A stretch of DNA of 64,000 nt. It comes from Candidatus Hodarchaeota archaeon. Lineage in GTDB: Archaea > Asgardarchaeota > Lokiarchaeia > Sigyniarchaeales > SOKP01. A program made the translations under genes and the position numbers. Positions 1-64,000 of the stretch are shown here, piece after piece; positions within the stretch are counted from its first letter, which is position 1, and each line of letters starts with the position of its first letter. The notes under the pieces are model-generated. The model was not told the origin of the DNA. It ran no database searches and was given only the letters and a program-made list of their open reading frames with translations. The stretch is taken from NCBI GenBank assembly GCA_048886685.1, contig JBHLKM010000002.1:71532-135531 (forward strand), in the 5' to 3' direction.

Positions 1-1078
1 TAGTCCATTCACCATTGTTATTAAGAAATGGAAGTCCTGGAGCATCAGTTTCCATGTCAACACAAGCTTTATCAATAGAAACGGGATCGATAGAACCGAA
101 TATACCAAGGTCAGGGATTATTGGTACACTCGCGTTAGAAACACAATCGCACTTTGCAGGAATATCAAAAGCGAAATTGATATACCGAATTTTTTCAGGA
201 CCGAAACTTAACACCGCTTTAACATTATCAATAAAACGCTCAACAAACTTTTTTACATTATTCCAGCTAGGTCTTTTTATCGCTTTCTCAATTGGGCATT
301 TTTGTAGGCATCTAGAGCAACCATAACAAATGGATTCATCGATCACAGCAGATTCACCATTCATACTTACTGCTTCTACCGTACATGCCTTTATACATTC
401 TTGCTCGCACTTTGAGGAGTCACAAACATCTGGATTAACGATAAACATACTCTCAAAATGAGCTAATTGCTTATTATGTTTCGTAACACATCCTAATCCG
501 AGTTGTTTTAAAGCACCTCCATGCGCGGCAAATGGATGACCTTTAAAATGAGAAATTACAACCAGTTTATCATAATCGAAGAGTCCTTTCGCAACAGACA
601 CTTCTTTCAATTCAATTCCGTCTATCTTTACAATCTTTCTATCAATTCCTTGATCTCCATCTATAAAACGTAGAGGTGCTCCTATTACTGATTCACTATA
701 CCCATGAAGATGAGCAATTTTCATATGCGCTTCTGCTGATTTTCTATGTCCTACACATATTGTATAATTATCATTAATCTCTATTTTTTCTACATTAGCA
801 CCTCTACCTTGGGTTTCTATAAGGGTAGGAAGACCACCTTTAGCTCGAATAGCTTTTACCACTTCACGTACAAAATCAGGTCGTAAATAATGAGTATTGT
901 GCGCTTCCCCTACGTGCACTTTAACTCCCACTTTATCACCATGTTCAATATTATTTAATATTTTATCTGCTATAAATCGAGTTTTAACCAGATTATTGGT
1001 TACCATATTTTCAGCTGTATTAGGAAGAGCAGCAATTTCTATGGGTGGAACCCAATATACAATAGATTTACTTACCAT
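1..1078 (-). CDS. DUF362 family Fe-S protein with internal 2x[4Fe-4S] ferredoxin domain (3' end runs off the window)
   Basis: Missing from the ORF track; translated by hand from ATG at 1078: MVSKSIVYW...KVGVKVHVGEAHN...SHFKGHPFAAHGGALKQLGLGC...CDSSKCEQECIKAC...CYGCSRCLQKCP...CDC...GIFGSIDPVSIDKAC, open to the window edge. Confidence 0.85.
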   Translation of the reverse strand, partial: MVSKSIVYWVPPIEIAALPNTAENMVTNNLVKTRFIADKILNNIEHGDKVGVKVHVGEAHNTHYLRPDFVREVVKAIRAKGGLPTLIETQGRGANVEKIEINDNYTICVGHRKSAEAHMKIAHLHGYSESVIGAPLRFIDGDQGIDRKIVKIDGIELKEVSVAKGLFDYDKLVVISHFKGHPFAAHGGALKQLGLGCVTKHNKQLAHFESMFIVNPDVCDSSKCEQECIKACTVEAVSMNGESAVIDESICYGCSRCLQKCPIEKAIKRPSWNNVKKFVERFIDNVKAVLSFGPEKIRYINFAFDIPAKCDCVSNASVPIIPDLGIFGSIDPVSIDKACVDMETDAPGLPFLNNNGEWT

Positions 1079-1189
1079 TTTCAATTTCTACCTAAATTTC
1101 AATTTATTATTCAGATTAATATTAAATTTGTTAAAAATTAAATTATTTTAATAGTTAGGTAAAGTTTTAATAAATTTATAATTCGAAAA

Positions 1190-2062
1190 TCAAATAGAAA
1201 GAGTATTAAACTCTTCTTTTTCAAAACCCCATGATTTCAAAATAATTTCAGCTTCATTCATAATATTTTCAATGAAATCACGTAGAGGAATAATTTTCTT
1301 TTGAAATGATATAGAGGGAGAAGGAACACTAGTTCCCCTTAATGTTCTATGATAAAGTCTTCGATGATAATCTTCTGTAAAAATATCCGTATTAATTCGA
1401 TCTATTTTTATTTCTACTGAAAGAGGGCTTTCTTCAGTTGTTAAGATAGCTGTTCCCAAACAAACGGCATCAGCGCCCATAGCTAAAGCACCAAGGAAAC
1501 CACGCGCATCCCCTATGCCTCCTGCGGCAATTAAGGGTGTTTTTAATAGACTTCTACCTGTTGTGAGATTTACTAATGTTGTTTGTTGATATGGATTCTT
1601 AAATCCTGCAGATTCCATGCCCATGAGAGTTATTGCATCAGCTCCTGCTTTTTCTGCTGAAATCGCATGTCTCATTAATGGGCATTTTGGAAACCAATAA
1701 CAACCTGCCTCATGGATTCTTTTACCAATATATATTGCTTGATACGCGGAAGTTGTAAATATATTCACGCCGGCATTGATTGCAACTTCCAAATATTTTA
1801 AATATGTTTCTTTGTCACCATCCTCATCAACAGTTATATTTACCCCGAAAGGATTATTAGTAAGATCCTGCATTTTATTTAATTTATTTTTAAAATCTTT
1901 AAGTTCATAAGATAAAGCCGTAATGATTCCCAAACCTCCAGCATTTGAATAAGCCGCCGCAAATTCAGCTATACCATATCCAGCAAATGCTGCCATAATA
2001 AGAGGATATTTAGTTCTTGTTAATTTAGTAATGCGTGTATTCCAGATCAATCTATTCAACAT
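1190..2062 (-). CDS. Nitronate monooxygenase / FabK-like flavin oxidoreductase
   Basis: YPLIMAAF, SNAGGLGII, PFGVNI, PLIAAGGIGDARG, AMGADAVCLGT motifs. Confidence 0.85.
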   Translation of the reverse strand: MLNRLIWNTRITKLTRTKYPLIMAAFAGYGIAEFAAAYSNAGGLGIITALSYELKDFKNKLNKMQDLTNNPFGVNITVDEDGDKETYLKYLEVAINAGVNIFTTSAYQAIYIGKRIHEAGCYWFPKCPLMRHAISAEKAGADAITLMGMESAGFKNPYQQTTLVNLTTGRSLLKTPLIAAGGIGDARGFLGALAMGADAVCLGTAILTTEESPLSVEIKIDRINTDIFTEDYHRRLYHRTLRGTSVPSPSISFQKKIIPLRDFIENIMNEAEIILKSWGFEKEEFNTLSI

Positions 2063-2118
2063 ACTTTACTACTTTAATTATGTGAAACTATAAGAAAAAC
2101 AAAAAAAAGTTTGTGTTT

Positions 2119-2973
2119 TTAAAGATTTAAGACTTTTTTGGCATTATCGTAATATATTAGATTCTTAAATCCGTCTGAAATTGGTAGATTTTTCACAGCA
2201 GGTAAAATTTGACTCCAATGAACTAGTGGGTGATCAGAACCGAATAAAATTTTATGTTCTATTCCATAATTAGTAAATGCATCCCATGGGAAGTATTGGT
2301 ATAAATGAGGATGCGCGGAGATATCGACATATACATTAGGGTGTCTTAAAACAACGGAATAGGTATCCCAAAACCATGGTGTCCCCATATGCCCAATTAT
2401 TATGACTAAATCTTGATGCCTCATTGCTAATTCATCGATTAACATAGGATGTCCAAATCTTGCTATGGACCGTGAAGTGGAGACTTGATGACCTCCATGT
2501 GTCCATAAAGGAATATTCAGATCAACCATTTTTTTCCATATAGGATCATAAATCGTATCAGAAATGTCAAATTTTTGGACAGGAGGAACTATTTTTACTC
2601 CTTTTAAATTCAGTGAATTAATTCCATAATCGAGTTGATCAAGAGCATTAGGGGCGGGGATATCTATACCTGCAAATCCAATTAATCTCTTTGGATGAAG
2701 TGCTACAAGATCAGCAATATCATCATTTGATACTAATATTACATTATAAGCTGTTTTAGCATTAAAACTTACAATCACTGATTTATTTATTCCAAAACTG
2801 TCCATCAATGCAATATAATCATTAATAGAAACGTTTTTACTTACATTTTTCAACATTTTATACATATATTTTCTCTTAAAAGGATCTGAAGCCCACATTG
2901 CATCAGCTATCGCATTTAAATCATCCCATGACACTTCTTTGCAAAAAGGATGAATATGTATATCAATAATCAT
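2119..2973 (-). CDS. Amidohydrolase_2 family metallohydrolase
   Basis: IDIHIH, GVKI, HGG, IIGHMG, NVYVDIS, ILFGSDHP. Confidence 0.85.
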   Translation of the reverse strand: MIIDIHIHPFCKEVSWDDLNAIADAMWASDPFKRKYMYKMLKNVSKNVSINDYIALMDSFGINKSVIVSFNAKTAYNVILVSNDDIADLVALHPKRLIGFAGIDIPAPNALDQLDYGINSLNLKGVKIVPPVQKFDISDTIYDPIWKKMVDLNIPLWTHGGHQVSTSRSIARFGHPMLIDELAMRHQDLVIIIGHMGTPWFWDTYSVVLRHPNVYVDISAHPHLYQYFPWDAFTNYGIEHKILFGSDHPLVHWSQILPAVKNLPISDGFKNLIYYDNAKKVLNL

Positions 2974-3000
2974 ATAACTCTTTTAATTAAATTTGAGAAT

Positions 3001-4332
3001 TTATAAAAAAGTATCTAAAGTCTTTTGAGTTTTAATGAAATTAATTAACTTACTACTTTTCTTCCAATACTTAAATTCAACCATGAAATTTTCAGCCATC
3101 TTATTTATAGCATCGTTAAAATTATCTAATTTAACAGGATCAGAGGTAAACATAGCATTGTTTACCGTTTCTCGAATCACCCAAACTCCGAGAGGTACAA
3201 CATAACCTCCAGAAACTTCCCGAAAAATCAAAACTCGAGCTTGCCTCTTAATTTTATATAGATATTCGCAAACTGATTTACGAGCAGCATAATAAGCTCC
3301 AGTAATATTACTTGCATAATTTTTCCTACCTCGGTAGAATTCAAAATCTGTCATTATCTGAGGTTTTAGATTACGATTATTCCCATCCAAAGAAATATTC
3401 CATAAAGTATTTGGTGCCCACACTTCATTCATTTCATAAATAAACTTACCAGGGAATAAGAGAATTTTAAAATGGTTATCAAGGTAAGTTGCTTCAAAAA
3501 TCTGATAATCATTGATCTCAGGAAATTTCTTAATTTCTTTTATTAAAGCTTTCGAGATAATATCGTCCACAGCGGTTATGCTCCAACGAGTTGGGACAAT
3601 TCGACGTCTTTTTTCTTCACCAAGTAATCCTGCTGAAAAAACTCTTTTGATGGTAGATTCAGGTACATGCCCTTTAAAATAAAGATGTTCTGAAACCGCC
3701 TCGGTTGCTTTTAGATCTGTATCAGAAACACAATAATCCACTTGGGGATGCACTTTTGTATTTTCTGTTATTGTGATTTTCTCAGTCATACCTGAAGGCC
3801 CCATAGGTAACGCATGATTATCCATCATCATACGTAAATTCATCTTCGTTAACTTAGTTTCTGTATCAACTGGTCTTGCGGCCATCGATAATTCTTGTGA
3901 TGTTTCAAGGAGTTTTTGAGTTTTTACTGAAGGTGTGCTTTTTTGGCTCTTCTGACCAATAAACACATTTGTTTTAAAGTTGCTTCTAACTAAACTGCTT
4001 CTATAACGTATTATATCAACCATATTTTTTCCAAACCATAGCTCTGGAGCATCAAGAATATGATAATCTGATATATTTAATCCTGTTTCAAATTCTTGAT
4101 ATGGTACGAGTGGACCTAGATACACATTTGGGTAACTAAAATGCCCTACAAAAAATCCAGGAGGACTTGCACCAAATATCTCTACGTCTCTTTGAGTTTT
4201 ATCAATTTCAAAAGGAACCATCGATTTTAAGACAGATTTCTTTAATAAAATTGGGCAGGTTTTTTTGCCACACAGAAGCCTTGCTCCTTTACAACGAAGG
4301 CAGATGTTTTTTTCTGTCTGAGGTCGAACCAA
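3001..4332 (-). CDS. nreA: Archaeal DNA repair protein NreA
   Basis: N-terminal CLRCKG..LCG..CP, GASPP, PTRWSITAVDD, GAYYAAR, PLGVWVIRE and C-terminal PCNA-interacting PIP box QKTLDTFL. Confidence 0.9.
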   Translation of the reverse strand: MVRPQTEKNICLRCKGARLLCGKKTCPILLKKSVLKSMVPFEIDKTQRDVEIFGASPPGFFVGHFSYPNVYLGPLVPYQEFETGLNISDYHILDAPELWFGKNMVDIIRYRSSLVRSNFKTNVFIGQKSQKSTPSVKTQKLLETSQELSMAARPVDTETKLTKMNLRMMMDNHALPMGPSGMTEKITITENTKVHPQVDYCVSDTDLKATEAVSEHLYFKGHVPESTIKRVFSAGLLGEEKRRRIVPTRWSITAVDDIISKALIKEIKKFPEINDYQIFEATYLDNHFKILLFPGKFIYEMNEVWAPNTLWNISLDGNNRNLKPQIMTDFEFYRGRKNYASNITGAYYAARKSVCEYLYKIKRQARVLIFREVSGGYVVPLGVWVIRETVNNAMFTSDPVKLDNFNDAINKMAENFMVEFKYWKKSSKLINFIKTQKTLDTFL

Positions 4333-4471
4333 ATTGCGTTCTCTCGAAAATTTAAGCTGATCAATAATTATTATTACTTGTTATTATAAAAAAAGTAGAA
4401 GAGTATAAATTTTTAATATTTATATTAAAGAACCAAAAATTCAATCCTAGAAATTTAAAATGGGGAACTTT

Positions 4472-5503
4472 TTATTTTTTTCCCATTAAGTTTTTAATTC
4501 GTTTTTCAGCTAAATGTTTTGCTGCCATTTGTTGAGGTCGAAGAAGAGATATAAGCAGTGAAGCAAGGAAAATTTTCGTGTCATCTGGTTCTCCGAGAAC
4601 AAATTGAATTTTTTCAAATAATTTATCTTCATCTTGTTCATTATTTTCCTTATTACCTTTAATCCACGATTCAATTGCAACAAGATATCTATTTAAAAGG
4701 TAAGCTCTTTCTAATCCATCTATTCCCTTCCTTGGCATGGTTGCTCTCCATTTACCTGCTCCAATGCTTGAAATTATTATGTCATATCTACGGAATGCTT
4801 TATGATGACAAGGATTAAGCCTACCATCACCATCAAACTTCATTGCTTTTAAAATTTGACTCTGTGGATCTTTTTTCAGTATTTCTTCCTCAATTGCTCT
4901 TACTGCAGCATAATGTGCGATTATTTGAGGATGTCTTTCCGTCCAATAACCACCAAGCCAAAATTCAAATAAAAGGCAGATACGTTCGACATATAGCTCC
5001 TTTAATCTACTTCTTTCACCAAGTAATTCGAAAATCTTTCTTCTAACTAATTTAGCAGGATCACAGAAATCCTGTAATAATTCATAGCCATTTACCCTAT
5101 CAAATGGAAGCCAATTACGCAGGGTTAAATAATATGCCCATAAATTCTTCCATCGTTCACTTGTAATTGAATTTAAATGACCAATTGGTAGTGCTGGTGA
5201 TTTTTTTTCACCTATCGCTTTACATATACTTAATATACTCTTCTCAAGATTCCAATTACATACCTCAAGAGCAATTATACTCTTTAGAATATCCTTTCCT
5301 GAATTATCAAGTGGTTGAACTTTATTCCAAAGATTCTTGAGATGTGCAAGTTCACTAGTTACCTTTTCACTATCTAAAGAAATTCGATTCTCTGGAAACC
5401 ACAATTTGAGTCTCCCCCAACGATGACCAGCAAGAAATTCCCTCTCCCAATCTCGAATTTCATTACCATTTTCATTAGTATTATTTTCAAACATTGTTGC
5501 CAA
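4472..5503 (-). CDS. Hypothetical Trp-rich alpha-helical protein
   Basis: 343-aa ORF with no recognised motif; contains NPCHHK. Confidence 0.65.
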   Translation of the reverse strand: MATMFENNTNENGNEIRDWEREFLAGHRWGRLKLWFPENRISLDSEKVTSELAHLKNLWNKVQPLDNSGKDILKSIIALEVCNWNLEKSILSICKAIGEKKSPALPIGHLNSITSERWKNLWAYYLTLRNWLPFDRVNGYELLQDFCDPAKLVRRKIFELLGERSRLKELYVERICLLFEFWLGGYWTERHPQIIAHYAAVRAIEEEILKKDPQSQILKAMKFDGDGRLNPCHHKAFRRYDIIISSIGAGKWRATMPRKGIDGLERAYLLNRYLVAIESWIKGNKENNEQDEDKLFEKIQFVLGEPDDTKIFLASLLISLLRPQQMAAKHLAEKRIKNLMGKK

Positions 5504-5595
5504 TTTCTTTGTTTAGTTTCTAGAATTTAAAAATCTAAAGTTTGTGTTATATTTTTATAAAAATCCACCAATTTGTATTTTATTATTAGAAAAAG

Positions 5596-5958
5596 TTATT
5601 TATCATTTTGCAATGATTTCTTATGAGCCCATTCCATTAAAGGCATCATTGCCTTCCTAACCTCGATTCCATCTTGAGTTAACGAATACTCTACTTTTGG
5701 TGGAATTTCGGGATATATCTCTCTCTTTATTAAGTCTGCTTTATTTAACTCTTTTAGTCTATCTGAAAGTGATTTGGGACTGATACCCTTTATGTTTTTT
5801 AAAATTTCATTAAACCTTATCTTTTTAAAATTACTGATTGTACCAATAATTGCTAATGCCCATTTCTTACTAATAATATTAATAATTCCTTCTACTGGAC
5901 AAAAGCAAAATTCGAGCTCTTCTGTATTTTCACAATTTATCTCAGTAACTTTTTTAAT
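5596..5958 (-). CDS. HxlR (MarR/DUF24) winged-helix transcriptional regulator with non-canonical ATT start
   Basis: Hand translation: (I)KKVTEINCENTEELEFCFCPVEGIINIISKKWALAII...RFNEILKNIKGISPKSLSDRLKEL...IYPEIPPKVEYSLTQDG...LMEWA; no in-frame ATG/GTG/TTG before the C-terminal helix. Confidence 0.85.
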   Translation of the reverse strand: MKKVTEINCENTEELEFCFCPVEGIINIISKKWALAIIGTISNFKKIRFNEILKNIKGISPKSLSDRLKELNKADLIKREIYPEIPPKVEYSLTQDGIEVRKAMMPLMEWAHKKSLQNDK

Positions 5959-6029
5959 AGTATCTCACTATTTTACTACTTAATATAGAATAAAACACTT
6001 AACAACTTAAATACTTTATCATCTATATT

Positions 6030-6048
6030 TACTATAAAAAATATAGTA
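6030..6048. promoter_or_regulatory. Palindrome TACTATA-N5-TATAGTA, candidate operator of the divergent HxlR regulator
   Basis: Perfect 7-bp inverted repeat between hxlR and the SD of the Cys-rich small ORF. Confidence 0.45.
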
Positions 6049-6063
6049 TTGAAGGTGATAAAA

Positions 6064-6213
6064 ATATCTGAGGAATCTCATCAAACCACGAAAATTCAGA
6101 TCCAACCTGAGCAAGAAACTTGTTCTTGTTGTTGTATGGGTCAAGAAAATGTAGACTTTAAAAAATCTGAACAAGATCTAGTAATTCAACCCCAAAGTGA
6201 ATTAAACAAGTGA
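6064..6213 (+). CDS. Small Cys-cluster protein, about 49 aa (CSCCC); start ambiguous (ATA 6064, GTG 6055 or TTG 6049)
   Basis: GGTGA SD at 6054-6058; (M)SEESHQTTKIQIQPEQETCSCCCMGQENVDFKKSEQDLVIQPQSELNK*. Confidence 0.55.
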   Translation: MSEESHQTTKIQIQPEQETCSCCCMGQENVDFKKSEQDLVIQPQSELNK

Positions 6214-6310
6214 ACTAGTCTACATGAACCTGCTAGAATAAGTTTTAAAATTTATTTTTTTTAATCTTAAATAACTAATAAATTTCCTAAATTCCAAATG
6301 AGGATACTAG

Positions 6311-6886
6311 CTAAGGAAATCTATCATAATCCAAATTATGAGATTGCATGATTTTTTTAGTCATTTCTTTAAAACAATATAATATATTCATGTTTTCTTT
6401 TGAGGAGGTTTTTACGAAATCTTTTTCATTGTGGTTCTGCAAGAATTGTTGAATAATGTATTTATCAACTTTAAATTTTTTATCTGCTCCCTGTACTAAA
6501 TCATGTTTAGTCCCAACTAAAGTTTTAGGGCGATCATGGACCTTAAACTTTATTAAATTATCATACCACCAATCAAGTTTGATAAGAGTTTCAATATTTA
6601 ATAAATCAAAAACTAGAAATATTCCATTCGCTCCATTGATATAATAACCAAATAGTGTTTTAAATTGTTCTTGTCCCCCGAAATCCCAGATTGAAAGTCG
6701 AGCAACAGCTTGATCTCCTTTAACTATTACAGGGATGTTATAAGTATAAAAGTCTGTTCCAACAGTCAATTGAGTCTTGGCACTAAACGTATTAAAGCAG
6801 AGTCTTCGCGCGATACAAGTCTTTCCAACACCACCACTACCAATTAAACAAATCTTAAAGATATAATGAGGTTGATTATTTTCCAT
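6311..6886 (-). CDS. Rab/Ras-like small GTPase
   Basis: FKICLIGSGGVGKT (G1), TVGTDF (G2), WDFGGQEQF (G3), TKHD (G4 variant), TSSK (G5); no CAAX motif. Confidence 0.9.
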   Translation of the reverse strand: MENNQPHYIFKICLIGSGGVGKTCIARRLCFNTFSAKTQLTVGTDFYTYNIPVIVKGDQAVARLSIWDFGGQEQFKTLFGYYINGANGIFLVFDLLNIETLIKLDWWYDNLIKFKVHDRPKTLVGTKHDLVQGADKKFKVDKYIIQQFLQNHNEKDFVKTSSKENMNILYCFKEMTKKIMQSHNLDYDRFP

Positions 6887-7056
6887 TTTCCACTCTTATT
6901 CGAATATTAATTTTTATTTATAAATCAATAGAAATAAAACCTTTATTTATATGTTTTAGAAATGGTGTTATAATCGAAAAAATGGATATTGTTTAATTAC
7001 CTCAACTTATAAAATTATTTGTAGCCGTTAAATAGAGTAATATTCTATTTTCATTA

Positions 7057-7584
7057 TTACTCTCTATTTTTAAATAAGTTAATTGAATAACTTACAATTA
7101 CTTCAGCATCTTTAGCATTTTTCCATTCTTTAAATTTAACCCATTTGTGTGGTTCTAATCTTTTATATGTTTCATAGAATTCTTGAATCTCCTTCAATTT
7201 ATGTTTATGAACATCTTGAATATCATTAAATCCGCTAAATCTTGCATCATTAATTAAAACAGAGAGGATTTTTGGGTCATCTCCATGCTCGTCTTCAAGA
7301 ATTAATGCCCCAATCACTCGAACTTTTACAATGCATCCTACTTCAAGAGGTTCATAGCTTAATACCATTATATCAAGAGGATCATTATCATCTGACCATG
7401 TTTGAGGGACAAATCCATATTCTACAGGAAATATTACAGAAGAAGGGATAATTCGATCTAAAACAAAGGCTTCCCAATTATGATTATACTCATATTTATC
7501 CCTTGAACCACTGATAACCTCAATCACCGCATTTAACAAAAGCGGAGGATTATCTCCAGCGGGAATATCTTTCCATAAATCCAT
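7057..7584 (-). CDS. ppa: Inorganic pyrophosphatase, family I
   Basis: KYEY, LDR, YGFVPQT, DNDPLD, DDPKIL, YKRLE. Confidence 0.93.
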   Translation of the reverse strand: MDLWKDIPAGDNPPLLLNAVIEVISGSRDKYEYNHNWEAFVLDRIIPSSVIFPVEYGFVPQTWSDDNDPLDIMVLSYEPLEVGCIVKVRVIGALILEDEHGDDPKILSVLINDARFSGFNDIQDVHKHKLKEIQEFYETYKRLEPHKWVKFKEWKNAKDAEVIVSYSINLFKNRE

Positions 7585-7645
7585 AATTATCTTAATTTAA
7601 ATATATTTTTTAAAAATTTTTTTTTAAATTCTCAGACACATTACA

Positions 7646-8536
7646 TTACCGTAAAACAGGGATTACTTCCTTGGCTATTATTTTAATATTTTTAATTTGC
7701 GGTGAATCAAAGAAGGGGTAGTATATAATAAATTCATTAATTCCAATTTCCTTATATTGATTTATAACTTCTCGAAAAATTTCTTTAGAATTAATGATTG
7801 TTCTTCCATGTCGGCTATAGAATAGCAAAGAACGTCGTATCGTTTCTGGATCTCTACCAATTTCATCACAATACTTTTCTATAAGTTCCACTCGGGTTTT
7901 AGTATTTTCAAGAATCTTCTCTGCAGGAGCACGCCAGTCTTCGGATCCAAAGGAATTCCAGGTATCAGCATATTTTGCTGCTATTTTAAGCATAGACTTT
8001 CCCATTGCCGCAATTACTAAAGGTGGTCGTGGTCTCTGAATTGTCCCTGGATTCATTGTTGCATTATTTAGTCTATAAAAATTCCCTTCATAACTTGAAA
8101 TATCATAACGTAAAAGTCTGTCAATTACCTCGATTTGATCCTTGAATCGCTCAACTCTTTCTGATCCAACCCAATCCTCGATTCCTAGCATGGTATGAAC
8201 TGGATCTCTACTAGCACCTGTACCTAGTCCTAACTCTAATCTTCCATTCGAAATATGATCAATTGTAAGTGCTTGTCTTGCTAACACTGCTGGTCTACGT
8301 AATGGCATGGAAGCGACTAAAGTTCCAATTCTAATTTTTTTAGTCATTACTGCCAATGAAGCAAGAAGTGTCCATGACTCAAACCAATGTCCTGTATGAT
8401 TTACGGGATCAGTGAAATGGTCTGCTAACCAGACACTATCGAATCCCAAACTTTCTATAAGTTTCCAACGCTCAACCTCCTTTTCCCAAGGAAGATTTTG
8501 TACCGTCAATACTCCAAATCGAATATCATTTCCCAT
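7646..8536 (-). CDS. LLM-class (luciferase-like) flavin/F420-dependent oxidoreductase
   Basis: GFDSVWLADH, IRIGTLV, DHISNGRLELGLG, PRPPLVIAA, AAKYAD. Confidence 0.88.
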   Translation of the reverse strand: MGNDIRFGVLTVQNLPWEKEVERWKLIESLGFDSVWLADHFTDPVNHTGHWFESWTLLASLAVMTKKIRIGTLVASMPLRRPAVLARQALTIDHISNGRLELGLGTGASRDPVHTMLGIEDWVGSERVERFKDQIEVIDRLLRYDISSYEGNFYRLNNATMNPGTIQRPRPPLVIAAMGKSMLKIAAKYADTWNSFGSEDWRAPAEKILENTKTRVELIEKYCDEIGRDPETIRRSLLFYSRHGRTIINSKEIFREVINQYKEIGINEFIIYYPFFDSPQIKNIKIIAKEVIPVLR

Positions 8537-8712
8537 GTAAAATTCTCCTCGTAATGTAGTTTAGGTCGTATTATATAACATAACAAAATCCAAATGATAA
8601 AGTTTTACTTTCAGTGACCCCTCTTATCCTTTTTAAGTGACTTACAACATTAATTAATACTTCAATTTGAAGAAGTTTAAAACTATTTGAATTAACAAAT
8701 TATATAATAAAA

Positions 8713-8994
8713 GTGGAAATTATGGGATATATTAAAGATACCGCAGAAGTGGTAAAGGATTCACTGAAAGGAGTGTCAAATAAAAAGAAGTTTAAAAAAT
8801 TGATTGACAATATGATCTTTGCTATAGAAACAAATACAGTTAGTGAATATTTTCTATATAAGTTCAAGATTTTAGAGGAGTTAGCCCCACTCATTAAATT
8901 GAAAAAGGAAAAAGATAAAGATTATTTAGAGAAGTATAAAAAAGTAAAAAAGTACTATAAATCTCACTATAAGGAGATTGCTTATTCATCATAA
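8713..8994 (+). CDS. Hypothetical small basic helical protein
   Basis: 93-aa ORF preceded by a TATA-like TTATATAA; Lys-rich. Confidence 0.6.
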   Translation: MEIMGYIKDTAEVVKDSLKGVSNKKKFKKLIDNMIFAIETNTVSEYFLYKFKILEELAPLIKLKKEKDKDYLEKYKKVKKYYKSHYKEIAYSS

Positions 8995-9059
8995 AAAGAG
9001 TTTTATTCATTTAACTATATCTTAGTTTATATAATAAAAAAGAAAAAAAAAATTGTTAT

Positions 9060-9152
9060 TTATAGGTCTTTCAATCCAAATCTATATTTTCTTGGATTTA
9101 AAAGATAGTCTGCTAGAGTTGCTTCCAACCCGTTTTTAGCTTTTTTTGACAT
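9060..9152 (-). CDS. Micro-ORF, 30 aa (MSKKAKNGLEATLADYLLNPRKYRFGLKDL)
   Basis: GAGGT SD followed by ttaaaaa ATG; T-rich run after the stop on the minus strand. Confidence 0.55.
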   Translation of the reverse strand: MSKKAKNGLEATLADYLLNPRKYRFGLKDL

Positions 9153-9189
9153 TTTTTAAACCTCTTTTGAATTTGTTTTAAAAAAAAAA

Positions 9190-9270
9190 TTATTTTATTA
9201 AATCTCGATAAATATGAAAATTACCATTATTGGTAATTTTTATCAATCCTTCGGATGCTTTTTTCTTCAT
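9190..9270 (-). CDS. Micro-ORF, 26 aa (MKKKASEGLIKITNNGNFHIYRDLIK)
   Basis: GAGGT SD followed by taaaaaa ATG; poly-T after the stop; N-terminus resembles the adjacent micro-ORF. Confidence 0.55.
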   Translation of the reverse strand: MKKKASEGLIKITNNGNFHIYRDLIK

Positions 9271-9344
9271 TTTTTTAACCTCATGTTTTAAATTTTTCTT
9301 TCTAATTTTAGAATAGGTAAGATTTCATATATAGTTTAACTACA

Positions 9345-9364
9345 CGAACTTCATGCGAAGTTCG
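9345..9364. promoter_or_regulatory. Perfect palindrome CGAACTTC-ATGC-GAAGTTCG upstream of the micro-ORF promoter
   Basis: 8-bp GC-rich inverted repeat about 12 nt upstream of a minus-strand TATATATG box near 9326-9333. Confidence 0.5.
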
Positions 9365-9473
9365 AAGTAAACAAAAAGCCTCAAAATTATATAGAAATTC
9401 ATCCTATAATTAGTAAAATTTGAATTTCCCTAAAAAAAAGTCTATTCAAAAATTTAGTGGAAAACAACCTTGT

Positions 9474-10586
9474 TTATGTTTGGGACAATAGTTCAATTAG
9501 AGCTCTAGGGATTTCTTTATAATCATTTACGGCATAAAACTTCCCTCGACCAGCCTTAGCTATTTCCTGGCATGTTGTAATACCCTGAGTCGCATCATTT
9601 TCTGCTGGCATTCCTATAACATGTAGTTTTGGATATTTCTTAGCAATTTCAACTGGATCTCCTCCTCTGTTGAAATTACCATCAGAGATTAGAATTCCGA
9701 AACGACTCTTCCTACTTTCCCTAGTTTTGTTCAACTCTTTTAATCCTTTTTCTAAACCAATTTCGATATTTGTAAAGCCAACTGCTTCTGAATCTAAAAT
9801 TTCGTCAATAATATTAATAACTGATTTTTTTTGATTAATTTTTTTTAAGATCATTGCTGTTGAATTAAATAATATTATAGCATAATCCTCTTTTTCTAAA
9901 TTGTAAGCTAACACAGAGCTAGTAAGGGCTGCATTCAATAATAACCGACCATACATGCTTCCACTTGTATCTAATATTAACACTACTTTTCGTTTTTGAC
10001 GCTTTCTTACTACTCCATATATATCTTTATAATTCAAACTTTTTTCATAAATTTTTAAAGGATTATGTTGGATAGTCTCATCTAAACTAAATTCAGGCAT
10101 ACCAATTTTGTAAAAAGGAACAGTTTTCTTGAATTGACCTCTTATTCCTTTACTAGTTATTTTTAATGATAATTTTAAAATACTTTGACGAGCTAAACGT
10201 CTAAAAATTGCTTTATATTTGGGCGATATTGGGCGCCTAATGAAAAAGTAAATTTCTGGCATAAAATCCCCTGATTCTCTTGCCTTTTGCGAGAAAAACT
10301 CAACTCCTTCTTCTGTGTCCAGAATATCTGTTGCTGCATACACATTCGCTTTAAGTAAACCCATTATTGCTTCAAGGTTCTTATGTTGTATTGCCAAGTA
10401 TGTCATATTTTTGATAGTCTGATAATCAAGAGTGTTGGAAAGATGCTTATAATAATCCGGTTTCTTTCTTTTTTTCCGAATTATTTCATACTCTAAGATT
10501 TCTTTATCCAGTCGACTTTCAGTAAGTCTTACATGCAGTCTCTTCTCAATCTCGTCGGATTCCTCCTCAGAGAAATCATCGATTAT
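9474..10586 (-). CDS. vWA-domain protein, MoxR partner; probably starts at ATA 10586 rather than ATG 10406
   Basis: MIDAS motif LDTSGSM, GFTNI, ISDG; frame open 60 further codons up to an ATA overlapping the moxR stop. Confidence 0.8.
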   Translation of the reverse strand: MIDDFSEEESDEIEKRLHVRLTESRLDKEILEYEIIRKKRKKPDYYKHLSNTLDYQTIKNMTYLAIQHKNLEAIMGLLKANVYAATDILDTEEGVEFFSQKARESGDFMPEIYFFIRRPISPKYKAIFRRLARQSILKLSLKITSKGIRGQFKKTVPFYKIGMPEFSLDETIQHNPLKIYEKSLNYKDIYGVVRKRQKRKVVLILDTSGSMYGRLLLNAALTSSVLAYNLEKEDYAIILFNSTAMILKKINQKKSVINIIDEILDSEAVGFTNIEIGLEKGLKELNKTRESRKSRFGILISDGNFNRGGDPVEIAKKYPKLHVIGMPAENDATQGITTCQEIAKAGRGKFYAVNDYKEIPRALIELLSQT

Positions 10587-11482
10587 TGAAAATCCGATTT
10601 GTTTAATACAGCTAATACAATGTTAGTTATAATTTCTTTCTTAGATTGTGTTAATCCGTCTTCTAATTCAATTTTATTATGTAAAGACATTACTGCTGCT
10701 TCTACCCAATTATTTGTACTGCTAGTATTTTCATATTGATTTATCAATGTAGCCATGTCTATCGCACCTCTAATAGAACTTCCTCTACGAATTGCTGTAC
10801 TGTTTCTAGTCGCTTGAATTATCTTTTGAGATAGAGTTGCTATTTTTTCGGCACTCAACGCTGTTGTGTGATCTAAATCAGCTTCTTGTTTGATAATAAG
10901 GATTTCTTCTTCAGGTTGTTGATAAGAAAGATTTATCCATATAAATCTATCCTTTAATGCTTCTCCTAAGACAGTAACTCCAACATGAGCTGCTGGATTT
11001 TGCGTTGCGACTACAAAAAAATCTTTATGAGCCTTAATTGTTTTCAATTTGGGTATTTCTAAGATACCCTCATCTAAAGCGGTAAGTAATGAGTTTTGGG
11101 TGTTCTCTGGCATTCTATTAATTTCATTTATAAACAAACATCCTCCATTTAACATCGCTAAAGCTAATGGACCGTATTTATAAGATTCTTCATTATATCC
11201 TTTTGCAATGACAAGAGGAGGTTCAAAATAACCAACGAGGTTATGAGGTAATAATTCCTCACTACAGTCAACCCTATAAAAATTTGAATCATTAGTACTA
11301 TAATATTTAGCAATTGCTCTAGCTAGTGTAGTCTTGCCTACTCCTACATTCCCTTCTAACAATATATTCTTACCTACTGAATGAGCTAAAACAATTTGTT
11401 TTAGTTCTTCCGTTCTACCTATGATTTTAAATTTTTCCTTTATTTCAGTGATTATACTGGTCGTATCAACCATAATTTTCAA
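10583..11482 (-). CDS. MoxR-family AAA+ ATPase
   Basis: Walker A LEGNVGVGKT, Walker B LFINEINR, ATQNP, EALKDRF, SIRG. Confidence 0.9.
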   Translation of the reverse strand: MKIMVDTTSIITEIKEKFKIIGRTEELKQIVLAHSVGKNILLEGNVGVGKTTLARAIAKYYSTNDSNFYRVDCSEELLPHNLVGYFEPPLVIAKGYNEESYKYGPLALAMLNGGCLFINEINRMPENTQNSLLTALDEGILEIPKLKTIKAHKDFFVVATQNPAAHVGVTVLGEALKDRFIWINLSYQQPEEEILIIKQEADLDHTTALSAEKIATLSQKIIQATRNSTAIRRGSSIRGAIDMATLINQYENTSSTNNWVEAAVMSLHNKIELEDGLTQSKKEIITNIVLAVLNKSDFQ

Positions 11483-11746
11483 AATTAAACTTTTCTAAAA
11501 TAATTTACTATTTGAATAGTTGGTTTTCATATTATGATAGATCTATTAAGTACTTATCAAGAAATAATAAATATTTAAATATTTACATTTTTCCGTCGAG
11601 AGTGCATAGTTCTCTTGTTCTTTAATAAAAAACTTTAAAAATTATGCATGCTTATAACTATAGAGAGAAAAAAATCATTTATTTTCACTTTATAACTACA
11701 GCTTATTCTATAATCTCAATTGCTAGAAGAAAATAAAAGAAAAAAA

Positions 11747-12691
11747 CTAATTTTCAGATAATTCAGAAGATGCTAGTTCAATAGGAGATCTAGATAATTC
11801 ACCAAGAGGTACTGAATTCTTTTTCCATAATTTCAAGGAAATAAATCCAATGAGTAGAAGTAATGACGGATATACGATAATTTCTAATAAAGCAGGATTA
11901 GCATTATAACCAAAAAGTGCTTTTAGCAGCGACCCTATTATTTCAAGAAATGCAGGTGTCGCCGAGTTTCCATCAGGAAAAGCCTCTGGTAAAATATGTT
12001 TTATATTCCACACCTCATCAATAATGGGATTAACAATTCCCGCCTCAATAAACTCATGGATTCCATAAGTAATTAATCCTGCAGCAAACAGTATCAGAAT
12101 CACATTAGTGATTTTAAAGAATTTTGATAAATCTATAGTTTTTATCCCATAAAATGTTAAAAGACCAATGAGAACTGAGATTCCCAATCCAATGACGGAC
12201 CCTAAAATCATTGTAATTTGATTTATTGACCCTATAGAAGCAGTTCCAGTTAATAATAATACAAGTTCAATTCCTTCTCTGATGATTATGATAAATGTTA
12301 GAATTGAAATAGAAAATGCTTTCTGCTTCTCAATTGATTCTTCCACCCTTCCCTCCAAACTCTCTCGTATTTTTGGACCTTCCTTACTTACCCATAGAAC
12401 TAAGGTAACTATGAAAATTCCAGACATTATAAATGTCGTTCCTTCGAATAATTCTTCTAGTAATCCTGTAAATCCTCCAAATATCATTGAAAACACAATA
12501 GCAAAAATTATACTTGAAAATATTGCTAAAATTGCCCCAAGGTATACATGTCTACTATAAGATCGCTGATTTGTTTTCTTCAAATACAAGAGTATAATAA
12601 CAACAACCAAAGTTGCTTCTAAACCTTCTCTTAGAGCTAAAAAAGCGGGAGATATTAAATCTATATAAGTAGCCATAATAATTAAACTCAA
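11747..12691 (-). CDS. FTR1/EfeU-family high-affinity iron permease
   Basis: Two REGxE motifs (REGLEA, REGIEL); multiple TM helices; LFGY. Confidence 0.9.
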   Translation of the reverse strand: MSLIIMATYIDLISPAFLALREGLEATLVVVIILLYLKKTNQRSYSRHVYLGAILAIFSSIIFAIVFSMIFGGFTGLLEELFEGTTFIMSGIFIVTLVLWVSKEGPKIRESLEGRVEESIEKQKAFSISILTFIIIIREGIELVLLLTGTASIGSINQITMILGSVIGLGISVLIGLLTFYGIKTIDLSKFFKITNVILILFAAGLITYGIHEFIEAGIVNPIIDEVWNIKHILPEAFPDGNSATPAFLEIIGSLLKALFGYNANPALLEIIVYPSLLLLIGFISLKLWKKNSVPLGELSRSPIELASSELSEN

Positions 12692-12734
12692 TTAATATAT
12701 TATGAAGGATATAGATTTAAAAAATATAAGAATT

Positions 12735-12748
12735 TTAGTTTTGACTAA
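12735..12748. promoter_or_regulatory. Candidate DtxR/MntR-family metal-responsive operator TTAGT-N4-ACTAA
   Basis: Palindrome about 45 nt upstream of the FTR1 ORF, resembling TTAG...CTAA DtxR-family boxes. Confidence 0.45.
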
Positions 12749-12852
12749 TAAACTCAATTAAAATTTTTGTTTTAAAAAATAAGATAATAATAAACTCTTA
12801 AGCGAATTTATAAGATAATCAAATTACTAGAAAAAAAACCTTAATTAAGAAA

Positions 12853-14100
12853 CTATTTAGGAAATAATTTCACTTTCACTTTATCCCCTTTTTTTAGACC
12901 TTCTTGATGAGGAGGAATCTCAACTATTCCATCGGAGAAAGTTAATGAACTGATAACTCCAGAACCTTTTAACTTAACTGGAATGGCAATAAATCCTTCT
13001 TGAGATTTTTCAAGATTTACCCTTAAATAGTGGAGATATCCAAGACCAGAAACAGGTACATCTCTACTAATGCTTGCTATTAATTCAGTTCTAGGATCAA
13101 GCACGGCACATCCTAACATTTTTCTAATGGCGAGTCCTACTATTTTTAAAAATGAAACATAAGCCGCGACTGGTGTACCAGGTAGACAAAATATTAAAGA
13201 TTCACTCAAAAAACCAATTAAAACGGGAGATCCAGGGCGTTGAGCAATTCCATGGCTTAAAATTGTACCTGTTTCATTGATAATTTCTGGTAAATAATCT
13301 TTAGTTCCAACTGATGTACCACCTGTAAAAATTATTATTTGAGAATCTTGTGCTGCTTCGATTAATTTATTTTTAATAACCTCTTTATCATCTTTTATAG
13401 TTTCACCCCTAGTAACAATTCCACCATATATTCTTACTAATGTTGATATCATCGAGGTGTTTGAGTTATAGATTTTTCCTGGTTGAAGTGGAGTACCTGG
13501 TTCTAATAATTCGTCTCCAGAAGAAAAAACACTTATTTTAGGTTTTTTTCTCACTTTCACTTTAGCAAAACCTAAAGAAGTCAAAAGAGCAATATGTTCT
13601 GCTTTTAATTCTGTACCCCCACTTAAAACATGGGTTCCTTTTTTAATATCTTCTCCTTTCTTTGACACATTTTTACCCGGTGGGATAGAAATATAGACAC
13701 TTATTATATCATTTTCAATTTCTGTGTCTTCTATTTTGACAACAGCATCAGCACCTTCTGGTATAGGTGCTCCGGTGGAAATTTTTATTCCTTCATTTTT
13801 ATTTAATATAAAATTGGAAGATTCTCCTATTTCAATTGTCCCAACAAGTCCTATTTTTTTTGGATTTTTTGGAGAAGCATTAAAAGAATCTTCTGCTTTA
13901 ATCGCATATCCATCCATTGCTGATCGGTCAAATGGCGGAATATTCATCTCACTAACAATATCAATGGCTAAAATACGATTTAATGAATCATTAACTTTAA
14001 TTTCTTCATATGAATTTAATTGGATTTTTGAAAATAGTTTTTCTAAAGCATCTTCTAATGGAGTTAATCTTGAAAATCCAATTTTTCGAAGTTTTTCCAC
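12853..14100 (-). CDS. moeA: Molybdopterin molybdo/tungstotransferase MoeA (paralogue 2)
   Basis: PPFDRSAMDGYA, STGAPIPEGADAVV, SSGDEL, GGTSVG, LPGTPVA. Confidence 0.92.
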   Translation of the reverse strand: MEKLRKIGFSRLTPLEDALEKLFSKIQLNSYEEIKVNDSLNRILAIDIVSEMNIPPFDRSAMDGYAIKAEDSFNASPKNPKKIGLVGTIEIGESSNFILNKNEGIKISTGAPIPEGADAVVKIEDTEIENDIISVYISIPPGKNVSKKGEDIKKGTHVLSGGTELKAEHIALLTSLGFAKVKVRKKPKISVFSSGDELLEPGTPLQPGKIYNSNTSMISTLVRIYGGIVTRGETIKDDKEVIKNKLIEAAQDSQIIIFTGGTSVGTKDYLPEIINETGTILSHGIAQRPGSPVLIGFLSESLIFCLPGTPVAAYVSFLKIVGLAIRKMLGCAVLDPRTELIASISRDVPVSGLGYLHYLRVNLEKSQEGFIAIPVKLKGSGVISSLTFSDGIVEIPPHQEGLKKGDKVKVKLFPK

Positions 14101-14106
14101 AGTCCT

Positions 14107-14676
14107 TCACTCTTTCTTATTAATTAAATATTGAATATGCCCTAATTCTGGGATTATTATGTTTTTCAAAGCTAAGATCACGGCATTTGGGGAGCCGGGT
14201 AGTAGAAAAAGAGACTTATTTTTCTTTCGACTCCTAAGAATACCAGCGGTTGCCCTTGATAACATAGCTGAAGGACCAATTTCATTAAAAGAGAGATATC
14301 TAAAGAGTTCTCCAAAACCATCAAATTTTTTTTCTAAACGTGGCTCTAAAGTTTCATAAGTTATATCCTTTAGTGTTAATCCAGTTCCCCCGCTAAAGAG
14401 AATAGAATCTACCCTTTCATCTTTCATCAATTTTATTAAGATATTATTAATATGTTCTTCCGAATCTGGTATAATTTCAGTATAAACTAATGAAATTGAT
14501 GGATCATTTTTTAAAAATTGTCTTACTTTCGGAATTGTTTTATCTGTACTTACATTTCCAGAAGTTGTTTCATTAAATCTACTCGTGCTAACTACAACTA
14601 AAGCTATGTTAGTTCTTTTTGGTGCTTTATATTTATGTTCCTCATGGACTTTTAATTTCTCTCTCATTTTTTTCAA
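14107..14676 (-). CDS. moaB: Molybdopterin adenylyltransferase MoaB/MogA
   Basis: GGTGLTLKDITYE, GFGELFR, SRATAG, LPGSPNAV. Confidence 0.9.
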   Translation of the reverse strand: MKKMREKLKVHEEHKYKAPKRTNIALVVVSTSRFNETTSGNVSTDKTIPKVRQFLKNDPSISLVYTEIIPDSEEHINNILIKLMKDERVDSILFSGGTGLTLKDITYETLEPRLEKKFDGFGELFRYLSFNEIGPSAMLSRATAGILRSRKKNKSLFLLPGSPNAVILALKNIIIPELGHIQYLINKKE

Positions 14677-14697
14677 ACACCCTAATTATCATCTTTA

Positions 14698-15924
14698 TCA
14701 GAAGAAATTTACTTTTCTTTTCTCCCCTTTTTCAATAATTGATTCTAATTCTTCAATTTCTATATAACCATCAGCAAAGAACATTGTACTAATTGCTTCG
14801 GAACCTGTTTTGATAGGATATATTTTCTTAATGCCTTCATCTTCTTTTATTTTTATTGCTTTAAACTCATGACGTCCAACGGTACTATAGATTCTTTCAC
14901 CAACCACCATTAGTTTTGAAAATTTATCTTTTAAAGGATATCCAGACAATTTTCTTAGAAAATTATCAATAAAAATATAAAAACAACTCAATGCTGAAGT
15001 TGGATAACCTGGCAAAATAAATATAATTTTATTTTTTATTTTCGCAAAAATTATTGGTTTCCCTGGTTTTATGTTCACACCATGTACTAAAATTTCTATA
15101 TCTTCAAAATCCTCTAAAACTTTTGGGCCTAAATCCCCCTCACCTTTAGATGTACCACCAGATAAAATTACTATATCACTCATTTCCATGGCGTCATCAA
15201 TAGCATTTTTCAGATCTCTATAATTGTCTTTTATAATACCAAAAAATTTAACTAAAACTCCTGTATTTTCAATCGCTTTTTTTAGTACAATCGAATTTAC
15301 ATCATATATTTTACCAATCTCTAAATTTTGTACTTCTTGGTTAACAAGTTCATTACCAGTACTTAATAGTGATATTTTTGGCTTTTTATTTACCCAAATT
15401 TCTTTAATTCCACATGAAGCAAGAATTCCGATAGTAGCTAAATCAACTAGAGAACCCTTTTTTACGATAATTTCTCCTTTTTTTATATCATGACCAATAT
15501 CAATTACATGGGTTCCTGGAGTTATTGCCTTGGAAATTGAAACAACATTCTCATGAACCTCTGTAAATTCAACCATTACTATTCCATTTGAGTTATCAGG
15601 TAAAGCAGCTCCGGTTGATACATAACTACACTGTTTATTATCTAATCTTTTTTTAGGAATATCCCCCGCTTGAATGGTTTCTATTAATTCAAGTTCGATT
15701 AAATTATCTTCTTCAGCTCCAAATGTATCTTTCGCTATTACTGCATATCCATCCATTCTGGACTTCCGAAAGTGAGGAACATCTATAGTACTTCTTATAT
15801 CTCTTGAAACTATTCGATTATAACAATTTTCAATATTCAATTGTTCTTCTTCAATTTCTAAGATTGAAATTGAGGTAAGGATATCTTTAAATTCTTCCAC
15901 TTTAATTGTTTTTAAGAACTTCAT
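14698..15924 (-). CDS. moeA: MoeA (paralogue 1)
   Basis: PHFRKSRMDGYAV, STGNEL, GGTSKGEGD, KPGKP, LPGYPTS. Confidence 0.92.
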   Translation of the reverse strand: MKFLKTIKVEEFKDILTSISILEIEEEQLNIENCYNRIVSRDIRSTIDVPHFRKSRMDGYAVIAKDTFGAEEDNLIELELIETIQAGDIPKKRLDNKQCSYVSTGAALPDNSNGIVMVEFTEVHENVVSISKAITPGTHVIDIGHDIKKGEIIVKKGSLVDLATIGILASCGIKEIWVNKKPKISLLSTGNELVNQEVQNLEIGKIYDVNSIVLKKAIENTGVLVKFFGIIKDNYRDLKNAIDDAMEMSDIVILSGGTSKGEGDLGPKVLEDFEDIEILVHGVNIKPGKPIIFAKIKNKIIFILPGYPTSALSCFYIFIDNFLRKLSGYPLKDKFSKLMVVGERIYSTVGRHEFKAIKIKEDEGIKKIYPIKTGSEAISTMFFADGYIEIEELESIIEKGEKRKVNFF

Positions 15925-15958
15925 ACGGAAATCAAACTTAAATTAATTTAGACTAGAT

Positions 15959-16411
15959 CTAATGAACCCATTCAGATGATCCATTACGAAAATCTTCTCT
16001 CTTCCATACGGCTATTTCTTTTTTATACATTTCTACAGCATCTGAAATAGTTTCAAAACCCTCTTTTCTATGTGCTGATGCCACAACCACATGCACTAAA
16101 TCTTCGGTAAGCTCGAATTCTCCCTTTAAGTGAACAATCTTTACATCTATAATTTCTTCTCTTTTTTTTAGTTTTTCGCAAATCTTTCTAATACTTTCAT
16201 TTGCTAATTCATCATATGCATCAATTTTCATACTTTCTACAGATTTCCCATTTTTGGAGGTACTCCTGACAATACCAGTAAATGTGTGAATTGATCCTGC
16301 TTTCGTTATATTAGAATTTTGTTTCATAGATTCAATTATTCTCCCAAGGTCAATCTCTCCTTTAGAATAAATACCTGATTCTACTTTTTTAGTGTTTTCA
16401 GGATCAATCAT
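15959..16411 (-). CDS. moaE: Molybdopterin synthase catalytic subunit
   Basis: GSIHTFTGIVR, ASAHRKEGF, KKEIAVWKRE. Confidence 0.92.
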   Translation of the reverse strand: MIDPENTKKVESGIYSKGEIDLGRIIESMKQNSNITKAGSIHTFTGIVRSTSKNGKSVESMKIDAYDELANESIRKICEKLKKREEIIDVKIVHLKGEFELTEDLVHVVVASAHRKEGFETISDAVEMYKKEIAVWKREDFRNGSSEWVH

Positions 16412-16417
16412 TTAGTA

Positions 16418-16702
16418 TTACCCTCCAGAAACAGGCGTTAAAAAAGCAATAGTATCACCATCACTTAAATTAATTATTGATGGATCTTTTTCATGAATTG
16501 GTGTATTATTTATAATTATCGAAATTAAATTATGTAGTTTTTGAACTTTTTCATCCCAAATTAGATTGTGAAGACTCTTTCCATATTTTTTAGTTAATAG
16601 ATTAATTACTTCCTTTAGATGAGAATTATATAATTCAAATTTTTCTCTCTCTTTACCAGTAATATCTTTAAACTCAGCAAAATATAGGACTTCAACAATC
16701 AT
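16418..16702 (-). CDS. moaD: MoaD/SAMP ubiquitin-like sulfur carrier
   Basis: VLYFA start; C-terminal DGDTIAFLTPVSGG. Confidence 0.92.
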   Translation of the reverse strand: MIVEVLYFAEFKDITGKEREKFELYNSHLKEVINLLTKKYGKSLHNLIWDEKVQKLHNLISIIINNTPIHEKDPSIINLSDGDTIAFLTPVSGG

Positions 16703-16727
16703 TTATCATTTTCAATTTCATTAATTC

Positions 16728-17645
16728 TTAATAATAAGGTTCCCTCGAATCTACAACTTGTTTAACAATATGTTCATATTTGGATAAGGAATGATGATTA
16801 CGGAGAGCTTCCTTGATATTTTTCCCAAGATCGGATCGATATAAGCATCCAAACAAATTTCCGTCACACCCAACACGTAATTTGGTACATCCCATACAAA
16901 ATTCATGACTTGGAGTGATTGTTTCGATAACAGCAGAATTAGGGAGAATGAACACTTTTCGATTTTGCATTGACCCTCTTATTAATGTTTTATTTGCTCT
17001 AGATTCAAGCTCTTCTATAATAGGTTTGATATCTAAATGATGCTTTTCATAAAAATCTCCATTTCCCCCGACTGCATCAGAAACCTTATGTAATTCAATT
17101 AATTGTAAAATAAAACCATTTACTGTGCAAAAATTGATAAAAGCTTCTAATTCGTTATCATTAATACCTTTCATCAAAACTAAATTTAATTTAATTGGAT
17201 TAAATCCAACCTTCTTTGCTTTTTGTAAACCTTTCAAGACTTTTTTTAAGGTATCTGATCCATACACTTTTTTATATATTTCGGGTTGAAGCGATGCTAA
17301 AGAAACATTAATCCTCTTTAGTCCTGCTCGAAACAATTCTTCCGCCATCTCAGAAAGAAATAAACCATTAGTAGTCATTGAAATATCTTTATAAACGTTT
17401 AAATCAGAAACGTTTTGTATTATTTGTACAATTTCTTCTCGACACAACGGTTCCCCGCCGGTAAATTTAATTCTGGTGACATTTAGAATTTCTGCTAATA
17501 TTTTACATAATTTTGTAATTTCTTCAACAGTGAGTTCATTGGTTCTACTATAGCCCTCACTATCACAGTATAAGCACGAATATTGACACTTTGAAGTAAT
17601 TGAAAACCTAATATGCTTGATTTTTCTATTATAGTTGTCCTTCAT
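16728..17645 (-). CDS. moaA: GTP 3',8-cyclase (radical SAM)
   Basis: CQYSCLYC, KFTGGEPL, MTTNG, C-terminal FCMGCTKLR...GCL. Confidence 0.92.
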   Translation of the reverse strand: MKDNYNRKIKHIRFSITSKCQYSCLYCDSEGYSRTNELTVEEITKLCKILAEILNVTRIKFTGGEPLCREEIVQIIQNVSDLNVYKDISMTTNGLFLSEMAEELFRAGLKRINVSLASLQPEIYKKVYGSDTLKKVLKGLQKAKKVGFNPIKLNLVLMKGINDNELEAFINFCTVNGFILQLIELHKVSDAVGGNGDFYEKHHLDIKPIIEELESRANKTLIRGSMQNRKVFILPNSAVIETITPSHEFCMGCTKLRVGCDGNLFGCLYRSDLGKNIKEALRNHHSLSKYEHIVKQVVDSREPYY

Positions 17646-17656
17646 TGATTTGCGAA

Positions 17657-18085
17657 TTATTTCTTTATTTTTTCTTCAACTTTAACGTCATAAATTAATG
17701 TTGAGGGATACTGACCTTCTTCATCCTTCTCATACATCTTTACCACATCCCAAATGTTTAAGAGAGCAACTCCAACGCCTGTTAAAGCCTCCATCTCAAC
17801 ACCAGTTTTGGCTATACTTTTAACCTTACATGAGACTTTTAAGGTTGTGTCGTTTTCAATTTCAAAATCTATTTCAACATTATTAATAGGAATTTGATGG
17901 CAAAAAGGAATTAAATCTGGTACTTTTTTAACAGAATTGATAGCCGCTATTTTTGCTATGGTAAAAACATCTCCTTTCCCGACTTGACTATTTTTAATTC
18001 TTTCAATTGTCTCTTTTTTAAGTCTAATTCTTCCAGAAGCAGTTGCGATCCTCGGAATTGCGTCTTTTTCAGAAATGTCGATCAT
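17657..18085 (-). CDS. moaC: Cyclic pyranopterin monophosphate synthase
   Basis: MIDISEK, LIPFCHQI, KTGVEMEALT, WDVVK. Confidence 0.93.
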   Translation of the reverse strand: MIDISEKDAIPRIATASGRIRLKKETIERIKNSQVGKGDVFTIAKIAAINSVKKVPDLIPFCHQIPINNVEIDFEIENDTTLKVSCKVKSIAKTGVEMEALTGVGVALLNIWDVVKMYEKDEEGQYPSTLIYDVKVEEKIKK

Positions 18086-18108
18086 TTTACTTCAAGTCTT
18101 ATTTCATT

Positions 18109-18132
18109 CGTTGTGGTTGACTGACCATAACG
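18109..18132. promoter_or_regulatory. ModE-like operator CGTTGTG-N10-CATAACG upstream of moaC
   Basis: 24-bp dyad with the same arms and spacing as the site at 21124-21147. Confidence 0.6.
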
Positions 18133-18182
18133 TCAGTAATTTATTTTAAATTGAAATTTCTTAAAAACTTCTCCTTTCTTAA

Positions 18183-19283
18183 TTATAAAATTTTTATATC
18201 TGTTGCTTTAAAATTAATATATACTTCAGATCCTTTTTCTAACTCAAGTTTCTCTCTTGAATATTCAGTTATAGTAATTAGGAACTTTTCAGAATTAGTT
18301 CTAACAATTAAGTGACAAATGTTACCAAGATCACGAATATTTTCTATAATTCCTTTGAAGGTGTTTCGATAGCTCGTATTTTTGGGGGGTTCTTTTACAA
18401 TCCCGATACTCTCTGGGCGTATACACACTTTAACTTTCCCTTCCAATTGAGTTGATGATGTTATAGTTAAATCATTAACTTGTATTAGCGTTAATCCAGA
18501 AGATTCGTCAATTTTTGCAATCCCTGTAAGGATATTTTCATATCCTACAAATAGAGCTGTGAATTCATCTTTAGGTGCAGTAAATATTTCATTAGGTGTT
18601 CCTATTTGTGTGAATTGTCCATTATTGAGCACTGCAATCCGATCTGCATATTTTATTGCTTCAATGGGATCGTGTGTACTCATAATAATAATCTTTTCTT
18701 TATCTTGCTTTATTTTCATAATAAATTCTTCTAATAATTTAATGTTCATAGGATCTAAATTCGCTGAAACTTCATCTAATAAATATATCTCAGGTTCAAT
18801 AACAAAATTCATCGCAATTGCTACTCTCTGCATTTCACCACCAGATAAAGCTCTTGCATTCTTATTCTCCATTCCTTTTAATCCAACAAAATCGATAATA
18901 TTATTGACAGTTTCAACATATTCCTTATATCTCATTCCCCTGACTTTTAAACCAAATGCAATGTTATTAAATACTGAAGTGTTTCGAACTACAGGTTTTT
19001 GTTTAACAAATGAGATATTCCTCCGATATTTGACTTTTTCTTTTCTTGAAATTCTTGAAATATTTTCCCCTTTATAACTTATCATCGCTCGCGTAGGTGA
19101 TTCAAGTAAACCCAAAATTCTTAATAAAGTTGTTTTACCACTACCATTTGGGCCTATTATAACAAAACATTCCCCTTTCTTGACTGAAAAATTAATATTA
19201 GAGAGTACTTGAATAGATGTTTTACCGTCTTTATAGTAATCCTTATGAAGATTTTTAATTTGAATCAATTCCATCTTAGTCAC
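18183..19283 (-). CDS. tupC: Tungstate ABC transporter ATPase with TOBE domains
   Basis: GPNGSGKTT, LSGGEMQR, LLDE, STHD; C-terminal TOBE (FKAT); follows tupA and tupB. Confidence 0.85.
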   Translation of the reverse strand: MTKMELIQIKNLHKDYYKDGKTSIQVLSNINFSVKKGECFVIIGPNGSGKTTLLRILGLLESPTRAMISYKGENISRISRKEKVKYRRNISFVKQKPVVRNTSVFNNIAFGLKVRGMRYKEYVETVNNIIDFVGLKGMENKNARALSGGEMQRVAIAMNFVIEPEIYLLDEVSANLDPMNIKLLEEFIMKIKQDKEKIIIMSTHDPIEAIKYADRIAVLNNGQFTQIGTPNEIFTAPKDEFTALFVGYENILTGIAKIDESSGLTLIQVNDLTITSSTQLEGKVKVCIRPESIGIVKEPPKNTSYRNTFKGIIENIRDLGNICHLIVRTNSEKFLITITEYSREKLELEKGSEVYINFKATDIKIL

Positions 19284-19971
19284 CTCTACTCTGGATTCGA
19301 GTTAAGCCATAATTCACAATGAAAGCTATTGAAATTAGGATAATACCTAAAGCAATTGCCATCCCGAATTCACCCATTCGTGTTTCGAGGACGATAGAAG
19401 TTGTAAAAGTTCGCGTTTCCCAGCGTATGTTTCCACCAACAATCATTACAGCACCAACTTCAGATATCGCTTGACCAAATGCTACCAAAAATCCCGCTAT
19501 TATAGATTTTTTAGAATCCTTAATTAATTCCCACCATAGTTGCCGTTCATTAGCACCTAATGAAAGAATCGTCTCCTTCAAAGTAGGATCTACGCTTTCA
19601 ATTGCTGCTTTTGCTGTACCAGTTATTATTGGAACAGCTAAGAAGAACTGAGCAATTATCATGGCACTTGTAGAATAAAGTAAACCTAATGAACCAAGGG
19701 GACCACTTCGTGACAACAACAAGAATATGATTAATCCCATTACCACGGGAGGAAAACCCATAAATGTATTAATTAAATTAGTAATCGTTTTCTTTCCACG
19801 AAACTGTCTTAGACCAATAAATGATCCAATTGGTAATGCAATTAAAGCCGCAAGAAATGTTGATGTTAATGAAACTCTGAATGACACTTCTATAATCCCC
19901 CATAACTCTGGGTCAAAAGTAATCATCAAACGCAGTGCTTCTAATATTCCTTTAATGATATCATTTGCCAT
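19276..19971 (-). CDS. tupB: Tungstate ABC transporter permease (likely start ATG 19971)
   Basis: FMGFPPVVMGL, SRSGPLG, ISEVGAVMIVGGNI, TRTFTTSI. Confidence 0.9.
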   Translation of the reverse strand: MANDIIKGILEALRLMITFDPELWGIIEVSFRVSLTSTFLAALIALPIGSFIGLRQFRGKKTITNLINTFMGFPPVVMGLIIFLLLSRSGPLGSLGLLYSTSAMIIAQFFLAVPIITGTAKAAIESVDPTLKETILSLGANERQLWWELIKDSKKSIIAGFLVAFGQAISEVGAVMIVGGNIRWETRTFTTSIVLETRMGEFGMAIALGIILISIAFIVNYGLTRIQSRGD

Positions 19972-20052
19972 ATTAAAAAAAATCTTATATTTTTTATTTA
20001 TTTTAACAAATTTAAGAAAAAATAATGGTTTGAATATATACCTGTTATACAT

Positions 20053-21069
20053 TTAAATTGAAAGTTCTGCAAATTCGCCATGATAAGGTTTCCAAATAGC
20101 AATTTCTGCATCTGTGGTTAGACAATTGTGAGTCTCATTACACATTCCAAAGCACGAGTGAAATAAAACAGCATTATTCTTTTTATAAGTGTTAATTAAA
20201 GTTTGACCATAAGGCGATGTAAGAAATCCAACAAACCGACATGCTGCCACAAATTTAACATGTGAATGTAAAATAGGATTAACAGGGATTACTCCATAAG
20301 GATTTAATAAAAAATCTTCCCCTACAACAGATTCAGCTAGAATATTAAGAGTGGTATAAGTATCATTAAAAGAGAGCCATGTTCCCCTATCTACTAAAGT
20401 ATAGCCTCTATCATTGGCATCGTTGTAAGTAATAAGCAATGTATCACCCATACCTGCTCCTACATCTTTATAGTAATTAGTTCCAGCTGTAGTTGGATCC
20501 CAACCTATTTGATCCCATAAACTCAATTCTTTTGAATGTGTTCCCGAGCTATCACCTCTAGAATAGAATGTTGTATTATGTCCTATGGTCATCCCTAAGT
20601 TCAATTTTGTCATTACAGTTGTAATATTATCACCAGGTACTAAATTTGCGGGATTTGATGAATGTCCAACTATCAGAAAGTCATTGTACATTACACATGC
20701 TCGATGAACTCCATAAGGCATCTTATTGTCGCTATAATTTACGAAAGCGTCTTCCCTTGACCTAGAATGAACAAGTATGACATCAGCATCACCACTTTGC
20801 CCATAAGCTATTGCTTGACCAGTACCTACAGACAAAACTCTAATTTTAATTCCCGTTTGCTCCGTAAACTTTGGAAGTAAATAATCTAGTAAACCAGAAT
20901 CATATGTAGAGGTTGTAGTTGCTAAAGTTATTCGATTTGGATTTTGTGAATTCATATAATCAATTACAAAATAAGTACCAATTGTTCCACCAGCAATAAG
21001 TATAAGTGCTATAAGAATCGCTGTTTTATGCTCACTTAAAAATTGTTGTGTTGATCTTTTTGTTGACAT
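20053..21069 (-). CDS. tupA: Tungstate-binding protein
   Basis: TupA signature ATTTSTYDSGLL, GTGQA, LVHS, SRGDSSGTH, GMG, DRGTW; N-terminal TM anchor. Confidence 0.92.
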   Translation of the reverse strand: MSTKRSTQQFLSEHKTAILIALILIAGGTIGTYFVIDYMNSQNPNRITLATTTSTYDSGLLDYLLPKFTEQTGIKIRVLSVGTGQAIAYGQSGDADVILVHSRSREDAFVNYSDNKMPYGVHRACVMYNDFLIVGHSSNPANLVPGDNITTVMTKLNLGMTIGHNTTFYSRGDSSGTHSKELSLWDQIGWDPTTAGTNYYKDVGAGMGDTLLITYNDANDRGYTLVDRGTWLSFNDTYTTLNILAESVVGEDFLLNPYGVIPVNPILHSHVKFVAACRFVGFLTSPYGQTLINTYKKNNAVLFHSCFGMCNETHNCLTTDAEIAIWKPYHGEFAELSI

Positions 21070-21123
21070 TCTTTATTCTTTTTTTAAATTTGATATTTAT
21101 TCAAATGTTTCTTTGCATTTAAG

Positions 21124-21147
21124 CGTTATTTCCGTTTGGACACAACG
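21124..21147. promoter_or_regulatory. ModE-like operator CGTTATT-N10-CACAACG upstream of tupA
   Basis: Same dyad as 18109-18132; minus-strand context ATCGTTGTG...AATAACGCT. Confidence 0.6.
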
Positions 21148-21271
21148 ATCAATTTTATTGAAAAATTGCTAAAAAAAGCTTTTCGATATTTTTTTTTTTC
21201 TATATTGATTATTCAAATGTACTTACCCTTAATCCTAAATATTTTTATTATCGATTAAATTAGAGAGAGAT

Positions 21272-22027
21272 ATGGCAACATGGGGATCTCATTTTCGTAT
21301 TGCCGAGAATATTTTAAAAAAATATAAGAACATCAACCGAAATTTCTTTACAATCGGAAATATTGCCCCGGATTGCGGTCTCCCGAATAGTGATTGGTCA
21401 GCCTTCACCCCTCCTAAAGAAGTGTCTCATTTTACTGTTGGTGATGTAAGTGAATTCCTAGGGATGCAGACAGATAAATTCATTCTGAACGACGTCAAAT
21501 TTTATTCTGAATATTTAAAGGATTCTGAAATAATCTCCTCTCAGAGTGATCGATCATTCCTGTTTGGATATTTTATCCATCTTATAACTGATAATCTATG
21601 GAATTATTACATTATGAAGCCTTTAAAAGAAAATTATTTAAAAGAACTTCAAAATAATCCTAATTTTATTTGGGAAGTAAAGAGGGATTGGTATGACTTA
21701 GATAAAATTTACATTACAGAAAATAAAGATTCACTATTTTGGACTGACTTTCTTGAAGCAGAATATAATGAAGAAATGCTTGACTTTCTCCCAAGAAAAG
21801 GAATTAAACGTCAATTGAAATTTATTAAAAATTTCTATCAAATATCTAATGAAGAATACTTGAGACTTTCAAACAAAAAATTTGTTTATCTTAAAAAAAA
21901 AGAAATGGACAGTTTTATACGAAATACTACTAATGTAATCCTAAAAGTCCTTAAACAGATTATTGATAAGACTTTTGAATTTAACGAAAAAATATCCGTT
22001 TTGGATGATATAATCATTTGGAATTGA
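21272..22027 (+). CDS. Zinc-dependent phospholipase C family protein
   Basis: N-terminal MATWGSH, GNIAPD, SHF, GYFIHLITD. Confidence 0.75.
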   Translation: MATWGSHFRIAENILKKYKNINRNFFTIGNIAPDCGLPNSDWSAFTPPKEVSHFTVGDVSEFLGMQTDKFILNDVKFYSEYLKDSEIISSQSDRSFLFGYFIHLITDNLWNYYIMKPLKENYLKELQNNPNFIWEVKRDWYDLDKIYITENKDSLFWTDFLEAEYNEEMLDFLPRKGIKRQLKFIKNFYQISNEEYLRLSNKKFVYLKKKEMDSFIRNTTNVILKVLKQIIDKTFEFNEKISVLDDIIIWN

Positions 22028-22125
22028 CTTTATAAATAAATAAACCTCGTAAAGGAGATAATTAGATCTTCCGTCAATCCATAGGATTTATGAATAAAAT
22101 AAGAAAAAAATAAGAAAAAAACAAT

Positions 22126-22854
22126 TTAAGGTAAGGTTACTTTTCCCGTACTTTCATCGAGATTAAGAATTCCCTTTATGGCTAGTTGTTTAATAGTCCT
22201 AACCGCCATAATTGGTGGAACATCCAGCAGTTTCTTCAAGTCATCCAATTTTGCTTCTCCTTTATCCATAATTGTAGCTATTATATCAACTTCATGAATT
22301 TCTTCGTCTGAATTTTCAATCAAAAATGACGTAAAGAAATTTTGCTGTCTCAGTTGGTCAATTTTAGTTTCTAAATCATCCATCTTTTGCTGGTAGGTAT
22401 TTTTTGATTCTACTTCTCGGTTTTCATTTTCAACCGTTTTTTGATCTAACACCGTCTTCTCTTCTTCTTTTGCCATAATTTTTTCATTAAGAGTACTAAG
22501 TTTCTCCTCAAGCTGAGTAAGTTCAAAAGCTGGTTTTTTTAAATCATTAATACTTGTTTCTAATGTGTTAGTTAATTCAGAAATCTTTGAATTTAATTCT
22601 TCTTTCTTCGCTTTTAATCCCTCAATAGTCCTATCTAATTCTTCTGATTTTGTTCTTAACTCAGTTAATTCTGAATTTTGAGCCGATAATCTTTCTTTAA
22701 TAGTTTCTTCTTCTTTTTGCTCAGCTTGCATAAAACGCCATGCTTCTCTTAATTGAGAAAGAACTTCTTCATTATGTTTCTGTAACACTTGCCAGTAGGT
22801 GTCGTAAGCGGTTTCAAACTGTTCTATCAATGCTAATATTTCTTGCGAACCCAT
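22126..22854 (-). CDS. Long coiled-coil protein with C-terminal winged helix (paralogue B)
   Basis: Heptad-rich segment of about 170 aa, then IIATIMDKGEAKLDDLKKLLDVPPIMAVRTIKQLAIKGILNLDESTGKVTL. Confidence 0.75.
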   Translation of the reverse strand: MGSQEILALIEQFETAYDTYWQVLQKHNEEVLSQLREAWRFMQAEQKEEETIKERLSAQNSELTELRTKSEELDRTIEGLKAKKEELNSKISELTNTLETSINDLKKPAFELTQLEEKLSTLNEKIMAKEEEKTVLDQKTVENENREVESKNTYQQKMDDLETKIDQLRQQNFFTSFLIENSDEEIHEVDIIATIMDKGEAKLDDLKKLLDVPPIMAVRTIKQLAIKGILNLDESTGKVTLP

Positions 22855-23600
22855 TAGAAATCAACCTCCCCTTTTAATGTAACTGTTCCTGCGGTTTCAT
22901 CAAATTCGATTGGTCCATTTTTCTGTACCATTTTTGTGAGAATACTTCTTGCTACATCTTCCCTTAACCCCATAGCTTGTACAATGTTCTTTATTTCAAG
23001 AGTAGTATTTGGTTGTAAGGATTGTATAACTTTTAATTGAGCAGATTGCACATACCCCGCTTTAATTAAAGATTTCATAGCGGCTGTTCGCATGGCGTAA
23101 GAACTGCTAAATTTTTCCTTTTTATTATACTCTTCTTGAAGTTGACTCTCGAGTTCTTTCATTTTGTTATCAAATTTCTCTTGAATATCTTTTAATTCTA
23201 CAAGCCGATTTTCTAATTCCTTTAGACGAGTTTCTCGGGTTGTTAATTCTTCTCTACGCGCTGTTATTTTTGTTTGAGTTTCATTTAATTCATCTTGTGC
23301 GTCTTGGATCTTTTCTAATAGAGTTTGTCGTTGATTATTTAGTTCAGCATTGTTTTCTTCAAAAGCAGTAATATCTCGTTGATTTTGAGAAATTTTATTT
23401 TTTAATGAATTAATCTCATCATCGTTTGATTCAATAGAACTTAAATCACTAGCTTTAGTTTCTTCAAGTTTCCCGATCTGTTCGAGTAAATTATTAGGTT
23501 GAGTTTGTAATTTAGGAACTGAATCTGTATTTAATCCATTAAGTTCTTCAATAATTGAAAGTATTTTCTTTAAAGCTGATTTTGTGTCGGTAAGACTCAT
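22854..23600 (-). CDS. Long coiled-coil protein with C-terminal winged helix (paralogue A)
   Basis: Heptad-rich, then LEIKNIVQAMGLREDVARSILTKMVQKNGPIEFDETAGTVTL; TAATG overlap with the next gene. Confidence 0.75.
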   Translation of the reverse strand: MSLTDTKSALKKILSIIEELNGLNTDSVPKLQTQPNNLLEQIGKLEETKASDLSSIESNDDEINSLKNKISQNQRDITAFEENNAELNNQRQTLLEKIQDAQDELNETQTKITARREELTTRETRLKELENRLVELKDIQEKFDNKMKELESQLQEEYNKKEKFSSSYAMRTAAMKSLIKAGYVQSAQLKVIQSLQPNTTLEIKNIVQAMGLREDVARSILTKMVQKNGPIEFDETAGTVTLKGEVDF

Positions 23601-23692
23601 AATAATTTCTCCTAAAAAATTAGTTACAAATTTCTATAAAATAATAGGGTACGGATTTAAAAAATTTAATTTTTAGAAACTCTAAAAGAAGA

Positions 23693-24532
23693 TTAAATTT
23701 CTTTTGAAATATCTTCAATAAAAGATGACATGCTAATCGGACCATATGGAAGGTTTCTTCTCTGTATAACTATATTAAGATGCTCAATTATTTTTTCTGC
23801 TAAATAATTAAAATCAAATTGAAAAGATGTGGTTTCACGATAATATTTTTTTAAAAATAAATTAATCAGCTCAATCTTATGTTTTGGTTCATCCATATCA
23901 AATAATCCAGGATTAGTATCTAAAAGCGAACAACAAATCCAAGCTAAATCGTCCATGTGATTTCCTTCATAAGCATCTTCAAAATCTACTCCATATAGTA
24001 TATTTTCTGAAAAATTAATAATAAAATCTCTTAGCCTTGTATCTCCCTTATTTAATACAAATAAGTCCTCTAATTTATGCTTTCTAACAGTATTCTTTTC
24101 GTGTAATTGGGCGAGCCATTCAGCTAATTTTTCAATACTATTAATTACTTGATTTTTAATATCTGGAGTTAAATCATTTAACTCTTCAGTATCTCTTAAA
24201 TTATCATTGATAAAATCACATAGATTAATCCCTTGCACTTTTTCGAGGATTAAGTAAGGTTTTTTTAAACCTAATATACTCGGGACAGAAAAATTCTGAT
24301 TTTTTAATCTATTTAATATATTAATCTCACTTACAATGTTTTTCGTCCTAAAAATTTTTATTATAAATTCCTTTGGAAAATTCGGTGGTTGTTTATCAAA
24401 AACTAGATTTATTACTGAATTTTTTCTGCTATTTAATTCAGTTATATCAAAATTATAGTCTTTGTTGCGAAACTCGGGAATAATACTTTTCAGATCTTTG
24501 GCAATTCTAGATTTAATTTTTAAGAGGCTCAT
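23693..24532 (-). CDS. APH/choline-kinase-like phosphotransferase (protein-kinase-like fold)
   Basis: FIIKIF, E..IL, VP, LAEWLAQLH, KGDTRLRDF, VDFED, DLAW. Confidence 0.75.
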   Translation of the reverse strand: MSLLKIKSRIAKDLKSIIPEFRNKDYNFDITELNSRKNSVINLVFDKQPPNFPKEFIIKIFRTKNIVSEINILNRLKNQNFSVPSILGLKKPYLILEKVQGINLCDFINDNLRDTEELNDLTPDIKNQVINSIEKLAEWLAQLHEKNTVRKHKLEDLFVLNKGDTRLRDFIINFSENILYGVDFEDAYEGNHMDDLAWICCSLLDTNPGLFDMDEPKHKIELINLFLKKYYRETTSFQFDFNYLAEKIIEHLNIVIQRRNLPYGPISMSSFIEDISKEI

Positions 24533-24661
24533 ATCAAAAATTTTATTAATTTTGACCTAAATCAGTAATTTTATGAAGTAAATACCAATTTAAATCTATA
24601 TATTTATGTGTTATAGAATTCTTATCAAGTAATTTATATGAATAAATGTGAAATTAGGTTT

Positions 24662-25216
24662 TTATTGTTTTTCTTTCATTTTTCTTAAAATAATATCCTT
24701 AATATCAGAGAATTCAGGTATTACAACAATTCCTTCCATCTTTTTCAACTTTTCAATGTTTTTCACCTCGATATCTCTGATTTTTAGTACTAAAGGAGAA
24801 CCATCTGGTCTTGTAGTAACAATAGGCTCCAAATCTTGATCTGAAGGAAAAATATGGACCTCCATACCACCTTTAATTGCTTGAGCTACACAATTAGTAA
24901 TAAGTGTGTCAGCTATCCCTTGAACAATTTTAGCTACTGAATTTGCAGAAACGGGGCATACCAGAAACATATCATAATTTCCTAGTTGTAAAGGCCCTGC
25001 ATAAAAAGGGATGTTAGGTGTTTTTTCTACCTTAACTTTTTTCACTGCTTCTGTCAGATTTAACCATTTCTTATACCATTTTACTACTGCAGCACCTTCC
25101 TTCGTTAATATCACCGTTAAATCAGTGTTATGATTTTCTTGTAAATCTTTCATTAAAGCTATACATTCATCCAATAGATATCCCGTTCCTGTAATACCCC
25201 ACATTAATTTAAACAA
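24662..25216 (-). CDS. Archaeal flavoprotein, AfpA-like (HFCD family)
   Basis: WGITGTG, PVSANSVAKIVQGIADTLITN, PSD. Confidence 0.8.
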   Translation of the reverse strand: MFKLMWGITGTGYLLDECIALMKDLQENHNTDLTVILTKEGAAVVKWYKKWLNLTEAVKKVKVEKTPNIPFYAGPLQLGNYDMFLVCPVSANSVAKIVQGIADTLITNCVAQAIKGGMEVHIFPSDQDLEPIVTTRPDGSPLVLKIRDIEVKNIEKLKKMEGIVVIPEFSDIKDIILRKMKEKQ

Positions 25217-25363
25217 TTAAAACATCTCTCCTATTTTTTAACATATAGATACTTATTCTATGATACTTTAAATTTTTTTTATAAAATCTAAAGAAAAATA
25301 TTATTAACTCAATCATTATAAATAATTAACTGGGATGGTCTATAATTTTTATGATGATGAAAT

Positions 25364-26596
25364 ATGAATGATTCAAAATATGTTTACTTAGATAATGCTG
25401 CTACTACTCCAATGGACCCTCGAGTGATTGAGGAAGTTAATAAGCATTTCAGAGAGACTTATGGTAATTCTATGAGTTTACACTCAGCAGGTCAAAAAGC
25501 AGCTCAATTATTATTAAAATGTCGAGAATCAATAGCAGCTGTAATCAATGCAGATAGGGATGATATATTCTTTACGTCTTCTGGAACTGAAGCTGATAAT
25601 ATTGCGATATTTGGTATTGCTTCAAAATGTGAAAACCGTGGAAACCACATTATTACATCTAACATCGAACATCATGCTGTAGAAAATCCGTATAAACAAT
25701 TAGAAAAGAAAGGATTTGAAGTTATCTTTTTACCGGTTGATAATTTGGGCGTAATTAGTTTAGAGGATCTGGAACAGGCAATAACAAAAAGAACTATTTT
25801 AATTAGCATTATGTTTGCTAACAATGAAATTGGTACAATTCAACCTATTAAAGAGATCGGAGAAATCGCAAAAAAACATGATGTTATCTTTCATACTGAT
25901 GCTGTACAAGCATTTGGTAAAATTCCAATAGATGTAAATGAAATGAATATTGATTTACTCTCAGCTTCCGCTCATAAATTGTATGGACCAAAAGGAGTAG
26001 GGATGTTGTATATAAAAAATAAAGGAGTAAGAAAAGGATGGGGTAAATATATTGAACCTATAATGTACGGTGGTGGTCATGAAAGAGAAATGAGACCTAG
26101 TACCGTAAACATTCCCGGAATTGCAGGATTTGCCAAAGCTGCAGAATTAGCCAAAGAAGAAATCGTTGAAGAAGCTCAACGACAGATAAGATTAAGAGAT
26201 AAAATTATTCATTGGGTTGCTGAAAATATTGAAGATTCTTATCTTAATGGACACCCTAATCAAAGACTTCCTAATAACGTAAATCTCGGTTTTAGATACA
26301 TTGAAGGTGAGTCAATTGTACTAGATTTAGATATGGAAGGTATCGCAACTTCTACGGGTTCTGCGTGTTCTTCGAAATCACTTGATCCTTCGCATGTTTT
26401 ATTGGCAATTGGCTTAAAACCTGAAGAAGCACATGGATCGCTAAGAGTAACTCTAGGAAGATTTACTACAGAGGAAGACGTGGATTACTTTTTGGAAAAA
26501 TTACCTGGTGTGATTGAAAGGTTGAGAAAAATGTCTCCCTTAAAAAAAGGAGTTAAGTATATGTTCTCAGATTCTTCAGACGACCATCAACACTAA
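25364..26596 (+). CDS. iscS: Cysteine desulfurase IscS/NifS
   Basis: YLDNAATTP, FTSSGTEADN, HTDAVQA, SAHKLYGPKG, STGSACSS. Confidence 0.95.
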   Translation: MNDSKYVYLDNAATTPMDPRVIEEVNKHFRETYGNSMSLHSAGQKAAQLLLKCRESIAAVINADRDDIFFTSSGTEADNIAIFGIASKCENRGNHIITSNIEHHAVENPYKQLEKKGFEVIFLPVDNLGVISLEDLEQAITKRTILISIMFANNEIGTIQPIKEIGEIAKKHDVIFHTDAVQAFGKIPIDVNEMNIDLLSASAHKLYGPKGVGMLYIKNKGVRKGWGKYIEPIMYGGGHEREMRPSTVNIPGIAGFAKAAELAKEEIVEEAQRQIRLRDKIIHWVAENIEDSYLNGHPNQRLPNNVNLGFRYIEGESIVLDLDMEGIATSTGSACSSKSLDPSHVLLAIGLKPEEAHGSLRVTLGRFTTEEDVDYFLEKLPGVIERLRKMSPLKKGVKYMFSDSSDDHQH

Positions 26597-26715
26597 TAAT
26601 TATTTTTCGATATATCAAGATAAAATCTATAAAATTCAATCTATTTCTATAAGTTCTATTTTTAAAATGCAAAAAATTCGAAAGGATTTTTGTTAAAGGA
26701 ATTTTCTTCTATTTA

Positions 26716-29019
26716 ATGAGTAAAGAGGAATTTAAATTTTCTGGTAAAAAAATTTTAATTGAAAAGAGAGAAGATCTTAGCTCTTCATACAAAATCAATA
26801 TCTATAAAACTAAAATAAAATTCATGGAAGAAAGTAAAATTCCTCAAAAAGAAATAAATGATGTATTAAATCACTTTTTCAATATAAATAACTACATCTC
26901 AAACAAAACTAAAAATTCTATTTCCCATATAATTTACTCTAAAACAGCTAGACTACTAATTTTAATAACACATTCTGCTAAAGATATTATTTTAAATCGA
27001 GATAAGTTGATTAGAGATTATGGTTGGTTTTTTTTCATATCAAAAACAGAAATGGAAACAAAGCAACCTAAAGCCAAAAAACCAAGAAAAAAAAAGGAGT
27101 TAAAAGTAGAAAAGACTATTAGTAGAGAAGATTATACATATGGGGATTTAAAGATTCCTTTAAAGCAAAAAGAACACATGAGGGCATTATACCGTACAAA
27201 GGAATATAATCATTATTTAAAATTGATTAAATCTAAACAAATCCCTCAAATGCCTGTAATAGATGTCCTTAATGACTTATTTCTTAAAGATGAACTAGTT
27301 CCAATGGAAGAAAAAAAGGGGATTCGAAAGATAATCTATTATCATAAAGAAAAGGTAATAGTTATTAAATCACTTATTGGTGACGAGATGTATGAAAATT
27401 TACAGAACCTAGTCAAAAAATATGGTTGGTATTTTTACATCACAGGAGTTCCAGTTGGTAAAAGTGAATTATGTCTAGCAATAGATAAGATTAAAAAGAG
27501 ATTTAGTTCAGATTATTTTTCTAACATCTCACTAGTAGAAGAATCCAGCGATTCTAAAGATATTAGGGTATCTATATATCCTATAGTTTTAAAACCTAAT
27601 CATAATTGTCATATTTTAGGCTTAGGAAAACTAAATATCTTGTTAGATTGTGGCCTTTCAGAGAAAGATGAAGAAAATGAGATTGAAGGGGATTTCAGAC
27701 ATGTAGAAGAATATTTACAGAATTTACCTGAATTTATCGTAGAAGAAGAGAATATTAGGAAAGAGACTACAGAAGAAGAACCAAATGAGATCAGCTTAAA
27801 TAATATCCCAAATGATTCAAAAATTGATGCAATTTTTATATCCCATAGTCATTATGATCACGTCTCTGGCCTCAAAGAATTGATGAAATTATTTCCCGAT
27901 ATCCCCATTTTAAGCTCGAGAATTACTTTAGACTTATATCTCCTTAGAGATTCTAATTTCTTAAAACAGGAAAACCACGATGATATTGAGCAAGAAGAAT
28001 ACAGAAAAATTGTTGAGAATATTTTATATGTAGAAAACGGTGATAAACTTGAGTTCAAAGAAAATAACTGTTTTCTTTCATTTTTCCATGCGGGTCATAT
28101 GCCAGGGGCCCTGATGATGTTAGCAAAAATAAATGATTTTAGATTTCTTTATACGGGAGATTATACATATCATGATATTACACCATTTGCAGGAACAAGA
28201 CGTTTCTTAGAACAAATTTCTCGCCCTATTGATTATTTATTAATAGATGGTACCAGTGCCCAAGAAGATTTTGGTAATATATCTGATCAATTTCATAGTC
28301 TAATCTTGTTTTTAGAACAAAAAGCAGAATATGGTGATAATTCATTAATTGGAGCCGATCCTTCGAGCTTAGCTATATCGTTCATGTTAACATTCTGGAG
28401 GTATTTTAGAAAACTTCAAATAAGACGTGATTATAAAAATCGTCCCAACATATATGTAGATATGATGGTAAGGAGAAATATCCAGGTGATTAATCATCGA
28501 TATGAATATATTCATGGTCCAATTTCTCGTTTAATTAGAGATAAAGCTAATCCCTTTAATAGTATCAAGTTTAGATGGTTTGATCAAGAGAGTTTAGATT
28601 TCTTACGTAAGAAAAATAATATTATCATCTCACATCCCCCTGATCTTTCTTATGGATTAATCAGAAATATAATTAATAGCATAGGACGCAATCCACATAA
28701 CTTTGTTTTCCTCGCGGGTTCTATCCATGAAGAACCGGGATTAAGTTTGATAGAAGGGGATGAAGAGATTGAGTTTTCTGAAACTTGGAAAATGCCATTT
28801 CGTGCTTTTTTACTCAATAAATTTGCCCCACATATTAAAATAAAACTACATGCTGATAAAAATCAGTTGAAGGAGATGATAAAAGCTCTTGAACCAAAAG
28901 AAGTATGCTTCTTCCATCAGTCTCCAAAAAAATTGCTGGATGTAGTAGATTATGTAGAAGAATTAGGTGTAGAAAAGGTTTCATTACCTAAAAAAAGGAA
29001 GCTAACAATATTGAACTAG
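26716..29019 (+). CDS. MBL/beta-CASP ribonuclease-like protein with duplicated degenerate KH-like N-terminal domains
   Basis: LLDCG, SHSHYDH, HAGHMPGA, LYTGDY, LHAD, FFHQ; N-terminal internal duplication, each copy ending YGW(F/Y)F(F/Y)I. Confidence 0.8.
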   Translation: MSKEEFKFSGKKILIEKREDLSSSYKINIYKTKIKFMEESKIPQKEINDVLNHFFNINNYISNKTKNSISHIIYSKTARLLILITHSAKDIILNRDKLIRDYGWFFFISKTEMETKQPKAKKPRKKKELKVEKTISREDYTYGDLKIPLKQKEHMRALYRTKEYNHYLKLIKSKQIPQMPVIDVLNDLFLKDELVPMEEKKGIRKIIYYHKEKVIVIKSLIGDEMYENLQNLVKKYGWYFYITGVPVGKSELCLAIDKIKKRFSSDYFSNISLVEESSDSKDIRVSIYPIVLKPNHNCHILGLGKLNILLDCGLSEKDEENEIEGDFRHVEEYLQNLPEFIVEEENIRKETTEEEPNEISLNNIPNDSKIDAIFISHSHYDHVSGLKELMKLFPDIPILSSRITLDLYLLRDSNFLKQENHDDIEQEEYRKIVENILYVENGDKLEFKENNCFLSFFHAGHMPGALMMLAKINDFRFLYTGDYTYHDITPFAGTRRFLEQISRPIDYLLIDGTSAQEDFGNISDQFHSLILFLEQKAEYGDNSLIGADPSSLAISFMLTFWRYFRKLQIRRDYKNRPNIYVDMMVRRNIQVINHRYEYIHGPISRLIRDKANPFNSIKFRWFDQESLDFLRKKNNIIISHPPDLSYGLIRNIINSIGRNPHNFVFLAGSIHEEPGLSLIEGDEEIEFSETWKMPFRAFLLNKFAPHIKIKLHADKNQLKEMIKALEPKEVCFFHQSPKKLLDVVDYVEELGVEKVSLPKKRKLTILN

Positions 29020-29105
29020 ATGTTTTATAAGAGATAAACGATAAAACTTTAAGTCATTAATTTCTTAATCTTATTAGATTTACCTCAACTTTAAGGTGAA
29101 CTAAA

Positions 29106-29498
29106 ATATACTCAGATAAAGTTATGGAACACTTTAGAAATCCCAGGAATATGGGGGAAATGAAGGATGCGGATGCTTTTGGGGAGGTAGGTAATCCTAA
29201 CTGCGGAGATTTAATGACTATTTATATCAAAATTAAGGAAGAGAACGGAAAAGAGATAATCGATGAAATTTCTTTTCAAACTTTCGGTTGTGCTGCAGCT
29301 ATCGCAACTTCTTCAATGGTTACTGAAATGGCAAAGGGAAAGACATTAGATGAAGCTATGGAAATAACTAGAGCAGATGTGGCTGAAAATTTAGATGGTT
29401 TGCCTCCTATAAAAATGCATTGTAGCAATTTAGCTGCTGATGGTTTACATGATGCTATTAAGAAATATCGTAAAGATAAAAAGGCTAGCAATCCATAA
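29106..29498 (+). CDS. iscU: Fe-S cluster scaffold IscU/NifU-N (copy 1), probable ATA start at 29106
   Basis: (M)YSDKVMEHFRNPRN, GNPNCGD, FGCAAAIA, LPPIKMHCS. Confidence 0.93.
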   Translation: MYSDKVMEHFRNPRNMGEMKDADAFGEVGNPNCGDLMTIYIKIKEENGKEIIDEISFQTFGCAAAIATSSMVTEMAKGKTLDEAMEITRADVAENLDGLPPIKMHCSNLAADGLHDAIKKYRKDKKASNP

Positions 29499-29596
29499 AA
29501 TCTTTCTTGTATCTGATTAGTAAAACATCTTTTTCTTCAAACATTAAATATAAATTCTTTAGATCCATTTTAAAAATTGTAAGTTATTAGTTTATT

Positions 29597-29995
29597 TTGA
29601 GGTGTATAAAGGTTTATTCAGATATAGTTCTTGATCACTTCAAGAATCCTAGAAATCAAGGAGAAATGAAGGATGCTGACGCCGTTGGAAAAGCAGGTTC
29701 TATAGAATGTGGGGATTTTATACATGTTTTTATTAAAGTAAAGGAAGAAGGTGGCCAAGAAATTTTAAATGACATTTCGTATGAAACTTTCGGTTGTGCC
29801 GCAGCTATCGCTTCTTCTAGCATGCTTACTGAAATGGCTAAGGGTAAACCTATAGAAGAAGCAGAAAAAATTACTAAAATGGAAATTGTTGATGCTTTAG
29901 GTGGTTTGCCTGAACCTAAAATTCACTGTAGCTTAATGGTGGCAGATGGGTTAAAAGAAGCAATAAAAGTATATCGTGAAAAGAAAAATAAATAA
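29597..29995 (+). CDS. iscU: Fe-S cluster scaffold IscU/NifU-N (copy 2)
   Basis: YSDIVLDHFKNPRN, ECGD, FGCAAAIA, LPEPKIHCS. Confidence 0.92.
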   Translation: MRCIKVYSDIVLDHFKNPRNQGEMKDADAVGKAGSIECGDFIHVFIKVKEEGGQEILNDISYETFGCAAAIASSSMLTEMAKGKPIEEAEKITKMEIVDALGGLPEPKIHCSLMVADGLKEAIKVYREKKNK

Positions 29996-30036
29996 AGCAA
30001 TTCACTTTATATATTGAATTCTTACCCTATAAATCC

Positions 30037-30798
30037 TTAAATTTCCACTGCATTGCTACCTTCAATGACTTTAACGTTAGAGATGTAAGGGATTTTTTGA
30101 ACTTCCGATAATAAGTCAACTTTCGATCCTGATTCTCTTGAAAATTCTCCACCTTTTTTGATGGTCAATAATTTTGTCTTTTGCTTAAAAGTAACTATGA
30201 AGCTAATACGATTGGTATTCTCATCTATCGAATCGATTCCTAGCATTGTATAATATTTCAAATGACGTACAAAGATAGGACTCAGGACTTCGACATAATC
30301 TTTAGAAACGGGAAAATCCAGTTCTAAAATATCTTGTGCTAAACCTTTCTGTCCGAATTTAGTATAAGTCATGAAGTACATTAAGAAACAACCAACACAA
30401 GTGAGCATGATGCCTACTATATAAAATCGAGTTCCGCAAGCCATTCCTACGGCCATTACAAAAAATATAAAACCAACATCCCTTGTTTCTTTTAGAGCAT
30501 TTCTGAATCTAACAATAGAAAGCGCTCCTACTAAGGTAAAAGCCCTTGCTATATCGGTCCCGATAATTATCATAATAATACCTACAATTACTCCCAATAA
30601 TACTAAAGTCTGAGTAAAATTTTGGGAATATGAGATACTTCGATGGGTTCCTCTATAGGTAATTCCGATAAGGATTGATAATATAATACTCCAAAAGAAG
30701 ACGATTATAACATCAGTCACTTCAATTGGACCTAGATTTGTACCTAGAGTAAAAAAAGAATCTTCAATGAATTTCTTGATAAAATCATTAAGCCACAT
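30037..30798 (-). CDS. DUF4956 family membrane protein
   Basis: YSQNFTQTL, ARAFTLVGALSIVRFRNALKETRDVGFIF...GMACG. Confidence 0.88.
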   Translation of the reverse strand: MWLNDFIKKFIEDSFFTLGTNLGPIEVTDVIIVFFWSIILSILIGITYRGTHRSISYSQNFTQTLVLLGVIVGIIMIIIGTDIARAFTLVGALSIVRFRNALKETRDVGFIFFVMAVGMACGTRFYIVGIMLTCVGCFLMYFMTYTKFGQKGLAQDILELDFPVSKDYVEVLSPIFVRHLKYYTMLGIDSIDENTNRISFIVTFKQKTKLLTIKKGGEFSRESGSKVDLLSEVQKIPYISNVKVIEGSNAVEI

Positions 30799-30869
30799 AT
30801 TTGTTGAATGTTCTTATTATTAAATTAAGTTTACTGTATTTGATTATCTATAAGTTTTTGTTTTTAACT

Positions 30870-31616
30870 TCAGAATAATGCATAAACTCTTGTTTTTTCT
30901 AGCCCATTCACAAATTTAGAAATTTTATATTGTAAACAATTATTATTTTGAAGAATTTTTATAGCCCAATTAGGAATATAGTTGTTGAATTTTACTTCCA
31001 TAATACAAACTCCTTTAGGGATAACAAATTTTGATCCTCCACCAAAATTTAGATCAAGATTATAATTTCTTACCATCACATTTGTGTCAAAAGTCAATCT
31101 AAAAGTTTTCTCAAGTTTTGATATAAATGGTTGTCTTTTATAGGAAACAATGCAAGCAGGTTTTAAATTACACTTTTTATAGAGAAACCAAATTTCATTT
31201 AGTGAATTTTTATCTTGAGCAGATGCTTTATCATAAAAACTGAGAGCTTCACTATTATTTTCATCCAAAATTCTTAAAGCACTATCAAGCGGAACAATAA
31301 CTCTTCTTTTTGCGACATTATCATTTATCTTCTTTTTAATTTCAATAAAAGCAAATTCATTCTTAACTTTAGTAAAATCAGGGTAATACCTAATCCTTAA
31401 TTTGTGTCTTATTGCGACTCCATTTATTTTTTCAAGAAATGAATGATGGAAATTAGAATCAAAATATAAACTTCTTACTTCATAATCATAATTATTTATA
31501 ACATGAGGATCTAATCTCATAAAAGGACGAATATAATCTTTTATTCTATCACGTTCTTTTAAGGAGATTTGATATTTTATTTCAAATCGGTTGAAGTATT
31601 TTTGAAATTTCTGGAT
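30870..31616 (-). CDS. VTC-domain (polyphosphate polymerase-like, CYTH fold) protein, probable ATC start at 31616
   Basis: (M)QKFQKYFNRFEIKY, SLYFD, KLRIRYY, IEIKKK, YKRQ, RLTFD, MEVKF, SKF. Confidence 0.88.
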   Translation of the reverse strand: MQKFQKYFNRFEIKYQISLKERDRIKDYIRPFMRLDPHVINNYDYEVRSLYFDSNFHHSFLEKINGVAIRHKLRIRYYPDFTKVKNEFAFIEIKKKINDNVAKRRVIVPLDSALRILDENNSEALSFYDKASAQDKNSLNEIWFLYKKCNLKPACIVSYKRQPFISKLEKTFRLTFDTNVMVRNYNLDLNFGGGSKFVIPKGVCIMEVKFNNYIPNWAIKILQNNNCLQYKISKFVNGLEKTRVYALF

Positions 31617-31645
31617 TGTTTAACACCAATTTTTTATATAGATTT

Positions 31646-34330
31646 TTATATTAGAGGAATTGACTGATTTACATATTGTTTTCGTCCTTCTAAAAAGTTT
31701 AATACGCGAGCTTTGTCATAGAGATACCAACCTAAAGGAACTTCCTCGGGATACCACAAAGCTACTTGGGGATTTGGAACAGGATCAGTAAAACTATATG
31801 GCTCAATGATCCAGGGTTCTATTCTATCAAACCAATTTTCTAGCTGTTCTTTTAACGGGGTTACATTATCTACAATCTTCTGATGTGAATTCTTATATGG
31901 ATCCTTAAAACCTAAGTCAGATTTATTTACCAAGTTATCCCAAAGGGGTCTTGGATACGGAGAAATCATTGCCCAATAACTTATAAAATTAAAGTATCCT
32001 AAATATCCTGAAAATAATGGAGCATACCGAAAATCGGGTGAGTAAGGTAAATTAAATCCGATTATAGATAAATTAGTTCCTATATTTAGGTTTTGCTCAA
32101 TGTCCCATGGTAAGAACACAAAACCAAAATTTGGGTCAGAATATAAAAAATAATTATGTGGAAGAAAAATGTAATCATCCCAATTACCTTGAAAATTACT
32201 CGCAGCAAAATATTTTGCGAGAAGGGTTAAGTTAATAACTTCATGGATATTGCTCCAATTATAATTAATATAATGAACAAATTTTTGCAAATCAGAATAA
32301 TCATCCAGTTCCTCATTAGTCCTTAATTCGTATACTCGGCGACCATCCCAAGTTAAAAAATCTTTTAAATCTCCCACATCTTCGAGAGTAGCCATTATAT
32401 CAGTAGTTTTATATAGATTTCCTTCTGGGCTTTTAAAGTTAAAACGAACAAATGTTTTGTCAATATCTTCTGTGAGTAAATACAATCCTATATATACTTT
32501 AGGGACAATGATATTACCTTTCTCGTCTGTTTTAGTTAAGTAAAGCTTTGCCCAGCTAACCCTTGGACATGGATAACAAAGAATATTATAAAGCTCATAA
32601 CCAGCAACTTCGTTCATTAATGAAAAATCAATTGGAGCAGCTCGTAAATTTAACCTTTTTAATCCTAGAAATCGTCTATCTTCATTATCTGGGAAATTTT
32701 TGTAAGAACCACCCCCTACATATAAGTCTGGTTCAGAAAATTTTAATTTGAAAGAATTTTTAGGATATAGATTATTATAATTACCACGAATTCGAAATCC
32801 TACGTTATCCATTGAATAATTATCGATTGAGATATCACAAGGCATATACAAGCGTTCTGTCCAACGATTACTATCATTTTTACGAATTAGAATATCATTG
32901 AAATAATCCCATTGAATTACAATACTAACTTCATGAATTTTATGAGCTGAAAATAGTTTTGATGATTTGTAGTATTGTCTTCTCGCAGTTGGATTGGAAA
33001 ATCCAAAAATTTCATCATCCTCTCGATATTTTGACGTAAAATTATCAGAAAAAATAGTATTTGGCTTATTAAGGATATCATCAATTAAGTTTACTCTAGT
33101 TATTATCCAATTTTCTATAGTATCGACCAAATCAGCGACAAAATCATTATCAGATGTAGCTCGAATAAGAGTAGTTTGGATTGGTATTCGAAGTTCACTA
33201 AAATACAAAATAAGATCATTAGAGTCCCAATAATTGGTACGAATATAACTCCAACGATTAACAATTTCAGATATAAACTTATTATTAATTGAAGAATTCT
33301 CAGGAAAAAGTAAACGATGGTATAGTTTACTCCACACGATTGAAGTTATTTCATGATTTTCTCTATTTAACCAAAGTTCAATCGGGATCCTGCCATCTTT
33401 GTAAAACCCCCAACTTTGAGCAAAATTCCAAGGGAGAAAAAAGAATCCTACTTCTGATTTTTGGTTTAATATTAGATAATATGAAGATCCCTCGATAATT
33501 TCATGCCCTACAAGTAAACCAAACAGGAGATTATCAATTATTGAAGATTTATCGAAGACTGTAAAAACACCGTTTTCCTTATTAAAAAATTCTTCTTCTG
33601 ATGCATTATGAATAAATTCCGTAAGATATTTGGAGACATGAGAGAAATCTAATATATTTGGGTACATTTGTTCCCATAAGGGGTCGATACTAGTAGGAGT
33701 ATTGTAAAAATCACCATTCCAATTAGTTGCTTTAAAAATCATATCGTTTTCTTCAGGATTATAAATATTTTCTTGCTCTAAATTCATCATCTTTCTGTCA
33801 ATCCTTTCACAGAGTAAATAAAGACCCTTATAATTTCCGTTTACAAAAACATCTATAAGTTTTGAGTGAGGAAGTCTATAATTTAAATTATTATCAGTTA
33901 TCATATTGAAGATATCAAATGCCATTTTAGTTCTAAGAGAATCTAAATACTTACCTTGAGGTAAAAGAAACCAATCATCATCATTACGAATTAGAAAGAG
34001 GTTTTCATTTTGGAATAATTCAAAAGAAAAACCTCCATCAGAATTCCTTTTTCTAATATTTGCGGCTAATTGACGATTTGCCCATCCGGATCCTACAAAT
34101 TCATTTGAAATAGGAGAAAATTTCAGAAAACATTGCTGAGAATAATTTGTTATTTCGCTTGAAACTTCAATATTAACACTTGGCACTTCGGGAGAATAAG
34201 TTATTGAACCTGTAATATCTTGGTATGAAAAATAGATAAAGGATGAAACAGTAATTGCTGAAATAATAATAAAAGGAATTAATTCTCTCTTGATTCTCGA
34301 TGGTTTTAATTTTTCAAGGCTATCTGGCAT
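31646..34330 (-). CDS. Membrane-anchored tandem CotH-kinase-family protein (two domains)
   Basis: N-terminal TM; domain 1 VNGNYKGLYLLCERID...PWNFAQSWG; domain 2 RIRGN, KNSFKLKF, GLYLLTEDID, NWDDY...HNYFLY, PWDIEQ. Confidence 0.85.
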   Translation of the reverse strand: MPDSLEKLKPSRIKRELIPFIIISAITVSSFIYFSYQDITGSITYSPEVPSVNIEVSSEITNYSQQCFLKFSPISNEFVGSGWANRQLAANIRKRNSDGGFSFELFQNENLFLIRNDDDWFLLPQGKYLDSLRTKMAFDIFNMITDNNLNYRLPHSKLIDVFVNGNYKGLYLLCERIDRKMMNLEQENIYNPEENDMIFKATNWNGDFYNTPTSIDPLWEQMYPNILDFSHVSKYLTEFIHNASEEEFFNKENGVFTVFDKSSIIDNLLFGLLVGHEIIEGSSYYLILNQKSEVGFFFLPWNFAQSWGFYKDGRIPIELWLNRENHEITSIVWSKLYHRLLFPENSSINNKFISEIVNRWSYIRTNYWDSNDLILYFSELRIPIQTTLIRATSDNDFVADLVDTIENWIITRVNLIDDILNKPNTIFSDNFTSKYREDDEIFGFSNPTARRQYYKSSKLFSAHKIHEVSIVIQWDYFNDILIRKNDSNRWTERLYMPCDISIDNYSMDNVGFRIRGNYNNLYPKNSFKLKFSEPDLYVGGGSYKNFPDNEDRRFLGLKRLNLRAAPIDFSLMNEVAGYELYNILCYPCPRVSWAKLYLTKTDEKGNIIVPKVYIGLYLLTEDIDKTFVRFNFKSPEGNLYKTTDIMATLEDVGDLKDFLTWDGRRVYELRTNEELDDYSDLQKFVHYINYNWSNIHEVINLTLLAKYFAASNFQGNWDDYIFLPHNYFLYSDPNFGFVFLPWDIEQNLNIGTNLSIIGFNLPYSPDFRYAPLFSGYLGYFNFISYWAMISPYPRPLWDNLVNKSDLGFKDPYKNSHQKIVDNVTPLKEQLENWFDRIEPWIIEPYSFTDPVPNPQVALWYPEEVPLGWYLYDKARVLNFLEGRKQYVNQSIPLI

Positions 34331-34541
34331 GTATAGTCCTTTATAATTTTAAAATTTTAAAATATTTTAGATATTAAAAAATTGTCCTTGAAACTAATTT
34401 ATTTTATCTTAACTTTTATAAATTTCTAATCAATTTACACAAAATCTACAAATAAAATAATATAAAAAATTTTCAAACTATAAACAAAATGTATATTTAC
34501 TCAACAGAGTATTCTATCATGATGATTAAAGGTGATTACAA

Positions 34542-37418
34542 ATAGAAACAGAGTCAATTGAAAAAGTTAAGATAAAGCTTGGTGGAATGACATGTGCAAA
34601 TTGTGCTTTTAAAATTGAAAATAAGTTAAAGGGATTAAAAGGTGTAAGCAGTTCAGTAGTTAATTTTGCTAGTGAAGAAGCAACTGTTGAATATAATCCC
34701 AACACGACAAATATTAATGATTTTAATCAAGCTATTCGAGATTTAGGATATAAAGCTACGTTAGCGAAGATTGATCTCAAAGTAATTGATTCAATTACAG
34801 AAAATAATTTTAACGATTTGGTTAATTCTGTAAAACAAATTGAAGGAATCCATGACATTAGGGGCAATTATAACGCAAATAAATTATTTATTGAATTTAA
34901 TGAATTAAAATTAGATGAAAATAGAATTATTACTAGCATTAAGAAATTAGGTTTCAAAATTGAGAAAACTGCTGGCGTAATAGATAAAGAAATTGAGCAG
35001 CATAAAAAAGAGATGAATTATCGTCTTCGAATTCTTGGAATCTCTTTAATTTTTACATTTATTATTACACCAATTAGTTGGTTTGTAGCAGAATCCTTTG
35101 CAAGAAATTTAATACTATTTTTCCTTGCGGTTTTTAATTATTCAGTTGCAGGTTCGTTTTTCTTAATAGGGGCTTACAAATCTCTTAAAAATAAATCAAC
35201 CAACATGGATGTATTGGTTGCTTTAGGAACAACAACAGCATTAGTATACTCCATTTTAACAACATTTCGAATTGAAGGGAAGACCTTCTATGAAGCAATG
35301 TCAATGATCTTATCTTTTCTTTTGGTAGGAAAGTATTTTGAACATAAAACAAAAGGTCAAACATCTGAAGCTATTAAGAAATTGATTGGTTTACAACCAA
35401 AAACAGCAACATTATTAAAAAGTGGTCAAGAAATAGAGATACCTATTGAAGAAATCGAAGTAGGTGACATATTATTAGTAAGACCAGGTGAAAAAATACC
35501 TGTTGATGGTAAAGTAATCAAGGGAAAGACCAAAGTAGATGAGTCTATGATTACAGGAGAAAGTAGATATATCAAGAAAGAAATTGAGAGTGAAGTAATT
35601 GGTGCGACAGTAAATCAGACCGGGTTGATTCAAATTCAAACTGAAAAAGTAGGAAAGGACACTCTTTTATTTCAAATTATTAATTTTGTAAAAGAAGCTC
35701 AAAGTAAAAAAGCTGCAAAACAACAGTTAGCAGATAAAGTTAGCAATTATTTTGTTCCTATTGTGGTTCTTATTGCTGTAGGTGCATTTCTTTATTGGTA
35801 CTTTATTGCACAAATAGGATTAGAATTATCATTATTAGTTTTTACTTCTATAGTTGTTATATCATGTCCATGTGCTCTTGGTTTGGCAATTCCGACAGCT
35901 GTAATGGTAGGAACTGGTAAAGGTGCTGAAAATGGTATATTATTAAAGGGAGGAGATTCTCTTGAAGCAATAAATACAATTAATACTATAGTTTTTGATA
36001 AGACTGGAACACTAACTGTTGGAAAACCCAGAGTTTCGGTAATATATACTGAAAAGGAATTAGAAGGCCAAGGTTATGATGAGAATGAATTGTTGCTTTT
36101 TGCGGGGAGTGCTGAAATGGGATCTGAACATCCACTTGGTAAGGCTATTATTGAAGAAGCAAACCAACGGGGATTAAATCTTGAAACGCCTACTGATTTT
36201 GATGCTATTCCAGGTAAAGGAATTAGAACTTTTGTTAAAAATAAGGCAATTTTAATTGGTAATGAAAAATTGATATTAGATTACCAAATCTCTTTAGACG
36301 CTTATAAGAGTAAGCATAATGAATTTCAACAACAAGGGATAACAACCATATTAATAAGTATTGAAAATAAAATCAGAGGAATTATTGGAATATCAGACAA
36401 ACTTAAGGATCAGGCTCCTTATGCATTAAATAAGTTGCGAGAAAGAGGATTAGACATTTATATGATTACTGGTGATAATAAACAAACTGCTTATAGCATT
36501 GGTCGAATGCTAGAAATAGATGAAGATCATATTTTAGCAGAAGTATTGCCAAATGATAAAGCGATAACAATACAGAAGCTTCAAGAATCAAGTGATCATA
36601 AAATTGTTGGCATGGTAGGAGATGGTATTAACGATGCTCCTGCTTTAGCGCAAGCAGATGTCGGGATTGCGATAGGATCTGGAACTGATGTAGCAATTGA
36701 AACAGCAGATATTGTATTGATGAGGGGTGACTTGCGTAATGTTGTCTCGGCTATTAATCTATCAAAAAAAACATATAAAAAAATGATTACAAATCTTTTT
36801 TGGGCATTTATTTATAATCTTATTGGAATTCCCATTGCTGCAGGAATCTTATATTATGCTACAGGGTTCTTTTTACCACCTTATTTAGCAGCAATTTTTA
36901 TGGCATCAAGTTCGGTTTCAGTAGTAACTAATGCTTTATTTCTAAAGAAGTATGAACCTAAAACACCTCAACAAATTGAAGAAGAAAGATTATTAATTTC
37001 TCAAGAAAAAGTGACAGATCCAGTATGTGGAATGGAACTAGATCCAAGGCGAGCAATTGAATACGAATATAATGATAAAATTTATCATTTCTGTAATCCT
37101 AACTGTGAAGCTCACTTCAAAAGAGATCCTGAAAGATTCAAAAATTACGATGCTATGGATCCAAAATTAATGCAAATGAAAAGTCCTGATGAAAGTGGAA
37201 AGGATGTAATTAAAAATGAAAATATTCAAAAAAAAGAGGAGGATAAAAAAATGGGTAAATTAAAATGTGTGGAGTGTGGATTAGAACAAGAACTTCCAAT
37301 GCATTGTGGACAAGCAATGCATAAAGAAGGTGATCAATTAGTCTGCTGGATGGGTGCTAGTTGTGGTACTCAACCAATTCCAGAACATCATGGTAAACCT
37401 ATGGAAGTTCTAGAATAG
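34542..37418 (+). CDS. copA: Cu(I)-translocating P1B-type ATPase with YHS/TRASH domain and C-terminal Cys/His domain; probable ATA start at 34542
   Basis: GMTCANC HMA domain, [26 protein letters not shown] and MASSS motifs, DPVCGM...FCNPNC, tail KCVECG...MHCG...CWMGASCG...HHG. Confidence 0.93.
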
Positions 37419-37438
37419 GAAAAACTGAAGGTGATGAC

Positions 37439-37621
37439 ATGAGCAGGTTAAAATTAAAATGCTGCAAATGTGGAAATATAATGGAAACACTTCCCAGCAG
37501 TAGTCGAGATATTATTATAGATGAAGAAAGTGGTGAAATGCTATATTGGAATGGTAAAAAATGTGGTTATAGACCTGCTGATTGCCTTGTATGCGATAAA
37601 TGTCAAGAAAAAGGTTGTTAA
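37439..37621 (+). CDS. Small Cys-rich metal-binding protein resembling the CopA tail
   Basis: GGTGA SD and ATG; KLKCCKCG...LP...WNGKKCG...CLVCDKC. Confidence 0.7.
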   Translation: MSRLKLKCCKCGNIMETLPSSSRDIIIDEESGEMLYWNGKKCGYRPADCLVCDKCQEKGC

Positions 37622-37725
37622 AATAAGGTTTTTCTTGATCCCATTTTTATAATTCATAAAATATAATTTTTAATACAAATCTAATCTATTATTTTCCAAT
37701 AATCAATAAGCAGAGATTAATAATT

Positions 37726-38724
37726 ATGAAATATTATTCAAATATTTTGAAATTGATCGGAAGAACACCCTTAGTTCGAATTGAAAAGAGTAATCCAAAT
37801 CCTAACGTATTATTACTAGCAAAATTAGAAAAATATAATCCTGCTGGATCAGTTAAGGATAGAATCGCAATTTCAATGATTGAGGAGGCTGAGAAAGAGG
37901 GTATTCTAACACCAGATAAAATAGTGATTGAGCCAAGTAGCGGTAATACAGGTATAGGTTTAGCATTAGTCTGCGCAGTGAAAGGATATCAATTGGAGAT
38001 TGTAATGCCTGAAACAATGTCTGTTGAAAGACGTAAAATCATGACTGCTTATGGTGCAAAAATAACATTAACTCCAGGAGAAGAGGGAATGAATGGAGCA
38101 CAAGATTACGTTAAAGAAACTGTTAAAAAAAAACCAGACAAATATTTCTTCCCAAACCAATTTGCTAATGAAAATAATCCTTTAGCACATTACAGATATA
38201 CTGCTGAAGAAATAATAGAAGATACCGACGGTGATATCGATGTATTTGTTGCGGGACTTGGCACCACAGGTACATTGATGGGTGTTTCAAGGCGTTTAAA
38301 AGAGCATAATCCTGATATTAAAATTATAGCTGTTGAACCCGAAGCAGAAGCACCCGTTCAAGGATTAAAGAATCTTGAAACATCCTACATACCAGATATA
38401 TATGACGAATCTCAAATAGATGAGAAAGTCTATATAAACATGGAAAATGCAGAACATGCATCAAGGATGCTTTCCCTCCAAGAAGGAATCTTCACAGGGA
38501 TAAGTTCTGGTGCAGCCATGCATGTAGCAATAGAAACTGCGAGAAAAATGAAATCTGGAACTATTGTTGTTTTATTGCCAGATGGAGGTGAGAAATATAT
38601 TAGTCATCCGATTTTCTATCCTGAAAAATGTCTAGAATGTACTAAAAAGTGTAAAATTATGACCCTATGGGATGATAAATATATTGCTTCCATATCTGAA
38701 TGGTGGGAAAATAAACCTGAATAA
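37726..38724 (+). CDS. cysK: Cysteine synthase (CysK/CysM, PLP-dependent)
   Basis: IGRTPLV, NPAGSVKDR, PSSGNTGIGLA, GLGTTGT, GISSGA, PDGGEKY. Confidence 0.88.
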   Translation: MKYYSNILKLIGRTPLVRIEKSNPNPNVLLLAKLEKYNPAGSVKDRIAISMIEEAEKEGILTPDKIVIEPSSGNTGIGLALVCAVKGYQLEIVMPETMSVERRKIMTAYGAKITLTPGEEGMNGAQDYVKETVKKKPDKYFFPNQFANENNPLAHYRYTAEEIIEDTDGDIDVFVAGLGTTGTLMGVSRRLKEHNPDIKIIAVEPEAEAPVQGLKNLETSYIPDIYDESQIDEKVYINMENAEHASRMLSLQEGIFTGISSGAAMHVAIETARKMKSGTIVVLLPDGGEKYISHPIFYPEKCLECTKKCKIMTLWDDKYIASISEWWENKPE

Positions 38725-38739
38725 TTGTCTATACTAACA

Positions 38740-40020
38740 TTACCTATTCTTATTAATTCTAATTTTCAACCATATTTCTAATAAAATAAAAATTATTAAT
38801 CCAATTAAGCAGAGGAATGCTCCAACAAGAAATGCACATTGATAGGCGAAGACTTCATTTTTTCCTTCATTTATCAGAATGTCAATTAAAGGACCACTTA
38901 TTAATGTACTCGCCGAACCCCATGATAGGAAAAATGTTGTGTTGTAAACTGCAAAAAGTTTACCTCTCATTCTTGCGGGAATTAAAACTGAAGCAATAGC
39001 ATATGAGGATGCATATATTATGACTTCTGCAGCTCCAATTAAAAATCCACCTATAAAAATAAGCTGTAAAATATTGGTAATTGCAGTTATTATCAATGCG
39101 ATAATCCCTATAGAAGTTCCAAGAATTAAAGCGCGAGAATGACCTAATTTGTTGCTCAAAAATCCCGCTGTAAATCCAATTATCATTACTGCTATTGAAC
39201 GCATATTAGCTATAAAGCTTAACATAATGCTATTCACATTGAATCCTGAATCTAAAGAAAGATATTGTGAATAAGGTACAGCTATGGAATTTCTCCCAAA
39301 ATTTATAAAAATCAAAGCCACTATGAATATTATAAAAAAGAATAAATTATTTCGATTTTTTTCTCCTTCATTCAATAAATTTTCTTTCTCTATTGCTTCT
39401 AAGTCAATACCACCCTCAGGTGCAAATAGCATTGGTATTGATGATATAAACATTACGAACGAAGCGACGAAGAACAGTGGCCCATTTCTGAACCCAAAAC
39501 CTGAGTCATAAAGTATTCCTCCTAGAAATATTCCAATTATACGTCCTAATCCTCCTAGGCTCGTTAGCTGTCCCATTATTTTACTACGTTTCTCATAAGG
39601 GTATAAATCGCTTATCAGAGCACTCCAACCAATATTAGACATCGACCAAAACATTTCGACAAAACTAAGACCAATAATTATTACATACCCTGCTACATAT
39701 AAGTTTTCGAAGGAGAAGTGTATGGCCCAAATAGTTATCGTTCCAGCACCTGCTAAAATTTCTCCAGTTATTATAAATGTTCGACGGCGTTGAAGCTTAT
39801 CACTTATTGGTCCCCACACTAAATTTTGAAAGATGACACTCATTATCATAGGTAAAGTAGCATATAAAGTAGTCTCCCAAACTGATAGGTTTAAGAATTC
39901 TTTTAAATAAATTGATAAAAATGTGTAAAATAAGCCTCTCCTAAACATAGCAAGCATTTGAAATGAAGATAAGCCGAAAAACACCTGAGTGGCTGAATAT
40001 GAATGTTCTTTAAAAGGCAC
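38740..40020 (-). CDS. MFS transporter
   Basis: About 12 TM helices; motif A-like GPISDKLQRRR and GFLSNKLGHSR. Confidence 0.88.
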   Translation of the reverse strand: MPFKEHSYSATQVFFGLSSFQMLAMFRRGLFYTFLSIYLKEFLNLSVWETTLYATLPMIMSVIFQNLVWGPISDKLQRRRTFIITGEILAGAGTITIWAIHFSFENLYVAGYVIIIGLSFVEMFWSMSNIGWSALISDLYPYEKRSKIMGQLTSLGGLGRIIGIFLGGILYDSGFGFRNGPLFFVASFVMFISSIPMLFAPEGGIDLEAIEKENLLNEGEKNRNNLFFFIIFIVALIFINFGRNSIAVPYSQYLSLDSGFNVNSIMLSFIANMRSIAVMIIGFTAGFLSNKLGHSRALILGTSIGIIALIITAITNILQLIFIGGFLIGAAEVIIYASSYAIASVLIPARMRGKLFAVYNTTFFLSWGSASTLISGPLIDILINEGKNEVFAYQCAFLVGAFLCLIGLIIFILLEIWLKIRINKNR

Positions 40021-40121
40021 TATATTCCTTTAAATCATATTTACTTTGATTAAATACTTGAAAGAAAGATATCTTCTAAATATTTTTATGAAGTTTTTGC
40101 TCAAAGTTGAGGAATTTAGAC

Positions 40122-42491
40122 TTATTTCTTTTCAAAAACTTTAGCCATTGCCTCCAAATTTTTTCTTAATTTAGGGCTATCTGGTATTTTTTCTAATTGT
40201 TCAGTATATATTGGGTAATATATATGCAAAATACTTAATATTTCAATCCAAGATTTCTGAGTTTCTGTTTTATCAGGAATTTCCTTTTTTAATTGGAATA
40301 AAACTCTCTTCTCTTTTTTTGCTTTTAGATTTTTGAGAAAAGTTTTAGTAACTATAATTCGAAATTTAGAGTACTCCTCAGGTCTGAAATTCACCAAAGA
40401 ATAATTCATATTATCATCCGCGAAAGGTAAAATTCTAATCCTTTTATCCTCAGGCTCATTTGGATTCTCAACTAAAGAGATTTCAATATTACTCTTGTTT
40501 AGATCTTCCAATATGGGATATAATTCTCCAGGTGTTATTCTTGTAGCTAATTCAATTTCATTAGAAATCTCAGATATTGGTATGTAAAATTCAGGCATTT
40601 TTTTTGGATTTTCTAACCTATAATTATATTCTTTTTTAATTATTTGGATTATCACAGATTTCAAATTCTCTGTAAACTGCTCAGAAGTGAAAGAAATATC
40701 TGCCTTTTTTAGTTTTTCGTCATGTAATTCTTTATCTTTTTGTTTCTTACTAAAATCAGAAGTAAGAGATGATATAAAACTATTTGTGGTGTTCCCTGCT
40801 TCAGCATCTACAGTTAACCTGCTAGTCTTTCTATCTTTCTCTAAAGCCATTTCTAAGATTCTCTCGCTTAGATATCTTCTTGCCTTTTGCTTGGCGACTC
40901 CTTTCTTCTCAAAACGTTCAGTAACGGATACAAAATCAATCATTTTTATCGGTTTTCCTAAATCCTGTTTTTCTTCTTTAATTAAAATATCCATATCCTT
41001 TTTTACCAATTGTTCAAGTAGTGCATAAACATTTCCCTTCGATAATTGCGTAGCTTTAATTAGCTCTCGCTCAATTATTTCGATCGGGTAAGCGTCACCT
41101 CTCCTAATATATTCACCTCTAATAATTTTATAAATTCTTTCCATACTCTCCTCTTCTGCGCTTACGGTCTCTTTTTGTAATCTCATGAACATAGATGTTT
41201 CGTGAGGTTTTAAATAATAAATTAAGATAGTGCTACCCAAGAAAAAAATCATTAGAACTGAGATTATGTATTTATCAGCCATTAATACGATTCCAATATC
41301 GGTAACTATTTGGTTAGTTATTTGACTTGCTATGGCAAAACGAGTTAATGTTTGAGCAAATACACAGGCTAGACAAAGCAAAATTAGGCCGTCTTTTTTA
41401 AAGAAAAGAATTCGCCACCCAATTGTCTGCCCAGTTTTTCTTATAATTCGAAATAAAAAATACATAGAAATTATAAATTCAAATATGTATATGTATGACG
41501 CTGGTGAACCCGTTGCCCCGATTGTTGCCTTAAAAGCTGTAACTGTATCATCTTGAAGAAGCATATATATACTAATTTGCAAAATCTGAAAGAAAAAGAT
41601 AAACAAAACAATTAAAGAAAAGGTAAAGTTGTCAAATGTACCTGCTCTTTTAGTTTCTGCTCGTCTTCTAGTAAGCACAAATTCAAAAATAATAAAGACT
41701 AATGTCATAACTAAGCTGAAATAAATCAGTGGCATGATTACACGCATTTCTAAATTATAAACCTTAACCGCACTAGTGGGATCAACATCTCCAAAAAATT
41801 CTAAAGATAACCACACCAAAAAACTCCTATAAAATAAGGAAATTATAACAAGTATGCCTAAAATAAAAAATGGAATAATTATCGCAAAGAAATATCTTGG
41901 AATTGAATATTTTTTAATAAATCTTGCTTCTATTTTTGTTGAAAATTTCCTTGAATAAATATAAAAGCGACTACTTAAGAGAACTAACCAAATCATTGCT
42001 AGAGTTAATAAATATGTCATAAAATTAAAATCTGTTGAAATATATAATAATAGCAGATACAATACAGCAAATAGAACGCAATATAATATCAGTTGCTTAA
42101 TTACAGTTTTTTCTTCAAAAATAAATATTCTTATTTTATCTACGCTAAACAAAAAAGACAATACTAAAAATAATGCGACAATAGTATTTGAAAAAACAAA
42201 GGGATTACCTAACATCAATAAATTAATCCAAGTACTTTCTGGAATGTTAATAGCAGTAATCAATAGCAGTGAATATATAGCAAATATTCCATATAATCCA
42301 TAAAATCTTCGCTGGAAAGAATATGACTTTGGTTCTTGACCATCTACATAGACTTCTTGATGGACTATTTTATCATGATAAAAAGCTGATAACGTATTTT
42401 TTGTTTTTGATGTGAAGCCCTTAACTTTTTTTTTAACCCCAATTTTTCCAGGTTTTGACTTTTTTGAAGAATCCGATTGCTTATTAGACAT
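40122..42491 (-). CDS. Polytopic membrane protein (about 10 TM) with large cytoplasmic C-terminus containing two probable winged-helix repeats
   Basis: Hydrophobic N-terminal half; repeats IYKIIRGEY...PIEIIERELIKATQLSKGNVYALLEQL and IIQIIKKEY...PISEISNEIELATRITPGELYPILEDL. Confidence 0.7.
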   Translation of the reverse strand: MSNKQSDSSKKSKPGKIGVKKKVKGFTSKTKNTLSAFYHDKIVHQEVYVDGQEPKSYSFQRRFYGLYGIFAIYSLLLITAINIPESTWINLLMLGNPFVFSNTIVALFLVLSFLFSVDKIRIFIFEEKTVIKQLILYCVLFAVLYLLLLYISTDFNFMTYLLTLAMIWLVLLSSRFYIYSRKFSTKIEARFIKKYSIPRYFFAIIIPFFILGILVIISLFYRSFLVWLSLEFFGDVDPTSAVKVYNLEMRVIMPLIYFSLVMTLVFIIFEFVLTRRRAETKRAGTFDNFTFSLIVLFIFFFQILQISIYMLLQDDTVTAFKATIGATGSPASYIYIFEFIISMYFLFRIIRKTGQTIGWRILFFKKDGLILLCLACVFAQTLTRFAIASQITNQIVTDIGIVLMADKYIISVLMIFFLGSTILIYYLKPHETSMFMRLQKETVSAEEESMERIYKIIRGEYIRRGDAYPIEIIERELIKATQLSKGNVYALLEQLVKKDMDILIKEEKQDLGKPIKMIDFVSVTERFEKKGVAKQKARRYLSERILEMALEKDRKTSRLTVDAEAGNTTNSFISSLTSDFSKKQKDKELHDEKLKKADISFTSEQFTENLKSVIIQIIKKEYNYRLENPKKMPEFYIPISEISNEIELATRITPGELYPILEDLNKSNIEISLVENPNEPEDKRIRILPFADDNMNYSLVNFRPEEYSKFRIIVTKTFLKNLKAKKEKRVLFQLKKEIPDKTETQKSWIEILSILHIYYPIYTEQLEKIPDSPKLRKNLEAMAKVFEKK

Positions 42492-42667
42492 TATATGTAT
42501 TAATTTTTTAAATTAATTTAAACCTAATTATATATTAAAAATAGAATTCAGAACTCTGCAATTAAAAGGGATATCCATATTAAGTCAATTGATTAATTTC
42601 AGATGAAAGTTTTAAAAACACTCTAATATAACATATAAATATATTATATCGATTTTTTTTTTTAAGA

Positions 42668-42946
42668 ATGATAAAGACTAAAGCAGAAAATAGAGAAAGC
42701 CTGATAAGTCTAGTAAAAAAGGCAATTGAGTTACTTTGCGAGAAAAACATTTCAAGTGTTGTAATTTTATCTTCTTATAAGATCAATTCTGTTCTCCGTG
42801 AAAACTATGGAGTAGATATCAAAGTTGATAGAATAGGCAGAATTTTAAGTCGGGTTGCTAAATTAAATCAATTAAAAAGATTAAATACAAATATTCCGAA
42901 ATATAAATTACAAATTTCAAAGGTATCTAGTCTACAATTCTTTTAA
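42668..42946 (+). CDS. Small basic probable winged-helix protein
   Basis: 92 aa; SSYKINSVLRENYGVDIKVDRIGRILSRVAK...KYKL pattern. Confidence 0.6.
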   Translation: MIKTKAENRESLISLVKKAIELLCEKNISSVVILSSYKINSVLRENYGVDIKVDRIGRILSRVAKLNQLKRLNTNIPKYKLQISKVSSLQFF

Positions 42947-42954
42947 AAACAAAC

Positions 42955-44304
42955 TTATGTTATATTGCGGAAATCAGTAATTGTTTTTTGGAGTTTTTCA
43001 AGCAAAATTTTTATTTCTGAATAACTTTCTTTGATTGGTTTTAATTCCACTTCTATTTCTTCAAACCTATCATCAATTTGTGTTTTAACTGGGGTTGTGA
43101 CTTTCTCTATATGTTCAGTTATGTCTTTTGTAATATTTTTTATATCCGCTTCCGTATCTGAAGCTAGGTTGTTTAAATCTGTAATCACAGTTGTCATTTG
43201 GGAGTTTGAATCTGAGGTTTTTTCCAAATTATTTGCCAAATTTTGGATTTTTTCCTCTAATGGGGAAATTACATTTTTAATTTGTTCAGCAATTTGGTTT
43301 TTTGCTTCTTTGATTGTTGCATTTAGAATTATTGAAATTTCATTTTTTAATTCCTTTTGACCCTCAACACGTCTATCAATATATTCAGTTACATTCTTCT
43401 TAAAAAGTCTTGAAATTTCTTCAAAAGTACTATTAAAAAATTTCTGTACATCTCTTAAACCATCCGAAACAGCATTTTTTAATTGGTTTAGGGATCTACT
43501 AATGTGTTCCATACCTTTTAGAGTTCCTTGAGACACTTCATTAACCCAATCATTAAATTGTGTTTCATAAGTCATTCCAATCGCTTCATTTAATTTAGTC
43601 AATCCATTGGTAAAACCAGATATTACCTTATCTACCTGTCCTGAATAATCTTTAATACTTTCTTCTATTAAATCGTCAGCTGAAAGAGGGATTTCTTGAA
43701 GTTCTCCTAAAGATTGTTCCTTTAATTCTTTGATTATAACTGGAGATAAACTTTGAGAGTCCTCTACAAATTTTTGTACCCATTTAAAGAAATTCAGGTT
43801 TGCAGGTATCTCAACTTCATAAGAGACTTCCAGGTAATCTTTTGATTTTTTATATTCTTTTAATGTATAAATTTTAAAGTCAAACTCTTTCTCTTTACCC
43901 ATGAGTGTGTGATCAAAGATAACTACAAAACAATAAGGATTTTTCTCCGTTTGGAAAAATTTATGATTTTGAATTGTAATATCAGTAAAATCAAGACCCC
44001 AGCCAGGTCGAGAAATATACCATCCTACTATCTTCATATCCTTTTCTTGGTATTCCTTATCTAATCTAACAAATAAATCAATATCTTCTTTATTAAAACC
44101 AGTTGATACATGAATTCCATGTTGAATGGGAATAATATTAATTAAATTGATCACCTTACTCGCTTCATCAATCTCACCAATACAAATGCCCATTACCTCA
44201 ACGCTTTCATCTAATGCCTCATTTCCAAATCTTAACACATGAGTTATCATTCTAATCAGTGCATCAGCTTTAATTTTGACTTCAAAATTATCTATCGATG
44301 GCAA
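42955..44304 (-). CDS. Catalytically inactive MPN- (JAB1/Mov34) domain protein with long helical/coiled-coil tail
   Basis: ALIRMITHVLRFG, EVMGICIG, JAMM motif degenerated to GWYISRPGWGLDFTDIT, VIFD. Confidence 0.85.
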   Translation of the reverse strand: MPSIDNFEVKIKADALIRMITHVLRFGNEALDESVEVMGICIGEIDEASKVINLINIIPIQHGIHVSTGFNKEDIDLFVRLDKEYQEKDMKIVGWYISRPGWGLDFTDITIQNHKFFQTEKNPYCFVVIFDHTLMGKEKEFDFKIYTLKEYKKSKDYLEVSYEVEIPANLNFFKWVQKFVEDSQSLSPVIIKELKEQSLGELQEIPLSADDLIEESIKDYSGQVDKVISGFTNGLTKLNEAIGMTYETQFNDWVNEVSQGTLKGMEHISRSLNQLKNAVSDGLRDVQKFFNSTFEEISRLFKKNVTEYIDRRVEGQKELKNEISIILNATIKEAKNQIAEQIKNVISPLEEKIQNLANNLEKTSDSNSQMTTVITDLNNLASDTEADIKNITKDITEHIEKVTTPVKTQIDDRFEEIEVELKPIKESYSEIKILLEKLQKTITDFRNIT

Positions 44305-44310
44305 TTTTCT

Positions 44311-45801
44311 CTACTCATCTCCCTTTTCTATTTTTTTAATTTTCTCTAGTAATCCTTGATTTTCAGCCCTGAGATCCTTTACAGTCTTTTGTAAATCCTT
44401 ATTTTCAGTTTGTAGAGTGTTTATTTTATTTTTGATTGGATTCTTAGAACTATCTAACAATATTATTGCTGCTTTTAAATCAGATAAATAATTTTTAGTT
44501 TCTTTATTTAGATTATTAAGATTACCCTTAATTCTACTTACTCTTTTATTAAATGATGTTAATAAATCCTCTTGTGCGGTATTTAAATCATTTTGGATTA
44601 AATTATCAACAGATTTATATGTTTCTATATAATCTTTTAAAGCATTGGTTCCTTTCTTTAGATTTTCAATATTATTTGAAAAATTTTTATTAAACTCTGT
44701 TAAAGTATTAGATGTTCTTGTATTTTCCTCCAAAAGCTGATTAAATTTTGCATCCTTAAAGGGGATATTAATTTGGTTTTTATAATCTTCTTTCGAATTG
44801 TTAACCAATTCTTTGATATTCTCCTTTTCATTATCTAATTCTTCAAGTTTATCATCAACATAGAAATCTATATCTCTTAAATCGTTCTGTAAATTATAAT
44901 TAAAAGATTGCTGCAAATTAATAATTTCTTTACTCAATTTATCTCTTATTTCTTTTAAATCATTCCTCATCCCTGAATTATTTTGGCGAATCTTGTTGAC
45001 TATATCTTGCCCCCAAGTATTAAGTAAAGAAGCCATTGGTCTAATGGTTAATTCTAGAAAATTATCCATCCCTTGTTTTAAAGTTGAAATTATTTCCTCA
45101 AAATTAAATTCAGGTAATTTCGATTCTATTTGTTCTTTTTCAGGAATAAAAACATCCTTAAATAAATCAATTGTTTCATTTAGTTCAAGAATTTGAGGGC
45201 TTCTTGTATGAACAGCATTTATTAATTCTATTATCTTTAAAAAAAAATCATAATTATCAGGTGGTTCGATAGTAGCTTTTACTTCATGGTAATCTGATTT
45301 TAAAGCTAATGAAGGATCATCTAATCTTGTTTCACTCAATCTAAATGCCCTAAATCCTAGATCGTTAGGCTTATCTAAGTAAGTATGGTCAAATACAAGT
45401 CCTACACCACTAGGATTTTTTTGCCAAAATATTTGATTATATTTGTCAGTCTCACTAAAGAAAATACCTAAACCTGGGTGAGAATGGTACCATCCCACTG
45501 AAAACCACCCTAGATCGCCATATTGCTCCCATATTTTTGTATCTAATTCCCCAAATGCCCCTAATTGATCCACTGAGAATTTTACTTCAATTGTACCTCC
45601 ATGAGAAACCGGTACTACATCTTCAACTATAACATTTTTAATTTCATCCTCTCCTTCAAGATGACCAATCAGAACCCCCATAACTTCTGATAATTTTAAA
45701 TGTTCTATATTTTTTGATCCAAAACGCAAAACATGTAGTAACATTTTATAATACGCAAGGGGTTTAATCGTTACTATACTTTGATCGCTGCTTTTCCCCA
45801 T
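44311..45801 (-). CDS. Active JAMM/MPN+ metalloprotease (Rpn11/CSN5-like) with long coiled-coil tail (likely start ATG 45801)
   Basis: LAYYKMLLHVLRFG, EVMGVLIG, GWYHSHPGLGIFFSETD, LVFD, FRAFRL. Confidence 0.9.
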   Translation of the reverse strand: MGKSSDQSIVTIKPLAYYKMLLHVLRFGSKNIEHLKLSEVMGVLIGHLEGEDEIKNVIVEDVVPVSHGGTIEVKFSVDQLGAFGELDTKIWEQYGDLGWFSVGWYHSHPGLGIFFSETDKYNQIFWQKNPSGVGLVFDHTYLDKPNDLGFRAFRLSETRLDDPSLALKSDYHEVKATIEPPDNYDFFLKIIELINAVHTRSPQILELNETIDLFKDVFIPEKEQIESKLPEFNFEEIISTLKQGMDNFLELTIRPMASLLNTWGQDIVNKIRQNNSGMRNDLKEIRDKLSKEIINLQQSFNYNLQNDLRDIDFYVDDKLEELDNEKENIKELVNNSKEDYKNQINIPFKDAKFNQLLEENTRTSNTLTEFNKNFSNNIENLKKGTNALKDYIETYKSVDNLIQNDLNTAQEDLLTSFNKRVSRIKGNLNNLNKETKNYLSDLKAAIILLDSSKNPIKNKINTLQTENKDLQKTVKDLRAENQGLLEKIKKIEKGDE

Positions 45802-45942
45802 TTTTAATTCACTTGTTTTTTCAAATTTATGATATATATATAGTTTGTATGGTTTTAAATATTTGAACAAATAGTATTTAATTTAAAAAGGTCGATATTT
45901 ATAAATTACAATTATAATCTAATTTGATAAATAAGCTAGGAT

Positions 45943-46602
45943 TTAGTCATGGGGTAATGGTTTACCGCAATAAGGACAAAATTTCCAATCTAAATCCTTG
46001 CCACAGTGTGGGCAAAAACTCGAAGATGTTGAACTTGTTGGCGTTATTTCTGCAGCTCCTTCTTTTGGTATGGATGGTAATTGTCTTGTTGTCTTCAAGG
46101 TTGTAGTTGTTGAAGCTGTAGGTTGTTCTTCAGCCTTTCTAGCCGCTACTTTTTCTCTAAAAGCTTGTCTTCTCTCTTCATCGAGTTCTTGTTGGCTTTT
46201 TGTAGTTTCTGTTTTAACCCATCCTTGACTTTGTGTTCTTTTTAATTCACTTGCAGGTACTTTTTCTAACTCAACTCCCTTAGTTTCCGATATAGGGGCT
46301 ACAACTTTCCTTTCCTCTTTCTTTTGAATTGCTTGTTTAACCAAAGCCTGCGTAGTTTTCATCACCTGATGAGGGTTAATATTAGGAATTGCCACTGTAC
46401 GTAAAACCCACCCAACGATCAAATTTTGGTTTGGAAACCCTCCTTCGGTGTCCTCATCTTTATAGACATATGACTCAATTATATCCCTTCCTTTTAATAA
46501 TCGTGAAGCCCATTTGCCATTAATTAATCCTAACTGTATTCTATAGCTGGTTCCTGGTATACCTAATTGACTTGATAGTGGTTCAAATCCTCTTTCTGTC
46601 AA
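45943..46602 (-). CDS. Protein with globular N-domain, low-complexity linker and C-terminal zinc ribbon
   Basis: Ends FCPHCGKDLDWKFCPYCGKPLP; T/E/K-rich linker. Confidence 0.75.
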   Translation of the reverse strand: MTERGFEPLSSQLGIPGTSYRIQLGLINGKWASRLLKGRDIIESYVYKDEDTEGGFPNQNLIVGWVLRTVAIPNINPHQVMKTTQALVKQAIQKKEERKVVAPISETKGVELEKVPASELKRTQSQGWVKTETTKSQQELDEERRQAFREKVAARKAEEQPTASTTTTLKTTRQLPSIPKEGAAEITPTSSTSSSFCPHCGKDLDWKFCPYCGKPLPHD

Positions 46603-46865
46603 TTTTAATCACTTTTTAATTTTTTAAATAATAATTTTTTGAATCAAGTAACATTATAATGGTAAATTTTGAATTTAAATTATTATTTATTTCATTGTAA
46701 AATTTATTATTATTATTAAAAATTTTATGGAATAGGCTAATATATAGGACATTAAATCTCTCATTTATCTTTATGCGATGAAAAAGACATAAATACAAAA
46801 AGTTGTATTAATTTGTAAAAAGCTATTTTAAATTTAATTTTAAAAAAAAGAATTGTGGTCAAAAA

Positions 46866-47822
46866 ATGACTGTAATAATACCCAAAAAAGTCTATCTAAC
46901 TATCGTAGCCGCGGCTGTAAGATTTGCAAATGCACGAATACCAAAAGATGAATGGCTTGAAGTTAGTGGTATTTTCACTGGTAGAAATGAAGGGAATAAT
47001 GTTATTATATCTGCCGCTTATCCTATCATGCATCAAAAACTAGATAAAGATGCTGTGATTGATCAGTACAAATGGTCTGATGAAGATTATGAATCCCTTT
47101 ATATTATTGATGATGAAGCCTTTTCAAGAGATCCTCCGGAATTTGTGGTTGGCTGGTGGCACTCGCATCCTGGATTTAAGGTTATGATGTCCCATATCGA
47201 TATTCGTACGACACTATCTTATCAACAAAATAACCCTTTAGCGATTTCTCTTGTATTCAACCCTCAACGGTTAATACGTCAAATCGAAGTTGCTGATAAA
47301 AAGGGAGATCCAGATATACAATTAAAAAATGATCCTGGTTTTAAAATCTTCAGATTAGATGATGTAAATAGTGGAATCGAAGCATCTTACCATTCTGCCG
47401 ATTATAAAATTGAAGGGTATGAAAGTATGGAACAATTAATAAATTTGACGCAAAAATTTATTGTAGACGTAACTAATTTATTCCCAAAAGAGAAAGTACC
47501 ACAGACTTATGATAAAGTAATTGATGAGAGAATAGAACAGTTAAATTCCTTGCTACTCGGTACTGAAGAATATCTAACAACTTTAACTCGGCACGGGGAA
47601 ACTCAGCGTATCCCTGAAGTCTTAGAAAATCAGAATGAAGAGATCAATAGATTTGTGGAAGAAACGAATAAAAGAATAGACTTTATTAAACAATTCAAGG
47701 AATACTTAGAATTCAAGGAAAGAGAAACTATAATACCTCAAATAGAAAAGTCAGTATCTAAATGGGATGGAGCTGTGGCTGGTTTGAGTAAAAAATTGAA
47801 AGAAATCTCCAAAAAGTTTTAG
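46866..47822 (+). CDS. Second active JAMM/MPN+ metalloprotease with helical C-terminal domain
   Basis: EVSGIFTG, VVGWWHSHPGFKVMMSHID, YQQNNP, LVFNP, FKIFRL. Confidence 0.88.
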   Translation: MTVIIPKKVYLTIVAAAVRFANARIPKDEWLEVSGIFTGRNEGNNVIISAAYPIMHQKLDKDAVIDQYKWSDEDYESLYIIDDEAFSRDPPEFVVGWWHSHPGFKVMMSHIDIRTTLSYQQNNPLAISLVFNPQRLIRQIEVADKKGDPDIQLKNDPGFKIFRLDDVNSGIEASYHSADYKIEGYESMEQLINLTQKFIVDVTNLFPKEKVPQTYDKVIDERIEQLNSLLLGTEEYLTTLTRHGETQRIPEVLENQNEEINRFVEETNKRIDFIKQFKEYLEFKERETIIPQIEKSVSKWDGAVAGLSKKLKEISKKF

Positions 47823-47959
47823 TATTTTAACGCTAAAAAAATATTTTTCATCTTATTTTTAATTTTGATATATTTTTATGTGATTAAGCGTTATTTTGAT
47901 TAAGAAAACTACAAGTTAAAATAGTTAAATCTTAGGAATTAAAGGTAAAGTACTCAATT

Positions 47960-50164
47960 ATGAAAAAAATTAATTTTCCGTTTACAGCAATACTTGGGCA
48001 AGATAAAATGAAGATGGGTTTGATACTTAATTTAATTGACCCACTAATCGGAGGGATCTTAATGACAGGTCATCAAGGTACAGGAAAAAGCACTGCTGTA
48101 CGAAGTCTCGTGGAATTAATGCCTCAAATCGAAGTTATAAAAGGTTGCGAATTTTCATGTGTCCCTTATTCAGATATTGATGATTTATGTGAAAGATGTA
48201 AAGAAAAAAAAGAGAATAAAAAAGTTGACACAGAATTTAGGGACATGTGGCTAGTAAATCTACCCTTGGGAGTTACAGAAGATATGGTTTGTGGCTCTTT
48301 ATCCATTGATAAAGTCCTTACAGAAGGAATAAGAGCCTTACACCCAGGATTATTAGCTAAAGCAAATAGAGGTATTTTATATGTAGATGAAATTAATCTA
48401 CTACAGGATCACATTGTAGATGTTCTTTTAGATTCTGCTGCTTCTGGTGTTAATATAATAGAAAGAGAGGGTATTTCTGTATCTCATCCCTCTAGATTCG
48501 TTCTCGTAGGAAGTATGAATCCTGAAGAAGGTGATTTGAGACCGCAAATTGCTGACAGACTTGGTTTAGAAGTTAGGATCAGAGCTCCTAGAGATAATGA
48601 ATTAAGAGCTGAAATCACAAGAAGAGTTATTGATTTTGATGATAATCCTAAGGAGTTCATTAAAAAATATGAAGATCAACAAGACAAATTAAGGCAAAAA
48701 ATCCTTAATGCTCGTAATATATTAAAAGAAGTTCAAATCCCTAATTCTGTTTATGAATTTGTATCTAAAATTGTTAGTGAATTAGAAATCTTCTCTCAAA
48801 GAGCTGATATTACCTTCATTAGATGTGCCAGAGCTCATGCTGCATTAAATGCAAGGAAAATTATAGTGGAAGAAGATCTAAATGTGGCAATGGATTTAGT
48901 ATTTGAACACAGAATTCAATCACTTCATTATGAAATGACACCCGAAGAGATAAAATCTAAGATTGCTGAAGTTTACGGGAAAATTAAAGAAGCTTATGAA
49001 GATACTAATGTACTTCAACCTAATAGAGAAACAGAAGGACCTTTAAAACATGATGATACTTCTCAAAAGGAGTTCAAACGTCAATCAGTCGATCCAGATA
49101 AAGTAGATATACCCGAGTCGAGAGAACAGAAACTTCCCCCTCCAAAATATCCTGATAATAAGAAGAGAAGCCCTAAACCTGCTGGAGGTTGGAAAGTTAA
49201 AAATATACCTTTTGATGAGGATTTCAGATTTTTTGAGGCTAAAAGTACATCCCTACCATTCATTTACCAAATGGAAAAAAAGATGACCTCAATACTTGAC
49301 AATATTAGAAAAGATCGGAAGATTTCAGATTATGGGGGCAGAGGAATAGGAAGGAGAATTAAAATATCTTCCTCTCAAAAGGGTAGATATGTATCATACA
49401 GAACACCAATAAGCGAAAGCCCAAAAAGTATTGCTTTAGATGCCACAATTAGAAATTACCTTAAAAATATAGTATATAATGAAACTGATATAGAATTTCC
49501 AATACATTTTAATAAATATGATTTAATGGATAAAATCTATGAATATCGTGCTCCTTTAGCTCTCTTTTTTGTACTTGATAGTTCAGCATCAATGTATTAT
49601 GTTATTAAACAGATGACAGATGTAATATTATCTTTACATCGAGAAGGCTTTAGAAAAAGAGATAAAATAGCTTTGTTAGTGTTTCGTGGAAAACAAGCAG
49701 TAGTCCTTCAGAAACCGACAGTAAATTTTAAAATGGCAGTAAATAAATTGAAAAAAATCGAGGGAAAATCCTATACTCCAATGGCAGCAGCACTTAAAAA
49801 AGTATCAGAACTAATAAAAGTTGAGAAATTGAAGGATAGAAATATAATCCCGATTGTTTTTATTTGTAGTGATTGTGGTGCGAATATCTCTGTTAAATAT
49901 CCTGATATGATTGCTCAAGTTGAGACTGATTATGTATTAATCACTCAGGAATTAAAAGAATTAACCAAGAAACTATCGAAACAGAAGATTCATATGGTAG
50001 TTCTAGAGCCAAAGAAATCTTATGCTACTCAAGCACTTGGAGTTCACACATATTCCGCCGAAAAAATAAAAAAGAACTTCAAAAAGTATGCCAGTGCCCA
50101 AATATACAAGTTCAATAAATATAATCCCAATTCTCTGATACTAGAATTGAAAAAAATTTTGTAG
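47960..50164 (+). CDS. Mg/Co-chelatase ChlI/ChlD-like AAA+ ATPase fused to a vWA domain
   Basis: FPFTAILGQ, GHQGTGKST, PGLLAKANRGILYVDEINLL, NPEEGDLRPQIADR, Pro-rich linker, FVLDSSASM, TPMA. Confidence 0.88.
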   Translation: MKKINFPFTAILGQDKMKMGLILNLIDPLIGGILMTGHQGTGKSTAVRSLVELMPQIEVIKGCEFSCVPYSDIDDLCERCKEKKENKKVDTEFRDMWLVNLPLGVTEDMVCGSLSIDKVLTEGIRALHPGLLAKANRGILYVDEINLLQDHIVDVLLDSAASGVNIIEREGISVSHPSRFVLVGSMNPEEGDLRPQIADRLGLEVRIRAPRDNELRAEITRRVIDFDDNPKEFIKKYEDQQDKLRQKILNARNILKEVQIPNSVYEFVSKIVSELEIFSQRADITFIRCARAHAALNARKIIVEEDLNVAMDLVFEHRIQSLHYEMTPEEIKSKIAEVYGKIKEAYEDTNVLQPNRETEGPLKHDDTSQKEFKRQSVDPDKVDIPESREQKLPPPKYPDNKKRSPKPAGGWKVKNIPFDEDFRFFEAKSTSLPFIYQMEKKMTSILDNIRKDRKISDYGGRGIGRRIKISSSQKGRYVSYRTPISESPKSIALDATIRNYLKNIVYNETDIEFPIHFNKYDLMDKIYEYRAPLALFFVLDSSASMYYVIKQMTDVILSLHREGFRKRDKIALLVFRGKQAVVLQKPTVNFKMAVNKLKKIEGKSYTPMAAALKKVSELIKVEKLKDRNIIPIVFICSDCGANISVKYPDMIAQVETDYVLITQELKELTKKLSKQKIHMVVLEPKKSYATQALGVHTYSAEKIKKNFKKYASAQIYKFNKYNPNSLILELKKIL

Positions 50165-50273
50165 ATAATGGTTTTAAAAATACAAAAAAAATATTAGTTA
50201 GAATTGTAATAATCAATTGAACTTTTAACTAGATCTTCTATAAAGTTCTTAAGTTTATAATTCTAATTGATAT

Positions 50274-51524
50274 ATGATGGATTTAAGTACCAAATCTGTT
50301 TTAGTTGTAGGATTTAATACACGTCCTTTAGCTTACTCTTTAAAGAATGCTAATTATGATGTATATGCAGTAGATTTTTTTGGAGACATTGACCTTTATC
50401 CAAACATTAAAGATAGTTTGGTTCTAACAAAAGAGTTAGAGACAGATTATGAATCAATTAGGGATAATTATAGCAAGTTACTCTCTAATTTTACGATAAA
50501 AATGTTGAAAAAATATCCCGAAATAGATTATTTAATCATAGGGAGTGGAATAGACGATGCCTATGAAGAAAGAGAAGCGATTTTTAATGAAATAAAAAAC
50601 AAAGATTACAAAATAAAGAATTTAAATAACGATGTTAAAACTCTAAAAAAGGCACGAGACATCATTTTTATTTATAATCTCTTAAAATCAAACCAATTTA
50701 ATGTTCCTTTTACCATTAATTACGATAATCTAAGATCATATAAGAGAAAACTTCAATTTCCAATCATATTTAAGAAATATAAAAGTGCTGGTGGCATAAA
50801 CGTTTTCAAAATCGAAAATTTTGAAGAACTCACCACATTAATTAAATATTTAGAAGTAAAGAAGTTCAATTCATCTGAATGGTTAATCCAAGAATACGTA
50901 GATGGAATGCCTATCAGTTGTACAACTATTTCGAATGGTAATGAATGTGAAATTATTTCAATTAATCGCCAAATTATAGGAGAACAATTTCTAAACTCCC
51001 CCAAAGAATTCATGTATTGCGGTAATATCGTGCCTGCTGATTTAAGTAAGGAAGAGGATGAACTAATTACAAAGATATCTAAAACTTTAGCTAATGAATT
51101 AGGTTTAAAGGGTATTAATGGTTTTGATTTTGTGTTAAAAGAACATTATCCATATTTAATGGAGATTAATCCGAGAATACCTGGTTCTATAAGAGCATCT
51201 GAAATGAGTTATGATATAAATCTCATGGATTTACATATAAAGAGTTTTGATTTGGATAAATGGGATCTCATTCAACAATTAATACGTTCTAAAAAATTAA
51301 GTGGATTTTCAACTAAATTAATTATATTTGCTCCAAAAGAAATAAAGAAAAGCCATATCTCTAAAATAAACAATCTTGAATACGTTCATGATAAAAGTAC
51401 ACCAAATAAGAATACCCTGAAAGGTGAACCTCTATGCACCATTTTATATAAAGGAGGAGATTTATCAGAGTCTTATAAAGGAGCGATAGATATTGTGAAT
51501 AAAATTAATAATATTATTAATTAA
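50274..51524 (+). CDS. ATP-grasp carboligase of the archaeal/methylotroph H4MPT-linked type
   Basis: VGFNTRPLA, AVDFFGDID, GSG, SAGG, QEYVDG, YCGNI, GINGFDF, EINPRIPGS. Confidence 0.8.
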   Translation: MMDLSTKSVLVVGFNTRPLAYSLKNANYDVYAVDFFGDIDLYPNIKDSLVLTKELETDYESIRDNYSKLLSNFTIKMLKKYPEIDYLIIGSGIDDAYEEREAIFNEIKNKDYKIKNLNNDVKTLKKARDIIFIYNLLKSNQFNVPFTINYDNLRSYKRKLQFPIIFKKYKSAGGINVFKIENFEELTTLIKYLEVKKFNSSEWLIQEYVDGMPISCTTISNGNECEIISINRQIIGEQFLNSPKEFMYCGNIVPADLSKEEDELITKISKTLANELGLKGINGFDFVLKEHYPYLMEINPRIPGSIRASEMSYDINLMDLHIKSFDLDKWDLIQQLIRSKKLSGFSTKLIIFAPKEIKKSHISKINNLEYVHDKSTPNKNTLKGEPLCTILYKGGDLSESYKGAIDIVNKINNIIN

Positions 51525-51539
51525 TGGCTTTTATTTTTT

Positions 51540-52277
51540 CTACTGAATTATCGCTTTAATTTTGGCAATATAGGAACCTATTTTCCTTCCATCTGCCTCA
51601 GGAACTGCAAGTGCTAGAATTCGATTCTCGTCTAAATCATGAATAATAACAGATCCATTTTCTCCCCCAATAATAGAATATTCCATACTACTTTCTAATA
51701 AAACACCAGATAAATTATACAGAGCTGCTACCATTGCCGAAAGAATTGGTTCAGGCATAGTTGATTGTATTTTTATAGGTAGCCCATCTTTAGTAATAAT
51801 CGCTAGTACCAGTGTATTGGGAATTGCTCTTTTCAATCCCTTGAATATTTCTTCCTTTAAGATATCAGAAGTTTCTATTATTGCTGAAATTTGTAATGCT
51901 AATTTTTGTAATTTACTAATGTGTGAATCCAATCCTTCTAGTTCTGCAATTTCTCGATTTAAATAAGCTATCATAGTTATATTGTCAGTCAAGATAGAGA
52001 GCACTATTCGGTCCTTTCCTGTAATTAAATTATATGCGACTTCTTGATTTAAAGAGTCTTTCAACATCTTAGATGATAGGAATACGAGGCTACTATTGGC
52101 AGCTGTAATCTCACCCATAGTCATTTCAATCGATTTCTTAAACCTATTGGCAATCTTCGTACCTTCTGGTGTCCCTACATTAATTCCTAATATAGCAGAA
52201 GTAGATTCAAGCTCCTTCTCTATTAGTGTGGAAACATCAGATTCTACTTCCTCAATAATTTTATCTTGGTCTTCCAT
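51540..52277 (-). CDS. Tandem roadblock/LAMTOR-like domain protein
   Basis: Two roadblock-like units: GINVGTPEG..IA and LAIITKDGLPI...LSAMVAAL...IIGGENGSVII. Confidence 0.75.
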   Translation of the reverse strand: MEDQDKIIEEVESDVSTLIEKELESTSAILGINVGTPEGTKIANRFKKSIEMTMGEITAANSSLVFLSSKMLKDSLNQEVAYNLITGKDRIVLSILTDNITMIAYLNREIAELEGLDSHISKLQKLALQISAIIETSDILKEEIFKGLKRAIPNTLVLAIITKDGLPIKIQSTMPEPILSAMVAALYNLSGVLLESSMEYSIIGGENGSVIIHDLDENRILALAVPEADGRKIGSYIAKIKAIIQ

Positions 52278-52345
52278 GAATGAATATTGTACAACTGTAA
52301 ATAAAAAGATAGTCTAATAATTAAGTAATAATATCTAGAATCTAT

Positions 52346-53461
52346 ATGAAACAAAAATCAAATTTCTACATTATTATATTAGCTGCTGGGTATGCAACAA
52401 GATTAAGACCCCTCTCCACCAAAATCCCAAAACCATTAATAGATATTAACGGTAAAACCCTCATTTCTAGAATTATAGATAATTTTAAAGAGGCTGGATT
52501 TAATAAATTTTGTGTTATTGTTGGGTACAAAAAAGAACTTGTTAAGGAGGAAATTTTAAAAAATAAAGATTTGGAAATTATTATTCTAGAGCAAGAAGAA
52601 CCTAAAGGAATGGCTGATGCCATAGCTTTCGCTATTAATTTTTTATCTCAAAATAAGGAAGGAATCAGAAGTTTTTTCATATCTGCTGCTGATATCATAT
52701 TCCCAAAGGAAGAAATATTGAAAATGTATAACCTATATAGCTACACAGACATAGTTTTAAGCTTAATGAAATCAAATGACAGAGAGATAGCAAAGGTACA
52801 CGGAAACGTAAAATTATCAGATGTTTCAGGTTTAAATAAAGATTTAGACCAAAATATTGGGGTAGAGATAATTGATATTATTGAGAAACCAAAACCATAC
52901 CAAATTTTAAGTGAATTTTATTCATTACCATTATATCTTGTAAGTCAAAAAATCAGAAATGTTATTGATTACTTGAAAGTCTCAGAACGCGGCGAGAAGG
53001 AATTTCAAGATGTTTTAAAAAATGCAATACACCGAGGGATGAGTATTAAAGGTATACGAATAATTGACCAAATTATTACTTCTAAGAATATAGGAAAATT
53101 TCATTTAACAACTTTAAAAGACATTATTATAATGAATAAAAAATTCTTATCTGGATTAACCTTAGAAGAATTTAAAGGCAATTTTCCCAAGTTCTTGGAG
53201 CCAGTGAAGATAAAATCGGACATAAGATTTGGAGATAATGTAATTTTGGGTCCTTATACAATAATTGGGAGGTCATGTGAAATTGGGGGTGATTGTACAT
53301 TATCTAATGTTATTGTATACGATAAAGTTAAAATAGGGAAATTTTGTAAATTAGATTGGTGTATTATTGATGAGGGAGTAACTTTATCTGATAATTTTCA
53401 AGCAAAAGAATGTTTTATAACATGCAGTAATGAAAAAGATATAGAAATTATAAATTTTTAA
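52346..53461 (+). CDS. Sugar-phosphate nucleotidyltransferase with left-handed beta-helix tail
   Basis: ILAAGYATRLRPL..PKPL, QEEPKGMADA, EKP, SERGEKE, hexapeptide repeats. Confidence 0.88.
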   Translation: MKQKSNFYIIILAAGYATRLRPLSTKIPKPLIDINGKTLISRIIDNFKEAGFNKFCVIVGYKKELVKEEILKNKDLEIIILEQEEPKGMADAIAFAINFLSQNKEGIRSFFISAADIIFPKEEILKMYNLYSYTDIVLSLMKSNDREIAKVHGNVKLSDVSGLNKDLDQNIGVEIIDIIEKPKPYQILSEFYSLPLYLVSQKIRNVIDYLKVSERGEKEFQDVLKNAIHRGMSIKGIRIIDQIITSKNIGKFHLTTLKDIIIMNKKFLSGLTLEEFKGNFPKFLEPVKIKSDIRFGDNVILGPYTIIGRSCEIGGDCTLSNVIVYDKVKIGKFCKLDWCIIDEGVTLSDNFQAKECFITCSNEKDIEIINF

Positions 53462-53514
53462 ACATTACTTATTATACTAAATATTATAAATAAGAATTAT
53501 TGTGATTTTCGTAT

Positions 53515-54318
53515 ATGGATGAGTACGAATTAAAAAAGCTTTTGGATACAAAAGAAAATCTTTTACGCTTAAAAGATGAACAATTACAAACTATGGAAAA
53601 TTCTTTAAATTTAAAGGATGAACAAATAAATACTTTAAAGAATTCATTGAAGATTAAAGATGAAAAAGCTTTAACGCTAGAAAAAACGATTGAGCTTAAA
53701 GATGAAGAAATCAGAAAATTAAATGCAACTTCAATAGATCCAAGTGCTCTAAATGAGAAAGATGAGAAAATTGAGCAACTTGAAAAGGAACTAGAAATAC
53801 TTAATAATGAATTAGCTAAGGCGGATGAAGAATTGGAGAGTTTAGAACTTGAAAATGAGAAATTAAGAAAGGCTGATTCTAGTTCTGCAGATGGAATTAT
53901 CGATTTTACAAATGTGCAAATCACTAAATCTGAAATTCTTGAAAAAATGAGAGAAGTATTACTAAATAATGCAATGGCTAATGTAACGATAATTGTTCCT
54001 AGTATTGAAGATTTACAAGAACTTTATTTGTATGAACTTCGATCATCTGTTGCTATGAATATTGCCTGCTCAATTAATCCTGGAATTGATGAACACTCTG
54101 AGTTGCTTCAGGAATTCGAGTCATTAGATAATATTTCAATCAAAAATTATGAACACGGAGATAGATACGGTGTAATTCGAGATGGAGAAGAATTACTTAT
54201 TGCAGTTATAGGAAGATCGGAAAATAATCATTTGGTGTTCCATACCAAAGACCCGAAGCATATTCGTTTATTAAATTCCTTAATAACAGAATCTTGGATC
54301 CGAAGCAGGAAAGTATAG
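53515..54318 (+). CDS. Coiled-coil protein with C-terminal TrmB/PLD-like alpha/beta domain
   Basis: N-terminal heptads; C-terminal AMANVTIIVP...IRDGEELLIA...ESW. Confidence 0.65.
   Translation: MDEYELKKLLDTKENLLRLKDEQLQTMENSLNLKDEQINTLKNSLKIKDEKALTLEKTIELKDEEIRKLNATSIDPSALNEKDEKIEQLEKELEILNNELAKADEELESLELENEKLRKADSSSADGIIDFTNVQITKSEILEKMREVLLNNAMANVTIIVPSIEDLQELYLYELRSSVAMNIACSINPGIDEHSELLQEFESLDNISIKNYEHGDRYGVIRDGEELLIAVIGRSENNHLVFHTKDPKHIRLLNSLITESWIRSRKV
53563..53724 (+). repeat. Four imperfect 14-aa (42-bp) coding tandem repeats (L/I)KDE
   Basis: LKDEQ, LKDEQ, IKDEK, LKDEE at exact 14-residue spacing. Confidence 0.7.
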
Positions 54319-54346
54319 TTATTTCATCTTAATCGTATTGTCCCTT

Positions 54347-55063
54347 CTAAAAGACAGGGCATTCTTCTTTTTCACACTTATCATTTAATTCTGAAAATCT
54401 ACATTTTCTATATGCATATTTCAGTTCAATATTAAAATTTTCTTTTAAGAAATCTAATGATTCACAAATAGAGAGTTTCACCGATCGCTTACAGCAATGT
54501 TCTAAATTATCAGCTATTTTAGCTAATGATCTCGATGTCATTTGATTAGCCAATGTTCTCGGCCCATCTGTAGAAGGCGTTGCTCCTGTGAAGATACTGA
54601 TTGCAACTCCAGATCCCATACCTGCACCACATGATCCATAAAAACCACACCATCCTCCTGGAATCTTTGATGCCCTTCTGATTGCTTCCTTAATATCAAA
54701 TAAAGATATCTCTTCCCCATTAGGTTTTTTGACTCCATTATTCTTAAGTGATGTTAAAATAACTGAAGGTGTTATTACATGGTGTTCAGGACCATACATT
54801 TTAAAATTGGGATGTTTCATTATTAAATCTACTAATTCAAAGGGATCTTTTATATCTGTTTCTTCACAAATCTTTTCAATAATCTCAATTGGACCTTTTA
54901 TATGACAATCATCGCAAATATAATGTCCATCTTCACAATAAACATTAGTGTTAAACTCTTTTTCACAAAATTCGCAATTAAATTTATTGAAATCTTCCAA
55001 TTTTGTCGCGTAGACTAAAACTTTTCCACAAATTTCGCATTTATCGCCTTTTTTTTTTCTCAT
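54347..55063 (-). CDS. DUF5714-like Cys-rich metal-binding protein
   Basis: CEICG, CEFC, CEDGHYICDDCH, GPEHH, PGGWCGFYGSCGA, CCKR. Confidence 0.75.
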   Translation of the reverse strand: MRKKKGDKCEICGKVLVYATKLEDFNKFNCEFCEKEFNTNVYCEDGHYICDDCHIKGPIEIIEKICEETDIKDPFELVDLIMKHPNFKMYGPEHHVITPSVILTSLKNNGVKKPNGEEISLFDIKEAIRRASKIPGGWCGFYGSCGAGMGSGVAISIFTGATPSTDGPRTLANQMTSRSLAKIADNLEHCCKRSVKLSICESLDFLKENFNIELKYAYRKCRFSELNDKCEKEECPVF

Positions 55064-55083
55064 CTTTAATTAAAACTACTAAG

Positions 55084-55938
55084 TTATTCAATTTCGATAA
55101 AATTCCTTTTCCTTCTAGTATAATGTGCTAATTTATTATATCCTATTTTTTTTAACATTTTTATAGTTTTTTTAAAGTTCCATCCAACATCTCCAGGTTT
55201 ATGAGCATCTGATCCCAATAAAACAGGTATATCGAGAGAATACATCTCCCTTATAATTTCTTCGCTCGGATATTGTTCTTTACAATCTTTTCTCAATCCA
55301 CCAGTGTTAATTTCCATTGTAAAATCTCTATTTTTAACTTGTTCAAGAGTTTTCATCATCTCATTATAAACTACTTCTTTATCAGTAGGAATATCATTGA
55401 ACTTCTTTGGTAGATCAAAATGAGCTAGAATATCAAAATCAAATTTCTCGGATTTTACCATTTTCTGTAAAGATTGGTAGTAGAACATATAAACTTTATC
55501 AACACCATAGTATTCATAGTCATTTCTAAACCGGGAATCATCAAAGCCCCAAGCGCCCTTTCCATTAAAAAAGTTTAAAATGTGGATTGATCCTAAGATA
55601 AAATCTAATCTTTTTTTAATAGGTGTCAGGTGGGTATTTAATGCACTTTCTTGATTTTTAAAATAATCTATTTCAAACCCGATCCTGATGATAATATCTT
55701 CTTCATGTTTCTCTCTTAAATTTTCTGAAGTTGTCAAATATTTTTCAATTTCAGGCAATGTTATTGCGTATTCTTCATAAGGAATTCTTTCAATATCTTC
55801 TAAAAATTCATAAGGAAAATGATCACTCAACCCTATTGTTCTTAATTTGAATTTTATGGCAGCATTGACATATTCCTCGATTTTTCCTTTCGCATGTTTG
55901 CACCCCTCATTGTGAGTGTGCCAGTCTTCATATACCAT
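55084..55938 (-). CDS. Histidinol-phosphatase, HisJ/PHP family
   Basis: DWHTH, CKHA, SDH, GFEID, GSIH, AHFD, EINTGG, GSDAH. Confidence 0.88.
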   Translation of the reverse strand: MVYEDWHTHNEGCKHAKGKIEEYVNAAIKFKLRTIGLSDHFPYEFLEDIERIPYEEYAITLPEIEKYLTTSENLREKHEEDIIIRIGFEIDYFKNQESALNTHLTPIKKRLDFILGSIHILNFFNGKGAWGFDDSRFRNDYEYYGVDKVYMFYYQSLQKMVKSEKFDFDILAHFDLPKKFNDIPTDKEVVYNEMMKTLEQVKNRDFTMEINTGGLRKDCKEQYPSEEIIREMYSLDIPVLLGSDAHKPGDVGWNFKKTIKMLKKIGYNKLAHYTRRKRNFIEIE

Positions 55939-55990
55939 TAAATAAAAATAATAATCAAATTAAGATAAAAATAATGATTTAAGCAAAATT

Positions 55991-56776
55991 TTAAAATTTA
56001 ATGCTTTTGAAAACTGTTTGCCAACAATATCCCTTTAAAATTTGGATTCTAGTTAAGGGTGCTTCTATAATGTTAAGGAATTTATATAGCGCTTTGAAAA
56101 GCGTAGTGTTTTTCACAAAATCTCTAAAAAACATTGCAAGAGGGGAGATAAGAAAGTATTCTTTATGTTCAATATTCCCAAAAACTGATTTTACTAATAG
56201 AACATTCGATATATACAAGGGGTGTTCATGAATTGTTCTTTTTTGAGGTGCAAAGAATTTTCTATTTAATTCTACGATTATATTTTTTTTAAGTGGTTCA
56301 ATAAAAGCAATATATCCCTTCCTTTTTAACAATCTTTTACATTCTTTGAAAAATAACTCAATATTAGGTAAATGGTGTACTATTCTAGAACCTACAATTA
56401 TATCAAACGACTCATCTTCAAAATCTGGGATCTGAGCATTCATTTCTTTGAATTCGATTGTTAATTTTTCTTTTTGAGCTTCCTTCTTACATAATTCGAT
56501 TAAATTCTTAGAGAGATCTATTCCTATAACATCCGCACCTTTTTTAGCTAAATAAAATGAGAGTGAGCCTATTCCACATCCAACATCTAAGATTTTTTTA
56601 TTTTTAACATTACCGATAAAATCTTTAAATTTTAAATTTGCCTTTCGAAAGAAGCTTTCGCTCTCTAAATCAAATTCAAACCCACTACTAATGACATTTT
56701 TAGCATAATATTTTTTTTCGTCGTTAAAAATATGTCTGTATTTTGCTAATAATTTCTCACGTTCTTCTAGATTCAT
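55991..56776 (-). CDS. Class I SAM-dependent methyltransferase
   Basis: ILDVGCGIG, GIDLS, FDII, HHL, IEP. Confidence 0.88.
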   Translation of the reverse strand: MNLEEREKLLAKYRHIFNDEKKYYAKNVISSGFEFDLESESFFRKANLKFKDFIGNVKNKKILDVGCGIGSLSFYLAKKGADVIGIDLSKNLIELCKKEAQKEKLTIEFKEMNAQIPDFEDESFDIIVGSRIVHHLPNIELFFKECKRLLKRKGYIAFIEPLKKNIIVELNRKFFAPQKRTIHEHPLYISNVLLVKSVFGNIEHKEYFLISPLAMFFRDFVKNTTLFKALYKFLNIIEAPLTRIQILKGYCWQTVFKSIKF

Positions 56777-56922
56777 TAGTATTTCGTATCAATGTTATTA
56801 TTTTTGTGTATATGAATTTATTATATTATTATCTCGTTTTTAATGAGTAATTTACTTATTAAATATGGTTAAAGATTAAATAAGATTTATATAATTTAAA
56901 AAGAAAAGCATTATTAAGTGAT

Positions 56923-58659
56923 TTGAAGACCCCAGAAGAAATCTATAAAGAAATTTTAAACGATAAAATAAGTCTTGAAAAAGGCATTCAATTATTACTT
57001 TACTCCTACCAAGAGAGTGAAAAAGAAAATACATTAATTGATTTTAAAAGCACTTTAAATAATATTAGCATCAGATTTGAAGAGACGTTTAATATTGTCT
57101 CTAGTATTTTGCGAAATAATAAAAATCCAAAAACAACATTATCAATAGCGAAAATAGTCCTTATAAATTTTCCAGAAAAATGTGAAATTCTCTTAAGAGA
57201 TCAAATACGAAAAGAATCTTCTGTAATATTTCTAACGCAATTTTTAAGATTCTTAACCACTCAAACCACTGAAACATCTAAAAATTTAAGGAATTATATA
57301 ATTAAAAAATATAAAACTATCTATAATATTAATTTAAAAGAATGTGAGTTTTTAATAGATTTAGAAGCTACTCAAATCAATGTCGCAAAAGGACTCGATA
57401 TTAACGCTGGCTATTTTAAAAAATTTGAGACAGATAATATAGATATATTCAAAAAGAACTCTCATTTTAATTATTTTGTAAGAGGTTATCATATTCGGGC
57501 ATTAGATCTTAGTCGTTGGGAGTTTAATGAAATCCCCGAATCAATCAGATTTTTATCAGAATTAGAATATCTAAATTTGTCAAATTTAAGGCTAAAATCT
57601 TTACCTGATTCTATAGAAGATTTATCAAATCTTAAATACCTTAGCTTAAATGGGAATAGTATTGTTAAATCCCCTAATTGGCTTTTTGAATTTTCAAGTA
57701 AACAAAATTCTAAGAAATATTTAAAAGAAGGGGTTATCTCCTCTGATATCAACGCTTTAGCCTTGTTAGAAGTATTCTTAGGTGAGAAATTAGATAAAGT
57801 AGAACAAAATATTGATGTTATCCAATGGGATACAGCCCTAAATTATAAAATAAATGATCTTGGAAATATTATCGGTATATATATCAAAAGTGAAAGCTCT
57901 AAAATTGGCATATTTCCAGAGCAAATTTGCGACCTTAAGTTTCTTGAAGAATTAGAGTTACCCGGCTCTTCCATTAAGTTCCTTCCTAAATGTATAGGAA
58001 ATTTGAGGTCTCTTAGATATTTAAATTTATACTCTAATCGACTTAAATCTGTTCCTATAACAATAATTAATCTGAGAAATCTAGAATATCTTGATCTTGA
58101 TGATAATGATATTTCTGAAAATTCCTTATTAAATTTAAGATGGTATAAAATTGGGCAAAATTATCTAGAAAACGGTGAATTTAAGAATGCGATAATTGAA
58201 TGTGAAGAAACCTTGAAATTTTATCCTAAAAATAAATATGCTTGGTATCATCTTGGTGTTGCTTATATAGAACAAGAAAGATATGATGAAGCAGAAAGTG
58301 CTTTTCAAGCTTTTCTAAAAATTGATGAATCTAATTCATTAGTATGGAGTAATTTAAGTGATGTATACCATGAGAAAGGAGAATACGATAAAGCTATCGA
58401 GGCAATTCAACATGCTATTGATATTGAACCTAATGAAGCTGTTTTGTTTAGCAATCTTGCATTCAACTTCAAAAAATTAGGAAAATATGATGATGCTATT
58501 GAAGCATATTTACAATCTATTGAAATTGATCCGAATAATATATATGTTTGGAGAGATCTTGCATTAATCTATAGAGATAAAGGTGAAATCATGAAAGCAA
58601 TTGATGCCAATGAGCATGCGTTAAAACTCGAACTCAATTCTAATTTGAATAAAAAATAG
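56923..58659 (+). CDS. Leucine-rich repeat plus TPR protein
   Basis: LRRs (LEYLNLSNLRLKSLPDSI, LRYLNLYSNRLKSVP) then about 5 TPRs (AWYHLG, VWSNLS, YDKAIEAI...P). Confidence 0.88.
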   Translation: MKTPEEIYKEILNDKISLEKGIQLLLYSYQESEKENTLIDFKSTLNNISIRFEETFNIVSSILRNNKNPKTTLSIAKIVLINFPEKCEILLRDQIRKESSVIFLTQFLRFLTTQTTETSKNLRNYIIKKYKTIYNINLKECEFLIDLEATQINVAKGLDINAGYFKKFETDNIDIFKKNSHFNYFVRGYHIRALDLSRWEFNEIPESIRFLSELEYLNLSNLRLKSLPDSIEDLSNLKYLSLNGNSIVKSPNWLFEFSSKQNSKKYLKEGVISSDINALALLEVFLGEKLDKVEQNIDVIQWDTALNYKINDLGNIIGIYIKSESSKIGIFPEQICDLKFLEELELPGSSIKFLPKCIGNLRSLRYLNLYSNRLKSVPITIINLRNLEYLDLDDNDISENSLLNLRWYKIGQNYLENGEFKNAIIECEETLKFYPKNKYAWYHLGVAYIEQERYDEAESAFQAFLKIDESNSLVWSNLSDVYHEKGEYDKAIEAIQHAIDIEPNEAVLFSNLAFNFKKLGKYDDAIEAYLQSIEIDPNNIYVWRDLALIYRDKGEIMKAIDANEHALKLELNSNLNKK

Positions 58660-58681
58660 AAGGAGCGAGCTCAAGAATTTT

Positions 58682-59335
58682 TCAATAAGTTTGTTCGATA
58701 TAACTTTCTAAATATCGTTTCACTTCATCTGCGGGTTGATATATACCAAAATGCCCTTCACATAAAATATCAGCATTCAAGTTTAAGAGTTTTTGGAGAG
58801 AATTCTGATAATCAGCAAAATTACTAATTCCTGGAATTATTGGACCATGCACATCTTGACCAAAAAGAATTTTAGTATTATTGATAATTATTAGAATCGA
58901 AATCGATCCTGGAGTATGTCCTGGTGTATGAATACATTCAAAATTATACTGTCCAAGCTTTAATGTTTCGTCTCCTTTAAATCTCTTCGTCAATTTTATA
59001 GGTTTATATTTTACACCGTACCATGAAGCTACTGTTTCTCTACCATGACCTTCTTCTTCTATTGCATCAGCATCCAAGTCATGTGCATAAAATTTGACCT
59101 TTTGATTGAATCGCTTGAGCTCCGAGCAAATAGCTATATGATCGATATGGAAATGAGTGAGAATACAATGTTTGATATCCATGGGACTTAATCCTATATT
59201 TTTTATTCTTTTAATCATCCCCAAACTCATTCCACAATCAATTAAAACAAGTCCATCTTCACTATGAGTATCAACTAGAAAAACCGAACACCCAGAATCT
59301 CCTACATGATATACATGTTTAAAAACTTCTTTCAT
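58682..59335 (-). CDS. Metallo-beta-lactamase-fold hydrolase
   Basis: LIDCG, THFHIDH, HTPGHTPGS, GQD, EGH. Confidence 0.88.
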   Translation of the reverse strand: MKEVFKHVYHVGDSGCSVFLVDTHSEDGLVLIDCGMSLGMIKRIKNIGLSPMDIKHCILTHFHIDHIAICSELKRFNQKVKFYAHDLDADAIEEEGHGRETVASWYGVKYKPIKLTKRFKGDETLKLGQYNFECIHTPGHTPGSISILIIINNTKILFGQDVHGPIIPGISNFADYQNSLQKLLNLNADILCEGHFGIYQPADEVKRYLESYIEQTY

Positions 59336-59365
59336 AATCCATCTAATCCTCTTTGATTATTATTC

Positions 59366-60169
59366 TTATTTAAGATATATTTTTTCATATAATAGAATTG
59401 TAATAACTGAAGCCATTCCCGCTGAAAACAAAACATCTGAAGCAAAGTGGGCACCTACTACAATACGAGATAATCCAACAAAAATAGCCCATCCAAGTAC
59501 CATAAATGTCGTTATGATTTTAACTGGTTTTTTCCATTTTTGGTCTTTAATTAATATCAATAAGGGTAAAAACATAAAACTCATTCCAGTATGTCCTGAA
59601 GGAAATGATCTACCGCTTGAAATCGGTCCTGGGGGTAAGAACCATGGAGTATAATCTGTAAAACCAGGAGCTAAATCCTCGAATCTTATTCTCCCAGTCA
59701 AAACTTTAGTAATTTGAATAAATAGTAAAGGATTCAGGATTGCTAAAATTACAATAATCATCGAGATTTTTCGAAAAGGTTCCCAATCTTTATTAAATGT
59801 GAAGATAACAAATAAAATCAGAGATATTGTTATCGATGCGCCATCGTTTATTAAATCTTGGTTAATATAGATTAATCCTAGCAGAAGGAGAACCAATCCT
59901 ATAAATATAATAATGTATGCAGAAATTTTTTGCTTTTTGATATCATTTTCATAGCTTCCAATTAAAACAGATAAAGAAATCGCTATTAATCCATATCCTG
60001 GTGCTTCACCAAATACTTTGCCAAAAATACCCCATGGTGAAGTTTCATCAACTAATGACTTTGAAATCGCTAAATCTGTAAAACCAAAGATTAATGCTAA
60101 AATAACCCAAATGATTATTACAATAAAGAGTAATATAATGACTTTGGATTCTTTAAATTTCTCAAACAT
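59366..60169 (-). CDS. PAP2-family membrane phosphatase
   Basis: K...GRIR, SFPSGH, SRIVVGAHFASDV. Confidence 0.88.
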   Translation of the reverse strand: MFEKFKESKVIILLFIVIIIWVILALIFGFTDLAISKSLVDETSPWGIFGKVFGEAPGYGLIAISLSVLIGSYENDIKKQKISAYIIIFIGLVLLLLGLIYINQDLINDGASITISLILFVIFTFNKDWEPFRKISMIIVILAILNPLLFIQITKVLTGRIRFEDLAPGFTDYTPWFLPPGPISSGRSFPSGHTGMSFMFLPLLILIKDQKWKKPVKIITTFMVLGWAIFVGLSRIVVGAHFASDVLFSAGMASVITILLYEKIYLK

Positions 60170-60214
60170 CCTTATACCTAAAATTTTTTTTAATAATCCT
60201 AATTATTTATTTTT

Positions 60215-60946
60215 TTATTTATAATAATCTCTTATAAAATTCAAAAGTATATCTGGATAATCGGTATAGACAGCATCTACAATTTCATCATTATATCTCA
60301 ATCTTATGACTCTCTTCATATTTTCTTTTGTATTAATGCCCCATATATAACATTTTAAGCCATTATCTATAATATCTTTAAATATATTTTCAATATTCTT
60401 TTTATATCTTACATTTATCACATCAATATTAAGTTTTCTTAATTTTTCCAGATTTATTGTCTTATCAGAGATTTTATTCACATTCTCCGCCAATGTATAC
60501 ACAAGCTTAGAAAATTTATTCTGTTTCCTTAATAGAGATAACACCAATATTCTTCTATCAGTAATCTCAATATTATCTGAAATATGATAATTATCGGTAA
60601 GGTTTAATAGCTCAATACCAGTTTTTTTATCTGCAATATCAAAACTATACCGTAGTTTATCGGAATCTTGTTTAAAATTCTCATAAACTTCATTTACCAA
60701 AGGAATTTCTCTGTTATCTGTAAATTTAATTGATCTAATCTCCTTTAATGTTAATTTACTCACTATATAAGAGTCAGATCCTATTAAGAAGAATAGATCA
60801 TGGAAACAAATCAATTTATTATCTTTTGTTAATTGTACATCCGCTTCAATTCCAGCACCCATACTTACTGCCTTCTTAAAAGCAGAAATTGTATTTTCAA
60901 TTTCATATGCCGAGGCGCCTCTATGTCCAAAAACATAAGGTTTCAT
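60215..60946 (-). CDS. Glycerophosphodiester phosphodiesterase
   Basis: GHRGA, ENTISAF, EADVQLTKD, FHD, TDYP. Confidence 0.9.
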   Translation of the reverse strand: MKPYVFGHRGASAYEIENTISAFKKAVSMGAGIEADVQLTKDNKLICFHDLFFLIGSDSYIVSKLTLKEIRSIKFTDNREIPLVNEVYENFKQDSDKLRYSFDIADKKTGIELLNLTDNYHISDNIEITDRRILVLSLLRKQNKFSKLVYTLAENVNKISDKTINLEKLRKLNIDVINVRYKKNIENIFKDIIDNGLKCYIWGINTKENMKRVIRLRYNDEIVDAVYTDYPDILLNFIRDYYK

Positions 60947-61039
60947 TGAATAAACGATAGGAATTTTGAATGTGAGATAAAAAAAATAATTTTTATAGAA
61001 ATTTAAATTAAATATATTACTTTATATTTATTCTCAATA

Positions 61040-61903
61040 TTGATAAGAATGGAAGATAAGAATAAGAAGCCCAATAATAATGAAAAACAACCATTTTCAA
61101 TAAGGATAAAAAATTATATTAAAAACCTATTAGATTTCTCACAGTATGATACAAAAACAATTCTCTATATCATTTTATTTATAGGTTTAATTGCAGCTTC
61201 TCTGGTCTTATTATATTTAATTTTTTTTGTTGATAGCACAATATTATATCGTTTTGTGGTGGAATTTCTTGTAAATCCTGTTTTTAACTTGGGTATTATC
61301 GGTATCTTTCTCTTTATAGTGATTATGGGTATTCAAGGACTTCTTGTTCCTCTCCCTTCTGAAATAGTATTATTAGCGACGGGAATGATTTGGGGGTGGT
61401 TTTTAGGAGGAATAATGGGAATTATTGGTTCCATGGCAGCTGGTTTATTATGTTACTATATTAGTAGGCGTGGTGGGCGACCTTTAGCAGAAAAATTTGT
61501 AGGAAACAAAGCAATTGATATTGCTGATGATTTCATCGGAAAACATGGCATGAAGGCAATAATAATTACAAGATTCATACCCTTTATACCTTTTGATGTG
61601 ATATCTTATACTTCAGGAATAGTAGATATAGATATAAAAAAATATACTATAGGCACTTTGATTGGTTCAATTTTTAGGGCTTTCTTCTATGCTACATTAG
61701 GAGCATTATTATTTATGAGATACAATCTCGATCTTCCACTTGATTTTGATACATTGCCATTGGATGTTATTATTGACCAATCGAATTATTTTAATATTAT
61801 CCTTTTAATTATTTTAGCAGCCTTAGGACTCATGATATTCTTCTATTATATATTGATTAAATCATTAGAAAAAAAAGAAATCAAGAAAGTAAATAAAATT
61901 TGA
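61040..61903 (+). CDS. TVP38/TMEM64 (DedA/VTT) family membrane protein
   Basis: PLPSEIV, GMIWG, RRGGRP, RFIPFIPFDVISY. Confidence 0.88.
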   Translation: MIRMEDKNKKPNNNEKQPFSIRIKNYIKNLLDFSQYDTKTILYIILFIGLIAASLVLLYLIFFVDSTILYRFVVEFLVNPVFNLGIIGIFLFIVIMGIQGLLVPLPSEIVLLATGMIWGWFLGGIMGIIGSMAAGLLCYYISRRGGRPLAEKFVGNKAIDIADDFIGKHGMKAIIITRFIPFIPFDVISYTSGIVDIDIKKYTIGTLIGSIFRAFFYATLGALLFMRYNLDLPLDFDTLPLDVIIDQSNYFNIILLIILAALGLMIFFYYILIKSLEKKEIKKVNKI

Positions 61904-62009
61904 GAAATCGTTTAATTCCTCAATAAATTATAGTAAATCCTCTCTTTGATTACTTGATATTATTGTGATATTATTACTTTTTTTAATAGTCATTTTAATA
62001 TCTTATCAC

Positions 62010-62186
62010 ATGAACGAAAAGGAAAAACCATCACAAGAAGTCTGGTTTAAAGGTCATTTAGAAATCAACTTATCTGAATTTTACAAGGAATTAAACAAAG
62101 CAATAGAACACAATAATTTGCAGTCCATCTATCAACTTTCAAAAATTATTACGAGATATCATTTTAAAAAATTAGATTACAACTAA
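62010..62186 (+). CDS. Hypothetical small protein (likely ATG 62010)
   Basis: 58-aa ORF MNEKEKPSQEVWFKGHLEINL... Confidence 0.5.
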   Translation: MNEKEKPSQEVWFKGHLEINLSEFYKELNKAIEHNNLQSIYQLSKIITRYHFKKLDYN

Positions 62187-62327
62187 AAATTTTAGAATCA
62201 ATTTTAGCAATTTCTTGTTGTTCGTTTCATTAATATAAAAATTTTGCTATTGAAGAAATTTTATATATCTGAAGACTATTTTTAGCTTAAAGGTATAAGA
62301 TATAATTATTGAGTGTTTAGATGTATT

Positions 62328-62585
62328 ATGAATCTTAGCGGAGACTATGAAAAGATTCTAGAGGATAACTTGAAAGATGAGCTAGAATGGCTGGAACAAG
62401 AATTTGAATTTTTGTTTCGACAGAAAAAACTGAAGCGTTGCTATACCAAAGACGACATTTCAATCGGAAACCAAATTTTGGATAATGTAATTGATAATAT
62501 TAAAACTAATAAAAGTGAAGAATTACTCAATTTGTTAGCTATTACTTTAAATAAGATTGAACAAAATTATCCAGAATTTTTTTAA
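62328..62585 (+). CDS. Hypothetical small acidic helical protein (likely ATG 62328)
   Basis: MNLSGDYEKILEDNLKDELEWL...YPEFF. Confidence 0.6.
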   Translation: MNLSGDYEKILEDNLKDELEWLEQEFEFLFRQKKLKRCYTKDDISIGNQILDNVIDNIKTNKSEELLNLLAITLNKIEQNYPEFF

Positions 62586-62779
62586 TTGAATTTAAATTTA
62601 CAAATTTAATATTCAATTAATACCCTATCTAATACGTTTGTTGAAGTAACTTCTTTTTCACATTTATTTAGGTTTATTGATTTAGTTAAATTAAAAGTAA
62701 ATTGAGAAACCAAAATTCTTTTAGAACAAGCAGTATATTTAAAAAGAGAGATTTAGTATTATTTATCATATAAACAGAA

Positions 62780-63883
62780 TTGTATTTTGAAATGGAAAGA
62801 ATTATATTAACTCACTGGAACAAACAAACTGGACCAGAACCAATCATACAATATCCTCCTGGAGCACCCTTTCCCCCAAAATCCCTACTCTTAAAGATAT
62901 GGGCTAAACATGAAGCAAAGAAAGAGGGTTCCATGATAGAATTTGCTCCTGAAGACAGTGAAAATAGTTTTATCTCTATCATACAAGAATTTGAAAACGA
63001 AACATATTTCTTAATCTTAGTCTATAAGCAAGAAAACATGATTAATAATAACCATTTAGGACAAGAATCTCCCGATATATTAGCTATTATGAGTAAAAAT
63101 TTAGTAGAATTAATTAATACAAATAAAATTACAAGAGCTGTGTCTGAAGCTTATACTACAATCAAAAATTACTCCAAATTGGATGAAGAAGAAAATTTGA
63201 TAAACTTTTTCCAAGATAAAATAAAAAATACAATCCTACAGATTCTTAGAAATGGGGTAATCTCTAAATCGGGCTTAACTAACAAATTACGGAATGATTA
63301 TGGCTTTTCAACTGTAAACATCGATTTAATCCTTATATCATTCTTACGGGAGAACTTAATAATTAAAGAGAATGTACCGGGAAGTAAAGAATGTTATTTT
63401 TTGATTAATGATCTATCATATGCCAGAATCCCACCTAAAAGTTTACTAACAGATAAAGATGATAGTATTCTTTCAAAAAAATATAAAGATTCACTAGAAA
63501 ATTTCTATTTTAATTATGACATTATATCAGATATAGAAAATAGAACAATAATTCAGACTGTTTTTTTGGATAAGGATGTGTTTTCTTTAATTAAAACTTT
63601 AAGAGAAGGGAGAATTTCTGTAAACGATAGCTTAACTATTTTAAATAATAAGCAAGAACTCTTAAATGAACTTTTAGAGAAAAAATTTATTTTTGAAGCC
63701 AAGGGATTTGTATATCTTTTTTCTGACGTCCGATTTATAAAATTTAAACCTTATTTCATAATCAAAAGATTAATGAAAAGATATAAAAACCAAGATATAT
63801 CTCTAAATGAATATCTAGCTCATTTAAAATTATTAACTGAGCAGATAAAAAGCCCTACTTCTATAGAATATGAAATAATATAA
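62780..63883 (+). CDS. Longin/uDENN-like N-terminal domain protein with probable winged-helix domains
   Basis: IILTHWNKQTGPEPIIQYPP fits the longin/uDENN beta1-GP-YP pattern; ILQILRNGVISKSGL...LRENLI looks like a winged helix. Confidence 0.65.
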   Translation: MYFEMERIILTHWNKQTGPEPIIQYPPGAPFPPKSLLLKIWAKHEAKKEGSMIEFAPEDSENSFISIIQEFENETYFLILVYKQENMINNNHLGQESPDILAIMSKNLVELINTNKITRAVSEAYTTIKNYSKLDEEENLINFFQDKIKNTILQILRNGVISKSGLTNKLRNDYGFSTVNIDLILISFLRENLIIKENVPGSKECYFLINDLSYARIPPKSLLTDKDDSILSKKYKDSLENFYFNYDIISDIENRTIIQTVFLDKDVFSLIKTLREGRISVNDSLTILNNKQELLNELLEKKFIFEAKGFVYLFSDVRFIKFKPYFIIKRLMKRYKNQDISLNEYLAHLKLLTEQIKSPTSIEYEII

Positions 63884-64000
63884 TCAGTATAAATATTCTA
63901 CTTATCTTCTTCAAATTATTTTAAAAGAAATAAAAGTATATATATCCAGAAATCTAATTTTCTAGCATTATTTTATAAATGATTTTCAAAATGAGGAATG

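Follow-up and report, generated by a model that had tools for sequence, protein, structure and literature searches.

Probable Shine–Dalgarno-directed initiation at AUA, AUU and AUC codons in a lokiarchaeial genome, with an HxlR-family regulator as one case

Initiation at AUU and AUA codons directed by a Shine–Dalgarno (SD) sequence has been described in bacteria for infC and pcnB of E. coli and for infC, cvfC1, ccpN and citZ of S. aureus, and in the latter species such starts yield ~10% of the output of AUG (PMC13009471). Among archaea, ribosome profiling of Haloferax volcanii placed ~30% of putative alternative initiation sites at near-cognate codons; the authors left these aside so as to reduce false positives (PMC7261190). 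A full-text literature search returned no account of AUA, AUU or AUC (collectively AUH; ATH in DNA) starts in Asgard archaea. The alternative initiators of NCBI translation table 11 include ATT, ATC, ATA and CTG, so that the codons considered here are listed, but the table only permits them and gives no frequency, spacing rule or lineage. The lokiarchaeial genome described below resembles the bacterial cases in that a near-cognate start stands behind a well-spaced strong SD, is conserved among orthologues, swaps with AUG in evolution and is often found at the head of regulator genes. By contrast, in bacteria only a handful of genes per genome are involved and they are checked by IF3, whereas here ~60–100 genes appear to be concerned, in an archaeon with the eukaryote-type factors aIF1, aIF1A and aIF2. 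Haloferax is archaeal too, but its sites are putative alternative ones rather than the only starts of full-length conserved genes. Sequence comparison thus supports regarding the ATH starts as what would be a new, large-scale variant of known SD-directed near-cognate initiation.

The window, i.e. the whole stretch of 64,000 nucleotides that was analysed (C2:71532-135531), belongs to a metagenome-assembled genome (MAG; G000) of 4.42 Mb in 47 contigs, with 30.9% GC and contamination rated at 8.4%, whose genes include those for Ras-like GTPases and Nre proteins. These genes, and the nearest database homologues, which carry the labels 'Promethearchaeota' or 'Lokiarchaeia', indicate an Asgard archaeon of Loki type. 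Unless a contig is named, coordinates are those of the window. The sequence-only reading had pointed to an intact HxlR frame without a canonical start codon before its last helix, and this description holds. The stop-to-stop frame on the minus strand (5596-5964) comprises 122 codons, reaches an ATG, GTG or TTG only at codon 106, within the last helix (MMPLMEW), and the gene is free of frameshifts and internal stops. Its product matches the Pfam family HxlR (PF01638) with an E-value of 5.5e-23 and 81.1 bits against a curated cut-off of 20.8, residues 30-116 covering profile positions 1-86 of 91, nearly the entire profile. The placement of the proposed start was also borne out when coordinates were checked: AGTGA occupies 5969-5965 and, after 6 nt, ATT follows at 5958-5956. 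The TGA within AGTGA is itself the in-frame stop that bounds the open reading frame (ORF). The features are as follows.

5596-5958, minus strand: coding sequence of an HxlR-family winged-helix regulator, 120 aa plus TAA, with a probable ATT start (Pfam, orthologues, dN/dS, public gene call)
5956-5958, minus strand: probable ATT start codon of HxlR (aligned codons of orthologues)
5965-5969, minus strand: degenerate SD AGTGA, 6 nt 5' of the ATT (GGTGA or CGTGA at the same place in orthologues)

A lone ATH codon after a four-of-five match to the SD carries little weight at 31% GC. Furthermore, a genome scan of sites in which GTGA is preceded by a base other than G, with spacings displaced by 3 nt, detected no ATH enrichment behind them, so the SD alone is no proof of the start of the window copy. 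Since that copy has a mismatched SD of just this kind, the case for it rests on its orthologues. None that was close could be found in the genomes of 40 relatives, where the best match was 47% identical; however, a metagenome scan recovered six (L063-L068) from independent marine-sediment assemblies, with 67-80% amino acid identity. The sequence-only reading had proposed aligning orthologue N-termini as a check, and this alignment places ATT, ATA and ATG at one and the same codon. The 5' regions of the six loci and the window align without gaps, and in all seven sequences the SD ends exactly 6 nt before that codon. The SD reads GGTGA in five of the six orthologues and CGTGA in the remaining one; the codon is ATT in the window, L065, L066 and L067, ATA in L063 and L064, and ATG in L068, the most distant of the six. 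In the copies with ATT or ATA, no canonical start precedes the winged helix. All the orthologues begin at this codon, are 118-129 aa long and retain the Cys at residue 9. Pairwise dN/dS is 0.07-0.25, also where neither lineage of a pair has a canonical start; for the first 24 codons, those pairs with a computable dS give ~0.2-0.4. HxlR therefore combines the absence of a usable canonical start with an SD at canonical spacing and a codon that is either kept or swapped with AUG. Taken together, the conserved SD at a fixed distance of 6 nt, the aligned ATT/ATA/ATG codons and the low dN/dS argue that ATT 5958 is the start of HxlR. The gene is very probably intact and expressed, with translation from AUU at 5958 as one instance of a genus-wide habit.

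Other explanations of the HxlR frame account for these observations less well. A start at a different non-canonical codon further inside, for instance ATA 5940 (codon 9 of the frame), might be considered since ATH codons are common and two of them occur in the frame before the CFCP motif. However, in most orthologues codon 9 encodes a residue other than Ile, and no SD precedes it, whereas only the third codon after the TGA is ATT, ATA or ATG throughout, with the SD at fixed spacing; moreover, since the Cys after codon 9 is conserved, it is probably translated. We consider such an inner start quite unlikely. Decay of the gene, in which an original ATG start would have become ATT through AT-biased mutation and the gene would yield no protein, would suit the low GC content, the degenerate SD of the window copy and the lack of a close orthologue in the 40 relatives. 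Against decay, L063-L067, which come from other metagenome assemblies, have no canonical start either and yet retain ATT or ATA downstream of the SD, purifying selection on the protein is evident between lineages that all lack such a start, and the reading frame is undamaged; a pseudogene is accordingly very improbable.

Even smaller probabilities attach to artefact and to recoding. The genome is a MAG in many contigs with some estimated contamination, which could raise the suspicion that the true codon is ATG and was misread or misassembled, but ATT or ATA stands at this codon in independent assemblies, copA, VTC and aIF1 (below) likewise have ATH across many genomes, and the third base may be A, T or C, contrary to what a single systematic error would produce. 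We therefore give hardly any credence to an error. Readthrough or frameshifting from an upstream canonical start would find a parallel in two other genes that carry an in-frame ATG just 5' of the bounding TGA (C5:87630 and C10:19539). At HxlR, however, TAG and TGA are adjacent directly 5' of the frame with a TAA further upstream in the same frame, the short upstream frames that begin with ATG, GTG or TTG all end in stops, and the upstream gene ends 340 nt away, so that recoding is extremely unlikely. As for the two other genes, both ATH-start candidates in G000, they read ATG CTA GAT AGG TGA ... ATT and ATG TGA AGA ATA, respectively, and their in-frame ATG codons are probably due to chance or represent tiny upstream ORFs overlapping the SD. 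Initiation at ATT 5958 thus remains the preferred reading.

The same geometry of SD, spacing and ATH codon had been noticed at three further genes of the window, and it indeed recurs at iscU1 (6 nt, ATA), the VTC gene (7 nt, ATC) and copA (6 nt, ATA).

29106-29498, plus strand: iscU1 coding sequence, probable ATA start 6 nt after GGTGA (29095-29099); NifU_N match
30870-31616, minus strand: VTC-domain coding sequence, putative ATC start 7 nt after GGTG (31627-31624); Pfam and orthologues
34542-37418, plus strand: coding sequence of a CopA-type P-type ATPase, putative ATA start 6 nt after GGTGA (34531-34535); orthologue alignment

For iscU1, the Pfam NifU_N match begins at residue 4 of the stop-to-stop frame, and an ATG six codons downstream of the ATA is a weaker alternative start. 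The Pfam VTC domain begins 23 codons before the first canonical start of its gene. The VTC orthologue of genome G022 also lacks a canonical start and has GGTG, 7 nt and ATC, while the remaining orthologues have ATG or GTG. At copA, the 92% identical orthologue in G017 has ATG at the codon aligned with ATA here, and in G007 and G016 an ATA follows GGTG and the GMTCxxC motif is reached without a canonical start. Thus, in both copA and VTC of sister species, ATG and ATA or ATC replace one another at aligned codons.

Across the MAG, 3612 non-overlapping ORFs of at least 100 codons were considered. The first canonical start lies at least 25 codons into the frame in 195 of them, about half of which score as coding upstream of that start, and hexamer coding scores give ~97 ORFs with coding sequence before the first canonical start. 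BLAST against paralogues splits the ORFs with late canonical starts into two groups, namely, gene fragments together with genes containing an in-frame TGA, probably selenoproteins, and ~25-30 genes in which the Met of a paralogue maps to the 5' end of the ORF, sometimes opposite ATT or ATA. Counting all of the ~97 ORFs as ATH starts was rejected, as some belong to the former group. We also scanned the genome from GGTG sites irrespective of ORF annotation. An ORF was counted by its first codon if it comprised 120 codons or more and no canonical codon stood upstream in frame; where the first codon was non-canonical, the next 6 codons had to be free of canonical ones as well. ATH sites number 26 at 6 nt and 36 at 7 nt after GGTG, compared with 2-11 at other spacings, and their share of non-canonical first codons is 62/94 at 6-7 nt versus 61/485 elsewhere (Fisher p = 8e-26); the other non-canonical codons dip at 6-7 nt. 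At this distance the start codons are ATG (41), TTG (32), GTG (6), ATA (26), ATT (25) and ATC (11), i.e. 62 ATH-headed long ORFs without a canonical start against 79 with one, so that, at the optimal distance from GGTG, ~40% of starts are ATH. Canonical starts (AUG, UUG and GUG) likewise peak at 6-7 nt, although more broadly (5-11 nt), and the SDs of ATH genes are no more extended than those of canonical genes. A narrower range is expected if a weak codon needs ideal geometry.

Pfam searches with 20 ATH candidates gave matches for 15, and in 11 of the 15 the domain starts upstream of the first canonical codon; none contradicts an ATH start. The 11 genes include those for an XPD-type helicase, a ThiF protein, two roadblock proteins, a response regulator, a CoA-binding protein, a 3HCDH protein, CheR and an alpha/beta hydrolase. 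The HxlR orthologue alignment and the genome-wide spacing test place the pattern far beyond chance. About 60 genes behind GGTG, and perhaps ~100 in all, would accordingly start at AUA, AUU or AUC. The earlier suggestion that the organism routinely initiates at these codons is therefore supported as regards initiation by three independent lines of evidence (ATH codons conserved together with the SD, enrichment at 6-7 nt and Pfam domains upstream of the canonical codon), but 'routinely' has to be read as ~1.5-3% of genes. The relaxed start-codon selection that it further proposed remains an inference.

The sequence-only reading also recommended a look at the initiator tRNA and at aIF1. The former appears ordinary: the tRNA (C30:10443-10546) combines a CAU anticodon with an A1:U72 pair, its anticodon stem contains three G:C pairs, and the intron of its gene is 25 nt long. 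It was detected by ARAGORN in intron mode; a simple pattern for the anticodon arm of an initiator tRNA gave no match in the genome. Without introns ARAGORN gave 14 tRNAs and in intron mode only 30-33, because many tRNA genes carry introns; one intron-mode call, a candidate tRNA-Pyl(CTA), may be spurious. As a search of the MAG for a 16S rRNA gene found none, the anti-SD sequence is assumed. The most economical explanation would be as follows. The HxlR mRNA probably begins ~25 nt before the start, downstream of a TATA-like element, with a leader that carries the SD (GGUGA in relatives and AGUGA in the window). Pairing of the SD with the 3' end of 16S rRNA would position the P site over the codon 6 nt downstream, and the ordinary Met-tRNAi (CAU) would there read AUU, or AUH in general, with a third-base mismatch. 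By analogy with S. aureus, the weak AUH codon would demand optimal spacing and give lower output than AUG. This would mean that an archaeon with eukaryote-type factors accepts weak AUH codons on a large scale through bacterial-style SD positioning.

The aIF1 gene, in turn, itself seems to start with ATT.

C33:8614-8940 of G000, minus strand: aIF1 (SUI1) gene, putative ATT start behind GGTTGTGA; conservation in the genus

Its first canonical codon falls inside the SUI1 domain, so aIF1 must start earlier. The ATT, which is the third codon, is kept in all 21 members of the genus seen (loci among L224-L253). In genus g5 the corresponding start is ATA (both of two members), and in genera g2, g9, g10 and g11 it is ATG, TTG or GTG. 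Like infC, aIF1 is thus a fidelity-factor gene with a conserved near-cognate start. We compared the ATH signal with that in parts of other genomes. In 400 kb of G005, from the same genus, the signal is present (6 ATH at 7 nt). G037, a member of another family (genus g9) with 31% GC and ATG as its aIF1 start, served as a negative control and yielded 0 ATH against 15 canonical starts in 400 kb (p = 0.0014 versus this genome). The signal is therefore not produced by AT-richness alone. The result for 400 kb of G031, also from another family (genus g2, aIF1 start TTG), is ambiguous, and in 200 kb of G029 (genus g5, aIF1 start ATA) a suggestive signal was obtained (p = 0.009). As a hypothesis, ATH use would track the start codon of aIF1 in these very few, related genomes, which are not independent samples. 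Because the genera with AUU or AUA at aIF1 (this genus and g5) appear to tolerate AUH starts genome-wide and G037 with ATG shows none, start-codon stringency could tentatively be viewed as a lineage-specific, evolvable setting in Lokiarchaeia that is set through aIF1, although we hold this to be doubtful. If true, aIF1 would form a feedback loop resembling those of eIF1 and IF3 in the closest archaeal relatives of eukaryotes. A genus using ATH starts would also provide a natural setting in which to study how the fidelity of start-codon choice is adjusted.

Such starts also bear on gene annotation. Public versions of the HxlR orthologues 85-92 aa in length begin inside the winged helix (P0045, P0052, P0076 and P0090) and appear to have been shortened by gene calling that rejected the true ATH start. 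By contrast, a public call of 120 aa (P0001) has the same extent as HxlR here and already begins at ATT. Annotation pipelines thus partly cope with ATH starts, and the expectation that standard gene callers would miss or truncate such genes applies to the shortened orthologues but not to P0001. Gene finders restricted to ATG, GTG and TTG would shorten or miss 1.5-3% of proteins in such Asgard genomes, among them regulators, the XPD-type helicase, the ThiF/E1-like enzyme, roadblock proteins and aIF1. Truncated sequences would consequently be carried into comparative studies and work on eukaryogenesis.

Upstream of HxlR, two further features were recognized.

6007-6018, minus strand: TAAAGTATTTAA, candidate TATA/BRE promoter element, identical in the window and the six orthologous loci
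6049-6213, plus strand: divergent small Cys-rich gene of 49-54 aa with a CSCCC motif, conserved beside HxlR

The 12-mer lies at -60 to -49 from the HxlR start codon, and the flanking intergenic DNA varies among the loci. It is likely a TATA/BRE element, which would put the transcript start near -25, and may be common to the divergent gene pair. The Cys-rich gene adjoins HxlR in five orthologous loci, with 38-87% amino acid identity, and a Pfam search with it gave no match. Its start is either TTG 6049 or ATA 6064, the latter 6 nt after GGTG (6054-6057) and replaced by ATG in L066 and L067. HxlR/DUF24-type winged helix-turn-helix regulators have N-terminal sensing cysteines. The HxlR protein described here likewise combines the full domain with an N-terminal Cys cluster (C9, C18 and C20) and a divergent small partner gene, but differs in that the partner is an unannotated Cys-rich protein. 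The latter is likely a target or partner of the regulator.

Two additional observations concern other genes of the genome. Adjacent ORFs split by a single in-frame TGA occur in G000 at C6:216694-218649, C11:121577-123481 and C2:317945-319945, their paralogues are fused at C4:66390-68396 and C19:38484-40538, and ARAGORN finds a tRNA-Sec(TCA); the split pairs are probably selenocysteine genes. Finally, a VWA-domain ORF on the minus strand of the window (9474-10622) reaches its first canonical start only at codon 73, and at its 5' end it shares 40 nt with the upstream ORF (10583-11494). This two-gene pair is also found on C1, where the VWA partner is 833 aa long.

Follow-up and report, generated by a model that had tools for sequence, protein, structure and literature searches.

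The window analysed here, a 64,000-nt stretch of a contig from the Lokiarchaeia, carries two co-oriented genes, A and B, each coupling an MPN domain to a long helical stalk (table 1). The earlier note had described them as paralogues 6 nt apart; the spacing is plain in the sequence, and the paralogy holds over the full length, with A and B aligning at 24% identity over 475 aa (E = 5e-35) and, profile to profile, with probability 100 over 423 columns, the stalk being included in both cases. A Shine–Dalgarno-like sequence, GGAGATGA, can be read directly within the final codons of A, 10 nt ahead of the TTG of B. A promoter scan returned 22 sites against 24.9 expected, which is the chance level for a bacterial model that is ill-suited to archaea.

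Table 1. Features of the A–B locus and its surroundings (positions in the window).
Feature	Position	Strand	Remarks
Gene A: MPN+ (JAMM) domain followed by helix-4, P-I-L-E linker and a helical stalk of ~260 aa	44311–45801	−	496 aa, ATG start
Intact JAMM motif of A, H106-S107-H108-x7-S116-x2-D119	45445–45486	−	sequence; invariant columns in orthologue alignment
Gene B: MPN domain lacking zinc ligands, followed by a helical stalk of ~236 aa	42955–44304	−	449 aa, TTG start 6 nt past the stop of A
Degenerate motif of B, I97-S98-R99-x7-T107-x2-T110, catalytic E36 kept	43975–44016	−	sequence
Active-site segment of B, ~60 residues from Ins-1 to the motif helix inclusive	43945–44136	−	in relatives, tree at odds with that of the remaining operon
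Gene D: 219-aa protein, C-terminal zinc ribbon	45943–46602	−	co-oriented; ≤1.5 kb upstream of A in 55/63 loci
Gene C: third MPN+, 318 aa, separate clade	46866–47822	+	divergently transcribed; linked in 49/55 loci
92-aa convergent gene	42668–42946	+	end 8 nt from the stop of B; found at 85/91 loci
789-aa multi-pass membrane protein, winged-helix-like C-terminal repeats	40122–42491	−	downstream of B in 52/62 loci
ChlI/ChlD-like AAA-vWA fusion plus ATP-grasp-like gene	47960–51524	+	after gene C
245-aa protein, Roadblock/LC7 match	51540–52277	−	apparent second roadblock-like half

Over the region searched, gene A is 100% identical to a database protein that is likewise 496 aa long. It has the Rpn11/CSN5-like N-terminus previously ascribed to it (LAYYKMLLH, EVMGVLIG) and the complete JAMM signature of an MPN+ protein, E-xn-H-x-H-x7-S-x2-D, in the form of the catalytic E39 with H106, H108, S116 and D119. 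B likewise agrees with its first description: the two His and one Asp that serve as zinc ligands are gone (ISR, T107, T110), while E36 within EVMG, GWY, PG and FD are kept. With an MPN fold, no zinc ligands (I97/R99/T110) and retention by selection, B has the properties of an MPN− pseudoenzyme. Pfam JAB matches both proteins (E = 2e-11 for A and 7e-11 for B). In their AlphaFold models the MPN domain is followed by another helix, a linker of low confidence and one continuous helix of 260 residues in A (234–493) and 236 in B (213–448), so that the tails of roughly 250–300 aa first proposed fit A but slightly overstate B. Both stalks have a hydrophobic period of 3.5–3.7.

Foldseek matched A with BRCC36, CSN5 and Rpn11, BRCC36 chains ranking top, while its best PDB sequence matches were Rpn11 and CSN5 (E about 5e-7 and 3e-6, figures for A and B); the best sequence and fold matches of B were also Rpn11, CSN5 and BRCC36. 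Against NCBIfam the pair had only coiled-coil and desampylase matches below threshold, and matches to apolipoprotein, SMC, ZorA and ATG17 were dismissed as generic to helices.

The membrane protein downstream of B has no family match except a weak one to PadR, and the AAA-vWA linkage to the locus is kept in many relatives. Several gene C orthologues (L048:11353, L050:11659, L071, L074, L077 and L213) carry an intron-like, frame-breaking insertion of ~30–31 nt directly after the HSHPGF codons; it occupies the same site in several relatives, ends in CTAA in four of five examined, and is absent from the window. Stops are also present in gene C at L215.

Range of the pair and loss of the B active site

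A profile of the B family found matches in 121 of 129 genomes of the family, nearly always exactly two per genome; two sister families had matches in 4/14 and 1/1 genomes, and a fourth family in none of four. Among approximately 150 Asgard genomes outside the order there was no full-length B match, only MPN-domain matches (best E = 5e-30), and by this measure the pair is confined to a single Lokiarchaeia order. The frame of B opens no more than 10 nt from the stop of A in 98 of 99 pairs, which bears out the idea of a conserved, syntenic operon; in G066 a 6-kb insertion separates the two genes. Two draft genomes, 97–99% complete, lack both A and B, and in a sister family two single-contig genomes lack the pair and retain D; a further apparent absence (G064) was rejected, being explained by a contig break. 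Five genomes from other Loki orders have stalked MPN+ genes that belong to different clades and are not in tandem.

The active sites of the two genes contrast beyond chance. All five residues (E-H-H-S-D) are intact in each of the 116 scorable orthologues of A, whereas the B motif is intact (including an S-to-T variant) in only 42 of 120; in the other 78, at least one residue is gone. These degenerate copies display over 20 loss patterns, and 22 of them have lost the Glu while keeping the three zinc ligands, a count in which a few Glu calls may be alignment slips. In the same genus as the window, most B orthologues carry the full JAMM motif. The earlier note's description of an obligate enzyme/pseudoenzyme pair does not survive this comparison, since about a third of B orthologues retain the complete motif. 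Parsimony on an A+B tree built with the motif columns left out gives nine state changes in B, or 12 under losses only; intact B is found in several basal lineages, and the dead states are varied and nested among intact B genes.

The dead copies are nevertheless under purifying selection, with a dN/dS for the MPN domain of about 0.09–0.23 (10 pairs). Conservation in dead and intact B, respectively, is 0.70 and 0.68 for helix 1, 0.64 and 0.61 for helix 4, and 0.61 and 0.62 for the linker; for Ins-1 and the motif the corresponding figures are 0.47 and 0.64, and 0.50 and 0.70. B does evolve faster than A (mean MPN identity 49% versus 67%) and has lost its motif, as a recent duplicate in decay would, but we give that explanation almost no credence: full-length frames persist in approximately 120 genomes with dN/dS far below 1 and conserved orthologues, A–B identity is only 24%, and the duplication predates the family.

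A predicted A–B complex and its relation to known MPN systems

A tree of 87 Loki MPN domains places the two genes together in one clade, as sister paralogues (SH-aLRT 89). The model that we consider probable is that a tandem duplication inside one Lokiarchaeia order gave rise to A and B, which would be co-translated as a two-subunit complex, A acting as a zinc isopeptidase and B as a structural partner whose catalysis was lost repeatedly, in convergence with eukaryotic pairs. The subunits would assemble head to head and along their stalks, the MPN heads joining via helices 1 and 4 plus the linker, as in MPN dimers, and the two stalks of ~240–260 residues combining into one long coiled coil. 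A would most likely strip a ubiquitin-like modifier from proteins, and B would act as its scaffold, perhaps placing Ins-1 in the way that KIAA0157 positions Ins-1 of BRCC36 (PMC4579573). As B would be a structural partner, its own catalysis would be dispensable, and could be lost independently in many lineages, including that of the window, while the partner surface was retained.

Helices 1 and 4 form the interface of Rpn11–Rpn8. Structure prediction of the full-length A+B complex gave a weak pass (score 0.50, against 0.00 for the best control), with at least 47% of contacts common between runs and a partner pLDDT of at least 66. The pass mark was reached by 58 of 80 solved complexes and two of 110 mismatches, but passes at or below 0.60, where A+B falls, comprise only seven of the 80 solved complexes and both mismatches. 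Paralogues whose fold associates with itself may receive similar scores, and the score may also reflect memory of solved MPN dimers. The heterodimer anticipated in the earlier note is, on this weak pass, plausible. Stalk lengths of A and B are uncorrelated across the set (Spearman 0.07, not significant). G038 has a second, shorter A/B pair (L034:7194–9273; open frames of 369 and 334 aa), active upstream and degenerate downstream like the main A/B order, in which both stalks are shortened together (133/125 versus ~230–250 aa).

Alternatively, A and B could be co-regulated yet build separate homo-oligomers on their own stalks, with dead B serving as a substrate-binding decoy or reader. The dead groove, ISRPGWGLDFT[DE]IT, is near-invariant inside its clades, suggesting that something is bound there; CsRpn11 of Caldiarchaeum subterraneum, which forms a dimer through helices 1 and 4 in crystals, is monomeric in solution (PMC6043591); and the heterodimer prediction is only weak. 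We regard this arrangement as unlikely given the 98/99 adjacency, the joint absence from two genomes, the joint shortening of the stalks in one pair and the conservation kept in helices 1 and 4.

The genome has seven MPN genes, two of which, as read from motifs, sit inside Ubl–E1–E2 operons on other contigs. At the A–B locus itself there is no ubiquitin, E1 or E2 gene, and hence no linkage of the CsRpn11 type; the neighbours encode the zinc-ribbon protein, the third MPN, the ChlI/D-like AAA-vWA protein, the 92-aa protein and the membrane protein. In other Loki orders (L140, L142 and L144) a different stalked MPN+ clade of 480–520 aa is encoded beside E1 (ThiF), E2 (UBC) and vWA-RING (Ssl1-like) genes. 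From the MPN family of A and this related stalked clade with its E1, E2 and vWA-RING partners, we infer that A acts on a ubiquitin-like conjugate. A mainly structural role is improbable in comparison: the pair would be a coiled-coil rod or tether with MPN heads, the site of A processing or binding a target other than ubiquitin. Lid, CSN and BRISC subunits have C-terminal helices far shorter than these stalks of 240–260 residues, and the hydrophobic period of the stalks and the lack of a Ubl gene at the locus fit such a rod. Against it stand the invariance of the five catalytic residues of A (116/116) and the E1, E2 and vWA-RING genes adjoining the related clade.

BRCC36–Abraxas and BRCC36–KIAA0157 resemble the pair in setting an active MPN+ subunit beside an MPN− partner, with helices after both, and in BRISC the pseudo-DUB activates the enzyme (PMC4579573). 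However, BRCC36 systems have a short helical bundle where A and B have stalks of ~250 residues, and B differs in being born of a duplication of A itself and intact in a third of lineages; BRCC36_C was absent among the Pfam families listed for the pair. Rpn11–Rpn8 and CSN5–CSN6 share the same MPN fold with Ins-1, and Rpn11 and CSN5 provide the best sequence matches of both A and B, but B is like the active subunits, not Rpn8 or CSN6. The Pfam matches listed for A, B and 40 B orthologues did not include RPN11_C, CSN5_C or MitMem_reg; these proteins have a continuous stalk instead. The MPN pairs of the lid, CSN and eIF3 come with six PCI-domain subunits. No PCI subunits are encoded at the A–B locus, and a PF01399 search of the genome gave five short matches in three unlinked long ORFs, the same search being positive in four of 14 control genomes too. 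A 792-aa ORF (contig C5:155590–156474) has three tandem winged-helix matches to the PCI model, probably representing generic winged helices.

CsRpn11 and the JAMMs of Asgard ubiquitin operons are, like A, archaeal and Rpn11-like with an intact motif, and A matches CsRpn11 (PDB 6fju) with E = 1e-6. CsRpn11, however, is short and encoded beside Ub/E1/E2/E3 (PMC6043591), whereas A has 496 aa, is paired, and lies outside the two Ubl operons of its genome. An organisation of the Rpn11–Rpn8 type has been stated as not known in archaea (PMC6043591), and the literature searched, with incomplete coverage, held no description of the A–B pair. Most likely, the pair works like an MPN+/MPN− pair such as Rpn11–Rpn8 or BRCC36–Abraxas, yet falls outside the lid, CSN and BRISC families.

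The earlier note had left the choice between an ancestral and a convergent origin unmade. The nesting of the dead state within intact B, the sisterhood of A and B inside one order and the match of B to active MPNs together point to convergence: on a tree confined to Loki sequences, the dead state of B appears derived and recurrent, and its likeness to eukaryotic pairs not ancestral. From the matches and that same Loki-only tree, B likewise does not appear to belong to the eukaryotic MPN− lineage (Rpn8/CSN6/eIF3f/Abraxas). It is highly improbable that the pair preserves the ancestral form of eukaryotic MPN+/MPN− heterodimers, despite its Asgard origin, its fold match to Rpn11, CSN5 and BRCC36, and the finding that Rpn11 has some of its nearest prokaryotic relatives in Asgard JAMMs (PMC6043591). 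Eukaryotes branch mostly near Heimdall/Hodarchaea, outside Lokiarchaeia (PMC12993045). Basal B genes are intact, the pair has no match beyond the order, and B has no match at E = 0.1 to Rpn8, CSN6, eIF3f or Abraxas among PDB sequences.

In eukaryotes, the switch to dependence of an active MPN on a dead paralogue was complete before their last common ancestor, so its origin cannot be studied there. Here, one complex appears to exist in both states, with B intact or dead, among close relatives and with over 20 dead motifs. The order in which catalysis was lost and allosteric dependence was gained becomes directly testable, as does the reason why the dead groove is retained. The A–B pairs would be an independent replay of the making of a eukaryotic enzyme/dead-enzyme pair; because they arose inside one Loki order, they have no direct bearing on eukaryote ancestry.

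The active-site segment of B and an older operon

The ISR…T-I-T motif of the window's B recurs in five genomes, G015, G006, G118, G288 and G303, which otherwise fall within an intact-B clade. Outside the active-site segment, their grouping is rejected (AU p = 9e-5), the five having been picked by motif after earlier trees had been viewed. In a tree of the 61-column segment, the five ISR genomes come together (95/95) and join the window's clade (98/92), and the genus's intact alleles all group (99/95), although this segment contains the motif and part of the grouping is built in. G303 shares 67% identity with the window's B inside the segment and 37% outside it. Synonymous sites favour the segment grouping weakly and are near saturation, which leaves a recent transfer of the ISR segment unsupported. 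The five genomes also have a 3-residue deletion in common with their intact neighbours, a pattern that one clean transfer does not explain. We lean towards old recombination in which intact and dead alleles were exchanged; parallel substitution is a possible source of the same conflict.

In G038, G101 and G119 the operon reads D-S1-S2-A-B, where S1 and S2 are stalkless dead MPNs of ~200 aa that end right past the same P-L-I-x-E linker. In G075 and G036, S1–S2 are located elsewhere, and all five genomes carry intact B. Tandem copies of S1/S2 lie at L033:5437–6838, L083:940–2163, L104:3–1100, L206 and L207, all from basal lineages of the order, and are either part of the D-A-B operon or derived from it. 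None of the remaining genomes searched, that of the window included, yielded S2. One hypothesis is that B replaced lost S1/S2 pseudoenzymes; many genomes without S genes also retain intact B, and kin are not independent. A fuller history can be offered tentatively, and taken as a whole it is doubtful. The pair would be a true stalked JAMM heterodimer in which B alternates between enzyme and pseudoenzyme, with about 10 losses after a four-MPN operon (two short dedicated pseudoenzymes and two active stalked proteins) shrank, and with recombination swapping intact and dead segments between lineages, at least once probably restoring the motif. If true, this would provide a natural series of enzyme–enzyme and enzyme–pseudoenzyme forms of one complex. 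Another intact MPN+ paralogue of ~300 aa is encoded near A/B at L204:3863–4777 and L205:4073–4963, in two genomes that both retain S1–S2.
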